IMG/VR virus record: IMGVR_UViG_3300037418_002962
Span: 26,650 to 90,649 of that record
DNA from: a virus
Taxonomy: Duplodnaviria; Heunggongvirae; Uroviricota; Caudoviricetes
Length of the DNA stretch: 64,000 nt
Reading direction: 5' to 3' (one strand)
Translations under genes and position numbers: made by a program
Shown here: positions 1 through 64,000 of the stretch, one piece after another
Position numbering within the stretch: position 1 is the first letter of the stretch
Layout: each line of letters starts with the position of its first letter
Notes under the pieces: model-generated
Database searches by the model: none
The model's input: only the letters and a program-made list of their open reading frames with translations
Told to the model about the DNA's origin: nothing

Positions 1-265
1 TAGAGCGTATTGAAAGCCTTAATAAGGTCTTTCAGGAGATTGAGAAGATTTGCATGAGTTTGTTGTAATTTATAGAATTTCCTATCGTCTAATGGAACCT
101 GTATAGCGATCTAGCGCAAGGTGGATACGGGTTGCGATAATCATAATTTGTATTGGTATGCTAGCTATCCCTCTTCAAATTGTGTGTAAAGCTTAGGACA
201 CTAAACGCTGCGAGTTTGGAGATGCCTTATAGGAAGGCTAGGAATAAAATTTAGGAGTAAGGTAA

Positions 266-1042
266 TTGAAAATAAAAGATATTTCAGATATTCATCTCGA
301 ATTTTGGGGTGAAATTTTTATGGATATTGATGTACCTAACAATGAAGGTGCAGATGTTTTAATTCTGGCTGGTGATATCATTCTTGCTGATAAGGCTAAG
401 AAGTTTGTGCCATGGTTTGAGCGGATTTGTTCTTACTACAAGAATGTTATTTATATTGCCGGAAACCATGAATCTTATCATTATTCACTTTTCAAAACCT
501 ATGATAAGCTCAAGGAGTATCTAAGTCATATTCCAAATCTTCACATCCTTGAAAAAGAAACTGTAGAGATCGATGGAGTAACTTTTCTAGGTGCGACTCT
601 TTGGAGTGATATGAATCGTAAAGATCCTTTGAGCATTCATGCCATTCAGAATTATCTTAATGATTATAGAACCATTCGTTATGGAAAGAATGAAAACTAT
701 AGAAAGCTTCTGCCTCAGGATACAATCACTGAACATTACAAAACTTTAGAGTTTCTTAGAAATGATCTAAAGAATTGTGAAAAGGCTGTTGTTGTAACTC
801 ATCATGCCCCAAGCTTTTTGAGTGTTGGCAGAGAGTTTAAAGATGATTATTATATTAATGGTGGATATAGTAGCGATCTGAGTGAATTTATTCTAGATCA
901 TCCACAGATTAAATTATGGTTCCATGGTCATCATCACTCTGTTTCTGATTATGTGATTGGCGAAACCAGAGTTATTTGTAACCCTCATGGATATCCGGGA
1001 CAGGATACGGGATTTGATGTAGGAATGGCTGTGGAGATTTAA
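266..1042 (+). CDS. Calcineurin-like metallophosphoesterase
   Basis: Motifs ISDIH, LAGDI, AGNHE, VTHHAP, FHGHHH in canonical order. Confidence 0.9.
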   Translation: MKIKDISDIHLEFWGEIFMDIDVPNNEGADVLILAGDIILADKAKKFVPWFERICSYYKNVIYIAGNHESYHYSLFKTYDKLKEYLSHIPNLHILEKETVEIDGVTFLGATLWSDMNRKDPLSIHAIQNYLNDYRTIRYGKNENYRKLLPQDTITEHYKTLEFLRNDLKNCEKAVVVTHHAPSFLSVGREFKDDYYINGGYSSDLSEFILDHPQIKLWFHGHHHSVSDYVIGETRVICNPHGYPGQDTGFDVGMAVEI

Positions 1043-1051
1043 GGGACAATG

Positions 1052-1146
1052 GGAGATGTGGCAGAGTGGCTGAATGCACTGGTCCTTACTGAATAGGTGG
1101 GACCGGAAGGGAAACCTCGTAGGTTCGAATCCTATCATCTCCCCCA
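1052..1146 (+). tRNA. Atypical tRNA-like gene with an oversized anticodon arm (identity uncertain)
   Basis: Acceptor GGAGATG/CATCTCC + C + CCA; class II-type D arm GGCAGAGTGGCTGAATGC; T arm GTAGG-TTCGAAT-CCTAT; 18-nt loop in the anticodon arm. Confidence 0.8.
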
Positions 1147-1161
1147 AATTTAGGAGTTAAA

Positions 1162-1503
1162 ATGGACAAAACTTTTACAGAACTACCAGACTTTTTTTCT
1201 ACACTTCTTTGTAAGGACCGTAAGGTTTATGTTCTTACTGATATTCTTAATTGTATTCTAGTTGGTGTAGAGTTCACGGAAGCACATAAAAATATCTTGA
1301 AGGATTATCCAAATTCTATTAAGGTAATTGAATATTTTTCCGAGAAATATAGGGCTGGTACTGCTCCAGCAAAAATGTATTTCACTCCAGGGCGAGATGC
1401 AGATGTCGAAAGTTTCGCTGCAGAAATTTTACGGGTTGAAGAAGCTATTGAAAATGGAAGATATACAGAGCTTTCAGAAATGGATAGTTACTTCAATGAC
1501 TGA
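1162..1503 (+). CDS. Hypothetical protein
   Basis: 113-aa ORF with GGAG RBS, tightly packed. Confidence 0.7.
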   Translation: MDKTFTELPDFFSTLLCKDRKVYVLTDILNCILVGVEFTEAHKNILKDYPNSIKVIEYFSEKYRAGTAPAKMYFTPGRDADVESFAAEILRVEEAIENGRYTELSEMDSYFND

Positions 1504-1663
1504 TGATATCAAAAAGCAACTTATCATTGCTGCCAAGCATGTTCAGGCTATGTACAAGCTAAGACGTTCTCCATTAGAGGGAAAGGATGCTACAACAGCT
1601 AGCAGAGCCTTTACATGGAGTGAAGAAATTCTTAAGGAATTGGAGAATAAGAAAAATGATTGA
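1496..1663 (+). CDS. Hypothetical protein (start moved from 1328)
   Basis: ATG at 1496 overlaps the upstream stop region. Confidence 0.6.
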   Translation: MTDDIKKQLIIAAKHVQAMYKLRRSPLEGKDATTASRAFTWSEEILKELENKKND

Positions 1664-2327
1664 AATATATTCAAAAGAAAAAATTCAACAAATTCTTTTG
1701 AATTTGGGAAATTTTGTTGAATTTAATTATGACAGATTGCTTTCTTCTGAAAAAGAAGAAATCTCAAAAAGTATTGCAGATATTTCAGGCGAAATTGAAT
1801 ATTTTTCAGAAGTAGAACCTGATCCAGATTATAGACCTTATCGAGAAATCAGAAGAGATATTGTTGGTGAAGTTGCAATGATGAAACATTGGAACAGGCT
1901 TATGAATACACTTCCACCATATTATGATAGAATGATTGATTATATTTTAGGCACGGAAGAAGTATCTATTAGGGGTGCAAGAATTTGTTCCAGTGTTATT
2001 TTATGGCTTGGAACTAATTGTGGTGGAGCATTATTGCATGAAGCTAAGAGACTTAAAGATAATAATGTAATAAATCCTTATTCGGTTCAATTTCATTTAG
2101 ATTCAATGAATTATCCGTATGATCCGCTAGATTATATTCGTAGAATTGTCACATTTCCTCATTGTCCAGACCCTGAAATTAATGTAAAAGATTTAGTAAC
2201 TGTACATAAATTAATGTTATGGTTAGGTTCTGTAGATGGAGAAAAATTCCTTTCTGATGTAGAAGAAGAAATACAAATTAGAGTAGATGCAACCAGAAGA
2301 ACAAAATATGTCAAAAATATTATTTAA
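1656..2327 (+). CDS. Hypothetical protein (start moved from 1587)
   Basis: Long ORF coupled to the upstream gene. Confidence 0.7.
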   Translation: MIEIYSKEKIQQILLNLGNFVEFNYDRLLSSEKEEISKSIADISGEIEYFSEVEPDPDYRPYREIRRDIVGEVAMMKHWNRLMNTLPPYYDRMIDYILGTEEVSIRGARICSSVILWLGTNCGGALLHEAKRLKDNNVINPYSVQFHLDSMNYPYDPLDYIRRIVTFPHCPDPEINVKDLVTVHKLMLWLGSVDGEKFLSDVEEEIQIRVDATRRTKYVKNII

Positions 2328-2574
2328 TATATGGTTTATATTTTGTCTTATATTGGGAATTCTTGATAAAGAGCCTTATATTGTTCCAATGTTTTTGTTT
2401 GCTATTTTTATTGTAAATATTCATTGGATTGTCAAAGCTATATATTATAGAATTATGATTTTCAATAAACCTGGAATGGCAATCAACACAAAAACCAATG
2501 AATGGATTATTACAGGTAATGAAAGAAAATTTCAAAAAATGTTAAGATTTTGGAGAGAGCATTTTGAGGAATAA
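2308..2574 (+). CDS. Small membrane protein
   Basis: Two hydrophobic segments. Confidence 0.6.
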   Translation: MSKILFNIWFIFCLILGILDKEPYIVPMFLFAIFIVNIHWIVKAIYYRIMIFNKPGMAINTKTNEWIITGNERKFQKMLRFWREHFEE

Positions 2575-2788
2575 TTCTCTTGTTATAGAAATTTTTGATC
2601 TTGACAATCAACATGTTCTGTCCCAATATATTAACTGCTTTCCATACCCAAATTCTATGATGCCAAAGAAAGGCACTAAATTCCTTTATAAGGATCAGAA
2701 ATATAAGGTAAAAGATGTTAAGTTTTCTTACTTTAATTTCCCCGAACCTAAAGTAAACATTGCAATTGTTAAAGTGGAGAAGAAATAA
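2564..2788 (+). CDS. Hypothetical protein
   Basis: Operon-packed ORF. Confidence 0.55.
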   Translation: MRNNSLVIEIFDLDNQHVLSQYINCFPYPNSMMPKKGTKFLYKDQKYKVKDVKFSYFNFPEPKVNIAIVKVEKK

Positions 2789-2994
2789 TGGATTCATTTT
2801 ATGAAGACAGGAAATATAGAATTAGAGAAGTAAATAATAAAATTGAAAGTCATTATAAGCTAGAAAAATTGTTTGTATGTATTTGGTGGCCTATACATAC
2901 GAGTAAATATCTATATAGATGCGAAGAAGCATTGCGAAATGTTACTAAAAAACCTAGAATTATTTATTATGATGAAAATGGAGAAGAATTATAA
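2788..2994 (+). CDS. Hypothetical protein
   Basis: TAATG overlap with the upstream gene. Confidence 0.6.
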   Translation: MDSFYEDRKYRIREVNNKIESHYKLEKLFVCIWWPIHTSKYLYRCEEALRNVTKKPRIIYYDENGEEL

Positions 2995-2997
2995 ATA
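2990..2997 (+). promoter_or_regulatory. T4-type late promoter TATAAATA upstream of the NAD salvage genes
   Basis: Exact TATAAATA 60 nt before the NAMPT start. Confidence 0.6.
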
Positions 2998-3057
2998 AAG
3001 GGAAGCGTTAACCTGGGAAGTCCAAACCAACGCATATAAAGAAAAGGAGAAGTTCCT

Positions 3058-4473
3058 ATGAAGATTAATCCGCTATTAAATTGCGATACCTATAAGTACA
3101 GTCATTTTCTACAATACCCTCCAAAAACTCAATACGTTTACAGTTATATTGAATCCCGTGGTGGTCAATATCCAGCTTCATTGTTCTTTGGTTTACAGGC
3201 ATTTATTAAAGAATACCTTTCAGTTCCTGTTACCAAGAAGGATGTAAAGGTTGCTGCATCTAGGGCCAAGGCCAGAAATATTCCATTCAATCTTGACGGA
3301 TTTAATAGGCTAGTCGATTTTCATAAGGGATTCTGGCCCGTAAAGATTAGGGCAGTTCCTGAAGGTAGCCTGATTCCTGTTAGCAATCTTCTTGTTGATA
3401 TCATCAATACAGATCCAGAAATGCCATGGGTAACATCTTTTCTAGAAACAGCCCTTTTGCGCGCTATCTGGTACCCTACAACTGTTGCTACTCGTGAATT
3501 TTACCTAAAGAAAACCATTAAGCAGTTTCTTGAAGAAACTGCAGATGAGTCTGCACTTGGTCTTCTTAATTATAAGCTCAATGATTTTGGTGCTCGTGGA
3601 GCTTCTTCAGCAGAAACTACAATGCTTGGTGGAATGGCCCATCTCGTTTGTTTCAATGGCACAGATAATGATTTGGCTATCAATGGTCTGGTAGATTATT
3701 ATAATCTTGATGAAGAAACAGAACTAGGCCAGTTCCTTGGAGTTCCAGCAGCAGAACATAGTACAATGACTTCATGGAATGGTAAGGCTGGTGAATTACG
3801 TTCAATGAATAATATGCTAGACCAATTTGCCAAGCCAGGAGCAATTCTTGCTTGTGTTTCAGATAGTTATGATATCTGGAATGCAGTTGACAATTATTGG
3901 GGTAGAGAACTCCTTGATAAGGTCAGGAATAGTGGAGCACTTGTAGTTGTCAGGCCAGATTCTGGTGATCCTGCTGAAGTTTCCTCGGAAGTTGTTGCAC
4001 GTCTAGGAGAAAAGACAGGATTTACGACCAATAGTAAAGGCTTCAAGGTCCTTCCTCCTTATTATAGGGTTATCCAAGGAGATGGTTGTGATGAGAATTC
4101 AATTCCCCATATTCTCCAGACATTCAAGAATAATGGTCTAAGTACCGAAAATATCGTATTCGGTATGGGTGGAGCGATGCTACAGAAGCTGGACCGTGAT
4201 ACAATGAAATGGGCCATGAAATGTTCAGCCATTGAGGTTGGTGGAGTTCTTAAGGAAGTCTATAAAGATCCGATTACAGATAAGGGAAAGAGATCCAAGA
4301 GAGGCAAGCTCAACCTGATTTATAATCCAGATAGTAAGCAATATCATACAACAAATGAAAATCGTTGGATGGACAATGAAGTAAACGTTATGGAAAATGT
4401 TTACTCTAATGGAAAGCTCTTGAAGGACACTTCATTCTCTGAAATTCGTGAAAGAGTAGAGGGGAATCTATAA
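3058..4473 (+). CDS. nadV: Nicotinamide phosphoribosyltransferase (NAMPT)
   Basis: Motifs DTYKYSH, YSYIESRGG, DFGARG, PAAEHS, VSDSYD, VVRPDSGDP, RVIQGDG. Confidence 0.95.
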   Translation: MKINPLLNCDTYKYSHFLQYPPKTQYVYSYIESRGGQYPASLFFGLQAFIKEYLSVPVTKKDVKVAASRAKARNIPFNLDGFNRLVDFHKGFWPVKIRAVPEGSLIPVSNLLVDIINTDPEMPWVTSFLETALLRAIWYPTTVATREFYLKKTIKQFLEETADESALGLLNYKLNDFGARGASSAETTMLGGMAHLVCFNGTDNDLAINGLVDYYNLDEETELGQFLGVPAAEHSTMTSWNGKAGELRSMNNMLDQFAKPGAILACVSDSYDIWNAVDNYWGRELLDKVRNSGALVVVRPDSGDPAEVSSEVVARLGEKTGFTTNSKGFKVLPPYYRVIQGDGCDENSIPHILQTFKNNGLSTENIVFGMGGAMLQKLDRDTMKWAMKCSAIEVGGVLKEVYKDPITDKGKRSKRGKLNLIYNPDSKQYHTTNENRWMDNEVNVMENVYSNGKLLKDTSFSEIRERVEGNL

Positions 4474-5657
4474 TGTCAGAAGCAATAAAAGGTGCAGTGA
4501 CAGAGACTATCAGAGAGCAAAAACCTTTGTATGATGCACTAACACAATATAAAAAGAAAAAGGAGTATGATTTGCTTATCTTCATCGGAAGAATGCAACC
4601 TTTTACTCTGGCTCACAAATCAATCATCGATAAGGCTTTAGATCTTGCAGAAGATGTATTGGTCCTTTTAGGATCTGCAAATTCTGCTTCAAATGCGAGA
4701 AACCCTTGGTCATTTGAAGATAGAAAGAAGATGATTGAATATAGCTTATGGGATACAGAAGATCCCTATAATGAATATAATTTCAATAGAGTTAATATCA
4801 AGCCATTAAATGATTATCCCTATAATAATGAACAATGGAAAATGAATGTAAATTCTATTGTCGATTCCTTAGTAGATATTAAAAAAGACAAGATTGGATT
4901 AATTGGTTATAATAAAGATTCAAGCTCGTATTATTTGACAATGTTTCCTCGTTTCGGAAACATTGATTCTGGTGGATATCTCTATAAAAATTCTCTTCTT
5001 GATGCTACAACAGTGAGAAATATTTATTTTGATAAGAGTAATAGAGATTATTTGGATGAAATTATTCCTTTAGTTCCAGATGGCACTTTTGACTTTTTAT
5101 GTGATTATTTCTATACTGATGAATATCTTTATATTAAGAATGAACTGAGCCATGCAAAAAAGAATAAGGAGACATACGGTCCTGGACCTTTCATGACTGT
5201 TGATAATGTGCTAATACAAGCAGGCCATGTTCTTCTTGTTACTAGAGGGGGAAATATTGGTAAAGGACTTCTAGCACTTCCAGGTGGTTTCCTAGAACCT
5301 TATGAAACACTTGAAGATGGAGCGATCAGGGAATTACAAGAAGAAACAGAAATTGATATCCCTCCTTCTGTTTTAAGAAGCAAAATAGTAGCTTCTAATA
5401 TCTTTGATTATCCTTATCGTTCTGTGTCAGGCCATTTAATTACGACTGCATTCCTGTATGACCTTGATGCAGAGATTGCACGAAAGGTTAATAAAAGGAA
5501 AAAAGGAGAACCTCTTGGCCTTACAAAGGTAAAAGGTTCGGATGATGCAGTTCATGCAGATTGGTATCCATTATCTTCACTAGATCCTAAGAAAATGCAT
5601 GATGACCATTATCATATTATTATGGAAATGTTGAAGTATAAGAAGGAGAGAAAATAA
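4473..5657 (+). CDS. nadM: Bifunctional NMN adenylyltransferase / ADP-ribose pyrophosphatase (NadM-Nudix)
   Basis: FIGRMQPFTLAH and RNPWSFEDR cytidylyltransferase-family motifs; Nudix box ALPGGF..ETLEDGAIRELQEET; GSDDA. Confidence 0.92.
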   Translation: MSEAIKGAVTETIREQKPLYDALTQYKKKKEYDLLIFIGRMQPFTLAHKSIIDKALDLAEDVLVLLGSANSASNARNPWSFEDRKKMIEYSLWDTEDPYNEYNFNRVNIKPLNDYPYNNEQWKMNVNSIVDSLVDIKKDKIGLIGYNKDSSSYYLTMFPRFGNIDSGGYLYKNSLLDATTVRNIYFDKSNRDYLDEIIPLVPDGTFDFLCDYFYTDEYLYIKNELSHAKKNKETYGPGPFMTVDNVLIQAGHVLLVTRGGNIGKGLLALPGGFLEPYETLEDGAIRELQEETEIDIPPSVLRSKIVASNIFDYPYRSVSGHLITTAFLYDLDAEIARKVNKRKKGEPLGLTKVKGSDDAVHADWYPLSSLDPKKMHDDHYHIIMEMLKYKKERK

Positions 5658-5950
5658 TGAGTTATAGAATATCGGATAATCTATTACTAAGAAAAGGAAC
5701 AACAAATATATTTACTCTTGAGGGGGTTGTTATTCTAGCCAAAGAAAAGTTATTCAATGAGTTCCAAGATAACATTGGAACTTGGCTAGAATATGCTGCA
5801 GGTTTAGGAATAAGACAAGTTACTTTGGACTCTAGATTCGTTCCTATTGTGGATCAAATTAGAAAATGGTGCTATGATAATGGATTTAGCTCTCTTTATT
5901 ATAAAGATCTTATTTTAATTTCTTGGGAGGCACCAAAAGATGAAACTTAA
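5657..5950 (+). CDS. Hypothetical protein (similar to the next gene)
   Basis: Coupled ORF; C-terminus W..DNGFS...ISWE. Confidence 0.65.
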   Translation: MSYRISDNLLLRKGTTNIFTLEGVVILAKEKLFNEFQDNIGTWLEYAAGLGIRQVTLDSRFVPIVDQIRKWCYDNGFSSLYYKDLILISWEAPKDET

Positions 5951-6200
5951 AGAAAAACTTCAAGATATATCAAATAAAAACTCTCCTGATAATATATTAT
6001 ATAAAGAATTTTTAGAGAAAATTGAAGATTTCTTAACAGATTCTGCTATGTCTGGTAAACATGAATGGAAAGTTCCTGATTACTTTAATAAGATTATAAA
6101 AAATATAAAACAATGGGTAGATGATAATGGATTTTCTTTGAAATCTTCTACAGAAGGACATGCACAGTATACAGTATATTTTATATCATGGGAGTTATAA
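5940..6200 (+). CDS. Hypothetical protein
   Basis: Coupled ORF; C-terminus W..DNGFS...ISWE. Confidence 0.65.
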   Translation: MKLKEKLQDISNKNSPDNILYKEFLEKIEDFLTDSAMSGKHEWKVPDYFNKIIKNIKQWVDDNGFSLKSSTEGHAQYTVYFISWEL

Positions 6201-6629
6201 ATGATTACAAAATATTGTGAAGGATTTATTTTTACTCCAGATTATAGAAAAATTCTTCTAATTGAAAAGAATAGACCAGCTAAACTTGCAGGATTACTAA
6301 ATGGTATTGGTGGGCATATTGAGGAAGGGGAAACAAGTCTAGAAGCAATTGTTCGCGAGACGCTTGAAGAAACAGGGTTAGTAATACCAGAAGAAAATTG
6401 GCAATATTTTTGTAAGCTATCTAATCCTGTCAATGAAACAGATATTGATTTTTGGTACACTACTTATCCAGATCTAAATGATGCCCAAGAATTAACAGAT
6501 GAACACTTAGTTATCACAGATGTGGAATATCTTGAAGGTGTTGTGCCAAATTTGAAATGGCTTCTTCCCTTGTGTTTAGATTTTGGAGTAGCCAAAGGAA
6601 TTACTTTTACTTCCTATGGTGAGTATTAA
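6201..6629 (+). CDS. Nudix hydrolase
   Basis: Nudix box GGHIEEGETSLEAIVRETLEETG. Confidence 0.92.
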   Translation: MITKYCEGFIFTPDYRKILLIEKNRPAKLAGLLNGIGGHIEEGETSLEAIVRETLEETGLVIPEENWQYFCKLSNPVNETDIDFWYTTYPDLNDAQELTDEHLVITDVEYLEGVVPNLKWLLPLCLDFGVAKGITFTSYGEY

Positions 6630-6671
6630 TTCTAATAAATAATTATAAGAATTAATTAAAGGAGAAATGAA

Positions 6672-6974
6672 ATGAATAATGCAATTAATTGGCTCAAAGG
6701 CAAAAAGACTTATATTGTAGCCGGAATCGGTGTAGTTTTTGCAGTTGCTGAATATTGGGCAGGTGCTCTTAATGTTACTGATGCTGCTTATGCCATCTTA
6801 GGATCTCTCGGGCTCGGAACTTTACGTTCTGGTGTAAACTCAACTATCGAAAAGGTTCTTGAGGCTGTTCTAGAAACTGCAAAGTCAAAGGCTCCAGTAG
6901 CTCCAGCTAATGCTGCTGAAGTCGTAAAAGTTGCAGAAACAGTAATAACTGCAGCAGAATCAACCGTAAAGTAA
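6672..6974 (+). CDS. Holin-like membrane protein
   Basis: N-terminal GKKTY, two hydrophobic helices, GGAG RBS, AATAAATA late-type motif at 6634. Confidence 0.5.
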   Translation: MNNAINWLKGKKTYIVAGIGVVFAVAEYWAGALNVTDAAYAILGSLGLGTLRSGVNSTIEKVLEAVLETAKSKAPVAPANAAEVVKVAETVITAAESTVK

Positions 6975-6995
6975 TAAAGTTTTAAGGAGAAATAA

Positions 6996-7427
6996 ATGAT
7001 TAAAAATGTAATCACAGGACTTTTAGTTAGTTCAGTCTTAATTATTTCAGGCTGTGGATTAACAGCAAGTGACGTTAATACTGTAACAACAGATGCAAGC
7101 CTAGCTGCTCCAGTAATTTCTACTATTGCACCAGATTCTGCCAAGGCCGCAGTTAATTCTGTTCTTGCTGATGTCAATTCAAGCAAGACAATGCGTGATA
7201 TCGCCCTTGCTTGTTCTGTTGCGATTGACGCTGAAATTGTAGCAAAACCATTGCTTGCTCTTTCTGATACAGCAACTACATCTGCCAATCTTCTAGATTC
7301 TGGATGTCAAACCGTTACTGCTATTAAAACTCTTGCAGCAGATCCTACTTCCAAAAATTGGGTTAACGGTTTAGGTTCAAGCCTTAATACAGTTGTCCAG
7401 GTTACTAATGCGATTAATAAGAAGTAA
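6996..7427 (+). CDS. Putative lipoprotein
   Basis: Signal peptide with lipobox-like ISGC. Confidence 0.6.
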   Translation: MIKNVITGLLVSSVLIISGCGLTASDVNTVTTDASLAAPVISTIAPDSAKAAVNSVLADVNSSKTMRDIALACSVAIDAEIVAKPLLALSDTATTSANLLDSGCQTVTAIKTLAADPTSKNWVNGLGSSLNTVVQVTNAINKK

Positions 7428-7683
7428 TAATATTAAGGAGTTATTAGGAGTTTTTCTCTTAATAACTCCACTTTTCCTTACATGTTGTAGTACAGCAGCA
7501 ATTACTGTTGGGACTGCAGTTCTTTCATATGTAGCTAGCGTAAATAATGTAGGATCTTCTTGGCTTAAGCTTCAAGACGATAAGCAGCAGAGAAGTTGCC
7601 AAATTCAACAAAATCCTTTGACGGACCCAAATACAATTATAACAATTGGTCCATTTCCTCAGAATAATTCCACAACTCCTTAA
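7393..7683 (+). CDS. Putative lipoprotein/membrane protein (start uncertain)
   Basis: Hydrophobic segment ending FLTCCS. Confidence 0.45.
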   Translation: MSRLLMRLIRSNNIKELLGVFLLITPLFLTCCSTAAITVGTAVLSYVASVNNVGSSWLKLQDDKQQRSCQIQQNPLTDPNTIITIGPFPQNNSTTP

Positions 7684-7689
7684 TTATAC

Positions 7690-7718
7690 TTGACATTTTA
7701 TATAGAATGTAGTATATA
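7690..7718 (+). promoter_or_regulatory. Sigma70-type promoter
   Basis: TTGACA-N17-TATATA upstream of gp33. Confidence 0.6.
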
Positions 7719-7755
7719 AATTCCAGAGTAAATATAAACTGGAGTACATTATTAA

Positions 7756-7989
7756 GTGATAAAACCAAAAAGAAATAATCAAATTTTTTATGAGGGGATC
7801 AAGAATCTCCTTGATAAAGATATCAATATATTAGATGCAGTTACACTTTATTGTGAAAGAAACAACATCGATATTGAAGTAGCAGGATCTTGGATTAAAT
7901 CATCAAGCGAACTCAAAGAGATCTTTGAAGGCTATGCAGTTAACAATTATCTGATAAAGAAAAATATTAGTGAAGGAGTAAGTAAATGA
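7756..7989 (+). CDS. gp33: Late transcription co-activator gp33-like
   Basis: ILDAVTLYCERNNIDIE pattern; position upstream of gp59 and gp32. Confidence 0.75.
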   Translation: MIKPKRNNQIFYEGIKNLLDKDINILDAVTLYCERNNIDIEVAGSWIKSSSELKEIFEGYAVNNYLIKKNISEGVSK

Positions 7990-8150
7990 CAAAGTATGTT
8001 TTGGTATTTTCAAAAAATAATGTAAGAATGACAGAAGATTTTGATAGTTATGCTGATGCACAGCAGAGATTTTATGATATTTCTAAAGATGGTTGTAGTT
8101 TTATTAGGATTGAACAAATCGATGAGTCGAGACAACTGCTAGTAGAGTAA
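7986..8150 (+). CDS. Small hypothetical protein (54 aa, not in the ORF track)
   Basis: MTKYVLVFSKNN...QLLVE; overlaps both neighbours. Confidence 0.55.
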   Translation: MTKYVLVFSKNNVRMTEDFDSYADAQQRFYDISKDGCSFIRIEQIDESRQLLVE

Positions 8151-8716
8151 TGAACACTTTTGAGGCATTTGAGCTATTCGTAAGTTTGAAGCAGCACTTT
8201 ACCCAAGAAAAATACGATTTCTTCAAGTATAACGGAAAGGTTAAAGGAACAGTTCAAAGATTTGAAAAATTATCAGATGCCCAAAGATATCCATTCAAAA
8301 AACTAGCCAATCATCGTAATCCTCTAGGGATAGTTGTTTCAAACCTTATTGTAGAGCCAACTTTATGGATTGGTAATCTAAAAGAAGAACGATACTTAAA
8401 TTGGCAAAAGAAAATCGATTCCATTTCTTATTTCTTCAAGAATGATGTAAAGAAAATCGATTTTTCCAAGGATCTTCAAGTAGAAAATGGATGTCATCCA
8501 AATCTTTTGGTTCATTATTTCGGCAATAATATAGAACTTGAAACTCTGATAATTCTAAATAAAATTTCAAGGTTCTTTGATTATTGGGACAAAAATATTG
8601 AAGATAATTGTATGTGGCCTATCAGCAGAAAACTGATAATAAAATATGAGCCATTTTTAAATATTGATATAGGGAAGATGCGGGAAATTCTTATTAAAAC
8701 AATTGGAGAAGATTAG
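8150..8716 (+). CDS. gp59: Helicase loader gp59
   Basis: LKQHFTQEKYDFFKYNGKV N-terminus, IELETLIIL; synteny with gp32. Confidence 0.9.
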   Translation: MNTFEAFELFVSLKQHFTQEKYDFFKYNGKVKGTVQRFEKLSDAQRYPFKKLANHRNPLGIVVSNLIVEPTLWIGNLKEERYLNWQKKIDSISYFFKNDVKKIDFSKDLQVENGCHPNLLVHYFGNNIELETLIILNKISRFFDYWDKNIEDNCMWPISRKLIIKYEPFLNIDIGKMREILIKTIGED

Positions 8717-8981
8717 ATGAATGTAGAAGATGTAAAATTTTGGATGGAGGTAGTTGGAGTAGGATTGTCTATAATTACTACAGTTTGTGTAGTATATATG
8801 GCGCTTAACTCAACGAAATAAAATGTTTGGAGCAATTCTCTGTTATTTTGGCTTTCATAAATGGGATAATGATGAATATCATCATTTCTGTATTAGATGT
8901 TGGCATTTCCATAATAAAATGACAGACGAAAATAATCCAACTTGTTGGTAATTTATACTTGACTTTTGAAATAAAATGAAG

Positions 8982-8989
8982 TATAAATA
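8982..8989 (+). promoter_or_regulatory. TATAAATA late promoter upstream of gp32
   Basis: Exact motif in the intergenic region. Confidence 0.55.
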
Positions 8990-9059
8990 AAACATACATT
9001 ATGAATTCAGTGGACGAATTTAAATTAAAACATAAAATAAATGAAAGGAAAATAAAAAC

Positions 9060-10115
9060 ATGGCAAACACAAGTTTTTCACAACTAAAAAGAAACTCTAA
9101 GAAGAATTTAGAGACACTAACAAAAGAAGCTCAGAAGCTCGTAAATAAACCATCATTCGATGATGATCGTTTCTGGAAGCCAACAATCAACAAAGATGGA
9201 AATGGGTCAGCAGTAATTCGCTTCCTTGATGCACCAGAAGGTGAAGAAGTACCATTCGTAAAGTACTACAAGCACAATTTCAAAAATCCAAAGACAAATC
9301 AGTGGTATATTGAAAATTCAAGAACTAGTCTTGGCAATAATGAACCAGATCCTTGCGGGGAATATAACAGCAAGCTCTGGGCAACTGGTATTGAATCAAA
9401 CAAGAAGATTGCCAGAGATCAGAAGAGAAAGCAAGTATTCGTTTCTAACATTTATGTTGTAAATGATCCTGCAAAGCCAGAATGTAATGGCAAAGTATTT
9501 CTATATGAATACGGGGCCGCTATTTTCGGTATTCTCAATGATGCTATGCATCCTGTTGATGATGGTTCAGGCGAAGTTCCAGATCCAATTAATCCATTCT
9601 CATTATTTGAGGGTGCTAATCTAAAGCTAAAGATTAGAAGTGTTGAATCTGACATTAATGGTTCAAAGAAGAAGCTTCCAAACTATGAAAAGAGTACTTT
9701 TGATGAGGTTGGGCCACTTCTTCCAGATGAGGATGATATGGAAGCAGTATGGAATCAGTGCCATAAGCTACAACCATTCCTTGACCCAAGCAACTTTAAA
9801 TCATATGAGCAGCTAAAGGCAAGGCTTGACAAGGTTCTAGGACTAAATTCAAATACTGCTCATGAAGATCCACAGGAAGTAGAAACTCCTTATAGCAAGA
9901 ATTCTCAAAGACCAAATTGGAAGGGTTCTGCAGGGGAAGATGAGGATGATGACGATATTCCCTTTACTGTCGCAAAGAGAGTAAAGGAAGTAGAGCCTGA
10001 TGAAGATGATACTCCAGGAGATTCCGAAGATGATGAACCATCAGCAGTAGTTGATGACGATGAGGATGAAGGAATGTCATTTTTCAAAAAATTGGCCGAG
10101 AAGAGCAAGAAATAA
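9060..10115 (+). CDS. gp32: Single-stranded DNA-binding protein gp32
   Basis: DDRFWKP..KDGNGSAVIRFL, WYIENS, EGANLKLKIR, FKSYEQLKARL, acidic C-terminal tail. Confidence 0.97.
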   Translation: MANTSFSQLKRNSKKNLETLTKEAQKLVNKPSFDDDRFWKPTINKDGNGSAVIRFLDAPEGEEVPFVKYYKHNFKNPKTNQWYIENSRTSLGNNEPDPCGEYNSKLWATGIESNKKIARDQKRKQVFVSNIYVVNDPAKPECNGKVFLYEYGAAIFGILNDAMHPVDDGSGEVPDPINPFSLFEGANLKLKIRSVESDINGSKKKLPNYEKSTFDEVGPLLPDEDDMEAVWNQCHKLQPFLDPSNFKSYEQLKARLDKVLGLNSNTAHEDPQEVETPYSKNSQRPNWKGSAGEDEDDDDIPFTVAKRVKEVEPDEDDTPGDSEDDEPSAVVDDDEDEGMSFFKKLAEKSKK

Positions 10116-10130
10116 GCGGTCTTAAACTCA

Positions 10131-10160
10131 GGAGGGACTTAATGGTCCCTCCATTTTTAT
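10131..10160 (+). terminator. Intrinsic terminator after gp32
   Basis: GGAGGGAC-ttaatg-GTCCCTCC followed by a T tract. Confidence 0.8.
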
Positions 10161-10171
10161 CATGGAGGTAG

Positions 10172-10618
10172 TTGGTGGGTAGTAATATAGATTGGGAAAA
10201 TATTAAAAATGATCCTGAATTAACTGCAAAAATTGTTGCAATTATTGAGCAGAGAGAACTAGAACAAAAACTAATGGAAAGTTATGCTGATAGGTTTACA
10301 AATAATCCAAATTTTGGTAAACCAAATCCCATAAAAATCAACAGAAATCAGAAAATGATTTATAAAGCAATTTTGGAAGCATCTGAAAAGTTAAGTGATG
10401 CTTTATCTAAATTTACTGAAGTAGAAGAAAATGGAACTGTAAATTATACAATTGATCAAGAATATATCAATATAGCTTTAATCAGTATAAATGCAATTGC
10501 AAAAGGTCTTGAATTTCTATCAGAGTATGGAGAAAATTCCAAGGGAGATGTAACCATTCCTTTATCTGAAAGATTAAACGATATTATTAAGAAGCATAAG
10601 GAGAGCTTTAAACAATGA
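10172..10618 (+). CDS. Hypothetical protein
   Basis: 148-aa ORF after GGAGG RBS. Confidence 0.65.
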   Translation: MVGSNIDWENIKNDPELTAKIVAIIEQRELEQKLMESYADRFTNNPNFGKPNPIKINRNQKMIYKAILEASEKLSDALSKFTEVEENGTVNYTIDQEYINIALISINAIAKGLEFLSEYGENSKGDVTIPLSERLNDIIKKHKESFKQ

Positions 10619-10995
10619 AATTTTCAATTAGTAAATTTGGTAAAACATTAAATTATGAAATGTCAGATGATTTTTTAGGAACTGAATTTGAGGATGAGAT
10701 TCATGAAACAATGGATAAACAATTTGATATTGAACTTCAGAGAGAAAATCTAAAGACAGTTCTTAATGACGTGAAAGAGTTGGTTGAGAAAACAGATGAT
10801 AGATTTGGTCCCTACAATAGCGCCCATGAAGGCTATGCAGTACTATTAGAGGAACTTGATGAACTCTGGGATATCGTAAAGACTAAACAGCAAAATAGAG
10901 ATCTGAACAAAATGTATAGAGAAGCCTTGGATGTTGCCTCTTGTGCTATTAGATTTGCCAGAGATCTATGCAATGAAGAAAGAGGCAGAATTTAA
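10615..10995 (+). CDS. MazG-like all-alpha NTP pyrophosphatase
   Basis: SAHEGYAVLLEELDELW..EALDVA acidic helix motifs. Confidence 0.65.
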   Translation: MKFSISKFGKTLNYEMSDDFLGTEFEDEIHETMDKQFDIELQRENLKTVLNDVKELVEKTDDRFGPYNSAHEGYAVLLEELDELWDIVKTKQQNRDLNKMYREALDVASCAIRFARDLCNEERGRI

Positions 10996-11205
10996 ATGAA
11001 AGCATTGCGTGTCAAAACCATTAGAATGGCTAAGAATGGTCCTGATGGTGAAAATATGATAAATTATGAATGGGGAATTATGGTAGATCCTTCTAGAGGG
11101 GGAGTAAAGCCTATATTTATTGATATGGATGGAAACATTATTTCTTATCCATATGATGTTAGAGATGAGGCCAGAGAAGGCGCTTTTACAGTGAGAGATA
11201 TATGA
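10996..11205 (+). CDS. Hypothetical protein
   Basis: Operon-packed ORF. Confidence 0.6.
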   Translation: MKALRVKTIRMAKNGPDGENMINYEWGIMVDPSRGGVKPIFIDMDGNIISYPYDVRDEAREGAFTVRDI

Positions 11206-11669
11206 TAGTTGATTTTGATGAATCCTACACATACGTTTTAAATCTTGGAAGACCAGATTTTACTTGTGATAAACATTATGAATATTGGACAGAAATATTC
11301 AATCTAATTGAAACCACAGATATTAAAATTATGGTAAACTCCCTTTACCGTACCATGAAAGAATATTGTGAAAATAAAAAGGGATATCTTGGTGGAGGAT
11401 TTAAATTCAATTTCTGGTTTGAAACTGAATCTGACTTACTTGAATTTGCCTATCAGTACCACAAAATTTCTATAAAATATGATTATCATATTGTTTTAAA
11501 TAGAGAACGGGCGGAAAAATACGTTAGCTTTCTAGAAACAAAAGGACTATTTAAAACCGAAGCTTTCCAGCAATGGATAAGAATTATGGAAATGAATAAA
11601 TTCCATATGCAAGATTACATTTATATGCCTAAATGGCTATTAACCGATCATGGAGAAACAAATGACTGA
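11202..11669 (+). CDS. Hypothetical protein
   Basis: ATGA overlap. Confidence 0.65.
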   Translation: MIVDFDESYTYVLNLGRPDFTCDKHYEYWTEIFNLIETTDIKIMVNSLYRTMKEYCENKKGYLGGGFKFNFWFETESDLLEFAYQYHKISIKYDYHIVLNRERAEKYVSFLETKGLFKTEAFQQWIRIMEMNKFHMQDYIYMPKWLLTDHGETND

Positions 11670-12000
11670 TATTTTTACAAGATTCAAGGAACATGTTGAG
11701 TTTAGAGCAAAGAGAATGCCAACAGACATTGAGGATCTTCTTCATGGTGCTGTAGGAATTGCTGGTGAGGCAGGAGAACTTGTTGATGCAGTAAAGAAAA
11801 CTTGGGCATATGGTCAGCCTCTTGATGCCCAAAATGTTGTTGAGGAACTTGGTGATCTTCTATTTTATGTTCAGCATATGGCAAATAAGCAGGGAGTTTC
11901 TTTACAGTATCTTCTAGAGGAAAATATTGTTAAACTGACCAAGAGATTTCCTAATGGTTACTCGAATGCTGATGCAATTGCCAGAGCAGATAAGGAATAA
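11662..12000 (+). CDS. mazG: MazG-like nucleotide pyrophosphohydrolase
   Basis: LHGAVGIAGEAGELVDAVKK...EELGDLLFY...NIVKLTKRFP. Confidence 0.88.
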   Translation: MTDIFTRFKEHVEFRAKRMPTDIEDLLHGAVGIAGEAGELVDAVKKTWAYGQPLDAQNVVEELGDLLFYVQHMANKQGVSLQYLLEENIVKLTKRFPNGYSNADAIARADKE

Positions 12001-12218
12001 TGACTGAAACTGTTATTGCTCGTTGCACGCTTTGCTATGAATTAATTTATTCTGATGAAGATTATGTAGATAATGGTTATGGTGGCAAAGAGCATAGAGA
12101 TTGTTATGATGGCAAGAGATTTAACAGATGCTCTCAATGTGAAGCAGAAATTACAGAAGATGATTTACAAAACATTGATGATACCTCTTATCCAATGTTA
12201 AAACATATTGCGTGCTAG
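12000..12218 (+). CDS. Small Cys-rich (zinc-binding) protein
   Basis: CxxC pairs and HxxC. Confidence 0.6.
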   Translation: MTETVIARCTLCYELIYSDEDYVDNGYGGKEHRDCYDGKRFNRCSQCEAEITEDDLQNIDDTSYPMLKHIAC

Positions 12219-12400
12219 GAAAAACAATGGGAACCAGTTATAGCGATAAAATCCATGTCCTAGAGGAAGTGATTTCTTTTCTAGAAGGTCTTAGACAAGA
12301 ACGTTTCTTGAGTGCTGCTAAAGATAATATTCTCAAATATGCTGATATCTTATCAGAAATTTGCGAGGATCTTGGCAGACTGGAAGACCTGGAATATTAA
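12212..12400 (+). CDS. Hypothetical protein
   Basis: Coupled ORF. Confidence 0.5.
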   Translation: MLGKTMGTSYSDKIHVLEEVISFLEGLRQERFLSAAKDNILKYADILSEICEDLGRLEDLEY

Positions 12401-12414
12401 ATTTTCTGGGACTG

Positions 12415-12442
12415 TTGACATACCTTTAAGATATGTTATTAT
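12415..12442 (+). promoter_or_regulatory. Early promoter, copy 1 of a repeated motif
   Basis: TTGACA-tacctttaagatatgt-TATTAT, extended -10. Confidence 0.8.
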
Positions 12443-12472
12443 CTCTCTATAGACAAACCAGAGAGATTTGAA

Positions 12473-12673
12473 ATGAAAACTCATCTAGCAGTTTCAAAGG
12501 TTAGCCCATTTGGTGGGACTTTGACTACTACTCTTTGTGGAAATATGAGTGGTAAATCAGTTGATGGAATGAATTCTGGTGAAGGTCACTCTGTCACATG
12601 CAAAAATTGCCTGAAAATTATGGCTGATAAGAAACATTGGCGTTACCGTAAATATCTTGTTCCTAAGAGTTGA
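12473..12673 (+). CDS. Small Cys-containing early protein
   Basis: LCG...VTCKNC. Confidence 0.65.
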   Translation: MKTHLAVSKVSPFGGTLTTTLCGNMSGKSVDGMNSGEGHSVTCKNCLKIMADKKHWRYRKYLVPKS

Positions 12674-12697
12674 CATGCCTTTAAGATATGTTATTAT
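12670..12697 (+). promoter_or_regulatory. Early promoter, copy 2
   Basis: TTGACA-tgcctttaagatatgt-TATTAT. Confidence 0.8.
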
Positions 12698-12727
12698 CCT
12701 TGAATTGATAAACACAAGAGATTTAAG

Positions 12728-12970
12728 ATGAATAAGGAACTGACTGCTCTTGAATTGCTTGCTACTCGTAGCACAGAGGCATTGTGTATGGCTCATCAGA
12801 TCAAGGATGAAACAATTACAAAACAGCCTTTTAATATGGCTTCATATCGCGAAGGCCAAGCAATAGCTTTTTCTGATGCTCATAAGATTATGGAAAAGGA
12901 GTTGCGTAGGTTATGCAATCTCTTCCAGAATGGTGCATTATCAATTGATAGCTTCAATATAGTTTTGTAA
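12728..12970 (+). CDS. Hypothetical early protein
   Basis: ORF directly after promoter copy 2. Confidence 0.6.
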   Translation: MNKELTALELLATRSTEALCMAHQIKDETITKQPFNMASYREGQAIAFSDAHKIMEKELRRLCNLFQNGALSIDSFNIVL

Positions 12971-12975
12971 GGCTA

Positions 12976-13003
12976 TTGACATATCTTTAGAATATGCTAT
13001 TAT
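12976..13003 (+). promoter_or_regulatory. Early promoter, copy 3
   Basis: TTGACA-tatctttagaatatgc-TATTAT. Confidence 0.8.
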
Positions 13004-13039
13004 CTCTTTGTTGAAACCAATGAACGAAGTGAGTTCCAA

Positions 13040-13456
13040 ATGGCTTACATTTCTCAGGAAAAGAAGTCTCAGATTGCTCCTAAGGTTAAGGAGATTCTGA
13101 AAAAGTATGGTCTGAAGGGTTCTCTTTCTATCCATCACCATTCGGCCCTGCAGTTGACAATTAAGTATGGTGAGATTGATTTCCTCAAGAACTATAACGA
13201 GAATCATGAGAAGAATGCTTGGAAAGACCCTTACAAGTCTGAACCTGCTAAGGAAGCTTATTTCCAGTGCAATTTGTACCATCTGGGCAACAGCTTTTCT
13301 GGCAAGGCTTTGAAGGCTCTTGAGGAACTGAAGGAAGCCATGAATGAAGGTAATTTTGATGATAGCGACCCTCAGACAGATTACTTCAATGTTGGATGGT
13401 ACTGCTACATTCATGTTGGCAAGTGGAACCATCCTTACGAATTCACAGGGAATTAA
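13040..13456 (+). CDS. Conserved phage early protein (possibly LPD29-like)
   Basis: C-terminal FDDSDPQTDYF motif recalled from polyvalent-protein domains; not verified. Confidence 0.55.
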   Translation: MAYISQEKKSQIAPKVKEILKKYGLKGSLSIHHHSALQLTIKYGEIDFLKNYNENHEKNAWKDPYKSEPAKEAYFQCNLYHLGNSFSGKALKALEELKEAMNEGNFDDSDPQTDYFNVGWYCYIHVGKWNHPYEFTGN

Positions 13457-13516
13457 GGCTCATGAAGTGCTCAGAACTGATTAAAATTAGAGGCTTTGAA
13501 ACGTAAGGATTAAACA

Positions 13517-13714
13517 ATGAGGTACCTTGTACAGATTTCCGACAATCGCACAGATTTTAAAACTCTTAGTGCTTTTGATAAGCTTGATAAAGCACAGAAA
13601 GATTTAACGGATAGGGTTCTGATGGCTGATTATAAGTCCTTCAGAATTATTGACACGGAATCGCGAGACCTTTTAATTATCAATTATTATGAACGGAAAG
13701 TGAATGATAATTAA
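13517..13714 (+). CDS. Hypothetical protein
   Basis: ORF in the early-gene run. Confidence 0.55.
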   Translation: MRYLVQISDNRTDFKTLSAFDKLDKAQKDLTDRVLMADYKSFRIIDTESRDLLIINYYERKVNDN

Positions 13715-13852
13715 GATTGGTAACGATCAATCACATTTAACTGGATTTTTCTATAAAGGAAGACAGCCAGCCTCTAGTATATATTGGAGATGTTTTAGAT
13801 TGCCCTTTAAGAAATGGTTTTGGATATCTCTCTAAGAAAGGAATAAAATAAT

Positions 13853-14233
13853 ATGGCTAAATTTAAAGCAGGAGATAAGATTCAGTATAAGTACAAGACT
13901 TATGAGCCTATGATTGTCAAGTTTGTAAGTGATGATATGGACCCTGTTTATCTGACCAACTCTTACGGTAAAAACGCAATTTACTCTCAAAATTATATCG
14001 ATGAGAACTATGAATTAATTCCAGTAGAGATTGAGGTTGGCAAGGAATATATTGATATTTTTGATGCTACTTGCTCATATTTGTGTTTGGCTAAATTTAA
14101 AAGTTCCTGTTTGGCTAAATTTAAAAGTTCCCAAGATGTTAATGTCATTGCTTATGACAAATTTGTCGATGATGAACCTTATGGGTTTGGATGTGTTGGT
14201 GAGACAAGCTTCAGGAAAGCAGTTGGAATTTGA
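13853..14233 (+). CDS. Hypothetical protein with an internal 8-aa duplication
   Basis: CLAKFKSS x2. Confidence 0.65.
   Translation: MAKFKAGDKIQYKYKTYEPMIVKFVSDDMDPVYLTNSYGKNAIYSQNYIDENYELIPVEIEVGKEYIDIFDATCSYLCLAKFKSSCLAKFKSSQDVNVIAYDKFVDDEPYGFGCVGETSFRKAVGI
14084..14131. repeat. Perfect 24-bp tandem duplication
   Basis: TGTTTGGCTAAATTTAAAAGTTCC x2. Confidence 0.95.
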
Positions 14234-14442
14234 GGATGTCTATTGAAGTTGGACAAAGTTATAAGGATGTTGACTTTCTTACAAATTTCTATAAGATAGT
14301 TTCAGTATTTGATGTGCATGGAATTGGTTATTTGGTTTATGTGGAGTATTTTTCAGGCCAGTCACGCGCACCAGAGCTTGTATCTGTAGAAAGGTTTGAA
14401 AATATGATTAAATTTCGTAAGTTGGAATTAGTAAATGCCTAA
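14230..14442 (+). CDS. Hypothetical protein
   Basis: Coupled ORF; IEVGQSYKD resembles IEVGKEYID of the previous gene. Confidence 0.55.
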   Translation: MRMSIEVGQSYKDVDFLTNFYKIVSVFDVHGIGYLVYVEYFSGQSRAPELVSVERFENMIKFRKLELVNA

Positions 14443-15001
14443 CACATTCATTGTTTCTGACCATCATTTCGGCCATGCCAAGACTACTGATGGAACGTTC
14501 AAGCATAAGTCTGGTGCGAATCTTCGTCCTTTCAAGGATGTGGATGAGATGAACTATGTGCTTATTTCTAGACATAACGCTGTTGTTAGTCCTTCAGACA
14601 CGGTAATTTTTCTGGGTGATGTGGTAATCAACAAGAAGTTTCTGCCATGTGTTCTGGAAATGAATGGCAGGAAGAAACTTGTCCAGGGCAATCATGATCT
14701 TCACCATAAGGGTGTAAATCTTGGAGATTATTTTGAGAAGGTTTGTTCTATGTATGAGCTTTCTGATATGATCTTGACGCATATTGCTATTAATGCTCAT
14801 TGCGTGGATCGTTTCAAAACTAATGTCCACGGGCATAGTCATGACATGTTTATTCCAGACCCAAGATTCCTTTGCGTGAGCGTTGAGCATACGAATTATA
14901 CTCCTTTGAGTTTGGATGAGATTCGTGCTCGGATTGCAGAGAACCATGAGCATTTTAAAAATACTGGAAATGTTATTGACTTTTCTGCAAGGTACGTTTA
15001 A
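14435..15001 (+). CDS. Calcineurin-like phosphoesterase
   Basis: Motifs SDHHFGH, LGDVV, GNHD, LTH, HGHSH. Confidence 0.9.
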   Translation: MPNTFIVSDHHFGHAKTTDGTFKHKSGANLRPFKDVDEMNYVLISRHNAVVSPSDTVIFLGDVVINKKFLPCVLEMNGRKKLVQGNHDLHHKGVNLGDYFEKVCSMYELSDMILTHIAINAHCVDRFKTNVHGHSHDMFIPDPRFLCVSVEHTNYTPLSLDEIRARIAENHEHFKNTGNVIDFSARYV

Positions 15002-15009
15002 ATAAATTG

Positions 15010-15106
15010 CGGCTCTAGCACGTTAGCTGTGCGGAAGGGATTTATATCCCCTTATTGGCGGTAGATCACCGTTTACGGGAGAGGGCAGCACTCTCAGGGC
15101 CGACCA
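15010..15106 (+). tRNA. Atypical tRNA, probable anticodon UAU, with long variable arm and GGCAGCA T-loop
   Basis: Acceptor CGGCTCT/AGGGCCG + A + CCA; D stem GCAC/GTGC; loop TTTATAT; variable stem GGCGGT/ACCGTT; T stem GAGAG/CTCTC. Confidence 0.75.
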
Positions 15107-15126
15107 AAAACTTTTAGGTTAAGGAA

Positions 15127-15429
15127 ATGTTATCTCAAAGAGACATTGTAGAAATTAGAAAGTTGCTACAAGAAACTCAGATGCTTGCAGTAAAATATTG
15201 TGGACCAATATATGCAAATTGGTCTAGAAGACTATTATTTTATGATGCAGATTTCCTCTATTATACAGGAGAAATCATGACTGTCAGTGAGTACATTCAA
15301 GGTTCATATAAAGATAAGCTTAAAAGGATTATAGAAATTTTGAGTGAATCTGATTGTCATGTTGGAACGGTTGTGAAAAGGCCATATTTTACGAAACTTT
15401 ATGAAAGCAAGAAGTATTATGTTTCTTAA
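15127..15429 (+). CDS. Hypothetical protein
   Basis: AAGGA RBS. Confidence 0.6.
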   Translation: MLSQRDIVEIRKLLQETQMLAVKYCGPIYANWSRRLLFYDADFLYYTGEIMTVSEYIQGSYKDKLKRIIEILSESDCHVGTVVKRPYFTKLYESKKYYVS

Positions 15430-15715
15430 GAAACCTTCAAAAAAGCTTGGCAAATTTCTTGATGGATTGGAATTTCTTCCATCTGATGATGGTAAAACTA
15501 TTATTAGAGCAAAGGTTCCATCTATAACCAAAAATCCCGATAACATCAGCCTGAATGATACAGAACAAGAAGCTTATGATAATTTTTATAATAAGCATAA
15601 GCATGGTACAGTTCATTTGCATATGGTAGCTGATTCTGGTCTAGGTAGAAATTGGGATGTTAGATGCACTCATTGTAAGAAAACTCAGGATATTACCGAT
15701 TATTCTTGTTGGTAA
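15401..15715 (+). CDS. Hypothetical protein with CxxC and terminal DITDYSCW
   Basis: Sequence motif; start uncertain. Confidence 0.6.
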   Translation: MKARSIMFLKKPSKKLGKFLDGLEFLPSDDGKTIIRAKVPSITKNPDNISLNDTEQEAYDNFYNKHKHGTVHLHMVADSGLGRNWDVRCTHCKKTQDITDYSCW

Positions 15716-15718
15716 CGC

Positions 15719-15747
15719 TTGACAACTCTCTAAAATTACTTTATATT
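15719..15747 (+). promoter_or_regulatory. Sigma70-type early promoter
   Basis: TTGACA-N17-TATATT. Confidence 0.7.
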
Positions 15748-15771
15748 CCTCTCATGAACACGGAGGAAGAA

Positions 15772-16146
15772 ATGACCAATTTCGTTCTTAATTCACAGGA
15801 TGCTGATTTCTATTCGGATCTGTTCAAGAGCGTTTATGGATTTCGGCCGAGAGGGCCACTGATTAACTTCCCTTCTCAGGAGCGGTTTGATGAAGAGGTT
15901 CAGTGCCTCATTGATGAATCAAATCTGCAGCTTGAACAGGAAGAGCGTGACTTTAAGGCTGCTCTGGAGCGTTATGAGACTCGTATTGATGGGTTGATGA
16001 AATCCTTTAGCCTTACTCGCAAGGATGCTATCCGTTGGGATATGCAAGCAGAAGGCCATGAAGAGTGGGATATGGATGCTTATCTGTATTATCAGGGACT
16101 CAATTGTTCCGATAGCAATCGGATCATGGAGGAATTTAAATCATGA
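15772..16146 (+). CDS. Hypothetical early protein (start moved from 15706)
   Basis: GGAGG RBS before ATG 15772; YSDLFKSVYGFRPR. Confidence 0.7.
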   Translation: MTNFVLNSQDADFYSDLFKSVYGFRPRGPLINFPSQERFDEEVQCLIDESNLQLEQEERDFKAALERYETRIDGLMKSFSLTRKDAIRWDMQAEGHEEWDMDAYLYYQGLNCSDSNRIMEEFKS

Positions 16147-16352
16147 TAGTTTATGTGACTTGCATTGAAGATGATATGAAGGTCGAAAATTCCAATGTTT
16201 TTAGTAGCTTGGAAAAGGCCAAGGAACACTTTGATCCTGGTAATTGCTTTTCATGGCATGGAGATAATCCAATGTACTTGAAAGTTGGAGATTATGTCTA
16301 TACAGAAGCATTAGGTACTATTTTTTATATTTTTATTAAGGAAATGGATTGA
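16143..16352 (+). CDS. Hypothetical protein
   Basis: ATGA overlap. Confidence 0.6.
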   Translation: MIVYVTCIEDDMKVENSNVFSSLEKAKEHFDPGNCFSWHGDNPMYLKVGDYVYTEALGTIFYIFIKEMD

Positions 16353-16377
16353 CAGAGTTGTAAAATAGATTTATAGT
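16349..16377 (+). promoter_or_regulatory. Sigma70-type early promoter
   Basis: TTGACA-N17-TATAGT. Confidence 0.7.
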
Positions 16378-16403
16378 CTTTTTACAAACTTTGGAGAGAC
16401 AAA

Positions 16404-16592
16404 ATGCCCAAGCAAACTTCTACAATGAAAATTGAGCAGGTTGATATTGATGTCTGTTATGGTGATTATGATGGGCATGTAACTCGTGATATCTTTGTTG
16501 TTACCTTTTACAAGGATAATGAGAGATATGATTGTGGCTGTTATAAGACTAAAGAAGCTGCAGAAACAGCAATGAAAGAGTGGAATAGTTAA
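16404..16592 (+). CDS. Hypothetical protein
   Basis: GGAG RBS. Confidence 0.6.
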   Translation: MPKQTSTMKIEQVDIDVCYGDYDGHVTRDIFVVTFYKDNERYDCGCYKTKEAAETAMKEWNS

Positions 16593-16811
16593 ATGACTAA
16601 TGTTTTTATCTCCTTTTTTGAAGGAGATTCGCCAGAACGATTTGAAGTTTTTGATTCTCTAGAAAAGGCCGAAAATAATTTTAAAGATTATTTTAAATAT
16701 GCAGAGAATCAGGATTATGGATGGACCATCCATTATTTTTGTGGAGTAAAGCATTATTTGTATTCAGCATCTCCAAAAGATTGTTGGATTATTGAAAAGG
16801 AACTGCAATAA
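16593..16811 (+). CDS. Hypothetical protein
   Basis: Packed ORF; VFDSLEKA resembles VFSSLEKA of 16143..16352. Confidence 0.6.
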   Translation: MTNVFISFFEGDSPERFEVFDSLEKAENNFKDYFKYAENQDYGWTIHYFCGVKHYLYSASPKDCWIIEKELQ

Positions 16812-17281
16812 TGATTCTTGAAGATGTGTCTGAATTTAATCATGAGCGAGAAATCTTCAAGGTAGGCCCTGGAGGTTATGCATTCTGTAAAGTCATTGGA
16901 CAGTTGGTTGATGAAAACAATAATCTAATCGCCATGGTCTGTGAATATACCCATAAATTCGGATATATGGAAGGCCAGACTGAAAGATTTCCTTGCAAAA
17001 CTGGTTACGGAACCTGGATGAAACTTGATAGTTTTTATCTTGATTTTCTGTATCCAGAAATGAAAAATTATGAAATTAGAAAGTTTACTCTAGAGGAAAA
17101 GAAAATTGCTTTTCTGGAAGGAAGACTTCAAATTCATGAAATTTATCCTGATAAGAATCCATATGAGGATAATGATGTTCTCAAATATGAATTTATTAAG
17201 GGCATGAAGGAACAGATTCGTAAGGAAAAGTTTATTAAGTCAATGAAAGAATCTATTGCAAAAGAGGAAAAGGGAAATTAG
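16811..17281 (+). CDS. Hypothetical protein
   Basis: TAATG overlap. Confidence 0.65.
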   Translation: MILEDVSEFNHEREIFKVGPGGYAFCKVIGQLVDENNNLIAMVCEYTHKFGYMEGQTERFPCKTGYGTWMKLDSFYLDFLYPEMKNYEIRKFTLEEKKIAFLEGRLQIHEIYPDKNPYEDNDVLKYEFIKGMKEQIRKEKFIKSMKESIAKEEKGN

Positions 17282-17557
17282 ATGATTTTATTTTTTGTTA
17301 TGATATACATTATCGGGGTTATATTTTTCTATTCTGCAAATCTAGCATACTGGCAAAACAAATATTCACGTATTGCTTATATGGAAAGGCATAATGATAT
17401 TTTTATGTCTGCTTGTTATTCAATACTTCCTTTTTGTTGGCCTGCCTCATTTATTCTACTGGTTAAGTCTCGCTTCCAATATGGATTTCAATTCCTGCCT
17501 AATAAGCCTGAATGGACATCAATAAATGGGCCATTTTATTATGAGGATATGAAATGA
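17282..17557 (+). CDS. Small membrane protein
   Basis: Two hydrophobic segments. Confidence 0.6.
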   Translation: MILFFVMIYIIGVIFFYSANLAYWQNKYSRIAYMERHNDIFMSACYSILPFCWPASFILLVKSRFQYGFQFLPNKPEWTSINGPFYYEDMK

Positions 17558-17850
17558 GCCAATATCCTTGGATGAATATGCTTTTAAAAGGATTTAAGGA
17601 GCAATATGCTGCTCTTTACAGCCACGATAAACTGCAATATTATACACCAGAAAAATTACACTCTGCTTTCCAAATTTGGTATGTTGCGTATGTTCATGCT
17701 CTGTCTGGAGCATCTGAGGATTGTAGAATTAGAAATTTCATTGATATGAAGAAAGTTTTTGATTCTCAGGCATATTTAATAAAGAACGATATTGAAAATT
17801 TTAACGAAGAAAATTTCGTGAAGGATTTTGATAAGAATGTGCAGATATGA
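17554..17850 (+). CDS. Hypothetical protein
   Basis: ATGA overlap. Confidence 0.6.
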   Translation: MSQYPWMNMLLKGFKEQYAALYSHDKLQYYTPEKLHSAFQIWYVAYVHALSGASEDCRIRNFIDMKKVFDSQAYLIKNDIENFNEENFVKDFDKNVQI

Positions 17851-18152
17851 ACACGACTGAGCTTTTATACTTAGAGAAATGCTCAACAAGATACAATGTC
17901 CGTCCTGGTGAAATATGCGGAATGGGGAAAGAATCTACAACCTCTTGGACTACTATTCCTGAACCTTTGGTTGATATCGTAAATAGATTAGCATACAACA
18001 GTTCATTAAAACATGAAGATAATCTCGAATGGATTTATGGAACTGAAGAGTTCCGGGTACGTGAAGATTGGACTTCATGGATTGGTGAACCAATGTTTTT
18101 CATATACGATATCGAAATAATTCCTGTGAATGAGAATACTGACAATGAATAA
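17847..18152 (+). CDS. Hypothetical protein
   Basis: ATGA overlap. Confidence 0.6.
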   Translation: MNTTELLYLEKCSTRYNVRPGEICGMGKESTTSWTTIPEPLVDIVNRLAYNSSLKHEDNLEWIYGTEEFRVREDWTSWIGEPMFFIYDIEIIPVNENTDNE

Positions 18153-18591
18153 TCTAAATTTAGAAGACTTTGTAGAAGAAGGAAAGCAACATCCAATCCT
18201 TGGACCAGAGTATTTCATGGCAAGGAAGATTGCTGAAAATACCTTAAATAATTTCAAAGATAAATGTTTCAATGAATTTCTTAAAGAAACCTCAGAAAAG
18301 CTTTATGAAAAATTTCAAGAAACTTTCGAATCTTCTCTTATGTTTGATGCAGAAAATAATATTCAACATCAGATTTGGAATACAGTAGAGCAGATTATTC
18401 GTGCCATTCTTGGTGGAGAACAATATATCCTCCAAAAATATGTTTTAGGTCCAAAGTATGATTGTGGAAAAATCAGGGAGACAGTTGCAAAGCTTATCCC
18501 TGAGGAACTACAAAATGCTCGTATCAAGGATCTTGAAAGTGAACTTAAAAATGTTAAAGACAATCTTGAATTTTATCAAAGGAGATATTAA
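18145..18591 (+). CDS. Hypothetical protein
   Basis: Coupled ORF with coiled-coil-like C-terminus. Confidence 0.65.
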   Translation: MNNLNLEDFVEEGKQHPILGPEYFMARKIAENTLNNFKDKCFNEFLKETSEKLYEKFQETFESSLMFDAENNIQHQIWNTVEQIIRAILGGEQYILQKYVLGPKYDCGKIRETVAKLIPEELQNARIKDLESELKNVKDNLEFYQRRY

Positions 18592-18751
18592 ATTATGGAA
18601 CTTCTACTAATTCTACCCTTTACAGCATGGGTTTACTTTGTTGCTAAAAACAATCCTAATTATGACGGTTCACCTATCGAATCAACTTCATATATTATGA
18701 CATTGCGTAAGAATCAGCTATAATTAATTTTTAACAAGGAGACAATATTAG

Positions 18752-18788
18752 AAGCACCCTTAGGCAACTTTCAGGTGCTTTTTTGTTT
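18752..18788 (+). terminator. Intrinsic terminator
   Basis: AAGCACC/GGTGCTT stem followed by a T tract. Confidence 0.7.
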
Positions 18789-18794
18789 ATGGGC

Positions 18795-18822
18795 TTGCAT
18801 TCTCTGAATTTGGTGTTATACT
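18795..18822 (+). promoter_or_regulatory. Sigma70-type early promoter
   Basis: TTGCAT-N16-TATACT, extended -10. Confidence 0.55.
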
Positions 18823-18846
18823 AATTCCAAGTTTAGGAGATAGCAA

Positions 18847-19179
18847 ATGGAAACCATGTTCGATATTGTGAAGGCTGATTTTATTGAAGAAGTTATTGTG
18901 TACCAGGGACCTTTATATCATATTTGGTTCCCTGAAGATCCAGAACCATCTGTTGTAGCTGATTGGTTCGTTGGGGTGGCTTTAAAAGATGGCAAGCATT
19001 TTGCACATCATATGAACTTCCGACATCAGTATAATGCGAATCAGCTTGCAGAGAAGATCCGCAATGCAAAGGAAATTAATCTGGATCATTGGTATGAACT
19101 TCTGCCATATGATCGCGAACTTGAAGAAGAAATTGAGATCATGCGGGAATATGAAGAAGATGGCCGAAGCTTCTTCTGA
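18847..19179 (+). CDS. Hypothetical early protein
   Basis: AGGAG RBS. Confidence 0.7.
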   Translation: METMFDIVKADFIEEVIVYQGPLYHIWFPEDPEPSVVADWFVGVALKDGKHFAHHMNFRHQYNANQLAEKIRNAKEINLDHWYELLPYDRELEEEIEIMREYEEDGRSFF

Positions 19180-19197
19180 TTTTGTAGGGGTTATCCC

Positions 19198-19419
19198 ATG
19201 GACATTAGACATTACTGGACTGGAGAACTTGGCCCTTATAGGATGATTGTGGATCTTTGTGCCTTGTTCATTCTGGGGAAGCTAGTCATTCTCGGAATTA
19301 AAATAGGTTTTAGAATCTTCCTTGGCATACTTGCAATTTCTCTTCTGGTATTGTATATTAAGTTTCCTCATCAATTTGATGATGTTATCACCTTTTTCTT
19401 TGATCCATTGGAGAATTGA
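19198..19419 (+). CDS. Small membrane protein
   Basis: Hydrophobic helices. Confidence 0.5.
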   Translation: MDIRHYWTGELGPYRMIVDLCALFILGKLVILGIKIGFRIFLGILAISLLVLYIKFPHQFDDVITFFFDPLEN

Positions 19420-19829
19420 TCATGGCTACTGGTTCCGTTGAGTTCGAGAAGATTTTTATAGAAGCTTCTGAAGCAGCGCGAAAGGCTGTTGAGGATATTG
19501 TCAAGGTTAGGCCAGAAAATCACTTTGCTTTTGATTGTGGTTTTGCATGGGTAGTCATTCGTCCTGGAACCTCCCCGTTTGTTTGCTGGCTTCGTAAGCA
19601 GATTCGAGAGGCCCAGAAGGGCATTACGGATGGTCGTGAAAAGCGGCTTGCCAAGCAGAATGCAGAGGTTAAGTATGGTCATAAGCATTATTATGGGGGC
19701 TGGCAGATTTGGCAGCCGGGAGGCTGGTATGGGCAAAGCATCCATATTCATGAAGCAGGAGCTAAGGCATTTGCTGAAGTTCTGGTGAAGCATGGTATTG
19801 AGGCTTTTGCAGATTCAAGGTTAGATTGA
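19416..19829 (+). CDS. Conserved phage protein of unknown function
   Basis: CGFAWV...AKAFAEVL...ADSRLD pattern. Confidence 0.7.
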   Translation: MIMATGSVEFEKIFIEASEAARKAVEDIVKVRPENHFAFDCGFAWVVIRPGTSPFVCWLRKQIREAQKGITDGREKRLAKQNAEVKYGHKHYYGGWQIWQPGGWYGQSIHIHEAGAKAFAEVLVKHGIEAFADSRLD

Positions 19830-20194
19830 TCATGACCGATAGAAAAATTGTCCAAATTAAAGACGATCTTTATGGTTCTGATGAGGTATTTTATGGGCCT
19901 ATTGATGGTCTGATAGATTATCTCAAAGGGCTTAAGAAGTTCTATCCTGATGTCAAGGATCTTAAAATTGATTTTGATGCAGGATATAATAATGTTGAAT
20001 TCTATGTAATTGGCTCTCGTCTAGAGAATGATGAGGAATATTCACAGAGGATGGCTGCTGAAGAAAAAGCAAGATTGGACGCTGAAGCAAGGAAGCAAAA
20101 ACGTATTGAGGCTATGAAGAAAAAGAGTAAGAAAGATAAGCAAAAGGCTTATGAGCAATTCTTGGAATTGAAGGCTGTTTTTGAACCAAACTGA
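19826..20194 (+). CDS. Hypothetical protein
   Basis: Coupled ORF, charged C-terminus. Confidence 0.65.
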   Translation: MIMTDRKIVQIKDDLYGSDEVFYGPIDGLIDYLKGLKKFYPDVKDLKIDFDAGYNNVEFYVIGSRLENDEEYSQRMAAEEKARLDAEARKQKRIEAMKKKSKKDKQKAYEQFLELKAVFEPN

Positions 20195-20207
20195 AAGGAT
20201 ATAAGAA

Positions 20208-20786
20208 ATGAATTTTGAAGATATTAAGGTTGGACAAATTTTGCATCATCAAAATGATGCCGATTCTGAAAAGATAGATTATCATGTGTTTAAAATTGAT
20301 GATAATAAAAAGACATTTCATATAAGGTGGGTTTCATCTTATAGATATGATGCAGGAGAAGCAGAATGTTCTGAATATTCTGCAAAATATCATTATGTTG
20401 CACCGCACTCTCCATCATTACATAAATTTAATGTTGGTGATGTGATTTATAATCATGGTAGAAAAATCAAAGCAACCGTAAAGGCTCAATTTGAAGATAT
20501 GTATTTACTTGGTAGTTTCAATGAACGATATAAGGTTTTTAAATGTTTCATTGTAGATCGGGATTATTGTTTAGTTACTCCAGAAATTGAGATTGGAAAG
20601 ACTTATAAAGGCTCTTCTAATTCTGGAATTGATTCTTATATAACATTCAAGCCTATCCAAAGATTTACCAATCATAATGGAACTGTCTTTTTGGCCTTTG
20701 ATCAATTTTATAATGGAAGATGGAAAGAAACTAATCAGTTGAGTGAGGCATATTGTCTAACAAGTTGGGAATTAGTTGATGATTGA
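20208..20786 (+). CDS. Hypothetical protein with repeated xVG(D/Q/K) modules
   Basis: IKVGQIL, FNVGDVI, IEIGKTY. Confidence 0.65.
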   Translation: MNFEDIKVGQILHHQNDADSEKIDYHVFKIDDNKKTFHIRWVSSYRYDAGEAECSEYSAKYHYVAPHSPSLHKFNVGDVIYNHGRKIKATVKAQFEDMYLLGSFNERYKVFKCFIVDRDYCLVTPEIEIGKTYKGSSNSGIDSYITFKPIQRFTNHNGTVFLAFDQFYNGRWKETNQLSEAYCLTSWELVDD

Positions 20787-21006
20787 GAGAACTGAAAAAG
20801 AGCAATGGGAAGAAGATTTTGCTTTACACTGTGAAAGCATGGCAAAAACTTTGAAGAATTTTGTTGCAGATTGGGCTAAGAATCCTACTCCTGATAACTT
20901 GGCAAAAGCAACAGAATGTGCTATAAAAGCTAAGACTTATTCTGAAGTAGCTAGTCAATTACGAATCCCTTATTTAAGCAGGAAAGAAAATGAATTTCTT
21001 GAATAA
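20776..21006 (+). CDS. Hypothetical protein
   Basis: Coupled ORF. Confidence 0.6.
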   Translation: MMIERTEKEQWEEDFALHCESMAKTLKNFVADWAKNPTPDNLAKATECAIKAKTYSEVASQLRIPYLSRKENEFLE

Positions 21007-22147
21007 CCAAGACCTAAAGAATTTTGTCAATAATCTTGCCTCATCTGGAATTGAGGTAAGATTTGTAGGCGGATGCGTGCGGGATCATCTTCTCGATAAA
21101 CAGCCTAATGACATTGATCTTTGTACCCCTGCCCTTCCTAAGGTTGTCCAATCTGTTTGTGAATCTCTTGGTTATAGAACTATTCCAACTGGAATTGAGC
21201 ATGGAACTGTAACGGTACTCCTTAACGATTCTCTCAAGGTTGAGGTTACAACTCTCAGGATTGATAATGACTGTGATGGTAGACATGCAAATGTTGAATT
21301 CACTGATTCATGGGAGCATGATGCAGAGCGTAGGGATTTCACTATCAATGCAATGTCTATGGATATTAATGGTCATCTCTACGATTATTTTGAGGGTAAG
21401 CAAGATCTTGAAGATGGTGTGATTAGATTTGTTGGTGATAGCAACAAACGAATTCAGGAAGATTATCTAAGGATTCTTAGGTTTTTTAGATTTGCTGTAA
21501 ATTTTGGGTTTGAGTTGGATCAGAATGGCATTAATGCTTGTGCTAAAAATATTGAGGGGTTGAAAAATATATCTGGCGAGAGAATCCAATCTGAGATGTT
21601 CAAGCTTTTTTCAACATCAGAATATATCTATGAAGACATTCTATTTAGAATGGAAGAAATTGGAGTTTTTAAGAATATTGATGCAGAATGTTTCACTAAC
21701 TTGGATGATATTTGTAGATATAATAGGAACTATCAAGATTCTGTAGGAGTTATTTCTAGAATTATTTCAGGTTCTCCAGAAAAACTCATTGAACGTTGGA
21801 AGCTTTCTAATTTTGATGCCAATAAGATTAGGTATCTCGTGAAAGATAACACTTCATATTATGGAAATCTGAAGCAACTAAAGATTGATATTGTAAATGG
21901 TATTCCTTTAGATTATGTTATTCAAAAGGCAATAAATGTTTATTGTATGAAAGATGAAATTGAGGAACTTGCAATTTTTCATTTTAATCTTCCAATATTT
22001 CCAGTTTCTGGGGATGATTTAATTTCTAGATTTGGTTGCAAGCAGGGAAAAGAGCTAGGACTAATTTTAAAGGCACTTCATTATATCTGGATTGAAAAAG
22101 ATTTCTTGCCTTCCAAGGAAGATTTGTTAAAATATATAACTGATTGA
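20990..22147 (+). CDS. cca: tRNA nucleotidyltransferase (CCA-adding / poly(A) polymerase family, class II)
   Basis: FVGGCVRD, DIDL, EVTTLR, DAERRDFTINA, EDYLRILRFFRF, SGERI. Confidence 0.92.
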   Translation: MNFLNNQDLKNFVNNLASSGIEVRFVGGCVRDHLLDKQPNDIDLCTPALPKVVQSVCESLGYRTIPTGIEHGTVTVLLNDSLKVEVTTLRIDNDCDGRHANVEFTDSWEHDAERRDFTINAMSMDINGHLYDYFEGKQDLEDGVIRFVGDSNKRIQEDYLRILRFFRFAVNFGFELDQNGINACAKNIEGLKNISGERIQSEMFKLFSTSEYIYEDILFRMEEIGVFKNIDAECFTNLDDICRYNRNYQDSVGVISRIISGSPEKLIERWKLSNFDANKIRYLVKDNTSYYGNLKQLKIDIVNGIPLDYVIQKAINVYCMKDEIEELAIFHFNLPIFPVSGDDLISRFGCKQGKELGLILKALHYIWIEKDFLPSKEDLLKYITD

Positions 22148-22155
22148 GGAATTAA

Positions 22156-22446
22156 ATGTTTACAGTAAGATATCTCCAGATTTGGGAAAAATGTGATCAG
22201 AAATCTATTGAGGAATGTTATTATCAGGCAAAGAAGGATGGATATGATCTGGAATTGCGAGTAGAGGTTACTGCCTTATGGAACCTGGAAACAAAGGAAG
22301 ATATGATTAAAGCAGTAACAAAAATTTATTTACCAATGTTTCAAATTCCAGATAGAGTAATTTTCCAATTTTGGGACAATACTTATCTAATTTGGAAAGA
22401 CAAATATTATCCAGAGAACAAGAAGAACAATGGAAGAAGATTATAG
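22156..22446 (+). CDS. Hypothetical protein
   Basis: GAGG RBS. Confidence 0.6.
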   Translation: MFTVRYLQIWEKCDQKSIEECYYQAKKDGYDLELRVEVTALWNLETKEDMIKAVTKIYLPMFQIPDRVIFQFWDNTYLIWKDKYYPENKKNNGRRL

Positions 22447-22816
22447 AATGTATTGCATTGTCTCGAAAGAGGCATTAAAGTTGATGAATGGGAACCGAGG
22501 AAAATTAGGAACTCAGACAGGCCATGCATACCTACATTGCTTCTGGGATGCAGAAGAAAGATTTCCAGAATCTGCAAAAAGCTATAAAGATTCCTTGAAA
22601 AATGGCACAAGAGCCTATAAGATTACACTATACGTTGAGACTACCAAAGAGCTAGAGGTTCTTCATGATTTATACAAAGATCTATGTGGTGTTTCTCTTG
22701 TTGTGGATCAGGCTCATACTGTTTTTGATAAGCCAACAATGACATGTCTAGGCATTGGTCCTATCCAGCCAAGCAAAAGGGAAGATATCGTTAAAAATTT
22801 AAAGGGGTTACTATGA
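22430..22816 (+). CDS. pth2: Peptidyl-tRNA hydrolase type 2
   Basis: GKLGTQTGHA, KITL, VVDQAHT, TCLGIGP. Confidence 0.85.
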   Translation: MEEDYRMYCIVSKEALKLMNGNRGKLGTQTGHAYLHCFWDAEERFPESAKSYKDSLKNGTRAYKITLYVETTKELEVLHDLYKDLCGVSLVVDQAHTVFDKPTMTCLGIGPIQPSKREDIVKNLKGLL

Positions 22817-23112
22817 TTTTTTATGAAGAAGAACTGGGAAATCTGGACTCTATAAAGGATTATCTCGCTAATGATAAAGGCTCCATAGAGATTGTTTATT
22901 TTGGAAATGAACGCATTGATACTTTGATTTCCCAGAAGGTTTTCTTTGTCTCTGAGAAATCAAGACAAGATTGTCTGGATAATAACTGCTGCTTTAGAGT
23001 AAGAATTTTTAATACAAAAGGCATGATTTTAAAGAAGGGCCTGATCTATGGGTATTCTCTTCAAGAAATCATGGAATATGTTGAAAATACCTATAGCAAG
23101 GATGATTACTGA
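22813..23112 (+). CDS. Hypothetical protein
   Basis: ATGA overlap. Confidence 0.55.
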   Translation: MIFYEEELGNLDSIKDYLANDKGSIEIVYFGNERIDTLISQKVFFVSEKSRQDCLDNNCCFRVRIFNTKGMILKKGLIYGYSLQEIMEYVENTYSKDDY

Positions 23113-23696
23113 GTTACCAGAGTAATATCAAAATCAGTGTAAGAGAAAATAGCATCACAGGTGATATATTCAGGATTTGTTCCGGTCGTATTAAACTTCA
23201 AAGCTCCCAAATTAGTAGGCCATAAATCAGTAAAATCTACTGTGGCAGTATGATTATTTTTACTATCAAGGATAACTAAGCTACCATCAGAAAATACTCC
23301 CTCTGTTCCTTTTTTCCAGCCAGATCCTTGAATATCTAACTGAGAAATGCTCTTCATCCAGGAAAAGATTTCAAAGTAATTTTTTAATTTTTCATCAACT
23401 TTGAATGTTAGCGGAAGCTGAGAAAATACTAAATGATCTCCTGGAATAGGTCTATTAACATTTGGATTTGTTATATTAGTTGGGGGCAAGGATAATCCAG
23501 GAACTTCTACTGCCTGTAAGTAATAATCCGTATTTGGAGTTCTGGATAAAACAAACTGAAAATTTAATCCACTAAGAAAATTTTCCTGACTGATTCCAGT
23601 CTGGATAATCTGAGTATTAGCTGGTGTAATATTACTTGTGAATTCTGCCCCAAACTGACCAAAATCTGTAGAAATTGCTGTGTTTTGTGTTGTCAT
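23106..23696 (-). CDS. gp3: Tail completion / sheath stabiliser gp3-like
   Basis: NFLSGLNFQF, VPGLSL, IPGDHL..LTFKVDE..NYFEI..W. Confidence 0.75.
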   Translation of the reverse strand: MTTQNTAISTDFGQFGAEFTSNITPANTQIIQTGISQENFLSGLNFQFVLSRTPNTDYYLQAVEVPGLSLPPTNITNPNVNRPIPGDHLVFSQLPLTFKVDEKLKNYFEIFSWMKSISQLDIQGSGWKKGTEGVFSDGSLVILDSKNNHTATVDFTDLWPTNLGALKFNTTGTNPEYITCDAIFSYTDFDITLVTQ

Positions 23697-23698
23697 TT

Positions 23699-24361
23699 TT
23701 AATTACCAAATATAAAATTAAATCCAGAAAGTATTGGATTAGATAAATTAAATCCTGGAACAACTTGATTGACATTTACAGTATTTCCACCAGGACCAAC
23801 AAATTTATTAGTACCTGTAGTCATTTGAATAATATCTCCTTGAATAACATTTACGTTATCAATAATAAAATCTGCAGATGAAGTTCCTATATAATTCCAA
23901 GAAGTAGTTCCGTCTAATATTGGAGAAATATTTCCTACAGGGCCAAAACCAGAAGTATTTGAAGTTCCGGTTGATTGACACTTATATGCATTTCTTGCAT
24001 TACTAATGTACATTCCTGTTGAATAGCTAGTATTTGCCTGCCAGATCCCTCTTGTTGCCTGACCAATAGTTCCTTGAAGAATTACAGAATTTGAATTAGT
24101 ATAAACTCTAAAGAAATTTGTTGTTCCATCAATTACTGCACCATTAGAAGAAGGATTTGTAAGAGTAATAACACCATTTGAGGTTGTGGCAAACACTCCA
24201 GACACTGGCAAGGTTGTTATAATACTATTTGAATAAACATTTGTAGAAATAGTAGCAGGAATTTGCCCAGAGTAAATTACATAATAGGCATTGTTTCCAA
24301 TAGATGAAATTAATGCCTGATTTATTTGATCTCTGGTGGTTGAGGCAATAAACAAACTCAT
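23699..24361 (-). CDS. Virion structural protein with a carbohydrate-binding-like module
   Basis: WQANTSYSTG..YKCQSTGTS resembles CBM5/12-type repeats; S/T/N/G-rich. Confidence 0.55.
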   Translation of the reverse strand: MSLFIASTTRDQINQALISSIGNNAYYVIYSGQIPATISTNVYSNSIITTLPVSGVFATTSNGVITLTNPSSNGAVIDGTTNFFRVYTNSNSVILQGTIGQATRGIWQANTSYSTGMYISNARNAYKCQSTGTSNTSGFGPVGNISPILDGTTSWNYIGTSSADFIIDNVNVIQGDIIQMTTGTNKFVGPGGNTVNVNQVVPGFNLSNPILSGFNFIFGN

Positions 24362-24399
24362 TTTTAATATTCCTTTTTAAATATTTATGAATTTGTTTA

Positions 24400-27300
24400 T
24401 TATTGATCAGGCCACCACTGCGAACCATCAAAGAAGTATTTCAATACTTGACCAGCAGTTAAACTTGTTGGCGTAGCTCCAAAGAAAGTCTGACCTGTAT
24501 TTGCAGACAAGGTAAATGATGTTACTGCCTGACTGGTGTATATCTTCAAGGTCTGATTGGCAGGGAAATTGGCTGGCATTGTTAATGTAAGTGAAGCCAG
24601 TGTTCCTGCTGGTGTCATTCTGTATGTTACATTTCCATCAGGAATTGTCAACGTATTGCCTGAAGTTGGAGTTACAGTATAAACTCCTTTAACAATGGTT
24701 TGGCCTGTTGATAATCTCAATCCCTTCATTGCTGCATCATTAAGTAACTGTCCAACAGTACTAATGTGTGATGCGCACTGACCATCATAACGTGAAATTG
24801 GAAGCAATGCGCCTAGCGAACAGTTACCATAACCATCTTTAAATGCAAGAGCAGCAATGAAGGTTGCATGTTCTGGTTTTGCTGTTTTGGAAGTAGATCC
24901 AGCAATACCACCATAGGCAGAATTATAAATCTTCAAGCTTGCAGGGGTACCTGGAACAGAGAATGTTGGTGAAAACAATCCACCAAATCTAATAACACCG
25001 TTTTCTTCCACAAGATTTGGTCCTGGATTACCACAGTTAGCAATAACAAGACGAGTACCTATAAACTCAAATATTGGTACCCAAAGCATATTGTTAAGAC
25101 CCGTGCTAGTCTGGCACATAAATCCATACTGTCCTGTTGATTTTCTTGGAACCTGGACCATAGACACATTAAGGGTTTGACCGCTAGTAACATTTCCAGT
25201 TAGGTTTGAGGCAGTTAATCCATCAGCCTGTGTTAGAGTGATTGTAACTGGAAATGGAGTGGTTCCACTTGTACTTACTCCACCGATTGTTGTACCTGCT
25301 GGAATATTAGTTCCTGTAATTGATGCTCCTAGATGCTTATAGTTTACACAAGCAGCAGCGGCAGCACAAGTCAATGTATTAGTTCCACTGGTTCCTGTTA
25401 CTCCAGTGATGTTATAATTGAAAGTATCAATTTCATAATCAATCATACCAGCAGCAGATCCTGTTGTTCCATTTGATGTCTGGTTATAAAACAATCTTAC
25501 CTGATTACCCGGATAATCAATAAAGGCAGTATTAGTATTTCCTCCGCTTGTATTTGGCCCATTTGGGTTACCAATAGTATAATCAACTTCGTTACCTAGA
25601 TTTGCCCAGAAAGCATTAGCATTTGATAGGTTATTCGCAAATGAAGTGGCAGCAAGAACAGTATAAGTTCCAGTAGATGGGCCATACTGCCAAAGCGTTT
25701 GCCAAGAAAGTCCATCACTAACGTAGCCTGGGTAACTGAAAGGTAATGATTGTTGAGAGGCCCAGTTCTGTCCAGCCCCGATAAGATCATCATCCTTTGA
25801 CATAGGAATTGTCTGAGGATCATACCCATCATATACAATTTTACCAACTCTTGCAGCATCACCGATCATTCCAGGACAGCCACCGTTTGCTAGCTTAATA
25901 ACACAACTATTAGCAAATCCACGCATTGCTAGAGCAGCATAATCATTTCCTGTCTGAACCTGTGTAGTTAGATTCATCGATGGATCGCCTAGTGTTTGCT
26001 CTGAAGATGTTGCAATACCAATATCAGGGAACGTTTTACATGATCCTGTTCCTGCTCCCCAGTATGCTGAATTCTGTGTCATTTTAATAACACGTTGTAA
26101 AGATCCATACTTAAAACCAGCGCCATCATTATTTGTAAATTTCAAAATAATAGCGTCAGGACATCCTGGCATTGGATATGGGAAAGCATTGCTGCCTACA
26201 ATTGTTCCATCTCTAACTAAATCTATCCAATGTGTGGCAGCAGGATACCATGGATTATTTGCACGCTGCGCAGGAATTCCTGCTCTTTGTCCAGCAGGAT
26301 CAAGATCATCAGTTGTAGACCCACCTACGCCCATAAAGTTACAGATTACGTTTTTTGGCTTTAGTTGAGCTTTAATTTCATCACACATAACAACCGGCCA
26401 GTTGTGCTCCTGGGTAGCACCTGAGGTAAACTGTGTGAAGTTACTATCACCAACAAATGCAACAACACACTGAAGGGGATTATTATTGCATTGCCACAAA
26501 TCTCTTGCCGCATTAAATGTATTAACAGGAATTGGTTGAAGATTATTTGTATCTCTTGGACCAGGACCATGAAAATAATAAGACATACCGACAGTTGTTG
26601 TTCCGAGAGGAAATTCTAGCGTACCATTACCTTCCATAATACAGCTAGAAAATGCTGTACCTGCATTGTGTGTATCAGTGTTAAAATCAGGAACCCAATA
26701 ATCGCCACTTAATAGAACATGGTGAGTACCACGAATAGTATTTCTAGCACATTGCTGGAATGCCTGTGTAAGTGGTGTTAAATCACTATGACCGATCTTT
26801 ACATTGCCCCCTGGGATTGGTGTAGCTGTTACAGTAGCAGGCACAGAAGCACTGGCATTTGCTGTTAAGACAACATTAAATGGATCTGTAACGCTAGAAA
26901 TCTGAGCAATAAGGGGAGCAGTACCTACGTAAGTTGATGCAGGTGTTGCACCTACTAATGGTAGTTGAACATATTTTGCAGGTGAAGTTGCATCACTAGG
27001 ATCAAATAAGTAAGGACCCCATAACAAATATTGCTGAACTCCAGGTAATGCAGTGCTTGTTCTAGGATAGACATAAGCAACAGTTGTACTATCTTCTGCT
27101 ACGATATTTCCCTTATACAGTCCACCAGAAGCACCAGCACCATTTAACTGAACTTGGCTACCAAGATCAGCACCACTAACTCCAACTCCATTATTAAACC
27201 ACGCATGAGTAGTTGTAACTTTTGTTACGTTGATTAAGTTTGTTGAAGTGATATCGCCCGCTAATCTTGCAGCATCTAATATTGACTGAGGAATTGCATC

Positions 27301-28212
27301 TGAAACTGCAATGGTTGTATTCTGTGTTGTAACAGTATCATAAAGAACCATGTTGGGACTTCCTGGAGATTTTGTTCCTCCATTTTCCCATATGGTTACG
27401 TCTAGGTTTGAGTTAGTTGCAACTGTATTTGCTAGTGTAGCGGTACAAGTAGTTGATCCAACTGCGCAACTCATTGAGTTAATATGGCTGAAAGTTGCTC
27501 CAAAGAAAAGGACCCATTCTTCTGTAGTATTATCAAGGTAAGAAAAATGAATAGGGGGAGAACCATTAGGAAAATTGAAAGTAACAGTTGTGGTTCCGTT
27601 TGAACTTCCTACTCCATAAAATTGATATGTAGCTGCAAACTGAAGTTTATTCGAACCGCTTTCTATTAGAAATGGTTCAGCCATACGCTTTTTGTCTGCA
27701 TATACTGGAGGGAAATTTTCTGGTCTGTATGCAGTAACGCCTACACCTAAATTATTACGAGCAGTATAATTATCATTAACGTCCGAAAGGTTATTTGGGC
27801 CAAGCAAACTAGTTCCAGAATTAAGCGTTTTTCTCCATGTAGTGGCAGACGAATCATACACATAGCGAATAGATCTTCCTGGACCAATACTATCTGTTGA
27901 ACCAGAACTGAAAGATGTTCCAGCCCCTGCTGTAATTGTATCGGTTGCAGTAGCATCTACGTTATTAACAGTAATCTGTGTACCATTCTGCAATCCTGCG
28001 GTATTTGATGCAGGAAATGTGTCAGTCATTGCAGAACCAGAATTAGACCGTCTTGTTTCTGTAGTAAAATCGGAATTAGTAAAAGTCTTGCTTGTTCCGG
28101 TTACTGTTTGAATCGGTAAAAGATTTGTGCTTGGATTGTATGCAGCAATAGCACCTGTAGAAACTACTAAAAACATTAATAATGTAAGTAAAAACTTAGT
28201 AGAATATTTCAT
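24400..28212 (-). CDS. Large fibre/appendage-like protein with an SGNH esterase domain and an N-terminal signal peptide
   Basis: FVGDS, GVGGS, TNND, downstream His; T/G/S-rich; MKYSTKFLLTLLMFLVVSTGAIA. Confidence 0.6.
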   Translation of the reverse strand: MKYSTKFLLTLLMFLVVSTGAIAAYNPSTNLLPIQTVTGTSKTFTNSDFTTETRRSNSGSAMTDTFPASNTAGLQNGTQITVNNVDATATDTITAGAGTSFSSGSTDSIGPGRSIRYVYDSSATTWRKTLNSGTSLLGPNNLSDVNDNYTARNNLGVGVTAYRPENFPPVYADKKRMAEPFLIESGSNKLQFAATYQFYGVGSSNGTTTVTFNFPNGSPPIHFSYLDNTTEEWVLFFGATFSHINSMSCAVGSTTCTATLANTVATNSNLDVTIWENGGTKSPGSPNMVLYDTVTTQNTTIAVSDAIPQSILDAARLAGDITSTNLINVTKVTTTHAWFNNGVGVSGADLGSQVQLNGAGASGGLYKGNIVAEDSTTVAYVYPRTSTALPGVQQYLLWGPYLFDPSDATSPAKYVQLPLVGATPASTYVGTAPLIAQISSVTDPFNVVLTANASASVPATVTATPIPGGNVKIGHSDLTPLTQAFQQCARNTIRGTHHVLLSGDYWVPDFNTDTHNAGTAFSSCIMEGNGTLEFPLGTTTVGMSYYFHGPGPRDTNNLQPIPVNTFNAARDLWQCNNNPLQCVVAFVGDSNFTQFTSGATQEHNWPVVMCDEIKAQLKPKNVICNFMGVGGSTTDDLDPAGQRAGIPAQRANNPWYPAATHWIDLVRDGTIVGSNAFPYPMPGCPDAIILKFTNNDGAGFKYGSLQRVIKMTQNSAYWGAGTGSCKTFPDIGIATSSEQTLGDPSMNLTTQVQTGNDYAALAMRGFANSCVIKLANGGCPGMIGDAARVGKIVYDGYDPQTIPMSKDDDLIGAGQNWASQQSLPFSYPGYVSDGLSWQTLWQYGPSTGTYTVLAATSFANNLSNANAFWANLGNEVDYTIGNPNGPNTSGGNTNTAFIDYPGNQVRLFYNQTSNGTTGSAAGMIDYEIDTFNYNITGVTGTSGTNTLTCAAAAACVNYKHLGASITGTNIPAGTTIGGVSTSGTTPFPVTITLTQADGLTASNLTGNVTSGQTLNVSMVQVPRKSTGQYGFMCQTSTGLNNMLWVPIFEFIGTRLVIANCGNPGPNLVEENGVIRFGGLFSPTFSVPGTPASLKIYNSAYGGIAGSTSKTAKPEHATFIAALAFKDGYGNCSLGALLPISRYDGQCASHISTVGQLLNDAAMKGLRLSTGQTIVKGVYTVTPTSGNTLTIPDGNVTYRMTPAGTLASLTLTMPANFPANQTLKIYTSQAVTSFTLSANTGQTFFGATPTSLTAGQVLKYFFDGSQWWPDQ

Positions 28213-28222
28213 TTATTTCCTC

Positions 28223-28543
28223 TTATAATACAATCCAATTAGTACCGTCAAATTGAAAATCAAAAGCTCCATAATTAACATTTATCACAAAATTTGCTTG
28301 TCCATCAATTAGTCCAGATGCAGGTACAACTGTAATGTTATTAGTTCCTGCATCTCCTTTACCATCTTTTATAATTAATATCTGTCCTGTACTTGGAGAA
28401 CTCATTAAATTCACTGTAGTAGCGGAACCTACTGATTTATTTATCTCAACAACCATATCTGATAGAGATATTGATATGGTTGTTCCTGATGTTATTATTC
28501 TTGTTGGTCTAATATTTAAAAATACTGGAGGTAAATTACTCAT
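28223..28543 (-). CDS. Small virion structural protein
   Basis: IIKDGKGDAGTNNITV...FDGTNW beta-module typical of phage fibres. Confidence 0.6.
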   Translation of the reverse strand: MSNLPPVFLNIRPTRIITSGTTISISLSDMVVEINKSVGSATTVNLMSSPSTGQILIIKDGKGDAGTNNITVVPASGLIDGQANFVINVNYGAFDFQFDGTNWIVL

Positions 28544-28544
28544 T

Positions 28545-29483
28545 TTAATCCACCATTACGCTAATTTGGGCTGAAGTATTTGCTGCAAATACTCTTATAC
28601 GTCCTTTAAATGTTGTTGAACTCCATGATCCACCCTGAGATCCGGGACTTGAACCTCCAGTTAAAGAGAAAATAGAAGCATTGACTGGTGCTGCACTATT
28701 AGCAGCAGTTCCATCATCTCTAAGTACCAAAATCTGATCACCACAATTATTTTCAATATCGATATTGGATCTTGAAGTATTTGCAGAAACTGTTGCAACA
28801 AGATTATAAGTTCTACTATCTGGTGTATATGTAAAAGAGGTAACTCCAATATTTGGAAGGGCTGGTTTATTGGCACTAAAATCTGAACCTACAGAGCCAT
28901 TAAAATAAATAACAGCATTATTGCTACCATCAACTAATTGCGCTTTACCAATAACATTATTTCCTGGAGGTATTGATGCTCCTAAAGATACAACACCAGT
29001 TGCTGGTGTTGCAGAATATGATATTGAAGCATTCCCTGTTCCTGTTGTACTTACACGTAATCTTAAATTTGTATGACCAGAACCATTGATTTTTATGGAA
29101 CTGTCCGTTGTTAGAGAGGTTGAAATAATTCCTTCACTCAGTGGCACAAGAGCATTTTTTGAATTCCAGGTTGTTCCATTATCATTAGAAGCTTCAATTG
29201 CAAGAGTTGCACCAGATCCTGTCAACCCTGTAATTTGCATACCAACAGTTGCAGTTGCATTACTCAGTGCAATTGAGAATGCATTATTAGCACCAGTAAG
29301 ATTTAATGTCTGGGATGTTTGTCGTGTATCTGGTTGAGAAGTTGGAAGAATAGCAATATAATTTCCATTAGCATCTACTAAAGTATGTGCAGGAGCAATA
29401 TTGTTATTAGCATCTTTGGCAACAATTGCAGTTTGTAGATTACCTAAACCATCAATAATTGCTACGTTGGAAATTCCTGTCAT
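28545..29483 (-). CDS. Virion structural/fibre protein
   Basis: S/T/N/A-rich; N-terminal 40 aa shared with 32366..33181. Confidence 0.65.
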   Translation of the reverse strand: MTGISNVAIIDGLGNLQTAIVAKDANNNIAPAHTLVDANGNYIAILPTSQPDTRQTSQTLNLTGANNAFSIALSNATATVGMQITGLTGSGATLAIEASNDNGTTWNSKNALVPLSEGIISTSLTTDSSIKINGSGHTNLRLRVSTTGTGNASISYSATPATGVVSLGASIPPGNNVIGKAQLVDGSNNAVIYFNGSVGSDFSANKPALPNIGVTSFTYTPDSRTYNLVATVSANTSRSNIDIENNCGDQILVLRDDGTAANSAAPVNASIFSLTGGSSPGSQGGSWSSTTFKGRIRVFAANTSAQISVMVD

Positions 29484-29525
29484 TTATGCCTCTTATAAAT
29501 TCATTATAGATTATTTATGTGATTA

Positions 29526-29942
29526 TTATTTTATAAACCAGTCTTTTGATGCCCATACTCCTAGGACTGCAGCACTTTCATCAGGGTCACAAGGAATAAG
29601 CCCATATACAGTTGGATCAAATGGAATCTCAGAAGGTGTAGTTGTGGACCGAATTGCAACATACCAGTAATTTGGATCACCAATAGCAGGTTGTGTAATC
29701 TGTTGTTGTGTATCAGGATCTATATAAGTAATAGCAGGTTGTCCAGTACGTCCAAAAAAGGTTAGTGTATTATCATCTGCAGTAACGTTGTTACCCGAGT
29801 TATCGCGAGGATCGCCAAGCATATTTGCAGGTAAATTCCCATCCATAATAATATTTGCTGCACGTAAGGCAGCTAGTGCCTGCAAGGCAGTACCAAGTGA
29901 TGCAAGTGGAAACTTGAAACGGTAGTCGTTATAGAATGTCAT
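29526..29942 (-). CDS. Fibre-associated protein (possible chaperone)
   Basis: Coupled downstream of the 807-aa fibre gene. Confidence 0.55.
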   Translation of the reverse strand: MTFYNDYRFKFPLASLGTALQALAALRAANIIMDGNLPANMLGDPRDNSGNNVTADDNTLTFFGRTGQPAITYIDPDTQQQITQPAIGDPNYWYVAIRSTTTPSEIPFDPTVYGLIPCDPDESAAVLGVWASKDWFIK

Positions 29943-32362
29943 CGGGTTGCCTGAATCAGTTCTGTTGTATTAAGTTGACGCGTCCAGTACTTGAGCGACT
30001 TTACGTACCAAGCTGGCTGTAGGGCGCGCGTAGATGAGAGATTAATCACATGTATTTCTGGTGTGTTAGCATTTAACCCTGTGGTAACAGAGCCGTTCAC
30101 TGCTGTCCTAACATTCTGTGAGCGAAAGGTGAAACCTGCCTTAAAGGAACCAGTGATATTTGAACCTAACGTGGAGTCTACTCCTGTAGAAGAGTTACCC
30201 ACAAATATTTGTGCGAGTATACCGCCTGATAAGGTTTCTCTACAGATAATCGCATCATTACCATTATTGGTGATAGCTGAGAGGGAAAAGAGATCCTGTG
30301 AAGATCCTTGTATAAAGTTAATGCTACCTGAACCAATTAGGGTACCTGCCGAGGGATTCACATAAGTCCCTGTTATATTAGCCACGTCAAAGGCCCGAGT
30401 TGCTGTCGAACCGGAAGTTGGTATGACTGCTGTTGCACCACCTGTAAATGAAAACTTTTCCAATTGTGGCATTCCAATTCTTAGAGTAAAATTTACTGCA
30501 CCGCTACTGTTAAATCTAAGTCCTGTATTGACAAAAGCGGTGTTTGCTGGTGCAGTAAAAGTTTGTGAGACTCGTTGCGTGGCTAATGGGTTGGTAGTGG
30601 GAGTGAAAGTTGTGAACTGCTGACTTATGAAAGCAGCACCACTATCGTAGTATCGCACTGTTATTTCGATATCAGTCAGGTTCGTAAGAGTGCCAGACAT
30701 CAACCGGAAGTAAGCCGATGCCGTCCATATTTGTCCTGGCGAAGCCGCCTGCGCAGTTGTGGCATCAAATGCGGAGAAAGCCCCGACCTGTGCTGAACCA
30801 TTATTTATGGCTTCATCAATAAAGTTTATACCTGACTCAGTACCAAGACCGGCAACAGTCCAAAGAGCCCAGCTTGCCCAATTAGTTGGTTGTGTGCCTG
30901 GAGAACCAACCGCAGCACCAGCCATTGTATTATTACGGATAGCGTTTGTTGACTGTGGCTCCATCAATAAGCCTAGTGGTACTGCTCCTAATGTATCTGG
31001 TGCAGTTGAGGTTGGAATCCATGCTGATGCCTGTGGCATCAATTCCCATTGTGGTGCGCCAATATCAATAGTGTAGTTAAATGTCTGACCGCTACCAAAA
31101 TAAAATAGGATCGAATAGCCTAGCTGATAATCAGCAGCAGTCGCCGGGGTTTGTGTTGAAGTAAATCGTGTCCATGTACTCGTCACAGTTTGCGCCGGTT
31201 GGAGATCGGTCACAACATTACCTGACAAATCCTTGTTTTGCCCCCACATTGTTATTGATGTACCGGAACCAGTCCAAGTGCCACTAACAGTTGCCATATA
31301 CACTGATTGAGTGTACTTGATACCAGGATAAAGACGGAATTTAAGATTGTTTGAACCGCTTGTCATTCCTATGTTATGGACACTTGCCCCGGATGAAGTA
31401 CCTGCAAGATTAATTCGTAGAGCAGGCTTACCATCGGTAGCCGTCACTAGTCCTATTACACTTATAGTAATACCGCTGCTAGTCTGTGTTGCTGTGCTAG
31501 ATCCGTTAATGGTCCATCCTGTCGGCAAAACTCCAGCAGCACCACCGCTGGCACTTGAATTAGGTATCCAGTTGATATACTGATTCGAGGCGACTGTACC
31601 AGTTGTCCGCACTATAGTGCTGCTAGCGGATGACGCAAATTCTAGTTGTGGCAGGCCGATGCGGATAGTAAAGCTAACTGTTACACCTGTATTATATTGT
31701 ATGTTCCAAGATGGCGTAATAAAGGCTGTCGTGGAACCACCAGAAAGTATTCTCGTATAGCTTCCACGTTGGCTAGCTAAGGGTGAACCTGTTGCAGTGA
31801 AGGTTCCGCGACCGTTTGTCAGAAAAGTACCGCCTGACGTATATTCATTCAATCCCCAAGCTGGTGGTAAATTCGTAGAGCCAAAAGATCCAGAAATGAG
31901 ACGAGAATAACCCGAAAGTGTCCAAGTCTGTCCGTTAGAACATGGAGCACCATTAATGTTAGTGTTGTTAAATGATACTGATAGGTTAGTGAGGGCGTTT
32001 GTGGTGCCAGAATATGCCACATCAATGTAAGGAATGTCGCTTTCCGTGCCAATTCCGACAATAGACGCAGTTACACCACTCCCCGCATTTATTACCCAAC
32101 CTGTTGGTGCGGTACCAGGACTACCAGCAACAGCACCCTGCATAGTGTTGTTGGTGATGTAATTGGTAACAACAGGTTTTGGTCCATAGTCAAATCGAGG
32201 GACATTTGTGGATGCAGTCTGCAGAGTGCCAGTCGAATCAAAATATGTTGCAGAACTTGCACGAGTAAATGTAACTCTTGGATCAAGCGAACCAGTTTGA
32301 AAATTCAGACTTAAAGAAGGAGTGCTCACACCAGCTAAAAGCATGTTAGAAAAATCTGACAA
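29939..32362 (-). CDS. Fibre/spike protein with three repeated putative carbohydrate-binding modules
   Basis: FTRASSATYFD..PRFDY, GLLME..STN; repeats of (P)TGW...IG(L/A/M)PQ(L/W)E. Confidence 0.7.
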   Translation of the reverse strand: MSDFSNMLLAGVSTPSLSLNFQTGSLDPRVTFTRASSATYFDSTGTLQTASTNVPRFDYGPKPVVTNYITNNTMQGAVAGSPGTAPTGWVINAGSGVTASIVGIGTESDIPYIDVAYSGTTNALTNLSVSFNNTNINGAPCSNGQTWTLSGYSRLISGSFGSTNLPPAWGLNEYTSGGTFLTNGRGTFTATGSPLASQRGSYTRILSGGSTTAFITPSWNIQYNTGVTVSFTIRIGLPQLEFASSASSTIVRTTGTVASNQYINWIPNSSASGGAAGVLPTGWTINGSSTATQTSSGITISVIGLVTATDGKPALRINLAGTSSGASVHNIGMTSGSNNLKFRLYPGIKYTQSVYMATVSGTWTGSGTSITMWGQNKDLSGNVVTDLQPAQTVTSTWTRFTSTQTPATAADYQLGYSILFYFGSGQTFNYTIDIGAPQWELMPQASAWIPTSTAPDTLGAVPLGLLMEPQSTNAIRNNTMAGAAVGSPGTQPTNWASWALWTVAGLGTESGINFIDEAINNGSAQVGAFSAFDATTAQAASPGQIWTASAYFRLMSGTLTNLTDIEITVRYYDSGAAFISQQFTTFTPTTNPLATQRVSQTFTAPANTAFVNTGLRFNSSGAVNFTLRIGMPQLEKFSFTGGATAVIPTSGSTATRAFDVANITGTYVNPSAGTLIGSGSINFIQGSSQDLFSLSAITNNGNDAIICRETLSGGILAQIFVGNSSTGVDSTLGSNITGSFKAGFTFRSQNVRTAVNGSVTTGLNANTPEIHVINLSSTRALQPAWYVKSLKYWTRQLNTTELIQATR

Positions 32363-32365
32363 GAT

Positions 32366-33181
32366 TTAATTCCAGATCTCAGGAGTTAGTGTAAATGTCT
32401 GACCACTGATAGGGGTAGCAGAAGATTGAATCTGAATATCCCAATAAAGCAATGCACCAGAATCAGGATGAATTACAGGAATACTGCCAACTATAGGAAC
32501 CATGTTGCAAAATGCACCATCACCTTGTTGCGTAAAGCTTCCTGAATATTGAGCCCGAACCTTAGAAGAGCCTGTAGCTACAGCATATGTTCCACCATCA
32601 CCATTAGTATATGTGGGAGCAGCAGTGAATATTGTAACAACAACAAAAACTGATCCCCAACCTGTTGTTACGTTTGTTGTTAGATTGCATCTCGGAATTC
32701 CAGCATATCCGCCTGATGTCAGAATTGAGAATGACGAAACAGCAATTGATGTATTAGTTGTATTTGAAGCAATAAGTTGGGGTGTTGCAAATGTACCAGC
32801 ATATGCAGTAGTATTTGATGGTCTTGTTAATGTTGACTGTGGTGTTGATAATGTTGGTGAAAGATAGAATATCTTGTTGTTAATAGCAGTTGAAACAGCA
32901 TTTACACTAGTATTCACAGAGACCAGCCCTGTAGTTACTGAGTTAACTGTAGTATTAACAGAAACTAATCCAGTAACAATAGCATTTGCTGTTGTGTTGA
33001 CGGAAACAAGACCAGTCACTACCGAATTTACTGTTGCATCCTGGGCAACAGTAATTGAAATGCCATTAGCATCTACCAGAGTATGGGCAGGAGCGATATT
33101 ATTATTAGCATCTACTGCAACAATAGCAGTCTTTAAATTGCCAACCCCATCGATAATTGTTACGTTGCTAATTCCTGCCAT
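32366..33181 (-). CDS. Virion structural/fibre protein
   Basis: Shared N-terminal module; GLVSVNT repeats; TRPSNTTAY. Confidence 0.65.
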   Translation of the reverse strand: MAGISNVTIIDGVGNLKTAIVAVDANNNIAPAHTLVDANGISITVAQDATVNSVVTGLVSVNTTANAIVTGLVSVNTTVNSVTTGLVSVNTSVNAVSTAINNKIFYLSPTLSTPQSTLTRPSNTTAYAGTFATPQLIASNTTNTSIAVSSFSILTSGGYAGIPRCNLTTNVTTGWGSVFVVVTIFTAAPTYTNGDGGTYAVATGSSKVRAQYSGSFTQQGDGAFCNMVPIVGSIPVIHPDSGALLYWDIQIQSSATPISGQTFTLTPEIWN

Positions 33182-33226
33182 TATTATAATTTTCCTTTAA
33201 TAATTATATTTAATATTTATGAGAAT

Positions 33227-33619
33227 TTATAATCTTCCAAATATTAAATCGATCCCGCTTAGTAATTTTTTGGAAAGATTCCAGTAAGGAATTTGCCCGG
33301 TGCTATATTGGAAAGTTGAAGTTTTATTAAATTCTACCAGGACTGTTGACCCAGAATTTACAGTAATCTGAATATTATTTGAAGAAAAATCTGTAAATGC
33401 TACTTCTTGTAGGTCTATCGGAAGATTAGTTTGAAAAATTAAGTTTCCACCCCTGGATATACTTGCCCCTCCAGAGGTTAATATTTTTGTAATCGAAGCT
33501 CCAGTGACAGCTTCGATATAGTTATTAGTAGAATATCCTAGATCAGCAACATTAAAAGTTGTATTCGAGGTTGTTCTGAAGGTACATCTACCTTTTGGAG
33601 CGTTCTTGACGATTGGCAT
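33227..33619 (-). CDS. Hypothetical (probable structural) protein
   Basis: AAGGA RBS; first gene of the late minus-strand block. Confidence 0.55.
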   Translation of the reverse strand: MPIVKNAPKGRCTFRTTSNTTFNVADLGYSTNNYIEAVTGASITKILTSGGASISRGGNLIFQTNLPIDLQEVAFTDFSSNNIQITVNSGSTVLVEFNKTSTFQYSTGQIPYWNLSKKLLSGIDLIFGRL

Positions 33620-33677
33620 AAAATTCCTTTAATAATTGTGTATATTATTTATAAAAAAATTTTAATGTGTTTGGAGC

Positions 33678-33708
33678 TTGACAAAGGTTCTAAAAGTGGC
33701 TATAAATA
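33678..33708 (+). promoter_or_regulatory. Composite sigma70 / T4-late promoter
   Basis: TTGACA-N17-TATAAA, with the -10 forming TATAAATA. Confidence 0.65.
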
Positions 33709-33825
33709 TTTTTGTATGCGGGTATAGCATAAAATTAATGCACTTCCCTTCCAAGGAAGACAACTCGGGGAAGTACCGAGTATCCGCTCCATTAATTATT
33801 TCAATGACTTACAAGGTTTATATCA

Positions 33826-33989
33826 TGATTTACAGCAACTATGACGAAATGCTTAAAGCAACTCTTAAGGGGCTTAGAATCTCTCCTGAAGATTGGGGTA
33901 AGATCCTAGATGTTGTGCATAAGATGCAGAAGGAAGCCTATAAGAATGGCTTTGATAAGGGTTGGGAAGAAGCAACCCTTTTGGACTAA
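33826..33989 (+). CDS. Small hypothetical protein (start moved from 33678)
   Basis: The track's TTG start is the -35 box; ATG at 33826. Confidence 0.55.
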
Positions 33990-34146
33990 AAGGAATTAGT
34001 CATGTTTCATGTTGTTGTAATTCAGGATAACCTTTATCCAAAGGTTTATGATTTCCATTCCTATGATGCTGCCTTCAGCTATTTTACCCATATGGTAAAA
34101 AGGGATTATTATGTTTGTCTCCTGGATAAGGATAATAAGATACTAA

Positions 34147-34359
34147 ATGCAACTCCATAAAAAATTTCATAAGGAACTCTGGGAAGTTCTGGAGGATAAG
34201 ATTCCTCTTAACTGTATATTTCCAAGATATAAACAGGCGAAGTATGGTTGGGGACTTGACTTACCAAATTATAAGTGGTATTTGTCTCCTTTTCCAATTC
34301 GGAAGAATCTTATGGTAAGATATTCTGGTGGAATCAATTTTAGGAAGGTAAACGAATGA
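34147..34359 (+). CDS. Hypothetical protein
   Basis: Packed ORF; start uncertain. Confidence 0.45.
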   Translation: MQLHKKFHKELWEVLEDKIPLNCIFPRYKQAKYGWGLDLPNYKWYLSPFPIRKNLMVRYSGGINFRKVNE

Positions 34360-34571
34360 AATTCTGGAAGCAAATTATTAATTTCAATCAGAAATATTGG
34401 AATATGCCTTTTGGGATTTCCCTAGGAATTCTGCAATTTTTTCTTGCTCCTGTTTTGCTTAATCTAATCTTTTATGTAATTTCAGGAATTTGGTGGTTGC
34501 TTGACTATTGGTCAGCATTCGTATTAATGATTTTTCCAATGTGTCTAATAACATGGGCAAAGATAAGTTAA
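34356..34571 (+). CDS. Small membrane protein
   Basis: Hydrophobic helices. Confidence 0.6.
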   Translation: MKFWKQIINFNQKYWNMPFGISLGILQFFLAPVLLNLIFYVISGIWWLLDYWSAFVLMIFPMCLITWAKIS

Positions 34572-34582
34572 AGGAGAGAAAA

Positions 34583-34750
34583 ATGGAACCAGCTTTTATA
34601 ATTTTTCTAGGATTTGTTGTTCTTGTTTTTGCTATAACAGCAAATTTTATTATCTCAGATACAATACAGAAATTTATTTTTCATGCATTTTTTCTATTTG
34701 CAGGAATTCTATCTGTAGTTCTTATGGTCTTTGGCACTCATTTGAAATAA
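34583..34750 (+). CDS. Small membrane protein
   Basis: AAGGAG RBS; two hydrophobic segments. Confidence 0.6.
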   Translation: MEPAFIIFLGFVVLVFAITANFIISDTIQKFIFHAFFLFAGILSVVLMVFGTHLK

Positions 34751-34941
34751 TGTTTAAGACTAAGAGAGTTGAGATTCCTCCTTACTATGATCTCTGGATG
34801 CAAGGTGCAAGAATGGGAACAGTAAGGAAAGAATTTACTGGAGATGATGGAGTTCGTTATTATAAGGTAAATATGGACCATCCACAAGTCAAAAGGCTTG
34901 CAACGGTTATTGCAGAAGACTGTGTAGAAAGGAATTATTAA
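34750..34941 (+). CDS. Hypothetical protein
   Basis: TAATG overlap; PPYYDLWMQGARMG. Confidence 0.65.
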   Translation: MFKTKRVEIPPYYDLWMQGARMGTVRKEFTGDDGVRYYKVNMDHPQVKRLATVIAEDCVERNY

Positions 34942-35157
34942 ATGATGAAATGGATTATCGTTTATCCTTGTGGTAATCGAAACAAGATTGCCATTGCTCA
35001 AGCTTATCCTTATGAAGTTTCTGAATATGCCCTTGCTTCACGTCAAAGTTTTTATAGTGAAAAAGAAGCTGCAGAATATGCAATAGAACTTGCAGAAACC
35101 CATGGCAAGATTTGCGAAATCAACGGACAATATAAAGTCCATGATTATTTGGATTAA
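34942..35157 (+). CDS. Hypothetical protein
   Basis: Packed ORF. Confidence 0.6.
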   Translation: MMKWIIVYPCGNRNKIAIAQAYPYEVSEYALASRQSFYSEKEAAEYAIELAETHGKICEINGQYKVHDYLD

Positions 35158-35522
35158 TGGAAAGGAATTATATAATGAAGAAAATTATTTTAGGAATTTC
35201 ACTTGGGATGGCATTAATTTTTGCCTCTTCTGTCCATGCCATTACAATGGAACAGGTAACAGAGGCACAAGATTTGATGAAGGATATTAAAGATAAGAAA
35301 GCAAAACTAGATATTTTGAAAAAAGATTGTAAGAATAAAATTGCAATTATAATACCTCTTTCTTATTATAATTCTGATTGTTGTGTAAATTACATTCAGA
35401 GAAATAATAATTCAGAGCAAAGCATTTATGAAACTATTGATTCAAAGGTTATAATCGACAATCTACAAAAAGAAATTGATGAAGATGTCAAGAAGCTTAA
35501 CAAGATTGGAGTTACACCATAA
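35157..35522 (+). CDS. Putative exported protein
   Basis: MKKIILGISLGMALIFASSVHA signal peptide. Confidence 0.6.
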   Translation: MERNYIMKKIILGISLGMALIFASSVHAITMEQVTEAQDLMKDIKDKKAKLDILKKDCKNKIAIIIPLSYYNSDCCVNYIQRNNNSEQSIYETIDSKVIIDNLQKEIDEDVKKLNKIGVTP

Positions 35523-35523
35523 A

Positions 35524-35754
35524 ATGAAAGTATATATCGTTTCAATCTGGAACTGCTATCACGATTTGACTGATGATCGCACAAAGGTTTTTGAGAGTCT
35601 TAAGGATGCAAAGGCTTATGGCGAAAAGGTTGCCAAACAAGAAGGCATTGAAGAGACCGATTCTGTAGTTTGGGAAAAGAAGGAAGATAAAAGGGAAACT
35701 TGGTATTATGGTCATGATGATGGAATTTATGTCACAGAATTTTATGTGAACTAA
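35524..35754 (+). CDS. Hypothetical protein
   Basis: MKVYIV...KVFESLKDAK. Confidence 0.65.
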   Translation: MKVYIVSIWNCYHDLTDDRTKVFESLKDAKAYGEKVAKQEGIEETDSVVWEKKEDKRETWYYGHDDGIYVTEFYVN

Positions 35755-36051
35755 ATGTCTGAATATCATGTTCAGCTTCCCGATAATTTCGTTCCTATCA
35801 AATATCCAGGATACTATTGGGATATTGAGGGTAAGAAGCTTTATTCATTGAAGACTTTCGGTTGTCTGAAGGCTCTTACCCATCAACCTGCAAGACGTTT
35901 CCATTTTAGAAATTCTTTTGGTAAGATGGAATATATGGAAAGATTAGCAGGATATTCCATTTCTCATCATGGAAAGAGACATGTGGTTTCAGATATGTAT
36001 CTGGCTCGTTTAGGATCATTGAAAGAAAATTATACAATCGAAATGGTTTAG
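35755..36051 (+). CDS. Hypothetical phage protein
   Basis: YPGYYWD..KLYSLK. Confidence 0.6.
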   Translation: MSEYHVQLPDNFVPIKYPGYYWDIEGKKLYSLKTFGCLKALTHQPARRFHFRNSFGKMEYMERLAGYSISHHGKRHVVSDMYLARLGSLKENYTIEMV

Positions 36052-36140
36052 GTTGGTATAGGGAAGTGGTTGAACTCATGGGACTGCAAATCCCATTGCT
36101 GAAAGGCACATCGCGAGTTCGAATCTTGCTGCCAACTCCA
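36052..36140 (+). tRNA. tRNA-Cys(GCA) with a class II long variable arm
   Basis: Acceptor GTTGGTA/TGCCAAC + U73 + CCA; TGGGA-CTGCAAA-TCCCA; variable TGCT-GAAA-GGCA; T arm GCGAG-TTCGAAT-CTTGC. Confidence 0.9.
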
Positions 36141-36158
36141 AATTTTTTGAAATAGATA

Positions 36159-36187
36159 TTGACATATAAATAATCTTTTGTTATATT
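36159..36187 (+). promoter_or_regulatory. Composite promoter for the putative ncRNA
   Basis: TTGACA-N17-TATATT with TATAAATA (36165-36172) in the spacer. Confidence 0.75.
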
Positions 36188-36194
36188 GGTTTTG

Positions 36195-36733
36195 TTAGCT
36201 CTCCTGAATTGACAGGGTGAAATGTAGACGGATTGAACAGTGCAGGATAATTATTAGTCCACTGGTATTATTCTCTGGTCGAATGATGGCTGTTTGGAAA
36301 GTCTTTGACGGATTTGGATATAAATCTAGTAGGCATGGTAGGTGGTCAACCCATCCTAGGCAATATATTCATAGGGCATTGGTCAGTTTAAAGACCGGAA
36401 CAAACTTTTCCTAGTTTAGTAAAACTAGGTGGCGGGAATGGTGAGGTTTGTGAGAGATACTGTCTTTTACTTAATAGTTGGATCTTTGCAACTATAGCTT
36501 AGAAGAAAACTAGCTACGCCCCCAATTGTCTCATAAACCCCAAGCTAAAACTTGGGTGGAGATTCGCTCAGAAATGAGTATAGGTGGAAGAAATTCGCGA
36601 CCTATCTTAATTTTACCTCAGGCCACGAAAAGTAGCCAGAGAGTCACCGGAATGTATAAATGTTCGTGGGTGGCAAAATCCTGGAAAAGAACTCGGAAGC
36701 GTGGTTAAATAATTTCCAAGTTCTTTTCCAGAT
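36195..36733 (+). ncRNA. Candidate large structured non-coding RNA
   Basis: Approx. 540 nt without a credible gene; many hairpins and long-range helices; own promoter; next to a tRNA. Confidence 0.6.
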
Positions 36734-36746
36734 GAATTTCTAAATT

Positions 36747-36995
36747 ATGGAGATGGTTATGTTTAAACCAATGTATAACGAACCGTATGAAGTTATGTTA
36801 GAAGATGCTGATATTGATTTTTCAGCAGCACATAGAACTATTCGTAACTTGGTCAAAGAACTTGCCGAAAAAGGATATCCTTTGAATGGAATTGAACTAG
36901 CCCTTTATAATACTATTTCATATGAATGCTCTAGCTATAAACTTCAAAGAAATTTTGAAATTCATAAAGAACAAAAAGGACTGAAGAAGGAATAA
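36747..36995 (+). CDS. Hypothetical protein
   Basis: ORF after the ncRNA candidate; start may be 36759. Confidence 0.6.
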   Translation: MEMVMFKPMYNEPYEVMLEDADIDFSAAHRTIRNLVKELAEKGYPLNGIELALYNTISYECSSYKLQRNFEIHKEQKGLKKE

Positions 36996-36996
36996 A

Positions 36997-37311
36997 ATGG
37001 ATAATATAGCAAGAGAAGGTGAATATACTTATGAAAAATTTCCCATTCAGATAACCTATAATACTGTAGCTCTTTTAAGTCTGTTTACATTGAATAATGG
37101 AAATTTTTCAGATCTGGAAGACTGTTGGGTTTGGCATTATGATGATCCAAGAGAAATGGCAAAATCTGCAGCAAAACAGTTTATTGATCGTCTAGAAAAA
37201 CACTATAATGTAGTTTTTCTAATTGCTTTAAGGAATGCAATTACTGATAGGCTTAAAAAGGATGATGAACAATTCGGAACTAATCATGCTAATAAAGATG
37301 AAATTATATAA
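36997..37311 (+). CDS. Hypothetical protein
   Basis: AAGGA RBS. Confidence 0.65.
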   Translation: MDNIAREGEYTYEKFPIQITYNTVALLSLFTLNNGNFSDLEDCWVWHYDDPREMAKSAAKQFIDRLEKHYNVVFLIALRNAITDRLKKDDEQFGTNHANKDEII

Positions 37312-37316
37312 TTAAA

Positions 37317-37502
37317 ATGGTAATTTTTCTCCTTATTGTAATCTACATTATGATAGCTTGCTTTCATGCGGGTTGTTTTAGAAATTCTATAAAATATGAT
37401 GCAGACTTATTTGTTTATTCTGTATTCTGGCCTTTACATTTGATTTGGCTTTACTTTAAAGTTATATTTTATTCCGGAAAGTTTTTTGCTGATTTTTTCT
37501 AA
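37317..37502 (+). CDS. Small membrane protein
   Basis: Hydrophobic; FWP motif. Confidence 0.55.
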   Translation: MVIFLLIVIYIMIACFHAGCFRNSIKYDADLFVYSVFWPLHLIWLYFKVIFYSGKFFADFF

Positions 37503-39517
37503 GCTAATTCTACAATAACGCTTGATGGCATAGAGCTTGAAGGCAATCCTCCTGTATAGCCAATTGCTCTTGGTCCACCTGAAGAGCCTCCCCCACCAGC
37601 CACAACATTATTAACAGTCTGTGGAGCAATAATAATATTACTTTTATTGGCCTGAGTCTCTGATTGTTTTAGTAGTTTAACTCCAGAACCATCTAAAGCT
37701 GATGTTGATTTGACATTCATTGGATTAAATGGTTCTCCTTCGGTCTGGCTAACATTATTATCGGAATCATTAAGTTTCTGAATAAATTTCTTTTGACCAC
37801 TTCTAAGTGGTGTTGCATCTGCTGTTGGAGATGATGTTGGAGATGATGTTTTACCTTTCGGAAACGGAATTGCATCTGACTGATATTTTTCCTGATTAGA
37901 TCTAAATGCCTGTGAAATTCCTCTCTGGATTTGCTCATCAGTTACTCTTCCTTTGCCAACTTCTACATGAGTTATGGCATCAAGAAGCTGGAACATTACA
38001 TTTCTGTCATGGATATCAATTTTATCATCAGGAGAAACACCTAACTTCTTAGATACCTGCCTGATATACTCTGATGTATTATTATGATCGCTTTCTGGTG
38101 CCCATTTAGTTATGATTCCTCTAACTGTATTGATTCCTCTTGAAGAATATATTTCAATTTGATGGGCAGCCGCTGCAATTCCGTCTTCCATATTTTTAAA
38201 TACAGCAAATCTACCGTCTATTCCAGATTCTTTAGTGGCTCCATTTTGATTAGCAAAATTAAGGTTAGTTGGATTGTTATTTCTAATTCCCCTTGGATCA
38301 CTGGAACTATGAAGATCTACACCATTGTTATTAATGATATTTTGATTAAATTTCTTTTGACCTTCAGTAAGATTTCCAATTGATCCTGGATCAGAACCAC
38401 CAAATCTTTTTACTTGGTCAGCATTATATTTGTCTCTATGACTTGCCTCCAGATCAGCCAAATCCTTATCTGTAACATCTGTTGATCTACTAAATCCACG
38501 CTCTTCTCCTGGTTTAGCATCTCTGTTACCCCAAGTCTCTAAAATACTATCAATTTTATCTGTTAATGTTTTGTCTCGTTGGTTATTAATTCCTAATTTA
38601 TTTTCTACTTTATCTATAATTTTAGTAGTTGCATCTGACAACCATATACCAAGTTTTTCTGGTAAATCCTTATATAATTCTGGAAAAGCTCTACGAATAA
38701 TGTCTGCAGCAACTATTCCGAGGCCCATTTTTCCTAAAAATCCAAGTTTTTCCTTACCTGACATGTCAGAGAAGAAATTCCCATGAGAATTATGGTCTTC
38801 TGGATTGAAATTTTCGTCTTTGTTATTTTCGTTTTCTAGCTCTTCTTCATTAGAGTTTCTTTCTTCTCTTCTGACTGCATCCGCTTCCGCTTTTTGTTCT
38901 GCTGCTTCCTGTCTATTTGATAAATTTGTAACAATATTGATGATTTCTTGAATATCAGTATTAACTTCATCAAGTTTATCTTTAATCATAAATGCAGAAT
39001 TTTTTACTGCATCGGTATTTCTGTTAATTGCCTCTACAATAGAACTTGTTTCTTTTCCAGAATTTTGCTCAAATCTTTTAAATTGTTCTCCAAGATGAGA
39101 AATTTCCCTAAAGATTCTGAAAACCCTTTGTTCAGTATCGTTATCATTATCTGAAGTTGAGGATGAGGATGATTGGTTCTGTCTTTTTTCTTTTTGAGCA
39201 TTAATATGATTAATCATTTCATCTGACCAGCCACCAGGATTTCCGGTAGCAGTAGAGTTTTCATTATTTTTTGATTGTTCTCTATTAAGTTTTTCTTTTA
39301 GAGTTGAAGAAGCATTCGAGTAGTCGATATCATTAGGACTCCAGGTAGGTTTCTTTTTGTCTTTTATTTTTTTACCAATTTTGCCTAAAGCAGATCCTGC
39401 ACTTTCTGCTTCGAACCCAGCTTCTTCACCAGCCTTCACTAGTCCAGCACCAAGTTCTTCAACACCTGCTGCCAATCCTTCTCCGATTTCTGCTAGACCT
39501 TCCGCTATAAATGCCAT
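37499..39517 (-). CDS. Tape-measure/hub-like protein with a lysozyme-like domain
   Basis: Coiled-coil N-half; RGIRNNNPTN...IITKWAP..NNTSEY domain; downstream of gp26/gp51. Confidence 0.55.
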   Translation of the reverse strand: MAFIAEGLAEIGEGLAAGVEELGAGLVKAGEEAGFEAESAGSALGKIGKKIKDKKKPTWSPNDIDYSNASSTLKEKLNREQSKNNENSTATGNPGGWSDEMINHINAQKEKRQNQSSSSSTSDNDNDTEQRVFRIFREISHLGEQFKRFEQNSGKETSSIVEAINRNTDAVKNSAFMIKDKLDEVNTDIQEIINIVTNLSNRQEAAEQKAEADAVRREERNSNEEELENENNKDENFNPEDHNSHGNFFSDMSGKEKLGFLGKMGLGIVAADIIRRAFPELYKDLPEKLGIWLSDATTKIIDKVENKLGINNQRDKTLTDKIDSILETWGNRDAKPGEERGFSRSTDVTDKDLADLEASHRDKYNADQVKRFGGSDPGSIGNLTEGQKKFNQNIINNNGVDLHSSSDPRGIRNNNPTNLNFANQNGATKESGIDGRFAVFKNMEDGIAAAAHQIEIYSSRGINTVRGIITKWAPESDHNNTSEYIRQVSKKLGVSPDDKIDIHDRNVMFQLLDAITHVEVGKGRVTDEQIQRGISQAFRSNQEKYQSDAIPFPKGKTSSPTSSPTADATPLRSGQKKFIQKLNDSDNNVSQTEGEPFNPMNVKSTSALDGSGVKLLKQSETQANKSNIIIAPQTVNNVVAGGGGSSGGPRAIGYTGGLPSSSMPSSVIVELA

Positions 39518-39520
39518 TTA

Positions 39521-39664
39521 TTAAGTACTCTGTTCCTTTTTGTCCATTTCTGCCTTAATTAAATCAGCAAATAGTTCTCTTTCATAAGGAAAAAGATTAT
39601 CAATTTCTGTTAATGACCATCCATGATGTTGTCTTAAAGTAAAATAGACAAAATAGAAATCCAT
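39521..39664 (-). CDS. gp51: Baseplate hub assembly protein gp51-like (47 aa, not in the ORF track)
   Basis: MDFYFVYFTLRQHHGWSLTEIDNLFPYERELF matches the recalled gp51 pattern (QHH..SLTEI..P.ER). Confidence 0.8.
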   Translation of the reverse strand: MDFYFVYFTLRQHHGWSLTEIDNLFPYERELFADLIKAEMDKKEQST

Positions 39665-39678
39665 TATTGAAGTTTTAC

Positions 39679-40389
39679 TTAAGCCAACGTAAAAAAATCT
39701 GATAGTTTACTTAATACTATCTTCCTTTCATTCCCTAATTTGTTTTTATAATTGACAACATATTTTAGTTGTGGCATTGTTTCTAGAAATTGTTCCATTT
39801 TATTCAGAGTGCCAACAGGAAGAGTTTCTAAGAACTCATTAATATCTTCTGAGGAATAATCAGAAAAATTATAAATTTCTTCTTCATCATAGACCTTATC
39901 TAGACACATTTTAATGATAGCAAACAGAATGTCTGCTTTATTCTGAGCAGTTTTGAAATCATCTGACAAAGTAGTACCTGGATATTTCATTATAACTCCA
40001 GTCTCATCAGTAATCTTGATTGTTTTGTTATGATTTGGATTAACTTCTACAACAACTTTATCTAGATCAATATCATGTTTATGAACTTGTTTATCTTCAT
40101 TATCGATATAAGGAACAGTAATAATATTATTCACAGACTTTGAATATAACTTAATGAAAATATAATCAATATCAAAAGCAGCCAAAGAATCTAGGTCTAT
40201 CTTATCGATAATACAATTTGCAATAACCTGTTTTACGGCATAGATAACATCAGCAAGAGAGCCTTCCTTAGCAATCAGTAGAATTTTTTCTTCCTTGGAA
40301 AGGTAAGGGCGAAATCTCACCTTCTGTCCAGTGCTTGGTATAGTCAATTCATATGTTGGATATTCATTTTTAATAGGAAAATTTGACAT
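39679..40389 (-). CDS. gp26: Baseplate hub subunit gp26
   Basis: PTYELTIPSTGQKVRFRPYLSKEEKILL, FDIDYIFIKL, C-terminal LSDFF. Confidence 0.88.
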   Translation of the reverse strand: MSNFPIKNEYPTYELTIPSTGQKVRFRPYLSKEEKILLIAKEGSLADVIYAVKQVIANCIIDKIDLDSLAAFDIDYIFIKLYSKSVNNIITVPYIDNEDKQVHKHDIDLDKVVVEVNPNHNKTIKITDETGVIMKYPGTTLSDDFKTAQNKADILFAIIKMCLDKVYDEEEIYNFSDYSSEDINEFLETLPVGTLNKMEQFLETMPQLKYVVNYKNKLGNERKIVLSKLSDFFTLA

Positions 40390-40400
40390 AATATAACTCC

Positions 40401-41252
40401 TTAAATACTTATAGTTTGATTATCTGAATTATTAGTAGGAAATCCAAGATTACTTGTTGTATTATCAATAGTGCTAGCAATTGTACTAGAAGCAACAACT
40501 CCACCAATAAAGCTTTCTGTATAAGACAAACCAGTAGCAAGAATTCCTGTAAGATCTGGAAAGAACCCGGTAGTAGAATAGAAAGTATCTGTGAAGTTGA
40601 ATTTTACAGGAACGATCATATAATGGTCTTCATCACCCCAATCTACATATATATCACCAACAGCAACTGGAAATGCTTCATTAAGATTTACTGTATAGGC
40701 AACATTTCCTGCTGAATCAAAAATATTGATAGCAATATCAGTCTGATAATTTTCTTTATAATTAACAAACCAGGGAAGCATTGGTGCAGAATTATTTGGT
40801 CTACTCATTGGTGGAGAATTTGGCCCTTGGTCTGAAGAAACTTCAACAGCAGATCTTAGCCAGTCATTGAAGAAGTTCAGAATTACTCCAGATGCATCTG
40901 CTATAAAATTCAGGGTAATTTCTGGATTTTCAAACCCCATTGGCATTTTCTGTAAAGGCCCGTAACCGTATCTTTGAACATTCTTAGTAACCAGAGCAAT
41001 TCCGGGAAGTGTTGTGGCCTTACAGAAGAATGAAAGTGTTTCTACATTTACTACAGATGATTGAAGAAATGGTGGAACTCCTATCTGGACCTGGAAATGA
41101 TTTGTCCTAAGTACTCCACCAAGAGAATCTATCTGAGATCTAAATGCAGAAATATTGAATGTGCCATCAGAAAATGTACCAGTGCTAATATCTGCACCAA
41201 TACTTAATCCGTCTATACCGATTCCTGCATTAAAACTAATATCAAGGGACAT
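40401..41252 (-). CDS. gp54: Baseplate tail-tube initiator gp54-like
   Basis: RTNHFQV, CKATTLPG, FFNDW, EAFPVAVG tube-fold pattern; synteny. Confidence 0.6.
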   Translation of the reverse strand: MSLDISFNAGIGIDGLSIGADISTGTFSDGTFNISAFRSQIDSLGGVLRTNHFQVQIGVPPFLQSSVVNVETLSFFCKATTLPGIALVTKNVQRYGYGPLQKMPMGFENPEITLNFIADASGVILNFFNDWLRSAVEVSSDQGPNSPPMSRPNNSAPMLPWFVNYKENYQTDIAINIFDSAGNVAYTVNLNEAFPVAVGDIYVDWGDEDHYMIVPVKFNFTDTFYSTTGFFPDLTGILATGLSYTESFIGGVVASSTIASTIDNTTSNLGFPTNNSDNQTISI

Positions 41253-41414
41253 TTTTTTCTTTTACACATCCATGTTTGGGAAGTTCTATTTTAGAATTGT
41301 AATGAAATGTTTTAATATCACCACATCCTGTACACTTATATTGAAATGTAGTGAAATCCATTATTGGTATTTGAATCCAATTATGGTCAATATAAGTGTA
41401 CTCGTAGAATCTCA

Positions 41415-41642
41415 TTACTTATCGTCTTTCCCATGCACAATAATATCACCATGATTCCAGACAAATTTATCTGGATTAACTTTTGGTGCTGCTGTAGTAG
41501 CTTCTGGATGTACAACAAGATCACCAATTTTCCATGAGAACTTGTCATGATTAATTTCAGGCTTTACTTCTGCTGGAATAATATTAATATCTCCAGGGTT
41601 CCATGTGAACTTGTCGAGGTTCTTTGTAGTTTCTTTACTCAT
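41415..41642 (-). CDS. Small protein with three DKFxWxxGD repeats
   Basis: DKFTWNPGDI, DKFSWKIGDL, DKFVWNHGDI; GGAG RBS. Confidence 0.7.
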   Translation of the reverse strand: MSKETTKNLDKFTWNPGDINIIPAEVKPEINHDKFSWKIGDLVVHPEATTAAPKVNPDKFVWNHGDIIVHGKDDK

Positions 41643-41653
41643 TTTAATCTCCT

Positions 41654-42319
41654 TTATGGTTTCTTTTTAGGTTTGGGTTGTTGTTTGCGGTTTTTGCTAT
41701 TTTTTGGTAAACTTTGATTATGTGTATTTATGCTAGATTGGCTATCATTCCATACAGACTGTATAGAACTGGCCTTTTCAAAGCGCGCCACTGGCAAAAA
41801 TACTGCGGGAGCCCATTGTTCAGGTTCAATATATAAAATTTGTGATTGGATATGACTTGATAAATATTTTTTAAAGGCTGGTTTAAATGCAGAAAATTTT
41901 GATGCATTTTTTAAAATTCCGTAGCTGATCTTAAGGCGCGTGCTATCATCGAATTTTTTATTATTTAATAGAGAGTAAAGTTGGTCTAGCAAGCGACTCC
42001 GTAAAAACGGGCTAAGATAATGTAAGTTAATGGCATAGTGAAATCCTTTACCTACATCCACAATAAAGACAAGAGGAAATCTGTCCCAATAAGGTAAAAC
42101 TTTTTTATATTTTGCATCATATTGATAAAATACCATTCTACCAATCACGTCTGGAGATATAGAATTAAAAAGATTTGCAGGATTTTCTTTTAAGAGTTTA
42201 TTGGGGCTTAAAGTTTTTGGTATAAGATTTGACCATAACCAGTCAGAAGCTTTTTTAGAGTCTAAGCCTTTTTTCTGTGCTTCAATTAATATTTTGTCAA
42301 AAGTGCTTAAATTAGGCAT
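41654..42319 (-). CDS. gp2: DNA end protector gp2
   Basis: GRMVFYQYDAK..LPYWDRFPLVF, INLHYL, KKYLSSHI. Confidence 0.92.
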   Translation of the reverse strand: MPNLSTFDKILIEAQKKGLDSKKASDWLWSNLIPKTLSPNKLLKENPANLFNSISPDVIGRMVFYQYDAKYKKVLPYWDRFPLVFIVDVGKGFHYAINLHYLSPFLRSRLLDQLYSLLNNKKFDDSTRLKISYGILKNASKFSAFKPAFKKYLSSHIQSQILYIEPEQWAPAVFLPVARFEKASSIQSVWNDSQSSINTHNQSLPKNSKNRKQQPKPKKKP

Positions 42320-43305
42320 TTTGCTTGAATATCTTCCAATAATATAGCTTTAAATCCTTTATGGCTATTTCTTTTACCCGTAGCTACAGAGCTTAAATGA
42401 CCTTGGTTTAAATTATGCTCTCTACAAAACTTTGATAAATTAAAAACTATTTCTTCATGACCATCTGGAAATATAACAATATATTTCTTAGAGTTAGCTT
42501 CCGCAATTTTTTCTTTTGTTCCATTTGAACAAGGAGAACGAGTTAATCCCAATTGCCAAGCAGACATTTTTGCTTTTGCTACCTCGTCTCGTTTTTTACC
42601 TGTATTTGCTTTAGAAATTTTTTCTTTTGTTTCTTCAGTAACTTCACGACCAATAAGAGCTAATGATATTTTTTCCCCTATTTCTTTAGCTTTTTCCTTA
42701 CCATGTCTTTCTTCAAAAGAAATTCCTTTTTGAGTATTTGAGATCTTAATTTTTGTTTCTTCCTTGCAGGGCTTCCCTTTTTTTGCAATAGAAATCTTTT
42801 TGCGCGTTTCTAATGATTTTGGCCTTCCTAAATTAGCTTGTCTAGTCTTTTCTATTGATTCAGGAGAATTTTTTCTTCCTTTGCGACATTCAGAATTTTT
42901 TCTTCTATGTTCTTCTGATAATTTTCTGCCTGTTAGAGCTTTAGATATATTTTTCTTTCTTTCTTCAGAAAAAATACATCCTAAATTTCCTTCTCCACCT
43001 TTAGTAAGATTATAGCCATTACAAAATGAATCTCCAACAAAAGAATGATATTGAGAAATGAAATATGATTCCATTGTATTTAATACATAATCTCCATCTA
43101 GAGATTGAAAAATAATTTCCCAATTAAAATTTTCCTTTCCATATTTTCTTATTGATCTATGAAAAGGGCCATTATAATCAGTTGTGTTTTTATTGAAAGA
43201 ATCATTTAAATGCTTTTTTTGTCTTCTCTTCAAGTTATTCGTAAATCCGATATAACACTTACCATTCACTTTATTTGTTGCTTTGTAGATACTATAAACT
43301 TCCAT
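42307..43305 (-). mobile_element. Free-standing GIY-YIG homing endonuclease with NUMOD3 repeats
   Basis: SIYKATNKVNGKCYIGFT; SEEHRRK/SEETK-type repeats; C-terminal HTH-like region. Confidence 0.9.
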
Positions 43306-43403
43306 AATAATTCTCTGAATATCTCCCCCTTTATTTGCTATGAATTAAACATTATACAACATTCGATAACAAATTTCTAGAGTTATTTATCTGAAATCAG
43401 TAA

Positions 43404-43853
43404 CTATTTCCGCTTTTTAATTCCAATTGAATATTCGTCCCAAACTTCAAATATCATTCCCATTCTGGCACAATATTTTCTAGCTGCTTCCCATTTACAT
43501 TGATTAACAGCAAAAGTTGCCATCTCATTAATGTAACCTTTTGTTGCTTTTTGTTGGGCCTTAGGAGGCTTACATTGTTTTTCTGGTTTTACTTCAATCA
43601 TGAAGGTTTTTACCCCTTCTGGAGTTTTCTTTTTTACAATAAAATCAGGAAAATAGCGATGTAGCTTATTGTCCAGTGGAGAAGTGTACAATATGGCCTG
43701 TTCTTCGCTGGACCATTGCAAAACATTTGGGTCATCATCAAATTTCCGCATTACTGCGAATTCCCAACTACTCCGAAAAATAATTTCTGTAGGGTCTCCA
43801 CGATATTTTTCAGGGAAACGTGGCTTAAATCTTTCTTTGAAATACTTACCCAT
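43404..43853 (-). CDS. gp4: Head completion nuclease gp4
   Basis: FKPRFPEKYRGDP..FRSSWE, WSSEE, RYFPDF, IEVKP. Confidence 0.95.
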   Translation of the reverse strand: MGKYFKERFKPRFPEKYRGDPTEIIFRSSWEFAVMRKFDDDPNVLQWSSEEQAILYTSPLDNKLHRYFPDFIVKKKTPEGVKTFMIEVKPEKQCKPPKAQQKATKGYINEMATFAVNQCKWEAARKYCARMGMIFEVWDEYSIGIKKRK

Positions 43854-43992
43854 TTGGTTTATCTTTCCAGTCCTTTGCTAACTCAGAGTTAGTCTTTCCA
43901 GGACTTTTCAAACCATTCAATGGCCTTCTCATAAACAATACAGTTGGCCCAAGTTCTTTAGGTAATTCCTTAAACGATTTCAATTTATTTCC

Positions 43993-44021
43993 TATAAATA
44001 ATCAATAAACAAATATTTATA
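43993..44021. promoter_or_regulatory. Paired T4-type late promoters serving gp48 (+) and gp4 (-)
   Basis: TATAAATA at 43993-44000 (+) and its complement TATTTATA at 44014-44021. Confidence 0.7.
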
Positions 44022-44030
44022 GGAAAAACA

Positions 44031-45488
44031 ATGGCGATTCCTGGTCTTGTACCTCGTGTTCAACTTTTAATCAATAAAACAATACAGTCCGAAACTCCAA
44101 AAGGACTTACCCAAGATACTGTAACTAATGCCACAATATCTCCAAGTGGTGTTCAGGTTTCTGCAAGTATTTCTGGTGCTGTTGGAATTGATGGCACTGT
44201 TGGAACATCTGGTTCAGCAGTAGGAATGACTGTTGGTGGAGCAGCAGCAGTTTCTTTAAGTACTTCTGCTCTTTCTGGAATTGCTCAATTAAATGCAGGA
44301 TTATCGTTTGGTTCACCCCAAGGAAATTTTGGTGGTCCTTCTTCTGCACCTTTTGCATTTGCTTTACCAACTGGCACGGATTCTCTTTCCTTTCCTCTAG
44401 ATTTATCTACAGATACTGGAATCAGAATGGGATTTACTTTCACGAAATATTCAAGAGAACAGGCACAACAAGAACCAACCTATACTAATCAGGCACAAGT
44501 TTATTTGCCAGTTCCTGCAAATCTTAATGAACAATATGGAGTCTCTTATTCTCAAATATCACCTGGAATTGCAGGAAAAGCAGTTGGTGAACTATTCGGA
44601 AATCTTCAGAGTTCTGCAAACATGCTTGAAAAAGATCATTCTTGGGATGGAATCAAGGGTGCCTATAATAATTTTGCAGATAAAACTGCCTCTGCACTGA
44701 GAGGGACCATTGCAGGAAATACAATAGATAATGTAACAGATGCTCTAGTCCTTTCTGCCCTGAAATATAATATTCTTGGTATTTCTGATATGATCAAAGG
44801 TGTTACTGGGGATATTCCGATTGAAGGTATTATTCAGAACCAGCTAGGCAAGATCTTAAATCCTTCAACAACTGTTACATTGGCTGGTGTTGATTTAAGA
44901 AAGCATAACTTTACTTGGACATTCGCTCCAAAATCTCAAGATGAATCAGCAATACTGAAAAATATTTTTGATTTATTCAGAACAAGTATGTTGCCAACTA
45001 CTACAGGGAAATTCTTCCTTGATTTTCCAATGCTTGTTCAGCCAAAGTTCACTCCAATGGATAGCAATCTTTATCCATTTAAACAGTGTTTCATTACTGA
45101 TGTAAAAATTAATCATGCTGGTGGTGGATCTCCATCATTCTTCTGGGATACAAAGGCTGGTACTATTATTGAATTTTCGATTTCATTAATTGAAACAGAG
45201 ATGTTTGTTAACAACGAGAATACTCCATCTAATGCAGGAAGCACACAAAATCCTTCTTCACAACAAAGTGACGATGATGATTCTGTATTAGTAAGTCCAT
45301 TAGCTCCAGTTCCTGGAATTCCTGTATCTCCAGGATTTAATTCTGGTGTAAATTTTGGTAACAATGTTATTGCTCCTGCTGGAAGTCCTTTAGCAAATCA
45401 ACTTGATAATAATCCTGGAAGCTTCTCATCTGGTGGAACAACCTTTGGACCTAAATTTACACAACCTAATAATACAGTGAGTGTTTAA
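44031..45488 (+). CDS. gp48: Baseplate tail-tube cap gp48-like
   Basis: YLPVPANL.EQYGVSY, NP..VDLRKHNFTWTFAPKS.DE, C.ITDV; precedes gp53. Confidence 0.8.
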   Translation: MAIPGLVPRVQLLINKTIQSETPKGLTQDTVTNATISPSGVQVSASISGAVGIDGTVGTSGSAVGMTVGGAAAVSLSTSALSGIAQLNAGLSFGSPQGNFGGPSSAPFAFALPTGTDSLSFPLDLSTDTGIRMGFTFTKYSREQAQQEPTYTNQAQVYLPVPANLNEQYGVSYSQISPGIAGKAVGELFGNLQSSANMLEKDHSWDGIKGAYNNFADKTASALRGTIAGNTIDNVTDALVLSALKYNILGISDMIKGVTGDIPIEGIIQNQLGKILNPSTTVTLAGVDLRKHNFTWTFAPKSQDESAILKNIFDLFRTSMLPTTTGKFFLDFPMLVQPKFTPMDSNLYPFKQCFITDVKINHAGGGSPSFFWDTKAGTIIEFSISLIETEMFVNNENTPSNAGSTQNPSSQQSDDDDSVLVSPLAPVPGIPVSPGFNSGVNFGNNVIAPAGSPLANQLDNNPGSFSSGGTTFGPKFTQPNNTVSV

Positions 45489-46339
45489 TGGCTAAGGGTT
45501 CATCACAATATTTTCTAAACTTTCCAATACTTAATTATAATGGATTTGCAGCTACTAATATTCTTGCAAGATCAGTGATTGCTAAGAAATTTATGGAGAA
45601 TACAGAATTATTCTATGAATATACTGTAAAGGATGGTGAGACTGCAGAGGGAGTTGCTTTCAATGCCTATGGTAATTCTTCCTATGTTTGGGTTTTGAGA
45701 TTATTCAATAATAATATCGATCCATATTATTCCTGGCCTTTATCTCAGGAAGAATTTGGTAATATGATAACAGATAAGTATGGATCATGGGAAATAGCTG
45801 CACAACAAATACAGTATTACCAGAATAATTGGGCAGGGGATGATAGAGTATTGAATCTAAATGGATATGATTCATTGCCAGACTATTTGAAGAAATATTG
45901 GAAACCAGTTATTCGTGCTGGTAACTATGTCTATCAATACAAAAGAAATCCATTAGATACAACTGTATCGACTAACCAGATCCTTCAAATTCCTGTTGCA
46001 AATTCTGGCAGTTTCATAGATAATGAGAAAGTTTCTCAAAATTCTGCCACAGGATTTGTTGCATTTTCTAATTCATCCATGCTAACGTTACAGCATATAA
46101 CAGGAGCTTTCAATAATACCGATATTATTACTGGAAATACTTCTGGAGTCAATGCAAGTCCTTCTGGAAGCATTAACCAGACCTTTGTAATTCCGAATGA
46201 TGAGGCAGTATATTATAATCCTGTCACTGTTCTTGATGTTGAGATGGAAAATAATCAAGTTAGAGCAAATATTAAGATTTTACGAAATGAATATTTACAA
46301 TCAGTTGTACAATCATTCGCTACGGAAATGCAATCATGA
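45488..46339 (+). CDS. gp53: Baseplate wedge gp53
   Basis: YF.NFP, YTVKDGETAE.VAF.AYG..W...NN.IDPYY.WPLS. Confidence 0.9.
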   Translation: MAKGSSQYFLNFPILNYNGFAATNILARSVIAKKFMENTELFYEYTVKDGETAEGVAFNAYGNSSYVWVLRLFNNNIDPYYSWPLSQEEFGNMITDKYGSWEIAAQQIQYYQNNWAGDDRVLNLNGYDSLPDYLKKYWKPVIRAGNYVYQYKRNPLDTTVSTNQILQIPVANSGSFIDNEKVSQNSATGFVAFSNSSMLTLQHITGAFNNTDIITGNTSGVNASPSGSINQTFVIPNDEAVYYNPVTVLDVEMENNQVRANIKILRNEYLQSVVQSFATEMQS

Positions 46340-47019
46340 TAAAATTTAAAGAATTAATAGAAGATTTAGGAAATCCAATTTATAATCCTAATGAACAAAA
46401 TTATGACAAATATACTCCAAAAAAATACAAACCACAATATGTTAATAATATCAGATTACATAAAAAACCAGAATTAACTCCTGATGAAAAAAATAGTATT
46501 GATCATTATACCAAGGCAGGATACGTTAATATGAATAAATTTCATAGAGGGGAAGAATTACATGATTTTGGTCCTGCACCTATGTGGGCAGAACATTCTG
46601 ATTTGGATAAAATAGAAGAGAGATCAGCACATCTTGATTCTGCAATAGCGAAGCATACTACCAATGTTCCTATCCATGTCTGGAGAGGAATTGATGACGA
46701 TGCAGTAAAGAAATTAAAACTTGGAAAAAATAAAATAATTCATGATCCTGGATATGTATCTACTTCGGTATCTCAAAATATAGCCTCAACAAGCTTTAAA
46801 AATCCAGTGCGAGACCAGCATCATATTATGAGCATTAGAGTCCCTAAAGGAAGTAAAGCAGTATATATGAATCAGCATAGCAAAAGAAATGTAGATGAAC
46901 ATGAAGTTCTGTTACCAAGAGGAAGTAAGTTTAGATATTCTCATACAACAGAGCATACTCATAAGTATGGCTATCCTGTCTTTGTCCATCACCTAGAACA
47001 TATTCCAGAGAAATCATGA
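46336..47019 (+). CDS. ADP-ribosyltransferase paralog 1 (R-S-E, VIP2/Alt-like)
   Basis: HVWRG, GYVSTS, EHEVLLPRG. Confidence 0.93.
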   Translation: MIKFKELIEDLGNPIYNPNEQNYDKYTPKKYKPQYVNNIRLHKKPELTPDEKNSIDHYTKAGYVNMNKFHRGEELHDFGPAPMWAEHSDLDKIEERSAHLDSAIAKHTTNVPIHVWRGIDDDAVKKLKLGKNKIIHDPGYVSTSVSQNIASTSFKNPVRDQHHIMSIRVPKGSKAVYMNQHSKRNVDEHEVLLPRGSKFRYSHTTEHTHKYGYPVFVHHLEHIPEKS

Positions 47020-47672
47020 AATCATTCAAGCAACTAATCGAATCCTCAGAAGAATCTCCACAAGTATGGGAAGGAATTCATGATCCTAATAAATCATATT
47101 TCAGGCCAGCAAAAAAAGAATTTACAAATTCATCTTTCCTGAGTTCAGAGGAACAAGCGCATGTCCATAATTATTCTGATTCAGGCCATAACAATATTAA
47201 CAAATATCACAGATTTCCCGGTTCGATTAAAATAGAGCCTGTTATTAAATCGATAGAAAGGCATACTAAGCATATAGATTCAGCAATTTCTAAAAGTACT
47301 GCCAAGAATCATATGCATCTCTGGAGAGGAACAGAGGAAGATGTTGTTAAGGATCTGAAACCAGGAGATACTTTCCATGATAATGGCTATGTTTCTACTT
47401 CCATGTCTCCACAAGTTTCATGGGGATTTGCAGGATATCATAATAAAGAAATTCATCTAATGCATATCAAGACTCCAAAAGGGTCTAAGGTACTGGACCT
47501 AGAACATCATGGAGCTACTGCCAATAAAGGAGAAAACGAATTTCTTTTGCCAAGGGGTTCTAAGTTCCGTTATGATGGAAAGACATCCAAGAAAGGCAAA
47601 ATTCCTGATGGCAGTACTTATATGCAGCATGTTCATCACTTAACTTACCTAGGCCAGCATGAAGACGTTTAA
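47016..47672 (+). CDS. ADP-ribosyltransferase paralog 2
   Basis: HLWRG, GYVSTS, ENEFLLPRG. Confidence 0.93.
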   Translation: MKSFKQLIESSEESPQVWEGIHDPNKSYFRPAKKEFTNSSFLSSEEQAHVHNYSDSGHNNINKYHRFPGSIKIEPVIKSIERHTKHIDSAISKSTAKNHMHLWRGTEEDVVKDLKPGDTFHDNGYVSTSMSPQVSWGFAGYHNKEIHLMHIKTPKGSKVLDLEHHGATANKGENEFLLPRGSKFRYDGKTSKKGKIPDGSTYMQHVHHLTYLGQHEDV

Positions 47673-48342
47673 AGAATTAGTTGAGAAAACAGAAGAACAT
47701 GAATTAGGATTTCCAGATTCTTCAATTCTTATTACCAGAAATTTTATAAATCATAAAGAATTATTAAATCATGGAAATAAACTTCATAAAGCTAAGAAAT
47801 TAAATCAAAGAGAAACAGCAGTTGTTGACGAATATACTGGTGGTCTTTATAGAAACTTAAATGCACATCATAGAGGAAATGAAGAATTATCGCCTAGACA
47901 TGGAAATTATGATACTATTCCTGATTATCTTAATAAAAAAACAGAGCATCTGGATTCTGCAATAGCCAAACATAAAACAGAGCATCCAATTCATGTTTGG
48001 AGAGGAATTAAACATAAAATTGAAGCCAATCCTGGAGATACTTTCCATGATAAAGGATTTGTAAGCACTTCAATAAATCCTATTGTAACTGATAGTTTTG
48101 GTGGTTCTGCTAATGAGTTCCATGGTGGAACTCATGTTCTGCATATCAAAATTCCTAAAGGATCTAAGGCATTATATCCTAATAAGTATCCAGATACAAA
48201 TCCAAATTCTGGAGAACATGAAGTAATTCTACCAAGGAACTCTAAGTTCCGATACGAAGGTTCAGAAGAACATAAAGGAACAACAAATTATGGAACAAAG
48301 CTTAAATATATTGTTCATCACTTGACACATTTACCAGAATAG
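47659..48342 (+). CDS. ADP-ribosyltransferase paralog 3
   Basis: HVWRG, GFVSTS, EHEVILPRN. Confidence 0.93.
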   Translation: MKTFKELVEKTEEHELGFPDSSILITRNFINHKELLNHGNKLHKAKKLNQRETAVVDEYTGGLYRNLNAHHRGNEELSPRHGNYDTIPDYLNKKTEHLDSAIAKHKTEHPIHVWRGIKHKIEANPGDTFHDKGFVSTSINPIVTDSFGGSANEFHGGTHVLHIKIPKGSKALYPNKYPDTNPNSGEHEVILPRNSKFRYEGSEEHKGTTNYGTKLKYIVHHLTHLPE

Positions 48343-48351
48343 GAGTATATA

Positions 48352-48843
48352 ATGAAAACTTTTAAACATTTTATTGCAGAGCGTCAAACCAATATGCAGA
48401 CACTTTATATTCATAGGCCCTTGAAAAATGCCGAGGAATTTTGCAACCATTTCAAAAATCATGGAATGGAAACAATACATCCTGATGATATCCATGTGAC
48501 ACAGTGTTATAGCAAGACTCCCCTAGACTGGAATAGAATTAAACCATTGGAAGATGATCTTAAGGTTACTGAGGGAGAACGGGAAATGGCTGCTTTCGGT
48601 AAGGAAGGCAAGGCTATCGTGCTTAAGTTCACTTCACCAGAATTGATTGCTAGACATAATGAATTGATGGCTCATGGTGCTTCACATGACTTTGATAAAT
48701 ACGAAAGCCATTGTACAATCACTTATAACGGCTTAAACGGAAATCGGAAGATTGAAGAAATTACACCTTTCCAGGGAACATTGTTTTTTGGGGCGGAAAT
48801 CCATACACCAGTTAATGATTCTTGGGAACCTAAGAAAACTTAA
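48352..48843 (+). CDS. 2H phosphodiesterase, T4 57B/Acb1-like
   Basis: Two HxT motifs (IHVTQCYS, SHCTITY); HDFDKY; LFFGAE. Confidence 0.8.
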   Translation: MKTFKHFIAERQTNMQTLYIHRPLKNAEEFCNHFKNHGMETIHPDDIHVTQCYSKTPLDWNRIKPLEDDLKVTEGEREMAAFGKEGKAIVLKFTSPELIARHNELMAHGASHDFDKYESHCTITYNGLNGNRKIEEITPFQGTLFFGAEIHTPVNDSWEPKKT

Positions 48844-49499
48844 TGTAATTCTGGATAGGCATATCTAATTCTAAATCCTTTATGTTGCTTTTGAGCGCCT
48901 TCCAAAATATGGGAAAAAGCTCTATAAGATAAATTATATTGTTTACAAAAATCATTCAATGATGTTATTAATTCTTCATGTTGATCTGGAAAAATTATAA
49001 TATAATGGCTTTTCAGATTTTTACTACGAGAGTTTTTATATTTCAATATTTGTTCATCAGAGACATTATGCCCCATTAAAGAATTTGATAGTTTTTCTCT
49101 GGTTTCAATAGAAGTTGGTCTTCCTCTTAAGGATTTTGAAAGTTTCTCTTTATGCCCATCTGTTAAAACTCTTCCGGTAGTATCAGGAGCTTTTATCCCT
49201 CCTTTTTCTAAATTCCATCCAATATTTTTATTAGGTCTTAATTTATTTTCTATTTTATAACAATAATCTTCTTTTGATATCAATACAATATCCCAAATAA
49301 GATTTCTTATATCATATAAGTCACATGCATTTTGTAAATGTTTATTTTCATGCTTATTTTTAAGCAGTTTATTTTTATGTCTTCTAGCTCTATCTTTAAA
49401 TTTTGTTGATACACCAATATATCCTTGATTAAATATATCCGTATGTTCTTTTAAATGAATCCAATAAACAACTGCTTCTTTTTCATAAATATCATTCAT
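48840..49499 (-). mobile_element. GIY-YIG homing endonuclease
   Basis: VVYWIH...GYIGVS..R..RH; NUMOD3-like segments. Confidence 0.85.
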
Positions 49500-49587
49500 A
49501 AGCTGATTCTCCTTATCAGAATTAGATCTAGTGGGAACTCCAATTCCGCGACTAGAATATAATTCTATTTATGGGAGAACTTAAATT

Positions 49588-49725
49588 ATGAATAAAACAA
49601 CTTTGATGACTACAGCATCTATTCTTGGCATCTTTGTAGGACTTGACTATTCTTCAATTTTTAATATGAATTGGGAACAAAATTCAATTAAGTTTATCAC
49701 AGAGGTAATTAAGAAAAACTTTTAA
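49588..49725 (+). CDS. Small hydrophobic peptide (45 aa, not in the ORF track)
   Basis: GGAG RBS; MNKTTLMTTASILGIFVGL...; stop abuts the ART4 start. Confidence 0.4.
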   Translation: MNKTTLMTTASILGIFVGLDYSSIFNMNWEQNSIKFITEVIKKNF

Positions 49726-50346
49726 ATGAAATCATTCAGGCAACTTCTAGAAAACAATGAAAAATGGATAGGTACCGATAAGCACAATGTCTCAACTACC
49801 TCAGAAGACATTAAGGAATTTCCACATATTCATAAGCCTGTTGAGTTAAGCACAGATGAAAAAATGGCTCTGAAGTCTTATGCAGGTTCTAAGCATGAAC
49901 CTATTAATAGACTTCTAAGGGGAATGCCACAGCTTCATGAGCACGATAAAATATATGCTGAAAATTATGCTCCTGTCGATATCAAAGATCTGAAGTCTGC
50001 ACTTTCGAGACACACAACAGAACATCATGCCCATGTCTGGAGAGGAATAAGCAATAAAGGTGCTACAAGCCTTGACTTACATAATATGGAACCTGGAACT
50101 ATACTTCATGATAAAGGGTTCGTTTCTACTTCATTGGCTCCAGTAGTTGCAAGAGATTTCTCAGGAAATCATGTTTTTCATATTAAATTGCCAAAGGGAA
50201 GTAAAGCACTTTACAGAAATCATTATAATTTTGCAAGTGGAGAACACGAAGTAATTCTTCCACCAGATTCAAAGTTCCGTTACCTTGGTAAGGAAGAAAT
50301 GCCATCTGGTAGAGTAATTCATAGAATGGAGCATATACCAGAATGA
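49726..50346 (+). CDS. ADP-ribosyltransferase paralog 4
   Basis: HVWRG, GFVSTS, EHEVILPPD. Confidence 0.93.
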   Translation: MKSFRQLLENNEKWIGTDKHNVSTTSEDIKEFPHIHKPVELSTDEKMALKSYAGSKHEPINRLLRGMPQLHEHDKIYAENYAPVDIKDLKSALSRHTTEHHAHVWRGISNKGATSLDLHNMEPGTILHDKGFVSTSLAPVVARDFSGNHVFHIKLPKGSKALYRNHYNFASGEHEVILPPDSKFRYLGKEEMPSGRVIHRMEHIPE

Positions 50347-50951
50347 AAACTTTCAAGCAACTTATAGAAAATGAAGAAGAATGGCTAGGAACTGATAATC
50401 ATAATACACATATTACAAGTATAGCAAAAGATAATCTATTAAAAATTCATCCGAAGCATGATTTAGAAGATCTAGAGCATGAATCAATGCATCATTATTC
50501 AGAATATGGATATATTCCTATGAATGAATCTTTAAGAAATGAAACAAGTGGTCCTGATGATTTGGCTATTCATCATTTGAATAATGCAATAAACAAACAT
50601 ACTACGGAACATCATGCCCATCTCTGGAGAGGCATTTCAAGTAAAGCTAAAGATTTATTTAATAATGTCAATCCAGGAGATATCTTCCATGATAAAGGAT
50701 TTGTAAGTACTACTTTCAATCCAACACTTGCATCTATCTTTGGTCACACTGGATCTCTCATCCATATTAAAGTTCCTAAAGGTAGTAAAGCATTATATAG
50801 AGATCATTATCATAAGAATGCTTCTGAACGTGAAGTAATTCTACCAAAGAATTCTAAATTTCGTTATGAGGGGCATGAGGTTGTTAAAGATAAACAAGGA
50901 GTGCCAATTAAATTACATCATCTTACGCATATTCCAGAGGGGCATGAATAA
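50343..50951 (+). CDS. ADP-ribosyltransferase paralog 5
   Basis: HLWRG, GFVSTT, EREVILPKN. Confidence 0.93.
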   Translation: MKTFKQLIENEEEWLGTDNHNTHITSIAKDNLLKIHPKHDLEDLEHESMHHYSEYGYIPMNESLRNETSGPDDLAIHHLNNAINKHTTEHHAHLWRGISSKAKDLFNNVNPGDIFHDKGFVSTTFNPTLASIFGHTGSLIHIKVPKGSKALYRDHYHKNASEREVILPKNSKFRYEGHEVVKDKQGVPIKLHHLTHIPEGHE

Positions 50952-52198
50952 TGAGTGATTCGTATGAGGCTGGTGACGTAACCATAAATTCTATACAACT
51001 TACTTCCTTGTCTTCAAACAATTCTGTAAATATACTTCCTCAAACGGCAGTTATTTCAATTTGGGAAGATATACTTAGCCCCTTTTTGTACTGTGAAGTA
51101 GGAATGACGGATGCTGTTGGCCTGCTGCAATCGTTCCCAATAATTGGTGATGAAATTTTAACAATAGATTTTGAAACTCCAGGACGTGAAAATTATACTG
51201 CCAATCTTCATGTTTATTCTGTATCTGATGTAGTATTTTCGGATAATCACAGCAAAGCTGGTTATACATTGCAGTGTGTCTCACCAGAAAAAATGATGGA
51301 TGCACAAGTACAAATACAGAAAGGCTATAATACTACAATTGACCAAATTGTCCAAGATATTATTACGAATTCTTTAAAATCTCAAAATAAATTATTCTAT
51401 GAACCTACAAAAGGAACTCAACAGATAGTATTTCCTTACACAACTCCATTTGAATCTATTGAAATGTTGAGAACAAGAGCTTGTTCTACAAAAAATAAAT
51501 CCTCTTCTTATTTGTTCTTTCAAAACAAGCACGGTTATAATTTTTCGACTTTGGAAGATATTTTTCTACAGAATGCAAATAATGTTGGTGATAAGATATT
51601 TACCAAATATAATGCTTTGGCTTCTGACTTCCAGACTCCATTAGAATTCAGAAATATTATTGATTATACTCATGGGAAACAATTTGATATTCGTGGAAGT
51701 ATTAATATTGGTGCTTTAAATAATGTTCACCAAAAATTTGATATCATGACAAAAACCTTCACTGAAAATAGCTATACCATAAACCAATTCGGACAGTTTT
51801 CCAGTCCTGACAAATCTGGTGCAACTTCTCCATTTACACAGGCAATTATTGATAAGTATGGTAAAGATCCTGCAGTAAAATATTTCTCTGTTCATGATTC
51901 TGCCAAACCTGATACATTTATACACGACTTTTTTCCAGCCAAGATAGGGTTTACTTCAGTTCATCTGAATGCATCCATGAATATTTTCGTGAATGGTGAT
52001 AGCTCTATTAGTTGTAGTGATGCGATTGAAATTGAATTACCACAGGTTGATGGTATGACGAAAACAACTATTGAACCTGCTCCCTTGGTTCCTGGTATTT
52101 ACATTGTTAAGGAATGCAGGCATATCATTACGATTACGAATTTAAAGGCAAAGCACAGTCTTGCTTTAGGTCTTTTAAGAGGCACATACCAAAATTAA
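50951..52198 (+). CDS. Baseplate hub protein (gp27/gpD-like)
   Basis: IWEDILSPF..DAVGL...PIIGDE, YLFFQN..GYNF; position between gp53 and gp5. Confidence 0.65.
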   Translation: MSDSYEAGDVTINSIQLTSLSSNNSVNILPQTAVISIWEDILSPFLYCEVGMTDAVGLLQSFPIIGDEILTIDFETPGRENYTANLHVYSVSDVVFSDNHSKAGYTLQCVSPEKMMDAQVQIQKGYNTTIDQIVQDIITNSLKSQNKLFYEPTKGTQQIVFPYTTPFESIEMLRTRACSTKNKSSSYLFFQNKHGYNFSTLEDIFLQNANNVGDKIFTKYNALASDFQTPLEFRNIIDYTHGKQFDIRGSINIGALNNVHQKFDIMTKTFTENSYTINQFGQFSSPDKSGATSPFTQAIIDKYGKDPAVKYFSVHDSAKPDTFIHDFFPAKIGFTSVHLNASMNIFVNGDSSISCSDAIEIELPQVDGMTKTTIEPAPLVPGIYIVKECRHIITITNLKAKHSLALGLLRGTYQN

Positions 52199-52200
52199 AT

Positions 52201-52216
52201 GTGCTCTTAAGAGCAC
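52201..52216. terminator. Hairpin between convergent genes
   Basis: GTGCTC-ttaa-GAGCAC flanked by A/T tracts. Confidence 0.5.
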
Positions 52217-52252
52217 AAATTTAGTATTGTTAGTGTTGTCGTAGTATAGCTA

Positions 52253-53047
52253 CTATACTTCGGACATTTTCAAATCTTGATAAAAATAAGTACTAGAAGG
52301 AATAATATTAGTTTTCATTTTATATCCTTTATAATGCATTCTAGATCCTTTTGCTACTTTTCTCATACCAGATTCATTAAGGTTGTTTTTCTTACAATAA
52401 TTATTTAAATCGGTTGTATAAATCAAATCTCCATCAGGATTTATAATTTCAAATAAAGTTACTTCAGGAAGAACAAATGGCTGCGAGTTATCGTCATAAC
52501 AAAATAACTTATATCCTTTATAGTGTTTTGAATTATTAATCGTGTTTACTGTATCTTCTACAGATAAATTAAGTTCATAGCAAGAAGCTTTTAAATTTTT
52601 TATTATATAAGGAGTTTTCGTAGGTATATAAATTAAAATAAAATTTTTCTTTAGATCTATATAATTTCGGGTTATTATAGAGATTTTATTTTTAGTTTCC
52701 TTTGAATGCTTATAATCAGTAGTAATAGGTGGCCTATTTCCTCCAGGTTCAATATTCCAGCCAATTCTTTTTTCAGGTCTTAACTTCCTCTCTACTTCAT
52801 AACAATAATCTTCAGTTCCAATTAATACAGTATCAAATATTAAATTTTTTAATCCATATAAATTATATGCATTTTGAAAATGAGAATTTTCATGTTTATT
52901 TCGTTTTAAATAATACTTATGAGTTTTCCATCTTTCTCTATAATTCGTAGAAACTCCTACATATCCTTCAGTAAATATATCGGTATGTTCTTCTAAATGT
53001 ATCCAATAAACAATTGCCTTTTTATCTGTAAATATAATATACCTCAA
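52253..53047 (-). mobile_element. GIY-YIG homing endonuclease (close relative of 48840..49499)
   Basis: IVYWIHLEEHTDIFTEGYVGVS; TATAAATA upstream at 53066-53073 (-). Confidence 0.85.
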
Positions 53048-53078
53048 TAAAAATTTCTATTCAGGTATTTATAAAATA

Positions 53079-53277
53079 ATCGGCCAAATGATCGGCCAAA
53101 TGGCATTTTTCTTAAAAATATCAATAAGTTATTTTCAAAAATCGGCGGCCAAAAGATCGGCCAAAAATCAATGTTATATGATGTCCAGTTAAATGTCCAC
53201 TTCAAAAACGGTCATTTCTATTTTAAATTCAACAGATTACTTAAAAATCCTTCAGGAAATGTCCGGTTAAATGTCCT
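53079..53277. repeat. Four pairs of short direct repeats with IHF-consensus sites between them
   Basis: ATCGGCCAAATG x2, GGCCAAAA pair, ATGTCC(A/G)GTTAA-ATGTCC x2; TATCAATAAGTTA at 53119. Confidence 0.85.
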
Positions 53278-53370
53278 TTTACTTTCCAACCTTTCCGTAC
53301 CTGAAGTACGCAAAAGTCGTATTCCATTATTTCCATAAATATTCTATACTATTTTTGCGTGGGAGATTTA

Positions 53371-54060
53371 ATGAAATCCTTTAAAGAAATGCTAACAGAA
53401 TCTGAAAAAATTGTCAAAGGCACTGCAAATCATCTTGACAATAGTATTGACGATCATGTGTATAATGATACAGAACTTCCTGAACACTTCAAGGATATTC
53501 AGAATAAAAAAGAACTTTCTGATAATCACATTAATGCTTTACGTAAGTATGCAACATCCTATGGTTCCAAGGCAATCAATGGTATTGCCAGAAGCAATCA
53601 TAATCCTCATGAAGACATAATTGATAATGATGAAGTAAAAGCTCATACAAGAAATCTGGACAGTCTAATTAATTATTCAAGGCTTAACCATGATACCCAT
53701 GTCTGGAGAGGGATTTCACCAGAGGCTAAAAGAGCTTTAAAACTTGGTAAAAATACAATAGTCCATGATAAAGGATTTGTTTCTACTTCTCTTAATCCTA
53801 GAATGGCTATTCATGCAGCAACTGGTTGGCATTCTCCTGATGGTAGAAATAATCATCATGTTATGCATATCCATCTTCCAAAAGGAACCAAAGGAATTCA
53901 TCTGCCTACTCATGGAAGTTTTTCCGGTAGAACAGAGGCAGAGATATTACTTCCAAGACACTCGAAATTCCGTTATCTTGGTTCAGACAAAGCAAAATCA
54001 AAAGATGGTCATAAGATTACTATCCATCATCTAGAACATATTCCGGGAGAAGAATGGTGA
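53371..54060 (+). CDS. ADP-ribosyltransferase paralog 6
   Basis: HVWRG, GFVSTS, EAEILLPRH; CATAAATA at 53334. Confidence 0.93.
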   Translation: MKSFKEMLTESEKIVKGTANHLDNSIDDHVYNDTELPEHFKDIQNKKELSDNHINALRKYATSYGSKAINGIARSNHNPHEDIIDNDEVKAHTRNLDSLINYSRLNHDTHVWRGISPEAKRALKLGKNTIVHDKGFVSTSLNPRMAIHAATGWHSPDGRNNHHVMHIHLPKGTKGIHLPTHGSFSGRTEAEILLPRHSKFRYLGSDKAKSKDGHKITIHHLEHIPGEEW

Positions 54061-54896
54061 AGAGATTCAAATCATTTCTTAATGAAGACTTTGAACAATA
54101 TTTAAACAAAGCTGGTGATCGATTCACCTGGAATCCTGATGATATTACGATAGGCCAATATAATCAAGTAGAGGAAAGTATTTTGGAAACTCATGAAGAA
54201 TGGCTAGGAACTGATGACCCTCTTGAAGGTAATGGGAAACTTTTTTATGAAATTAAAGATAACAATCATAAGCATATAGAAAACACTAAGGGTCTTTATG
54301 CTCCTTCAAAATACGGTCCAACAACTTCTGCTATAGAGGCAATGGATCATTATTTGGGTTCTGGACATAGACAAATGAATCATCTTGCCAGACACGGAGA
54401 AGTTCCAGATGACTATTCTGGTAGAGTTCCAAGAGAAAAGCTAGAAGAATATAATAAACATCTTCAGAATGCAATAATGATGCATTCTACCTTAAACCCT
54501 ATCCATGTCTGGAGAGGATTTGGAAATTACGGTAGAAATTTTAATTTTAATTCAGGAGATACTTTCCATGACAAAGGTTTTGTTTCTACCTCTACTCACC
54601 CAAGGATAGCCAAGTTATTTGCCAGAAATTATGACCCTGATACTGCAGAATTACTTAAAGAACCGATTCATATTGCTCATATAAAACTTCCTGTTGGTAG
54701 CAATGTTATTCATCCATTAAGCCACCACAATCATTCACCAATTGGAGAAAATGAAATAATTCTTCCAAGAAATTCTCATTTTAAATATGAAGGAAATACA
54801 GAACATACAGAGGCTTCTTCAGAATTACATAGAAATCCAACAGGAAGATTAATTGTTCACCATCTTACACATATTCCGGGAATGGGAGAGAAATAA
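54054..54896 (+). CDS. ADP-ribosyltransferase paralog 7
   Basis: HVWRG, GFVSTS, ENEIILPRN. Confidence 0.93.
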   Translation: MVKRFKSFLNEDFEQYLNKAGDRFTWNPDDITIGQYNQVEESILETHEEWLGTDDPLEGNGKLFYEIKDNNHKHIENTKGLYAPSKYGPTTSAIEAMDHYLGSGHRQMNHLARHGEVPDDYSGRVPREKLEEYNKHLQNAIMMHSTLNPIHVWRGFGNYGRNFNFNSGDTFHDKGFVSTSTHPRIAKLFARNYDPDTAELLKEPIHIAHIKLPVGSNVIHPLSHHNHSPIGENEIILPRNSHFKYEGNTEHTEASSELHRNPTGRLIVHHLTHIPGMGEK

Positions 54897-55627
54897 TGAA
54901 GAGCTTTAAAAATTACCTATCAGAAGACTTAGATAACAGTGGAAAGTATCATTGGGATGAATCTAATATTCCCGATTACGGATCAGATGCCGTGGGAGGC
55001 TCAGGTCTCTGGGAAGAAGAACAATTTAACGGAATTGATGATTATGATGATCCTACAATTCATCATGAAAACGCCCCAACAACTAAGGCAGAAGTCACGG
55101 ATGATGAAGGTAATTCTGCTGCTTATTATGGATTTATTGGGCATAAGAAAATCAATGATAGACTTAGAGGTAAGCTACAGTTATTCAAAGATCCTGACCA
55201 TGATGAGCATGTGAAGAATCTGGATTCCTTTATTAATAAGCATGAAGTCATAAAAAATACTCATGTATGGAGAGGAATTACAAATAAAGCTGCAAAGAAA
55301 CTTGGCCTAGGTAATGGGAAGAATCATATCCTAACTGATAGAGGATTTATGTCTACTTCCATGGACCCTGAAGTTGCCAGAGCATTTTCTGATGGCATTG
55401 AGAAATCAGACTCTCTGAAATCTGACCATCTTATTCATATCGTGGTTCCTAAAGGAAGTAAAGGAGTCTATATGAATCATCATATCGAAGATCATCCTGA
55501 AGAACACGAAGTATTGCTTCCAAGAAATTCAAGACTTAAGTATTCACATTCAACAGAAGATAAGGATGGCCTGATTAAGGTCCATCACTATGAGTATCTT
55601 CCACCAATCGGGAAGACTGGAGCATAA
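54896..55627 (+). CDS. ADP-ribosyltransferase paralog 8
   Basis: HVWRG, GFMSTS, EHEVLLPRN. Confidence 0.93.
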   Translation: MKSFKNYLSEDLDNSGKYHWDESNIPDYGSDAVGGSGLWEEEQFNGIDDYDDPTIHHENAPTTKAEVTDDEGNSAAYYGFIGHKKINDRLRGKLQLFKDPDHDEHVKNLDSFINKHEVIKNTHVWRGITNKAAKKLGLGNGKNHILTDRGFMSTSMDPEVARAFSDGIEKSDSLKSDHLIHIVVPKGSKGVYMNHHIEDHPEEHEVLLPRNSRLKYSHSTEDKDGLIKVHHYEYLPPIGKTGA

Positions 55628-55629
55628 TT

Positions 55630-56436
55630 TTGAAGAAGTTTAAAGAATATGCCAAATTAGTTAAAAATCTACCTCCAAAATATTGGGATGGTGATGATGA
55701 ATCAACTAAGAAAAAACCAGTAATAAAAGAACAAGCAACCTATGAAGGCACTAAGGACCATACTTATGAGCCACAGAATGATCTGAAATGGGCATCTGTT
55801 CATAATACACCTTATCTTACTCCAGAAGAAAAGCATAGCGTAAAAACATATGCAGCAGGCAGTGATTGGAAAACAAATATTGAAACTAATCCTCAAAGGG
55901 CACCCTACAGAACTATAAACGATCATCTAAGATTCAATAATATTAAACCAGAGCATGAAGAAATTGTTAACAACCATGTAAAGAATCTGGATTCTGCAAT
56001 CGATAAGCATACTACTCATACAGATTTGCATGTCTGGAGAGGCTTGGCAGGTTATGCCCAAAATTCTGGACCACATGATGAATTTACTTCCCTAACCCCT
56101 GGAGATACTTTTCATGATAAAGGATTTACTTCCACTTCTTTTAGGCCAATAACTGCAAGAGGATTTGGAATGGAATTTAAAAGCTTTCCTGATGGTACAG
56201 AAGAAGCGCATGAACACCTTGCCCATATTCATGTTCCGTCTGGGCATAAGGCATTATATCTTCAGCATCATGATTTAGGTAATGGATACGAACACGAAGT
56301 ATTACTTCCCAGAAATGCTAAGTTTAAATATATGGGGAAAGAAACTCACGAAAAAGTAAATGATTATAGGCCAACTTCAAAAAATATTACCCATATTCAT
56401 CACTTACAATACATAGGGAAACATGAAGAGACTTAA
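55630..56436 (+). CDS. ADP-ribosyltransferase paralog 9
   Basis: HVWRG, GFTSTS, EHEVLLPRN; TTG start. Confidence 0.92.
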   Translation: MKKFKEYAKLVKNLPPKYWDGDDESTKKKPVIKEQATYEGTKDHTYEPQNDLKWASVHNTPYLTPEEKHSVKTYAAGSDWKTNIETNPQRAPYRTINDHLRFNNIKPEHEEIVNNHVKNLDSAIDKHTTHTDLHVWRGLAGYAQNSGPHDEFTSLTPGDTFHDKGFTSTSFRPITARGFGMEFKSFPDGTEEAHEHLAHIHVPSGHKALYLQHHDLGNGYEHEVLLPRNAKFKYMGKETHEKVNDYRPTSKNITHIHHLQYIGKHEET

Positions 56437-57139
56437 AGAATTTATTGCTGAAAGTAAAGATTATATTGGAACTAAAATTCCTAAAGATAATGTTATAAAA
56501 GATTTACAAAGAATTGAAGGAGATCATGATATGCATGAAAAAAATCTCTTGGATTCTTCAGAACACAATGCTTTAAAGGTTTATATTGGAAGCAGTGATA
56601 ATCATGGAAAACTACATAATAATAATTGGGAAATGCAATTCGAAAGTATTAATAATTATCTAAGGCATGGTGAAAGTAAAGGTGGAATAAAAGAAAATAT
56701 AATGCCTATAATTCATCATCTGGATTCTGGCATTGCGAAACATAAATTAAATCATGAAACCCATGTCTGGAGAGGATTTCTAGGACTTGGAACAGCAGAA
56801 CACGACAAAAAGCACGAAATTGAAAAAATGAAACCGGGAGATACCTTCCATGATAAAGGTTATACTTCCACTTCATTAACTCCAGAATATGCTAAAGAAT
56901 TTGGTACAAGGTATAGATCTTCTTTATATCGTAAAGGAACAATGAAACATATTGCCCATATTACTCTACCAAAAGGCAGTGAAGCTATTCATCCAAATAG
57001 TTATCCTGCCACAGGAATTGGTTACGAACATGAAGTATTACTTCCAAGAAACTCTAAATTTAAATACATTAAAAAATCAAGGCATCCTGGCCTTGTTGTC
57101 CACCATCTAGAATATATGGGCCAGCATGAAGAGACTTAA
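56423..57139 (+). CDS. ADP-ribosyltransferase paralog 10
   Basis: HVWRG, GYTSTS, EHEVLLPRN. Confidence 0.93.
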   Translation: MKRLKEFIAESKDYIGTKIPKDNVIKDLQRIEGDHDMHEKNLLDSSEHNALKVYIGSSDNHGKLHNNNWEMQFESINNYLRHGESKGGIKENIMPIIHHLDSGIAKHKLNHETHVWRGFLGLGTAEHDKKHEIEKMKPGDTFHDKGYTSTSLTPEYAKEFGTRYRSSLYRKGTMKHIAHITLPKGSEAIHPNSYPATGIGYEHEVLLPRNSKFKYIKKSRHPGLVVHHLEYMGQHEET

Positions 57140-57857
57140 AGAATACTTAAACGAAGAAGAAAAAATTCGTGGGACTTCTCAGGTAGAGCCAGATAAAAAG
57201 ATGGGCATTACAGCCTATGGCAAACTTGCCAGTTCTCTCCATGAGCCTAAAGAAATGTCTGGTCATGAAGTTAATCTTCTAGATGCCTATACAGGATACA
57301 ACCATAGTAAATTCAAGGCAGATGGTTTTGCTCTAAGTAATGACTTGAATGGTTATTTAAGATCTGGTGGTGGAGTAATGCACACTAGAATTATTCCAAG
57401 TCTTGATAAGCATGTAAAGAGCTTTGATAGCCTAATCGATAAGCATAAAACAAAACATGCTGTTCATCTCTGGAGAGGAATTACTGATGCTGGTAAAAGT
57501 GACAGCAATGCAACCTTCATGGACAAAATGCAACCTGGAACAGAATTTCATGATAAAGGATTTCTTTCTACTACCATAAGACCAGCAACAGCAGGAAGAT
57601 TTGGCAGATATAGGAGTCATGCTGATTTAATGTCAGGTAAACCATTTAATAAGCATGTTATCCATTTTGTTTTACCAAAAGGAAGTAAGGCACTTTCAGT
57701 TGGGGCATATCCTGATAGAGATACACAAGAACACGAAGTAATTCTTCCAAGGAATTCTAAGTTTCGATATTCCCATAAAGAAGTTTTTCATCATGCAGGA
57801 CAGAACTCAATATATCATATTCATCACTTACAATACTTAGGACAACATAATGAATAG
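57126..57857 (+). CDS. ADP-ribosyltransferase paralog 11
   Basis: HLWRG, GFLSTT, EHEVILPRN. Confidence 0.93.
   Translation: MKRLKEYLNEEEKIRGTSQVEPDKKMGITAYGKLASSLHEPKEMSGHEVNLLDAYTGYNHSKFKADGFALSNDLNGYLRSGGGVMHTRIIPSLDKHVKSFDSLIDKHKTKHAVHLWRGITDAGKSDSNATFMDKMQPGTEFHDKGFLSTTIRPATAGRFGRYRSHADLMSGKPFNKHVIHFVLPKGSKALSVGAYPDRDTQEHEVILPRNSKFRYSHKEVFHHAGQNSIYHIHHLQYLGQHNE

Positions 57858-64000: not shown

Follow-up and report, generated by a model that had tools for sequence, protein, structure and literature searches.

A candidate non-coding RNA with a wcaG-type hairpin module beside a tRNA gene in a large soil phage

We propose that a gene-free stretch beside a tRNA-Cys gene of a soil phage encodes a non-coding RNA. 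The stretch lies within a window of 64,000 nucleotides, the whole stretch of DNA that was analyzed, which comprises bases 26650–90649 of a 243,684-bp IMG/VR phage contig with an estimated completeness of 97%. We consider it moderately probable that the candidate is a real, promoter-driven phage RNA built around a hairpin of the wcaG type. Support for a non-coding RNA gene comes from a consensus promoter of its own, the lack of a credible ORF, an enrichment in GC, a significant wcaG-type hairpin, and contigs from two RNA libraries. The center of the candidate carries one module of a phage-specific RNA hairpin family; the candidate itself is not a member of the wcaG family and lies outside every defined RNA family. 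It is likely an orphan phage non-coding RNA with a wcaG-type module.

Results

A GC-rich stretch without genes follows a tRNA-Cys gene

The phage genome is AT-rich (34% GC), and the candidate lies, together with two tRNA genes, in a block of small plus-strand ORFs at positions 33200–37500. All genes neighboring the candidate share the same strand, and genes for a tail-lysozyme-type protein and a baseplate hub adjoin the locus. Between 36141 and 36746, every one of the six reading frames is interrupted by 9 to 22 stop codons, and nowhere in the 243,684-bp genome is there a longer gap free of ORFs of at least 70 aa than this stretch plus the tRNA gene. The GC content of the candidate stretch is 0.40–0.44, as compared with about 0.32 in its flanks. 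Of the remaining GC-rich gaps in the genome, most contain short ORFs, and none shows similarity to the candidate.

On a scale set by the phage's own codon usage, the small ORFs inside the candidate score between −0.03 and −0.22, whereas five of six flanking small genes reach 0.18–0.29, the exception being a hydrophobic 61-aa ORF (−0.09). An internal ORF of 65 aa is absent from a collection of 5.8 billion proteins, having not been called by its gene caller, and the same collection does contain both neighbors that were looked up (98 and 104 aa). These results bear out an earlier sequence-only reading of this DNA, which had described the stretch as lacking a credible gene and as lying next to a tRNA; the latter is reported as tRNA-Cys by both ARAGORN and Rfam (Table 1). 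The first ORF downstream probably starts at 36753 or 36759.

Table 1. Coordinates of features in and around the candidate RNA (window numbering)
Feature	Position	Strand	Basis or remark
tRNA-Cys(GCA) with long variable arm	36052–36140	+	ARAGORN; Rfam tRNA, 51.5 bits; neighbor, outside the RNA
sigma70-type promoter, TTGACA-N17-TATATT plus TG extension	36159–36187	+	11 of 12 matches
T4 late-promoter motif TATAAATA (putative)	36165–36172	+	Sequence; within the spacer of the early promoter
Stretch under metatranscriptome contigs	36203–36520	+ as listed; contigs give no strand	Two libraries
Predicted core RNA	36215–36524	+	MFE and centroid fold
wcaG-type hairpin: UUUC, 7-bp stem CCUAGUU/AACUAGG, then GUGGCGGG	36403–36436	+	BLAST; covariance model R1
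Weaker look-alike hairpin CCCAAG/CUUGGG, then GUGGAG	36537–36566	+	Direct repeat D4 with the module at 36403–36436
Strong terminal hairpin, 13 perfect bp or 18 bp with one mismatch	36681–36731	+	Helix and energy analysis
First downstream ORF, 82 aa	36747–36995	+	Codon score 0.257, typical of the phage's genes

The candidate has its own promoter

Both promoter motifs noted in the sequence-only reading are indeed present, the late motif lying inside the spacer of the sigma70-type promoter (Table 1). The sigma70-type site is the best promoter site within 35500–37500, and by its position transcription would be expected to start near 36194, 50 nt beyond the end of the tRNA-Cys gene. A search of both strands of the genome for TTGAC(A/T)-N15–18-TAWWWT returned 26 matches, most of them beginning TTGACA(T), and the candidate promoter is one of these and is of the phage's own early type. 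The order of a tRNA followed by TTGACA is also present in L004 and L015.

Sites of the TATAAATA type number 45 in the genome, and 18 of them are located no more than 60 nt upstream of an ORF. Therefore, T4-type late promoters are probably functional in this phage. The copy within the candidate promoter, which is separated from the next ORF by 574 nt, is a putative one.

The center of the candidate carries one wcaG-type hairpin module

A BLAST comparison with whole records of relatives aligned positions 36403–36435 with positions 8921–8953 of G010, a related T4-like phage (29 of 33 identical, E 6.9e-6), wherein the stems are identical and the loop is different. A true wcaG RNA, scoring 70.3 bits, is located 18 nt downstream of the G010 hairpin. 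Hairpins of this CTAGTT type were found in at least 119 viral contigs as compared with a single contig among 185,579 prokaryote genomes, and the hairpin is thus nearly confined to viruses. Among the matches listed, there are 68 distinct contexts, of which 46 have the hairpin joined to a wcaG core, either preceding the core (42) or forming the third wcaG hairpin (4). It also resides inside one-piece phage tmRNAs (3 of the 68 contexts among the matches listed), overlaps the ends of ORFs (18), or has nothing else around it (12). Because ordinary genes can also carry the hairpin at their 3′ ends, its presence by itself is no proof of a stand-alone RNA.

Hairpins of wcaG RNAs follow a common design, in which GUUUC precedes a 7-bp stem with a loop ending in AAA(G/A), followed by GUGGYG. 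In 42 wcaG hairpins with stems other than CTAGTT, compensatory changes affect five of the seven pairs, and 71 double-change cells were counted in comparison with 19 ± 6 in shuffles. Note that these 42 hairpins were picked by a script that demands pairing, so that their 100% pairing arises by construction, whereas the double changes do not. A covariance model (R1) built from these 42 hairpins, and hence with the CTAGTT type excluded, gave positions 36407–36436 as its top match in the 64-kb window (16.5 bits, E 0.0055) and found nothing over the remaining 180 kb of the genome. The covariation data cover the module at 36403–36436 alone and not the rest of the RNA, and the 30-nt module, at 16.5 bits, accounts for little of the 550 nt.

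Among the Rfam models, that for wcaG RNA (RF01761) scored best on the candidate, reaching 17 of the required 42 bits over positions 36371–36443, with an E of 0.52 when 261 nt were searched and of 0.117 when the genome was. In the cmscan alignment, 24 central positions of the model are replaced by 3 nt, and the canonical wcaG core, UGGUGCGGAUGGG...CCCGCC, is absent from the candidate. Taken together, the BLAST and R1 evidence indicates that the candidate has one genuine wcaG-type module without the wcaG core. The look-alike hairpin further downstream (Table 1) was not detected by model R1 and is therefore regarded as a resemblance only. By eye, GUGGCGGGAAUGG and CGCCCCC, which are 80 nt apart, bear a loose resemblance to the wcaG core. 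Two other candidate signals were rejected: a recurring GGUGG motif (five copies, with TAGGTGG occurring three times) is within what composition allows, and RNase P-like motifs seen by eye, GGAAAGUC and AGGGUGAAA, do not occur in the expected order and match no model.

The module raises the alternative of a cis-acting leader, riboswitch-like or acting as an attenuator, for the early genes at 36747–37502, with the wcaG-type element as the putative sensor of a signal and the terminal hairpin as the putative expression platform. wcaG RNAs have been classed as cis-regulatory riboswitch candidates (PMC2864571), and in G010 a terminator comes after the wcaG RNA, with a gene following it. However, the canonical core of these RNAs is missing from the candidate, its Rfam wcaG score is 17 bits rather than 42, and the terminal hairpin has no U-run. 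A promoter scan found no promoter between the candidate RNA and the next ORF, and a predicted outer helix of the 3′ domain (about 36557–36565/36735–36743) stops shortly before the likely ribosome-binding site of that ORF, as would suit a leader; nevertheless, a leader of 555 nt would be exceptional in a compact genome, and the genes downstream are small orphans unrelated to the polysaccharide or high-light genes usually linked to wcaG RNAs. We consider such a leader unlikely, albeit the best of the alternatives.

Only the terminal hairpin folds better than shuffled sequence

The sequence-only reading had described the stretch as a structured RNA candidate and had listed helices and hairpins that are all present in the DNA at the coordinates it gave. 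Among these helices, however, only the 13-bp terminal hairpin exceeds what is obtained from dinucleotide shuffles. The candidate has 13 helices of 9 bp or more versus 8.9 ± 3.1 in shuffles, and two of 11 bp or more versus 0.9. Helices of 13 bp turn up at some position in 10% of the shuffles, and so it is only the local hairpin of 13–18 bp at 36681–36731 that stands out. With helix counts at the level of shuffles, neither the long-range helix of 9 bp nor the "pseudoknot" of 7 bp is unusual, and both lose their value as evidence because shuffled sequence gives the same.

The folding energy of 36195–36545 corresponds to a z of −0.17 on the plus strand and −0.04 on the minus strand, and the 5′ 350 nt of the candidate fold no better than shuffles (z about 0). 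For 36521–36745, z is −6.1. Sliding windows gave a z of about −5 on the terminal hairpin, where the signal is equally strong on the minus strand, and a moderate plus-strand signal (z −2.3 to −2.6) over 36520–36680. Because helix counts and the folding energy of the 5′ part are near those of shuffles, the ornate picture is unsupported by the single sequence. The earlier claim of a structured RNA therefore holds insofar as a non-coding RNA gene is supported, whereas most of the ornate fold is at chance.

The terminal hairpin immediately precedes the ribosome-binding site of the gene that follows. It was not called by the terminator scan because it has no U-run, and it could be either a terminator-like or a processing element.

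The absence of excess folding energy from the 5′ part also bears on a second alternative, namely that the stretch is transcribed filler, either a remnant of lost genes or a product of the shuffling of mobile cassettes in a hyperplastic early region, perhaps with tiny ORFs being translated and the wcaG-type hairpin being a left-over inter-gene element. The surrounding block consists of small orphan genes, none of which is found in relatives, the hairpin often stands alone at gene ends elsewhere (12 bare contexts and 18 at ORF ends, among the matches listed), and a 19-aa ORF at 36438–36497 has a good start (AGGTGG-N5-ATG). Yet the GC content is raised rather than decayed toward the genome mean, gene-like codon usage is present in no frame, a consensus promoter has been kept though there is nothing to express for 555 nt, and RNA-library contigs cover the stretch. 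We regard this alternative as quite unlikely, more so than the leader.

RNA-library contigs overlap a predicted core RNA

Contigs from two rhizosphere metatranscriptome libraries, which belong to two studies, correspond to positions 36217–36520 and 36203–36398. Note that the RNA runs were selected for containing the candidate stretch and that the contigs give neither strand, ends nor level; because an RNA library can contain DNA, the contigs on the candidate are presence data only. Neither run has contigs on 34500–36200, 36521–38500 or the 3′ domain, and these uncovered parts are not evidence. We did not use missing flank cover to argue for a discrete or enriched RNA, nor small shares to argue for a habitat, because the runs had been chosen with the stretch. 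A single sequence variant was observed, a T>G change at 36325, and it would disrupt one of the predicted pairs. In the X3 contig, 15 adaptor letters stand directly before position 36217 and were read as read-1 read-through adaptor. In this one contig, the position of the adaptor would fit the 5′ end of a plus-strand RNA if the library is of the dUTP type.

Both the MFE and the centroid fold point to a possible core RNA (Table 1), in which 36215–36219 would pair with 36517–36521 beside a 3′ hairpin at about 36494–36516, leaving CCA (36522–36524) unpaired. The ends of this predicted fold agree with the contig ends within 2–4 nt. The terminal helix with its CCA is only 5 bp long and was noticed after the fact, and the overall folding z of the core RNA is −0.7.

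Under the preferred reading, host RNA polymerase would initiate at the strong early-type sigma70 promoter and make a transcript of about 540 nt that lacks a credible reading frame and extends up to the terminal hairpin before the next gene. The RNA that accumulates would be the 5′ two thirds, roughly 36215–36524, the 5′ and 3′ ends of which may pair to leave a CCA tail. Early in infection, the module and its G-rich GGUGG flanks might then provide a platform to which a protein, a ligand or a second RNA binds, a role that may also apply to wcaG-type RNAs.

In a more speculative extension, which we hold to be quite doubtful, the accumulating species of about 310 nt (36215–36524) would represent a class of stable RNA with a tRNA-like CCA minihelix and a wcaG-type hairpin that replaces the two-piece tmRNA of sister phages in the same island. 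Such an RNA might act on the translation or tRNA-processing machinery of the host or on the anti-phage systems that watch it.

The searches uncovered no full-length homologue

No full-length homologue of the candidate was found in any collection searched. There was no blastn match among 50,697 phage records, and searches of IMG/VR with the flanking 98-aa, 82-aa and 672-aa proteins uncovered no homologue of the candidate. The neighboring 98-aa and 104-aa proteins have no relatives in the 5.8-billion-protein collection. For the 82-aa ORF, a representative library contains two distant relatives, one of which (L015) lies in another context. The unusual long-arm type of tRNA-Cys is common to 16 other phage or metagenome contigs, and anchor scans of viral and metagenome contigs located the candidate RNA after the tRNA in none of the 16.

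An alignment of the baseplate-hub protein comprises 80 relatives with 33–48% identity, and in none of them did candidate-like sequence lie within 10 kb. Likewise, nhmmer and BLAST detected no full-length homologue in 82 hub-relative loci and 10 whole records of relatives. Short matches in three relatives (G003, G005 and G007) are inside protein-coding sequence and were dismissed as chance, and G004 has 14-nt exact matches to the candidate at an E of 0.37. A two-block pattern returned nothing from prokaryote genomes, and the single match to a paired-module pattern in viral contigs was a false one in a repeat protein. The phage's own genome contains no paralogue of the candidate. Among the nearby genes that were tested, including that for the 672-aa protein between the hub and the RNA, only the hub and its upstream neighbor have counterparts in relatives, and synteny is consequently loose.

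The candidate occupies a place comparable to that of a tmRNA, but tests for tmRNA identity were negative

A two-piece tmRNA is located 5.4–7.7 kb past the hub gene in 10 of the 39 hub relatives with enough flanking sequence, most of the closest ones among them. Nine of these 10 tmRNAs are opposite in strand to the hub gene, whereas that of L044 shares the strand of the hub. The present phage, at 97% completeness, has no tmRNA, and the candidate lies 3 kb beyond its own hub gene on the opposite strand, a place comparable to that of the tmRNA of relatives. The candidate could thus be a strongly diverged or decayed tmRNA that descends from the stable-RNA island of its relatives. The occurrence of the same hairpin module within one-piece phage tmRNAs is consistent with this descent, as are the predicted terminal helix, the 3′ hairpin and the CCA, which together recall the topology of a tRNA-like domain.

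The sequence of the candidate nevertheless argues against this proposal. There is no T-loop anywhere in 36190–36746, and the predicted terminal helix has a G-C pair at position 3 and no G3-U70. The frames that follow GCA codons read AIYS* and ALVSLKTGTNFS*, and no tag frame ends in nonpolar residues. ARAGORN reports no tmRNA at its default and 90% thresholds; at 80%, it does so only by borrowing the T-arm of the tRNA-Cys, and the tag is given as "not identified". The models RF00023, RF01849 and RF04321 give no match on the candidate, no tmRNA family matches even at E ≤ 10 on 261 nt, and a profile HMM of the relatives' tmRNAs (nhmmer) finds nothing on the candidate. The ordered-motif score against tmRNA is 28.9, which is under the shuffle mean of 35.4 ± 5.7, and outside the module the candidate shows no similarity to module-bearing tmRNAs (z between −1 and +1). 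Identity as a tmRNA thus found no support from Rfam, ARAGORN, the HMM or three permutation tests, and the idea was rejected. Given also that the flanking genes are not conserved and synteny is loose, we consider descent from a tmRNA improbable.

The candidate belongs to no known RNA family

Infernal was run against all 4227 families of Rfam 15, both at the gathering score and, for sequences of 1 kb and 261 nt, at E ≤ 10. At the gathering score, tRNAs were the only matches in the window or elsewhere in the genome. The relaxed searches of the 1-kb and 261-nt sequences gave no match to GOLLD, ROOL, tmRNA, RNase P, an intron or a riboswitch, the best match being the sub-threshold one to wcaG described above. 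The sequence-only reading had named GOLLD and ROOL as possible classes for this RNA and an Infernal cmscan against Rfam as a way to check, and that scan matched no family to the candidate; with no Rfam family match, the candidate is not a GOLLD or ROOL RNA. Membership in either class of large ornate RNAs is extremely improbable, despite a length of about 540 nt, close to the 581-nt mean of ROOL, and a position beside a tRNA gene in a phage that is typical of both (PMC5737381), because neither covariance model matched even at E ≤ 10, helix content does not exceed chance and no thermodynamic signal is seen in the 5′ part.

Discussion

RNAs of unexplained function that are strongly expressed beside tRNA genes recur in large phages, as exemplified by RNAC, RNAD, lnc001, lnc002, GOLLD and ROOL. 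The locus described here is a soil example that is linked through a covarying hairpin module to wcaG RNAs and to phage tmRNAs. That this hairpin is found in three contexts, before wcaG RNAs, inside tmRNAs and at gene ends, suggests a common partner, and the partner of the candidate, if found, could explain the wcaG family too. The present finding concerns one orphan sequence with limited structural support.

Comparison with known phage RNAs

The RNA most closely tied to the candidate is wcaG RNA (RF01761), with which it shares the UUUC flank, the 6- to 7-bp stem and the GUGGCG flank in a T4-like phage. In contrast to wcaG RNA, the candidate lacks the UGGUGCGGAUGGG...CCCGCC hairpin as well as a second canonical module and is 3–5 times longer. 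RF01761 is known from T4-like cyanophages and marine metagenomes, whereas the candidate comes from a phage of soil or rhizosphere and lies away from polysaccharide or high-light genes.

With the two-piece (permuted) tmRNA of T4-like relatives, the candidate has in common a comparable stable-RNA island beyond the hub on the opposite strand, a similar size, a similar promoter, and ends that are predicted to pair and leave CCA. It differs by lacking the T-arm, G3-U70, the tag frame, any covariance-model or HMM match, and any excess of motif similarity.

GOLLD and ROOL are typically located beside tRNA genes in phages, and the candidate is similar to them in length class and in this position (PMC5737381). 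Unlike these RNAs, it has no model match and displays multi-junction architecture or pseudoknots no more than expected by chance.

RNAC and RNAD of phage T4 are roughly 120–140 nt in length and are processed from tRNA transcripts. They are stable RNAs that a T4-type phage encodes in its tRNA region (PMC3014915, PMC9697503), and the candidate likewise lies beside a tRNA gene. The candidate differs from RNAC and RNAD in that it is larger and has its own promoter, and it has no phage BLAST match.

Phage K, a Kayvirus, produces abundant long RNAs beside its tRNA genes, namely lnc001 and lnc002, and these occupy gene-free stretches of 600–1150 nt directly beside tRNA genes in a large myovirus (PMC9241854), much as the candidate does. 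They too have their own early promoter and end at a hairpin before the next gene. There is no sequence similarity between these RNAs and the candidate, and the 3′ end of lnc001 resembles DUF3800-I RNA (43.4 bits), whereas the candidate does not. The abundance of the phage K RNAs was established by stranded RNA-seq (PMC9241854), whereas the candidate is known from RNA-library contigs alone. Long phage RNAs beside tRNA genes are grouped by function rather than by homology, and the candidate resembles RNAC and RNAD of T4 in position and the phage K RNAs in both position and promoter.

A wcaG-type hairpin shared among viral RNAs

The hairpin UUUCCUAGUU-loop-AACUAGGUGG, which is of the wcaG type carried by the candidate RNA 3′ of tRNA-Cys, is present in at least 119 viral contigs (IMG/VR loci L132–L211; an example is L129:1501–1533) versus only one of 185,579 prokaryote genomes. 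Among the matches listed, it is mostly an additional, unannotated hairpin residing 20 to 60 nt 5′ of wcaG RNAs, suggesting that the Rfam wcaG model falls short of the natural RNA. Also among these matches, the hairpin upstream of wcaG often overlaps the stop codon of a gene for a small membrane protein.

In one-piece phage tmRNAs (see table), the pseudoknot region 3′ of the tag frame contains this wcaG-type hairpin with GGUGGUGG after it. The hairpin is an unexpected module common to tmRNA and a riboswitch candidate.

RNA features and gene-free or promoter-led stretches in the window, in the whole phage record (G000) and in other loci (L)
Feature	Location	Strand	Remarks
One-piece tmRNA with wcaG-type hairpin	L134:1090–1533		
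One-piece tmRNA with wcaG-type hairpin	L187:2565–2995		
One-piece tmRNA with wcaG-type hairpin	L189:1286–1634		
Two-piece tmRNA	L003:17336–17682	−	Rfam alpha_tmRNA, 111 bits
Long-variable-arm tRNA-Cys(GCA)	window 36052–36140	+	
Third tRNA	window 33718–33788		Rfam, 42.2 bits; unreported by ARAGORN
tRNA	window 1052–1146		Anticodon loop (17-nt insertion) unreadable to ARAGORN
tRNA-His, promoter, tRNA-like gene	L015:4546–4679		
Gene-free stretch between tRNA-Cys and tRNA-Asp	L004:2800–3745		177-kb phage contig
Promoter-led stretch	G000:C1:26414–26914 (window −235 to 265)		500 nt; GC 0.40
DUF3800-I-like 3′ end of lnc001	L040:633–769 (NC_005880 13632–13768)	−	

tmRNA and tRNA genes

Ten T4-like relatives (L003, L043, L044, L045, L052, L055, L058, L061, L065 and L068) carry a two-piece (permuted, alpha-type) tmRNA 5.4 to 7.7 kb past the baseplate-hub gene; the present phage lacks any tmRNA. 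Their tags include ANDELFLAAA, ANDSEYALAA and ANDNAPIAMALAA, and the tmRNAs of L003, L052 and L068 were not called by ARAGORN.

The long-variable-arm tRNA-Cys(GCA) also exists outside the present phage. A pattern comprising its anticodon and T arms with a 16- to 28-nt spacer matched two viral and 14 metagenome contigs (L004, L005 and L026–L039) of 31 to 68% GC, wherein the gene usually lies within phage tRNA arrays. In L015, a relative encoding a homologue of the 82-aa ORF located 3′ of the candidate RNA, tRNA-His is followed by a TTGACATATAG promoter and then a tRNA-like gene, which ARAGORN reads as tRNA-Val only by allowing the anticodon loop to hold an extra 56 nt.

Other unusual stretches

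The gene-free stretch of L004 contains at least four GC-rich units of ~100 to 150 nt, with a 17-nt word (GTGTATTTCAATATGGT/ACCATATTGAAGTACAT) repeated in inverted orientation on either side of each unit. In the present phage, a second stretch resembles that of the candidate RNA in being promoter-led and GC-rich. It contains TTGACA-N-TATAAT, then a short ORF broken by an in-frame TAG and then ~180 nt devoid of ORFs, and is located directly 5′ of the ORF at window positions 266–1042.

The 3′ end of the phage K (Kayvirus) long non-coding RNA lnc001 resembles DUF3800-I RNA, whose model scores it at 43.4 bits (E = 1.9e-4), narrowly missing the cut-off of 44.2.

Follow-up and report, generated by a model that had tools for sequence, protein, structure and literature searches.

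An uncultivated T4-like giant phage encodes, within an array of ADP-ribosyltransferase (ART) genes, a small protein that is very probably an Acb1-family, metal-independent 2H phosphodiesterase, as judged from its sequence and its predicted fold, and that starts with a peptide of the type used by T4 to target internal proteins to the capsid. Both the enzyme family and the delivery tag are known, and it is their combination that is not described before in the literature searched, in which we found no paper that ascribes a capsid-targeting sequence to Acb1 or places it in the virion. Loading of the Acb1-like protein into the phage head is likely, and the complete scenario, in which a head-loaded, processed, and injected Acb1-type enzyme would act against CBASS signals, seems to us reasonably probable. 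The whole finding rests on sequence and fold evidence. The anti-CBASS proteins Acb1, Acb2, and Acb4 have so far been treated as being made after infection starts. If the scenario is true, nucleotide second-messenger immunity would for the first time be met as the target of an internal-protein-type cargo, the capsid-targeted Acb1, and this cargo would be an enzyme and not a stoichiometric inhibitor.

Genomic context of the Acb1-like gene

The analysed window comprises 64,000 nucleotides and corresponds to bases 26650-90649 of a 243,684-bp IMG/VR record, which has a G+C content of 34% and an estimated completeness of 97%. The major capsid protein of this phage (455 residues) is 60-66% identical to T4-superfamily phage counterparts in tblastn searches, and the phages matched (Stenotrophomonas phage DLP_6, Pelagibacter phage Mosig, Methylophilales phage Melnitz, and phages of the Sinorhizobium phiM12 type) are distant members of the T4 superfamily. 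A gp21-type protease is encoded within a T4-type head module (Peptidase_S77 at C1:138938-139588, E 3.4e-35). The gene of the major capsid protein adjoins the protease region, and a 361-residue ORF located between them is regarded as the scaffold solely because of its position. When the array was compared by megablast with 50,697 phage records, no match was obtained.

The Acb1-like gene is the sole Acb1 copy across the 243,684 bp of the genome. It is an intact plus-strand ORF of 163 codons that occupies exactly positions 48352-48843, starts with ATG, and begins with MKTFKHFIAE, in agreement with the sequence-only reading. A Shine-Dalgarno-like AGGAG (48341..48345, plus strand) is located six nucleotides before the ATG, and the stop codon of the preceding ART gene (48340-48342) overlaps with it. 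Because no such motif is found before the internal Met15, the start at 48352 is favoured. The ORF contains no domain other than that of Acb1 and is delimited by stops on both sides, so that a covalent fusion to another protein does not exist.

A gp48-like baseplate tail-tube cap gene (44031-45488, plus strand; PHROG 230, E 2e-33) and a gp53-like wedge gene (45488-46339, plus strand; PHROG 232, E 4e-30; Pfam Phage_gp53) head a same-strand string that contains the ART array and the Acb1-like gene. They are followed by three leader-bearing ART genes (46336-47019, 47016-47672, and 47659-48342, all on the plus strand), which match Pfam ADPrib_exo_Tox with E-values from 5e-24 to 1e-20 and whose leaders read MIKFKELIE, MKSFKQLIE, and MKTFKELVE. 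These three genes and the Acb1-like gene abut or overlap one another. Next in order is a convergent GIY-YIG/NUMOD homing-endonuclease gene (48840..49499, minus strand; PHROG 314, E 4e-13; Pfam NUMOD3), which overlaps the stop of the Acb1-like gene by four nucleotides and belongs to the context, outside the proposed mechanism. Two further leader-bearing ART genes (49726-50346 and 50343-50951, plus strand; Pfam ADPrib_exo_Tox) with the leaders MKSFRQLLE and MKTFKQLIE are located downstream of it, and a tail protein gene completes the order.

Concerning the time of expression, one copy of the T4 late-promoter consensus, TATAAATA (43993..44000, plus strand), is found 31 nucleotides before the start of the gp48-like gene, and we did not find any terminator-like site between 45.4 kb and the Acb1-like gene. 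The window as a whole shows no enrichment of this consensus (9 copies versus 9.1 expected), and scans for sigma-70 promoters and for terminators gave background level only; late expression is therefore argued from gene order. Gene order and the one unenriched TATAAATA are together a weak indication that the Acb1-like gene may be transcribed late.

The enzyme domain and its active site

The Pfam Acb1 profile (PF23474) matches residues 16-160 of the protein (48397..48831, plus strand) over its positions 1-143 of 144 with 106.3 bits (cut-off 27; E 1.5e-30). The two HxT motifs that had been noticed from the letters are H48-V-T50 (48493..48501, plus strand) and H120-C-T122 (48709..48717, plus strand). 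They are not chance occurrences: in an alignment of the query and 49 relatives H48, T50, and H120 are invariant, T122 is conserved in more than 90% of the sequences, and L18, Y19, R22, and W60 are further invariant residues of the same 50 sequences. The motifs align with the first and the second HxT of the Acb1 structure 7T26, respectively. The catalytic tetrad of Acb1 is H44/T46/H113/T115 (PMC9117128), and given their conservation among the 50 aligned sequences both HxT motifs are best explained as an Acb1-type catalytic tetrad. By this alignment the catalytic site looks intact.

An AlphaFold2 model built on the 50-sequence alignment has a mean pLDDT of 91.9 and a pTM of 0.83. Comparison of the predicted structure with Acb1 had been proposed as a check, and the top match of the model in the PDB is indeed Acb1 (7T26/7T27; 7T26, at rank 1, has a Foldseek E of 3.8e-8, an rmsd of 2.7 Å, and a TM of 0.69 when normalised by the query or 0.81 when normalised by the target). 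It is followed by 9Q2Y, another phosphodiesterase of the Acb1 type from a phage. Structures of LigT, Usb1, and plant CPDase reach a TM of only 0.4-0.5 against the model. At the sequence level 7T26 is matched with an E-value of 1e-5, and the identity in the fold alignment is 21-22%. Y19, F114, and W158 align with the base-stacking residues Y12, F107, and W147 of Acb1, and F82 is the likely counterpart of Acb1 W74, an assignment that hinges on a one-residue gap. At its C-terminal tail the model has low pLDDT values, as is expected for a mobile lid. Acb1 E141, the glutamate that reads the N6 of adenine, aligns with T152, and this position varies within the clade. The missing conservation of E141 concerns the choice of substrate rather than catalysis, and the range of substrates may differ from that of the T4 and FBB1 Acb1.

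Thus, the identification as an Acb1/57B-like 2H phosphodiesterase, which had been proposed from the two motifs, is borne out by the Pfam match, the catalytic motifs, and the fold. We have also considered an identity as LigT or 2'-5' RNA ligase, because the PHROG label of the protein is 'RNA ligase'. This label traces to an old annotation of T4 57B. The identity was rejected given that the 2_5_RNA_ligase2 model scores 15.3 bits (cut-off 27), that the TM to LigT is about 0.5, and that an RNA ligase gene was not found near the Acb1-like gene.

The leader peptide and its recurrence

The ten codons of the leader (48352..48381, plus strand) encode MKTFKHFIAE. In T4, the capsid-targeting sequence MKTYQEFIAE undergoes a single cleavage by the prohead protease and is sufficient for loading foreign proteins (PMC8442874), and the motif cleaved by gp21 is (L/I)-x-E (PMC12991175, PMC8442874). 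According to the T4 record ipII and ipIII begin with MKTYQEFIAE and ipI begins with MKTFKEF. The closeness to the T4 targeting sequence is confirmed by the literature and by this record, with seven of the ten residues being identical to the leader of ipII and ipIII, and the first five to that of ipI. In the leader of the Acb1-like protein the first five residues are those of ipI and the final FIAE is that of ipII and ipIII, and its I8-A9-E10 fits the gp21 site. Residues 1-15 are outside the Pfam domain, which begins at residue 16, and the AlphaFold2 model shows a short helix of its own at residues 4-9, which is modelled with lower confidence (pLDDT 67).

The same type of leader is widespread in this genome. 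With a profile derived from the five ARTs of the window that Pfam verifies, 28 ART paralogs were found, of which 25 contain [LI]xE within the first 12 residues, compared to 36 of 252 other ORFs. The leader pattern occurs at 31 places in the real genome versus a mean of 1.4 in shuffles, and the codons of the leader vary between the paralogs while the peptide stays the same. On a matrix trained only on the ART leaders of this genome, the Acb1 leader scores 14.7 bits, and only 24 methionine positions of the six-frame translation score more than 12 bits. The N-terminus of T4 57B has a negative score on this matrix, its likeness to a leader being visible only with a one-residue gap. These data support that the N-terminus is a T4-type capsid-targeting leader common to the Acb1-like protein and the neighbouring ARTs. 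The sequence-only reading had further stated that the leader is used on non-ART cargo. This holds for Acb1, which is not unique in this respect, because the matrix revealed a 504-residue LRV/HEAT-repeat protein as a second non-ART cargo in the genome. Another leader-like ORF is located at C1:177426 and encodes 241 residues that do not belong to a Pfam family.

Six more leader-bearing Acb1 homologs were found in T4-like contigs, namely the representatives P0011, P0016, P0041, P0094, and P0143, and the IMG/VR locus L073. They share 34-43% identity with the query in the enzyme domain and start with MK[TSK]F..[FY][LI].E or MISFKQFLHE. They lie in T4-like surroundings: gp25- and gp6-like baseplate genes come immediately downstream of P0041 (locus L003) and of L073, P0041 is preceded by another leader-bearing gene, the gene after P0011 (locus L005) codes for a GNAT acetyltransferase that bears a leader, the one before P0094 (locus L091) codes for an ART, and the complete 150-kb record holding L073 encodes a gp21-type protease. 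For the leader-bearing neighbour in L003 a ParB-like identity was considered and dismissed, as it is not backed by Pfam. Leaderless free-standing relatives begin directly at the conserved TLYV.RP. Because six diverged homologs keep the leader in T4-like settings, the pairing of leader and Acb1 seems to be recurrent and maintained, and not an accident of one genome, and the retention of the leader at a domain identity of only 34-43% argues for selection on the peptide.

In a maximum-likelihood tree of 50 domains, for which the leader columns had been removed, the topology is essentially a star, and the leader-bearing forms need four changes, which is no better than with shuffled labels. The tree also leaves the query unseparated from portal- and MuF-fused relatives. 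A star-like tree is compatible both with one lineage and with several leader gains.

Proposed delivery with the virion

Fusions to head proteins are frequent among the relatives of the enzyme. An exhaustive HMMER search found 1822 relatives, of which 1110 have E-values of 1e-10 or better; a word-indexed protein search returned the query itself as the only match, and the relatives came from HMMER and tblastn. Among the best 150 of the 1822 relatives the domain is part of a longer protein in 126 cases and free-standing in 24. The best matches after the query itself are domains within proteins of 380-940 residues that also contain MuF, portal, S78_2, DUF2213, or ART, and with 46-47% identity to these the query is closer to the portal/MuF-fused clade than to T4 57B. 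When 20 long relatives were scanned with Pfam, 13 turned out to include a domain of a head protein or an ART: seven have MuF, three have portal, three have ART, one has an XkdF-type prohead protease, and one has DUF2213. Examples are portal-MuF-Acb1, with a length of 1215 residues, and a polyvalent protein of 2281 residues with two ARTs, Acb1, and MuF, and ART and Acb1 domains are joined in single polypeptides in P0006, P0084, and P0042. For about 70 of the best 80 IMG/VR loci, the reading frame that contains the domain is roughly 300 to 1900 residues long, mostly 600-700, and the domain is located at its extreme C-terminus or further upstream. By tblastn the domain was also matched inside portal-annotated genes of cultured phages, namely Synechococcus, Rhizobium, Pseudomonas phiPSA1-type, and Pseudanabaena Pam3 phages. 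Within the PDB, the portal of Pam3 (8HDS, residues 469-616 of 621) is the top match by sequence, with an E-value of 2e-19 for the single sequence and 2e-39 for the profile. 8HDS is absent from the Foldseek matches and the domain is therefore probably unresolved in the deposited model.

The suggestion that an anti-signalling enzyme is pre-packaged hence gains independent comparative support from sequence data, in the form of six homologs that keep the leader and of relatives that are fused to portal, MuF, or prohead protease. Leader-bearing homologs and head-protein fusions together make virion delivery look general in this enzyme clade, with interchangeable adaptors. A far-reaching version of this view would be that virion pre-loading is the usual, perhaps ancestral, deployment of a large Acb1/2H clade, for which the leader and the portal, MuF, and prohead-protease fusions serve as interchangeable adaptors, often together with ARTs, and that the T4 Acb1, which is encoded next to ipI and has the leader-like start M(K)FKDFS, is a derived internal protein that no longer has its former cleavable tag. 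We offer this version only tentatively and consider it rather doubtful. If pre-loading were the mode of the whole clade, anti-CBASS action would start with DNA entry in many phages, and not after early gene expression.

For the phage analysed here we propose that the Acb1-like gene would be transcribed late along with the ART array and the genes of the baseplate, and that the leader would direct the precursor into the scaffolding core of the prohead, as for T4 IPI-III. The gp21-type protease would cut after Glu10 (I-A-E/R), so that a 153-residue enzyme would be contained in the mature head (residues 11-163, with a predicted mass of 17.7 kDa and a predicted pI of about 6.0). The mature enzyme would be ejected with the DNA, alongside up to 28 ARTs, and from the first seconds, before phage gene expression, it would hydrolyse cyclic di- and trinucleotides of the host CBASS type and thereby blunt the activation of the effectors. 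We infer late expression, targeting, cleavage, ejection, and substrate from the gene, its leader, and its relatives. In T4, proteins tagged with the capsid-targeting sequence are packaged and internal proteins are injected (PMC8442874, PMC12373910). However, the predicted mature protein is mildly acidic, unlike the basic internal proteins of T4. In addition, CBASS is activated late in T4, by the prohead protease (PMC12991175), and the benefit of having the enzyme at time zero is therefore not self-evident.

It is conceivable, if unlikely, that the enzyme is packaged and injected as proposed but that its substrate is not a CBASS signal. Candidates would be 2',3'-cyclic-phosphate RNA ends, 2'-5' oligoadenylates, the cyclic oligoadenylates of type III CRISPR systems, or a product tied to the co-injected ARTs. 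Iyer et al. 2017 offered RNase activity or degradation of 2'-5' oligoadenylates for the MuF/portal-fused 2H clade, and the recurrence of the domain together with ARTs, in single polypeptides as well as in the ART array, could mean a shared pathway and not only shared delivery. The replacement of the adenine-reading E141 by T152 and the identity of only 21-22% to biochemically tested Acb1 point in the same direction. However, the Pfam Acb1 model, which was built around the characterised family, matches the protein end to end while the LigT and 2'-5' RNA ligase models stay below threshold, and the fold is much closer to Acb1 (TM 0.81) than to LigT, Usb1, and CPDase (0.4-0.5). The stacking aromatics and the tryptophan of the C-terminal lid appear to be largely retained, and an RNA ligase as possible partner was not found nearby.

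Packaging itself may also be questioned. The leader might be a by-product of recombination in an array of leader-flanked genes, or a shared translation-start module, and the enzyme might act late in the cytoplasm, for example by quenching a CBASS response that is triggered by the prohead protease. The position of the gene within a presumed late-gene string would fit such a role, as would the finding that CBASS CD-NTases can be activated late by gp21-type proteases (PMC12991175), and it is true that the T4 Acb1 functions in the absence of a cleavable leader and that the protein is acidic in contrast to classical internal proteins. A recombination by-product or start module would hardly explain, however, why the peptide is kept in six homologs at only 34-43% domain identity and why the leader codons vary among the paralogs, and the fusion of leaderless relatives to portal, MuF, or protease domains points to a location in the virion. 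Given that the ten-residue sequence of T4 suffices for loading foreign proteins, a leader that matches it would be expected to work in a phage whose protease is of the same family. We thus regard a purely cytoplasmic enzyme as quite improbable. That the gene is a decaying or inactive copy devoid of function might be suspected from the overlap of its stop codon with the homing-endonuclease gene, in a region of high gene turnover, but the intact frame, the presence of every invariant residue of the family, the confident AlphaFold2 model, and the good ribosome-binding site before the start make this extremely unlikely.

The head-loaded enzyme that we favour can be compared with several known systems. 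With the characterised Acb1 proteins (T4 57B and Erwinia phage FBB1 Acb1, 7T26/7T27; Hobbs et al. 2022, PMC9117128) it has in common the Pfam family, the compact 2H fold, the tetrad, and a similar size, whereas it is only about 21% identical to the tested Acb1 and does not conserve E141. The genomic locations are reminiscent of each other. In T4, the Acb1 gene is located directly beside ipI and about 3 kb from the baseplate genes 53 and 5, and here it is found between the gp53-like gene and a tail gene. Unlike the query, the Acb1 proteins of the T4 clade start with M(K)F(K/Q)DFS(T)G and have neither an (L/I)xE site nor a cleavable leader, and in the literature searched we found no paper reporting that they are packaged. 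Hobbs et al. 2022 (PMC9117128) treat Acb1 as a free T4 protein with 273 phage homologs and leave portal fusions unmentioned.

[quoted passage not shown] Both the internal-protein locus of T4 and the query locus are variable, and the leader is all that their unrelated cargoes have in common. The three internal proteins of T4 whose function is known all inhibit GmrSD type IV restriction enzymes stoichiometrically (PMC12373910), while the cargo described here would be an enzyme against nucleotide signalling, and acidic rather than basic. The enzyme Alt of T4 follows the route proposed for the query, as it is taken into the head, undergoes processing by the prohead protease, and is injected with the DNA. 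Alt and the ARTs of this genome are associated with protein ADP-ribosylation and the query with phosphodiesterase activity on a small-molecule signal, but the ARTs of this genome share both leader and array with the query. A protein ejected from the virion that acts against CBASS has also been reported, namely ICP3 Gp15, which inhibits the CBASS effector CapV stoichiometrically. The leader also provides a practical search rule for injected anti-defence enzymes in T4-like metagenomic phages.

The 2H domains of polyvalent, MuF, and portal-fused proteins are the closest sequence clade of the query, with the same predicted injected role and a frequent partnership with ARTs. They differ in that they are covalently fused to a head protein, while the query is free-standing with a leader of the cleavable type. 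Iyer et al. 2017 (PMC5512222) described 2H domains fused to MuF and portal in polyvalent proteins and proposed that they are RNases or degrade defence nucleotides. This prediction predates Acb1, and in the literature searched we found no paper linking the MuF/portal-fused 2H clade to Acb1 or to anti-CBASS activity. The head-protein fusions of the close relatives would make the domain-architecture prediction of 2017 concrete and testable for a named anti-defence family, and cultured phages that bear such fusions exist with Pam3, phiPSA1, and the RHEph04-type rhizobiophages.

N-termini of Acb1 proteins

In T4 (NC_000866; locus L006, 11592-12411), the internal-protein gene ipI is located directly downstream of gene 57B, which encodes Acb1. 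In nearly all Acb1 proteins of the T4 clade (P0151-P0218), the conserved LYV is preceded by the N-terminal sequence M(K)F(K/Q)(D/E)FS(T)G. This start is similar to the T4 ipI leader MKTFKEFTST but is one residue shorter, and it does not contain an (L/I)xE site. It may be the relic of a targeting leader or the similarity may be due to chance.

In jumbo-phage contigs, another type of N-terminal leader, M[KR][IL]x[ED]LFE, is located ahead of the Acb1 domain. Its variants MKITELFE, MKIIELFE, MKIEDLFE, and MRAIEIFE are found in IMG/VR contigs from a set spanning 59-578 kb (L018:5920-6480, L021:5980-7941, L023:6001-7086, and L039:5980-7470) and also in the proteins P0051, P0065, P0119, and P0149. 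These proteins often contain 200-500 additional residues C-terminal to the leader and Acb1 domain, which do not belong to any Pfam family. The gene immediately 5' has a similar start, MREFMEILTELNW or MRAEQLFEDIF, and a Peptidase_S77 protease is encoded in the complete 578-kb record of this set. This leader may represent a further signal for head targeting or a propeptide signal, with L-F-E at its end.

Acb1 and ART domains are also combined in single metagenomic polypeptides (P0006, P0084, and P0042), whose architectures comprise Acb1 + ADPrib_exo_Tox, Acb1 + ART-PolyVal, and ART-PolyVal + Acb1 + MuF + ADPrib_exo_Tox. These fusions are the protein-level counterpart of the Acb1-like gene inside the ART array of the window.

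Leaders on other cargoes and on the protease

Outside the window, the same genome encodes a 504-residue LRV/HEAT-repeat protein with the leader MKSFSQLLE (G000:C1:95448-96962). The related 150-kb phage (L073) has four LRV-repeat paralogs (5302-5814, 6888-7781, 9591-10034, and 10178-10840), each starting with MSKKFLAKYGTP, which are interleaved with gp25/gp6 baseplate genes and thereby resemble the ART placement in the window's phage. In the short metagenomic contigs L005 and L003, genes of leader-bearing Acb1 proteins adjoin those of other leader-bearing cargoes, namely a 133-residue GNAT acetyltransferase (MKTYKQFISE, L005:818-1219; Acetyltransf_1 above cut-off) and a 174-residue protein without known family (MKSFSAYLTE, L003:261-785).

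The gp21-type prohead protease (G000:C1:138938-139588; L088:2939-3589) itself starts with MKLLRDYLTE. Because this N-terminus is leader-like and ends in L-T-E, it suggests cargo-like self-targeting or self-processing of the protease.

Surroundings of the array

The baseplate/ART string of the window is interrupted by GIY-YIG/NUMOD homing-endonuclease genes on the opposite strand (42307-43305, 48840-49499, and 52253-53047, all minus); the one at 48840-49499 shares 4 nt with the Acb1-like gene at the latter's stop codon. Within the array, the 88-residue ORF at 56170-56436 (G000:C1:82819-83085) probably represents a truncated ART paralog: it lacks the leader, and its match covers only part of the ART profile (E 6e-20). 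Copies of the T4 late-promoter consensus TATAAATA are located 20-80 nt 5' of ORF starts at 2990, 8982, 33646 (minus), 43993, and 53066 (minus), with the window-wide motif count equalling chance expectation.
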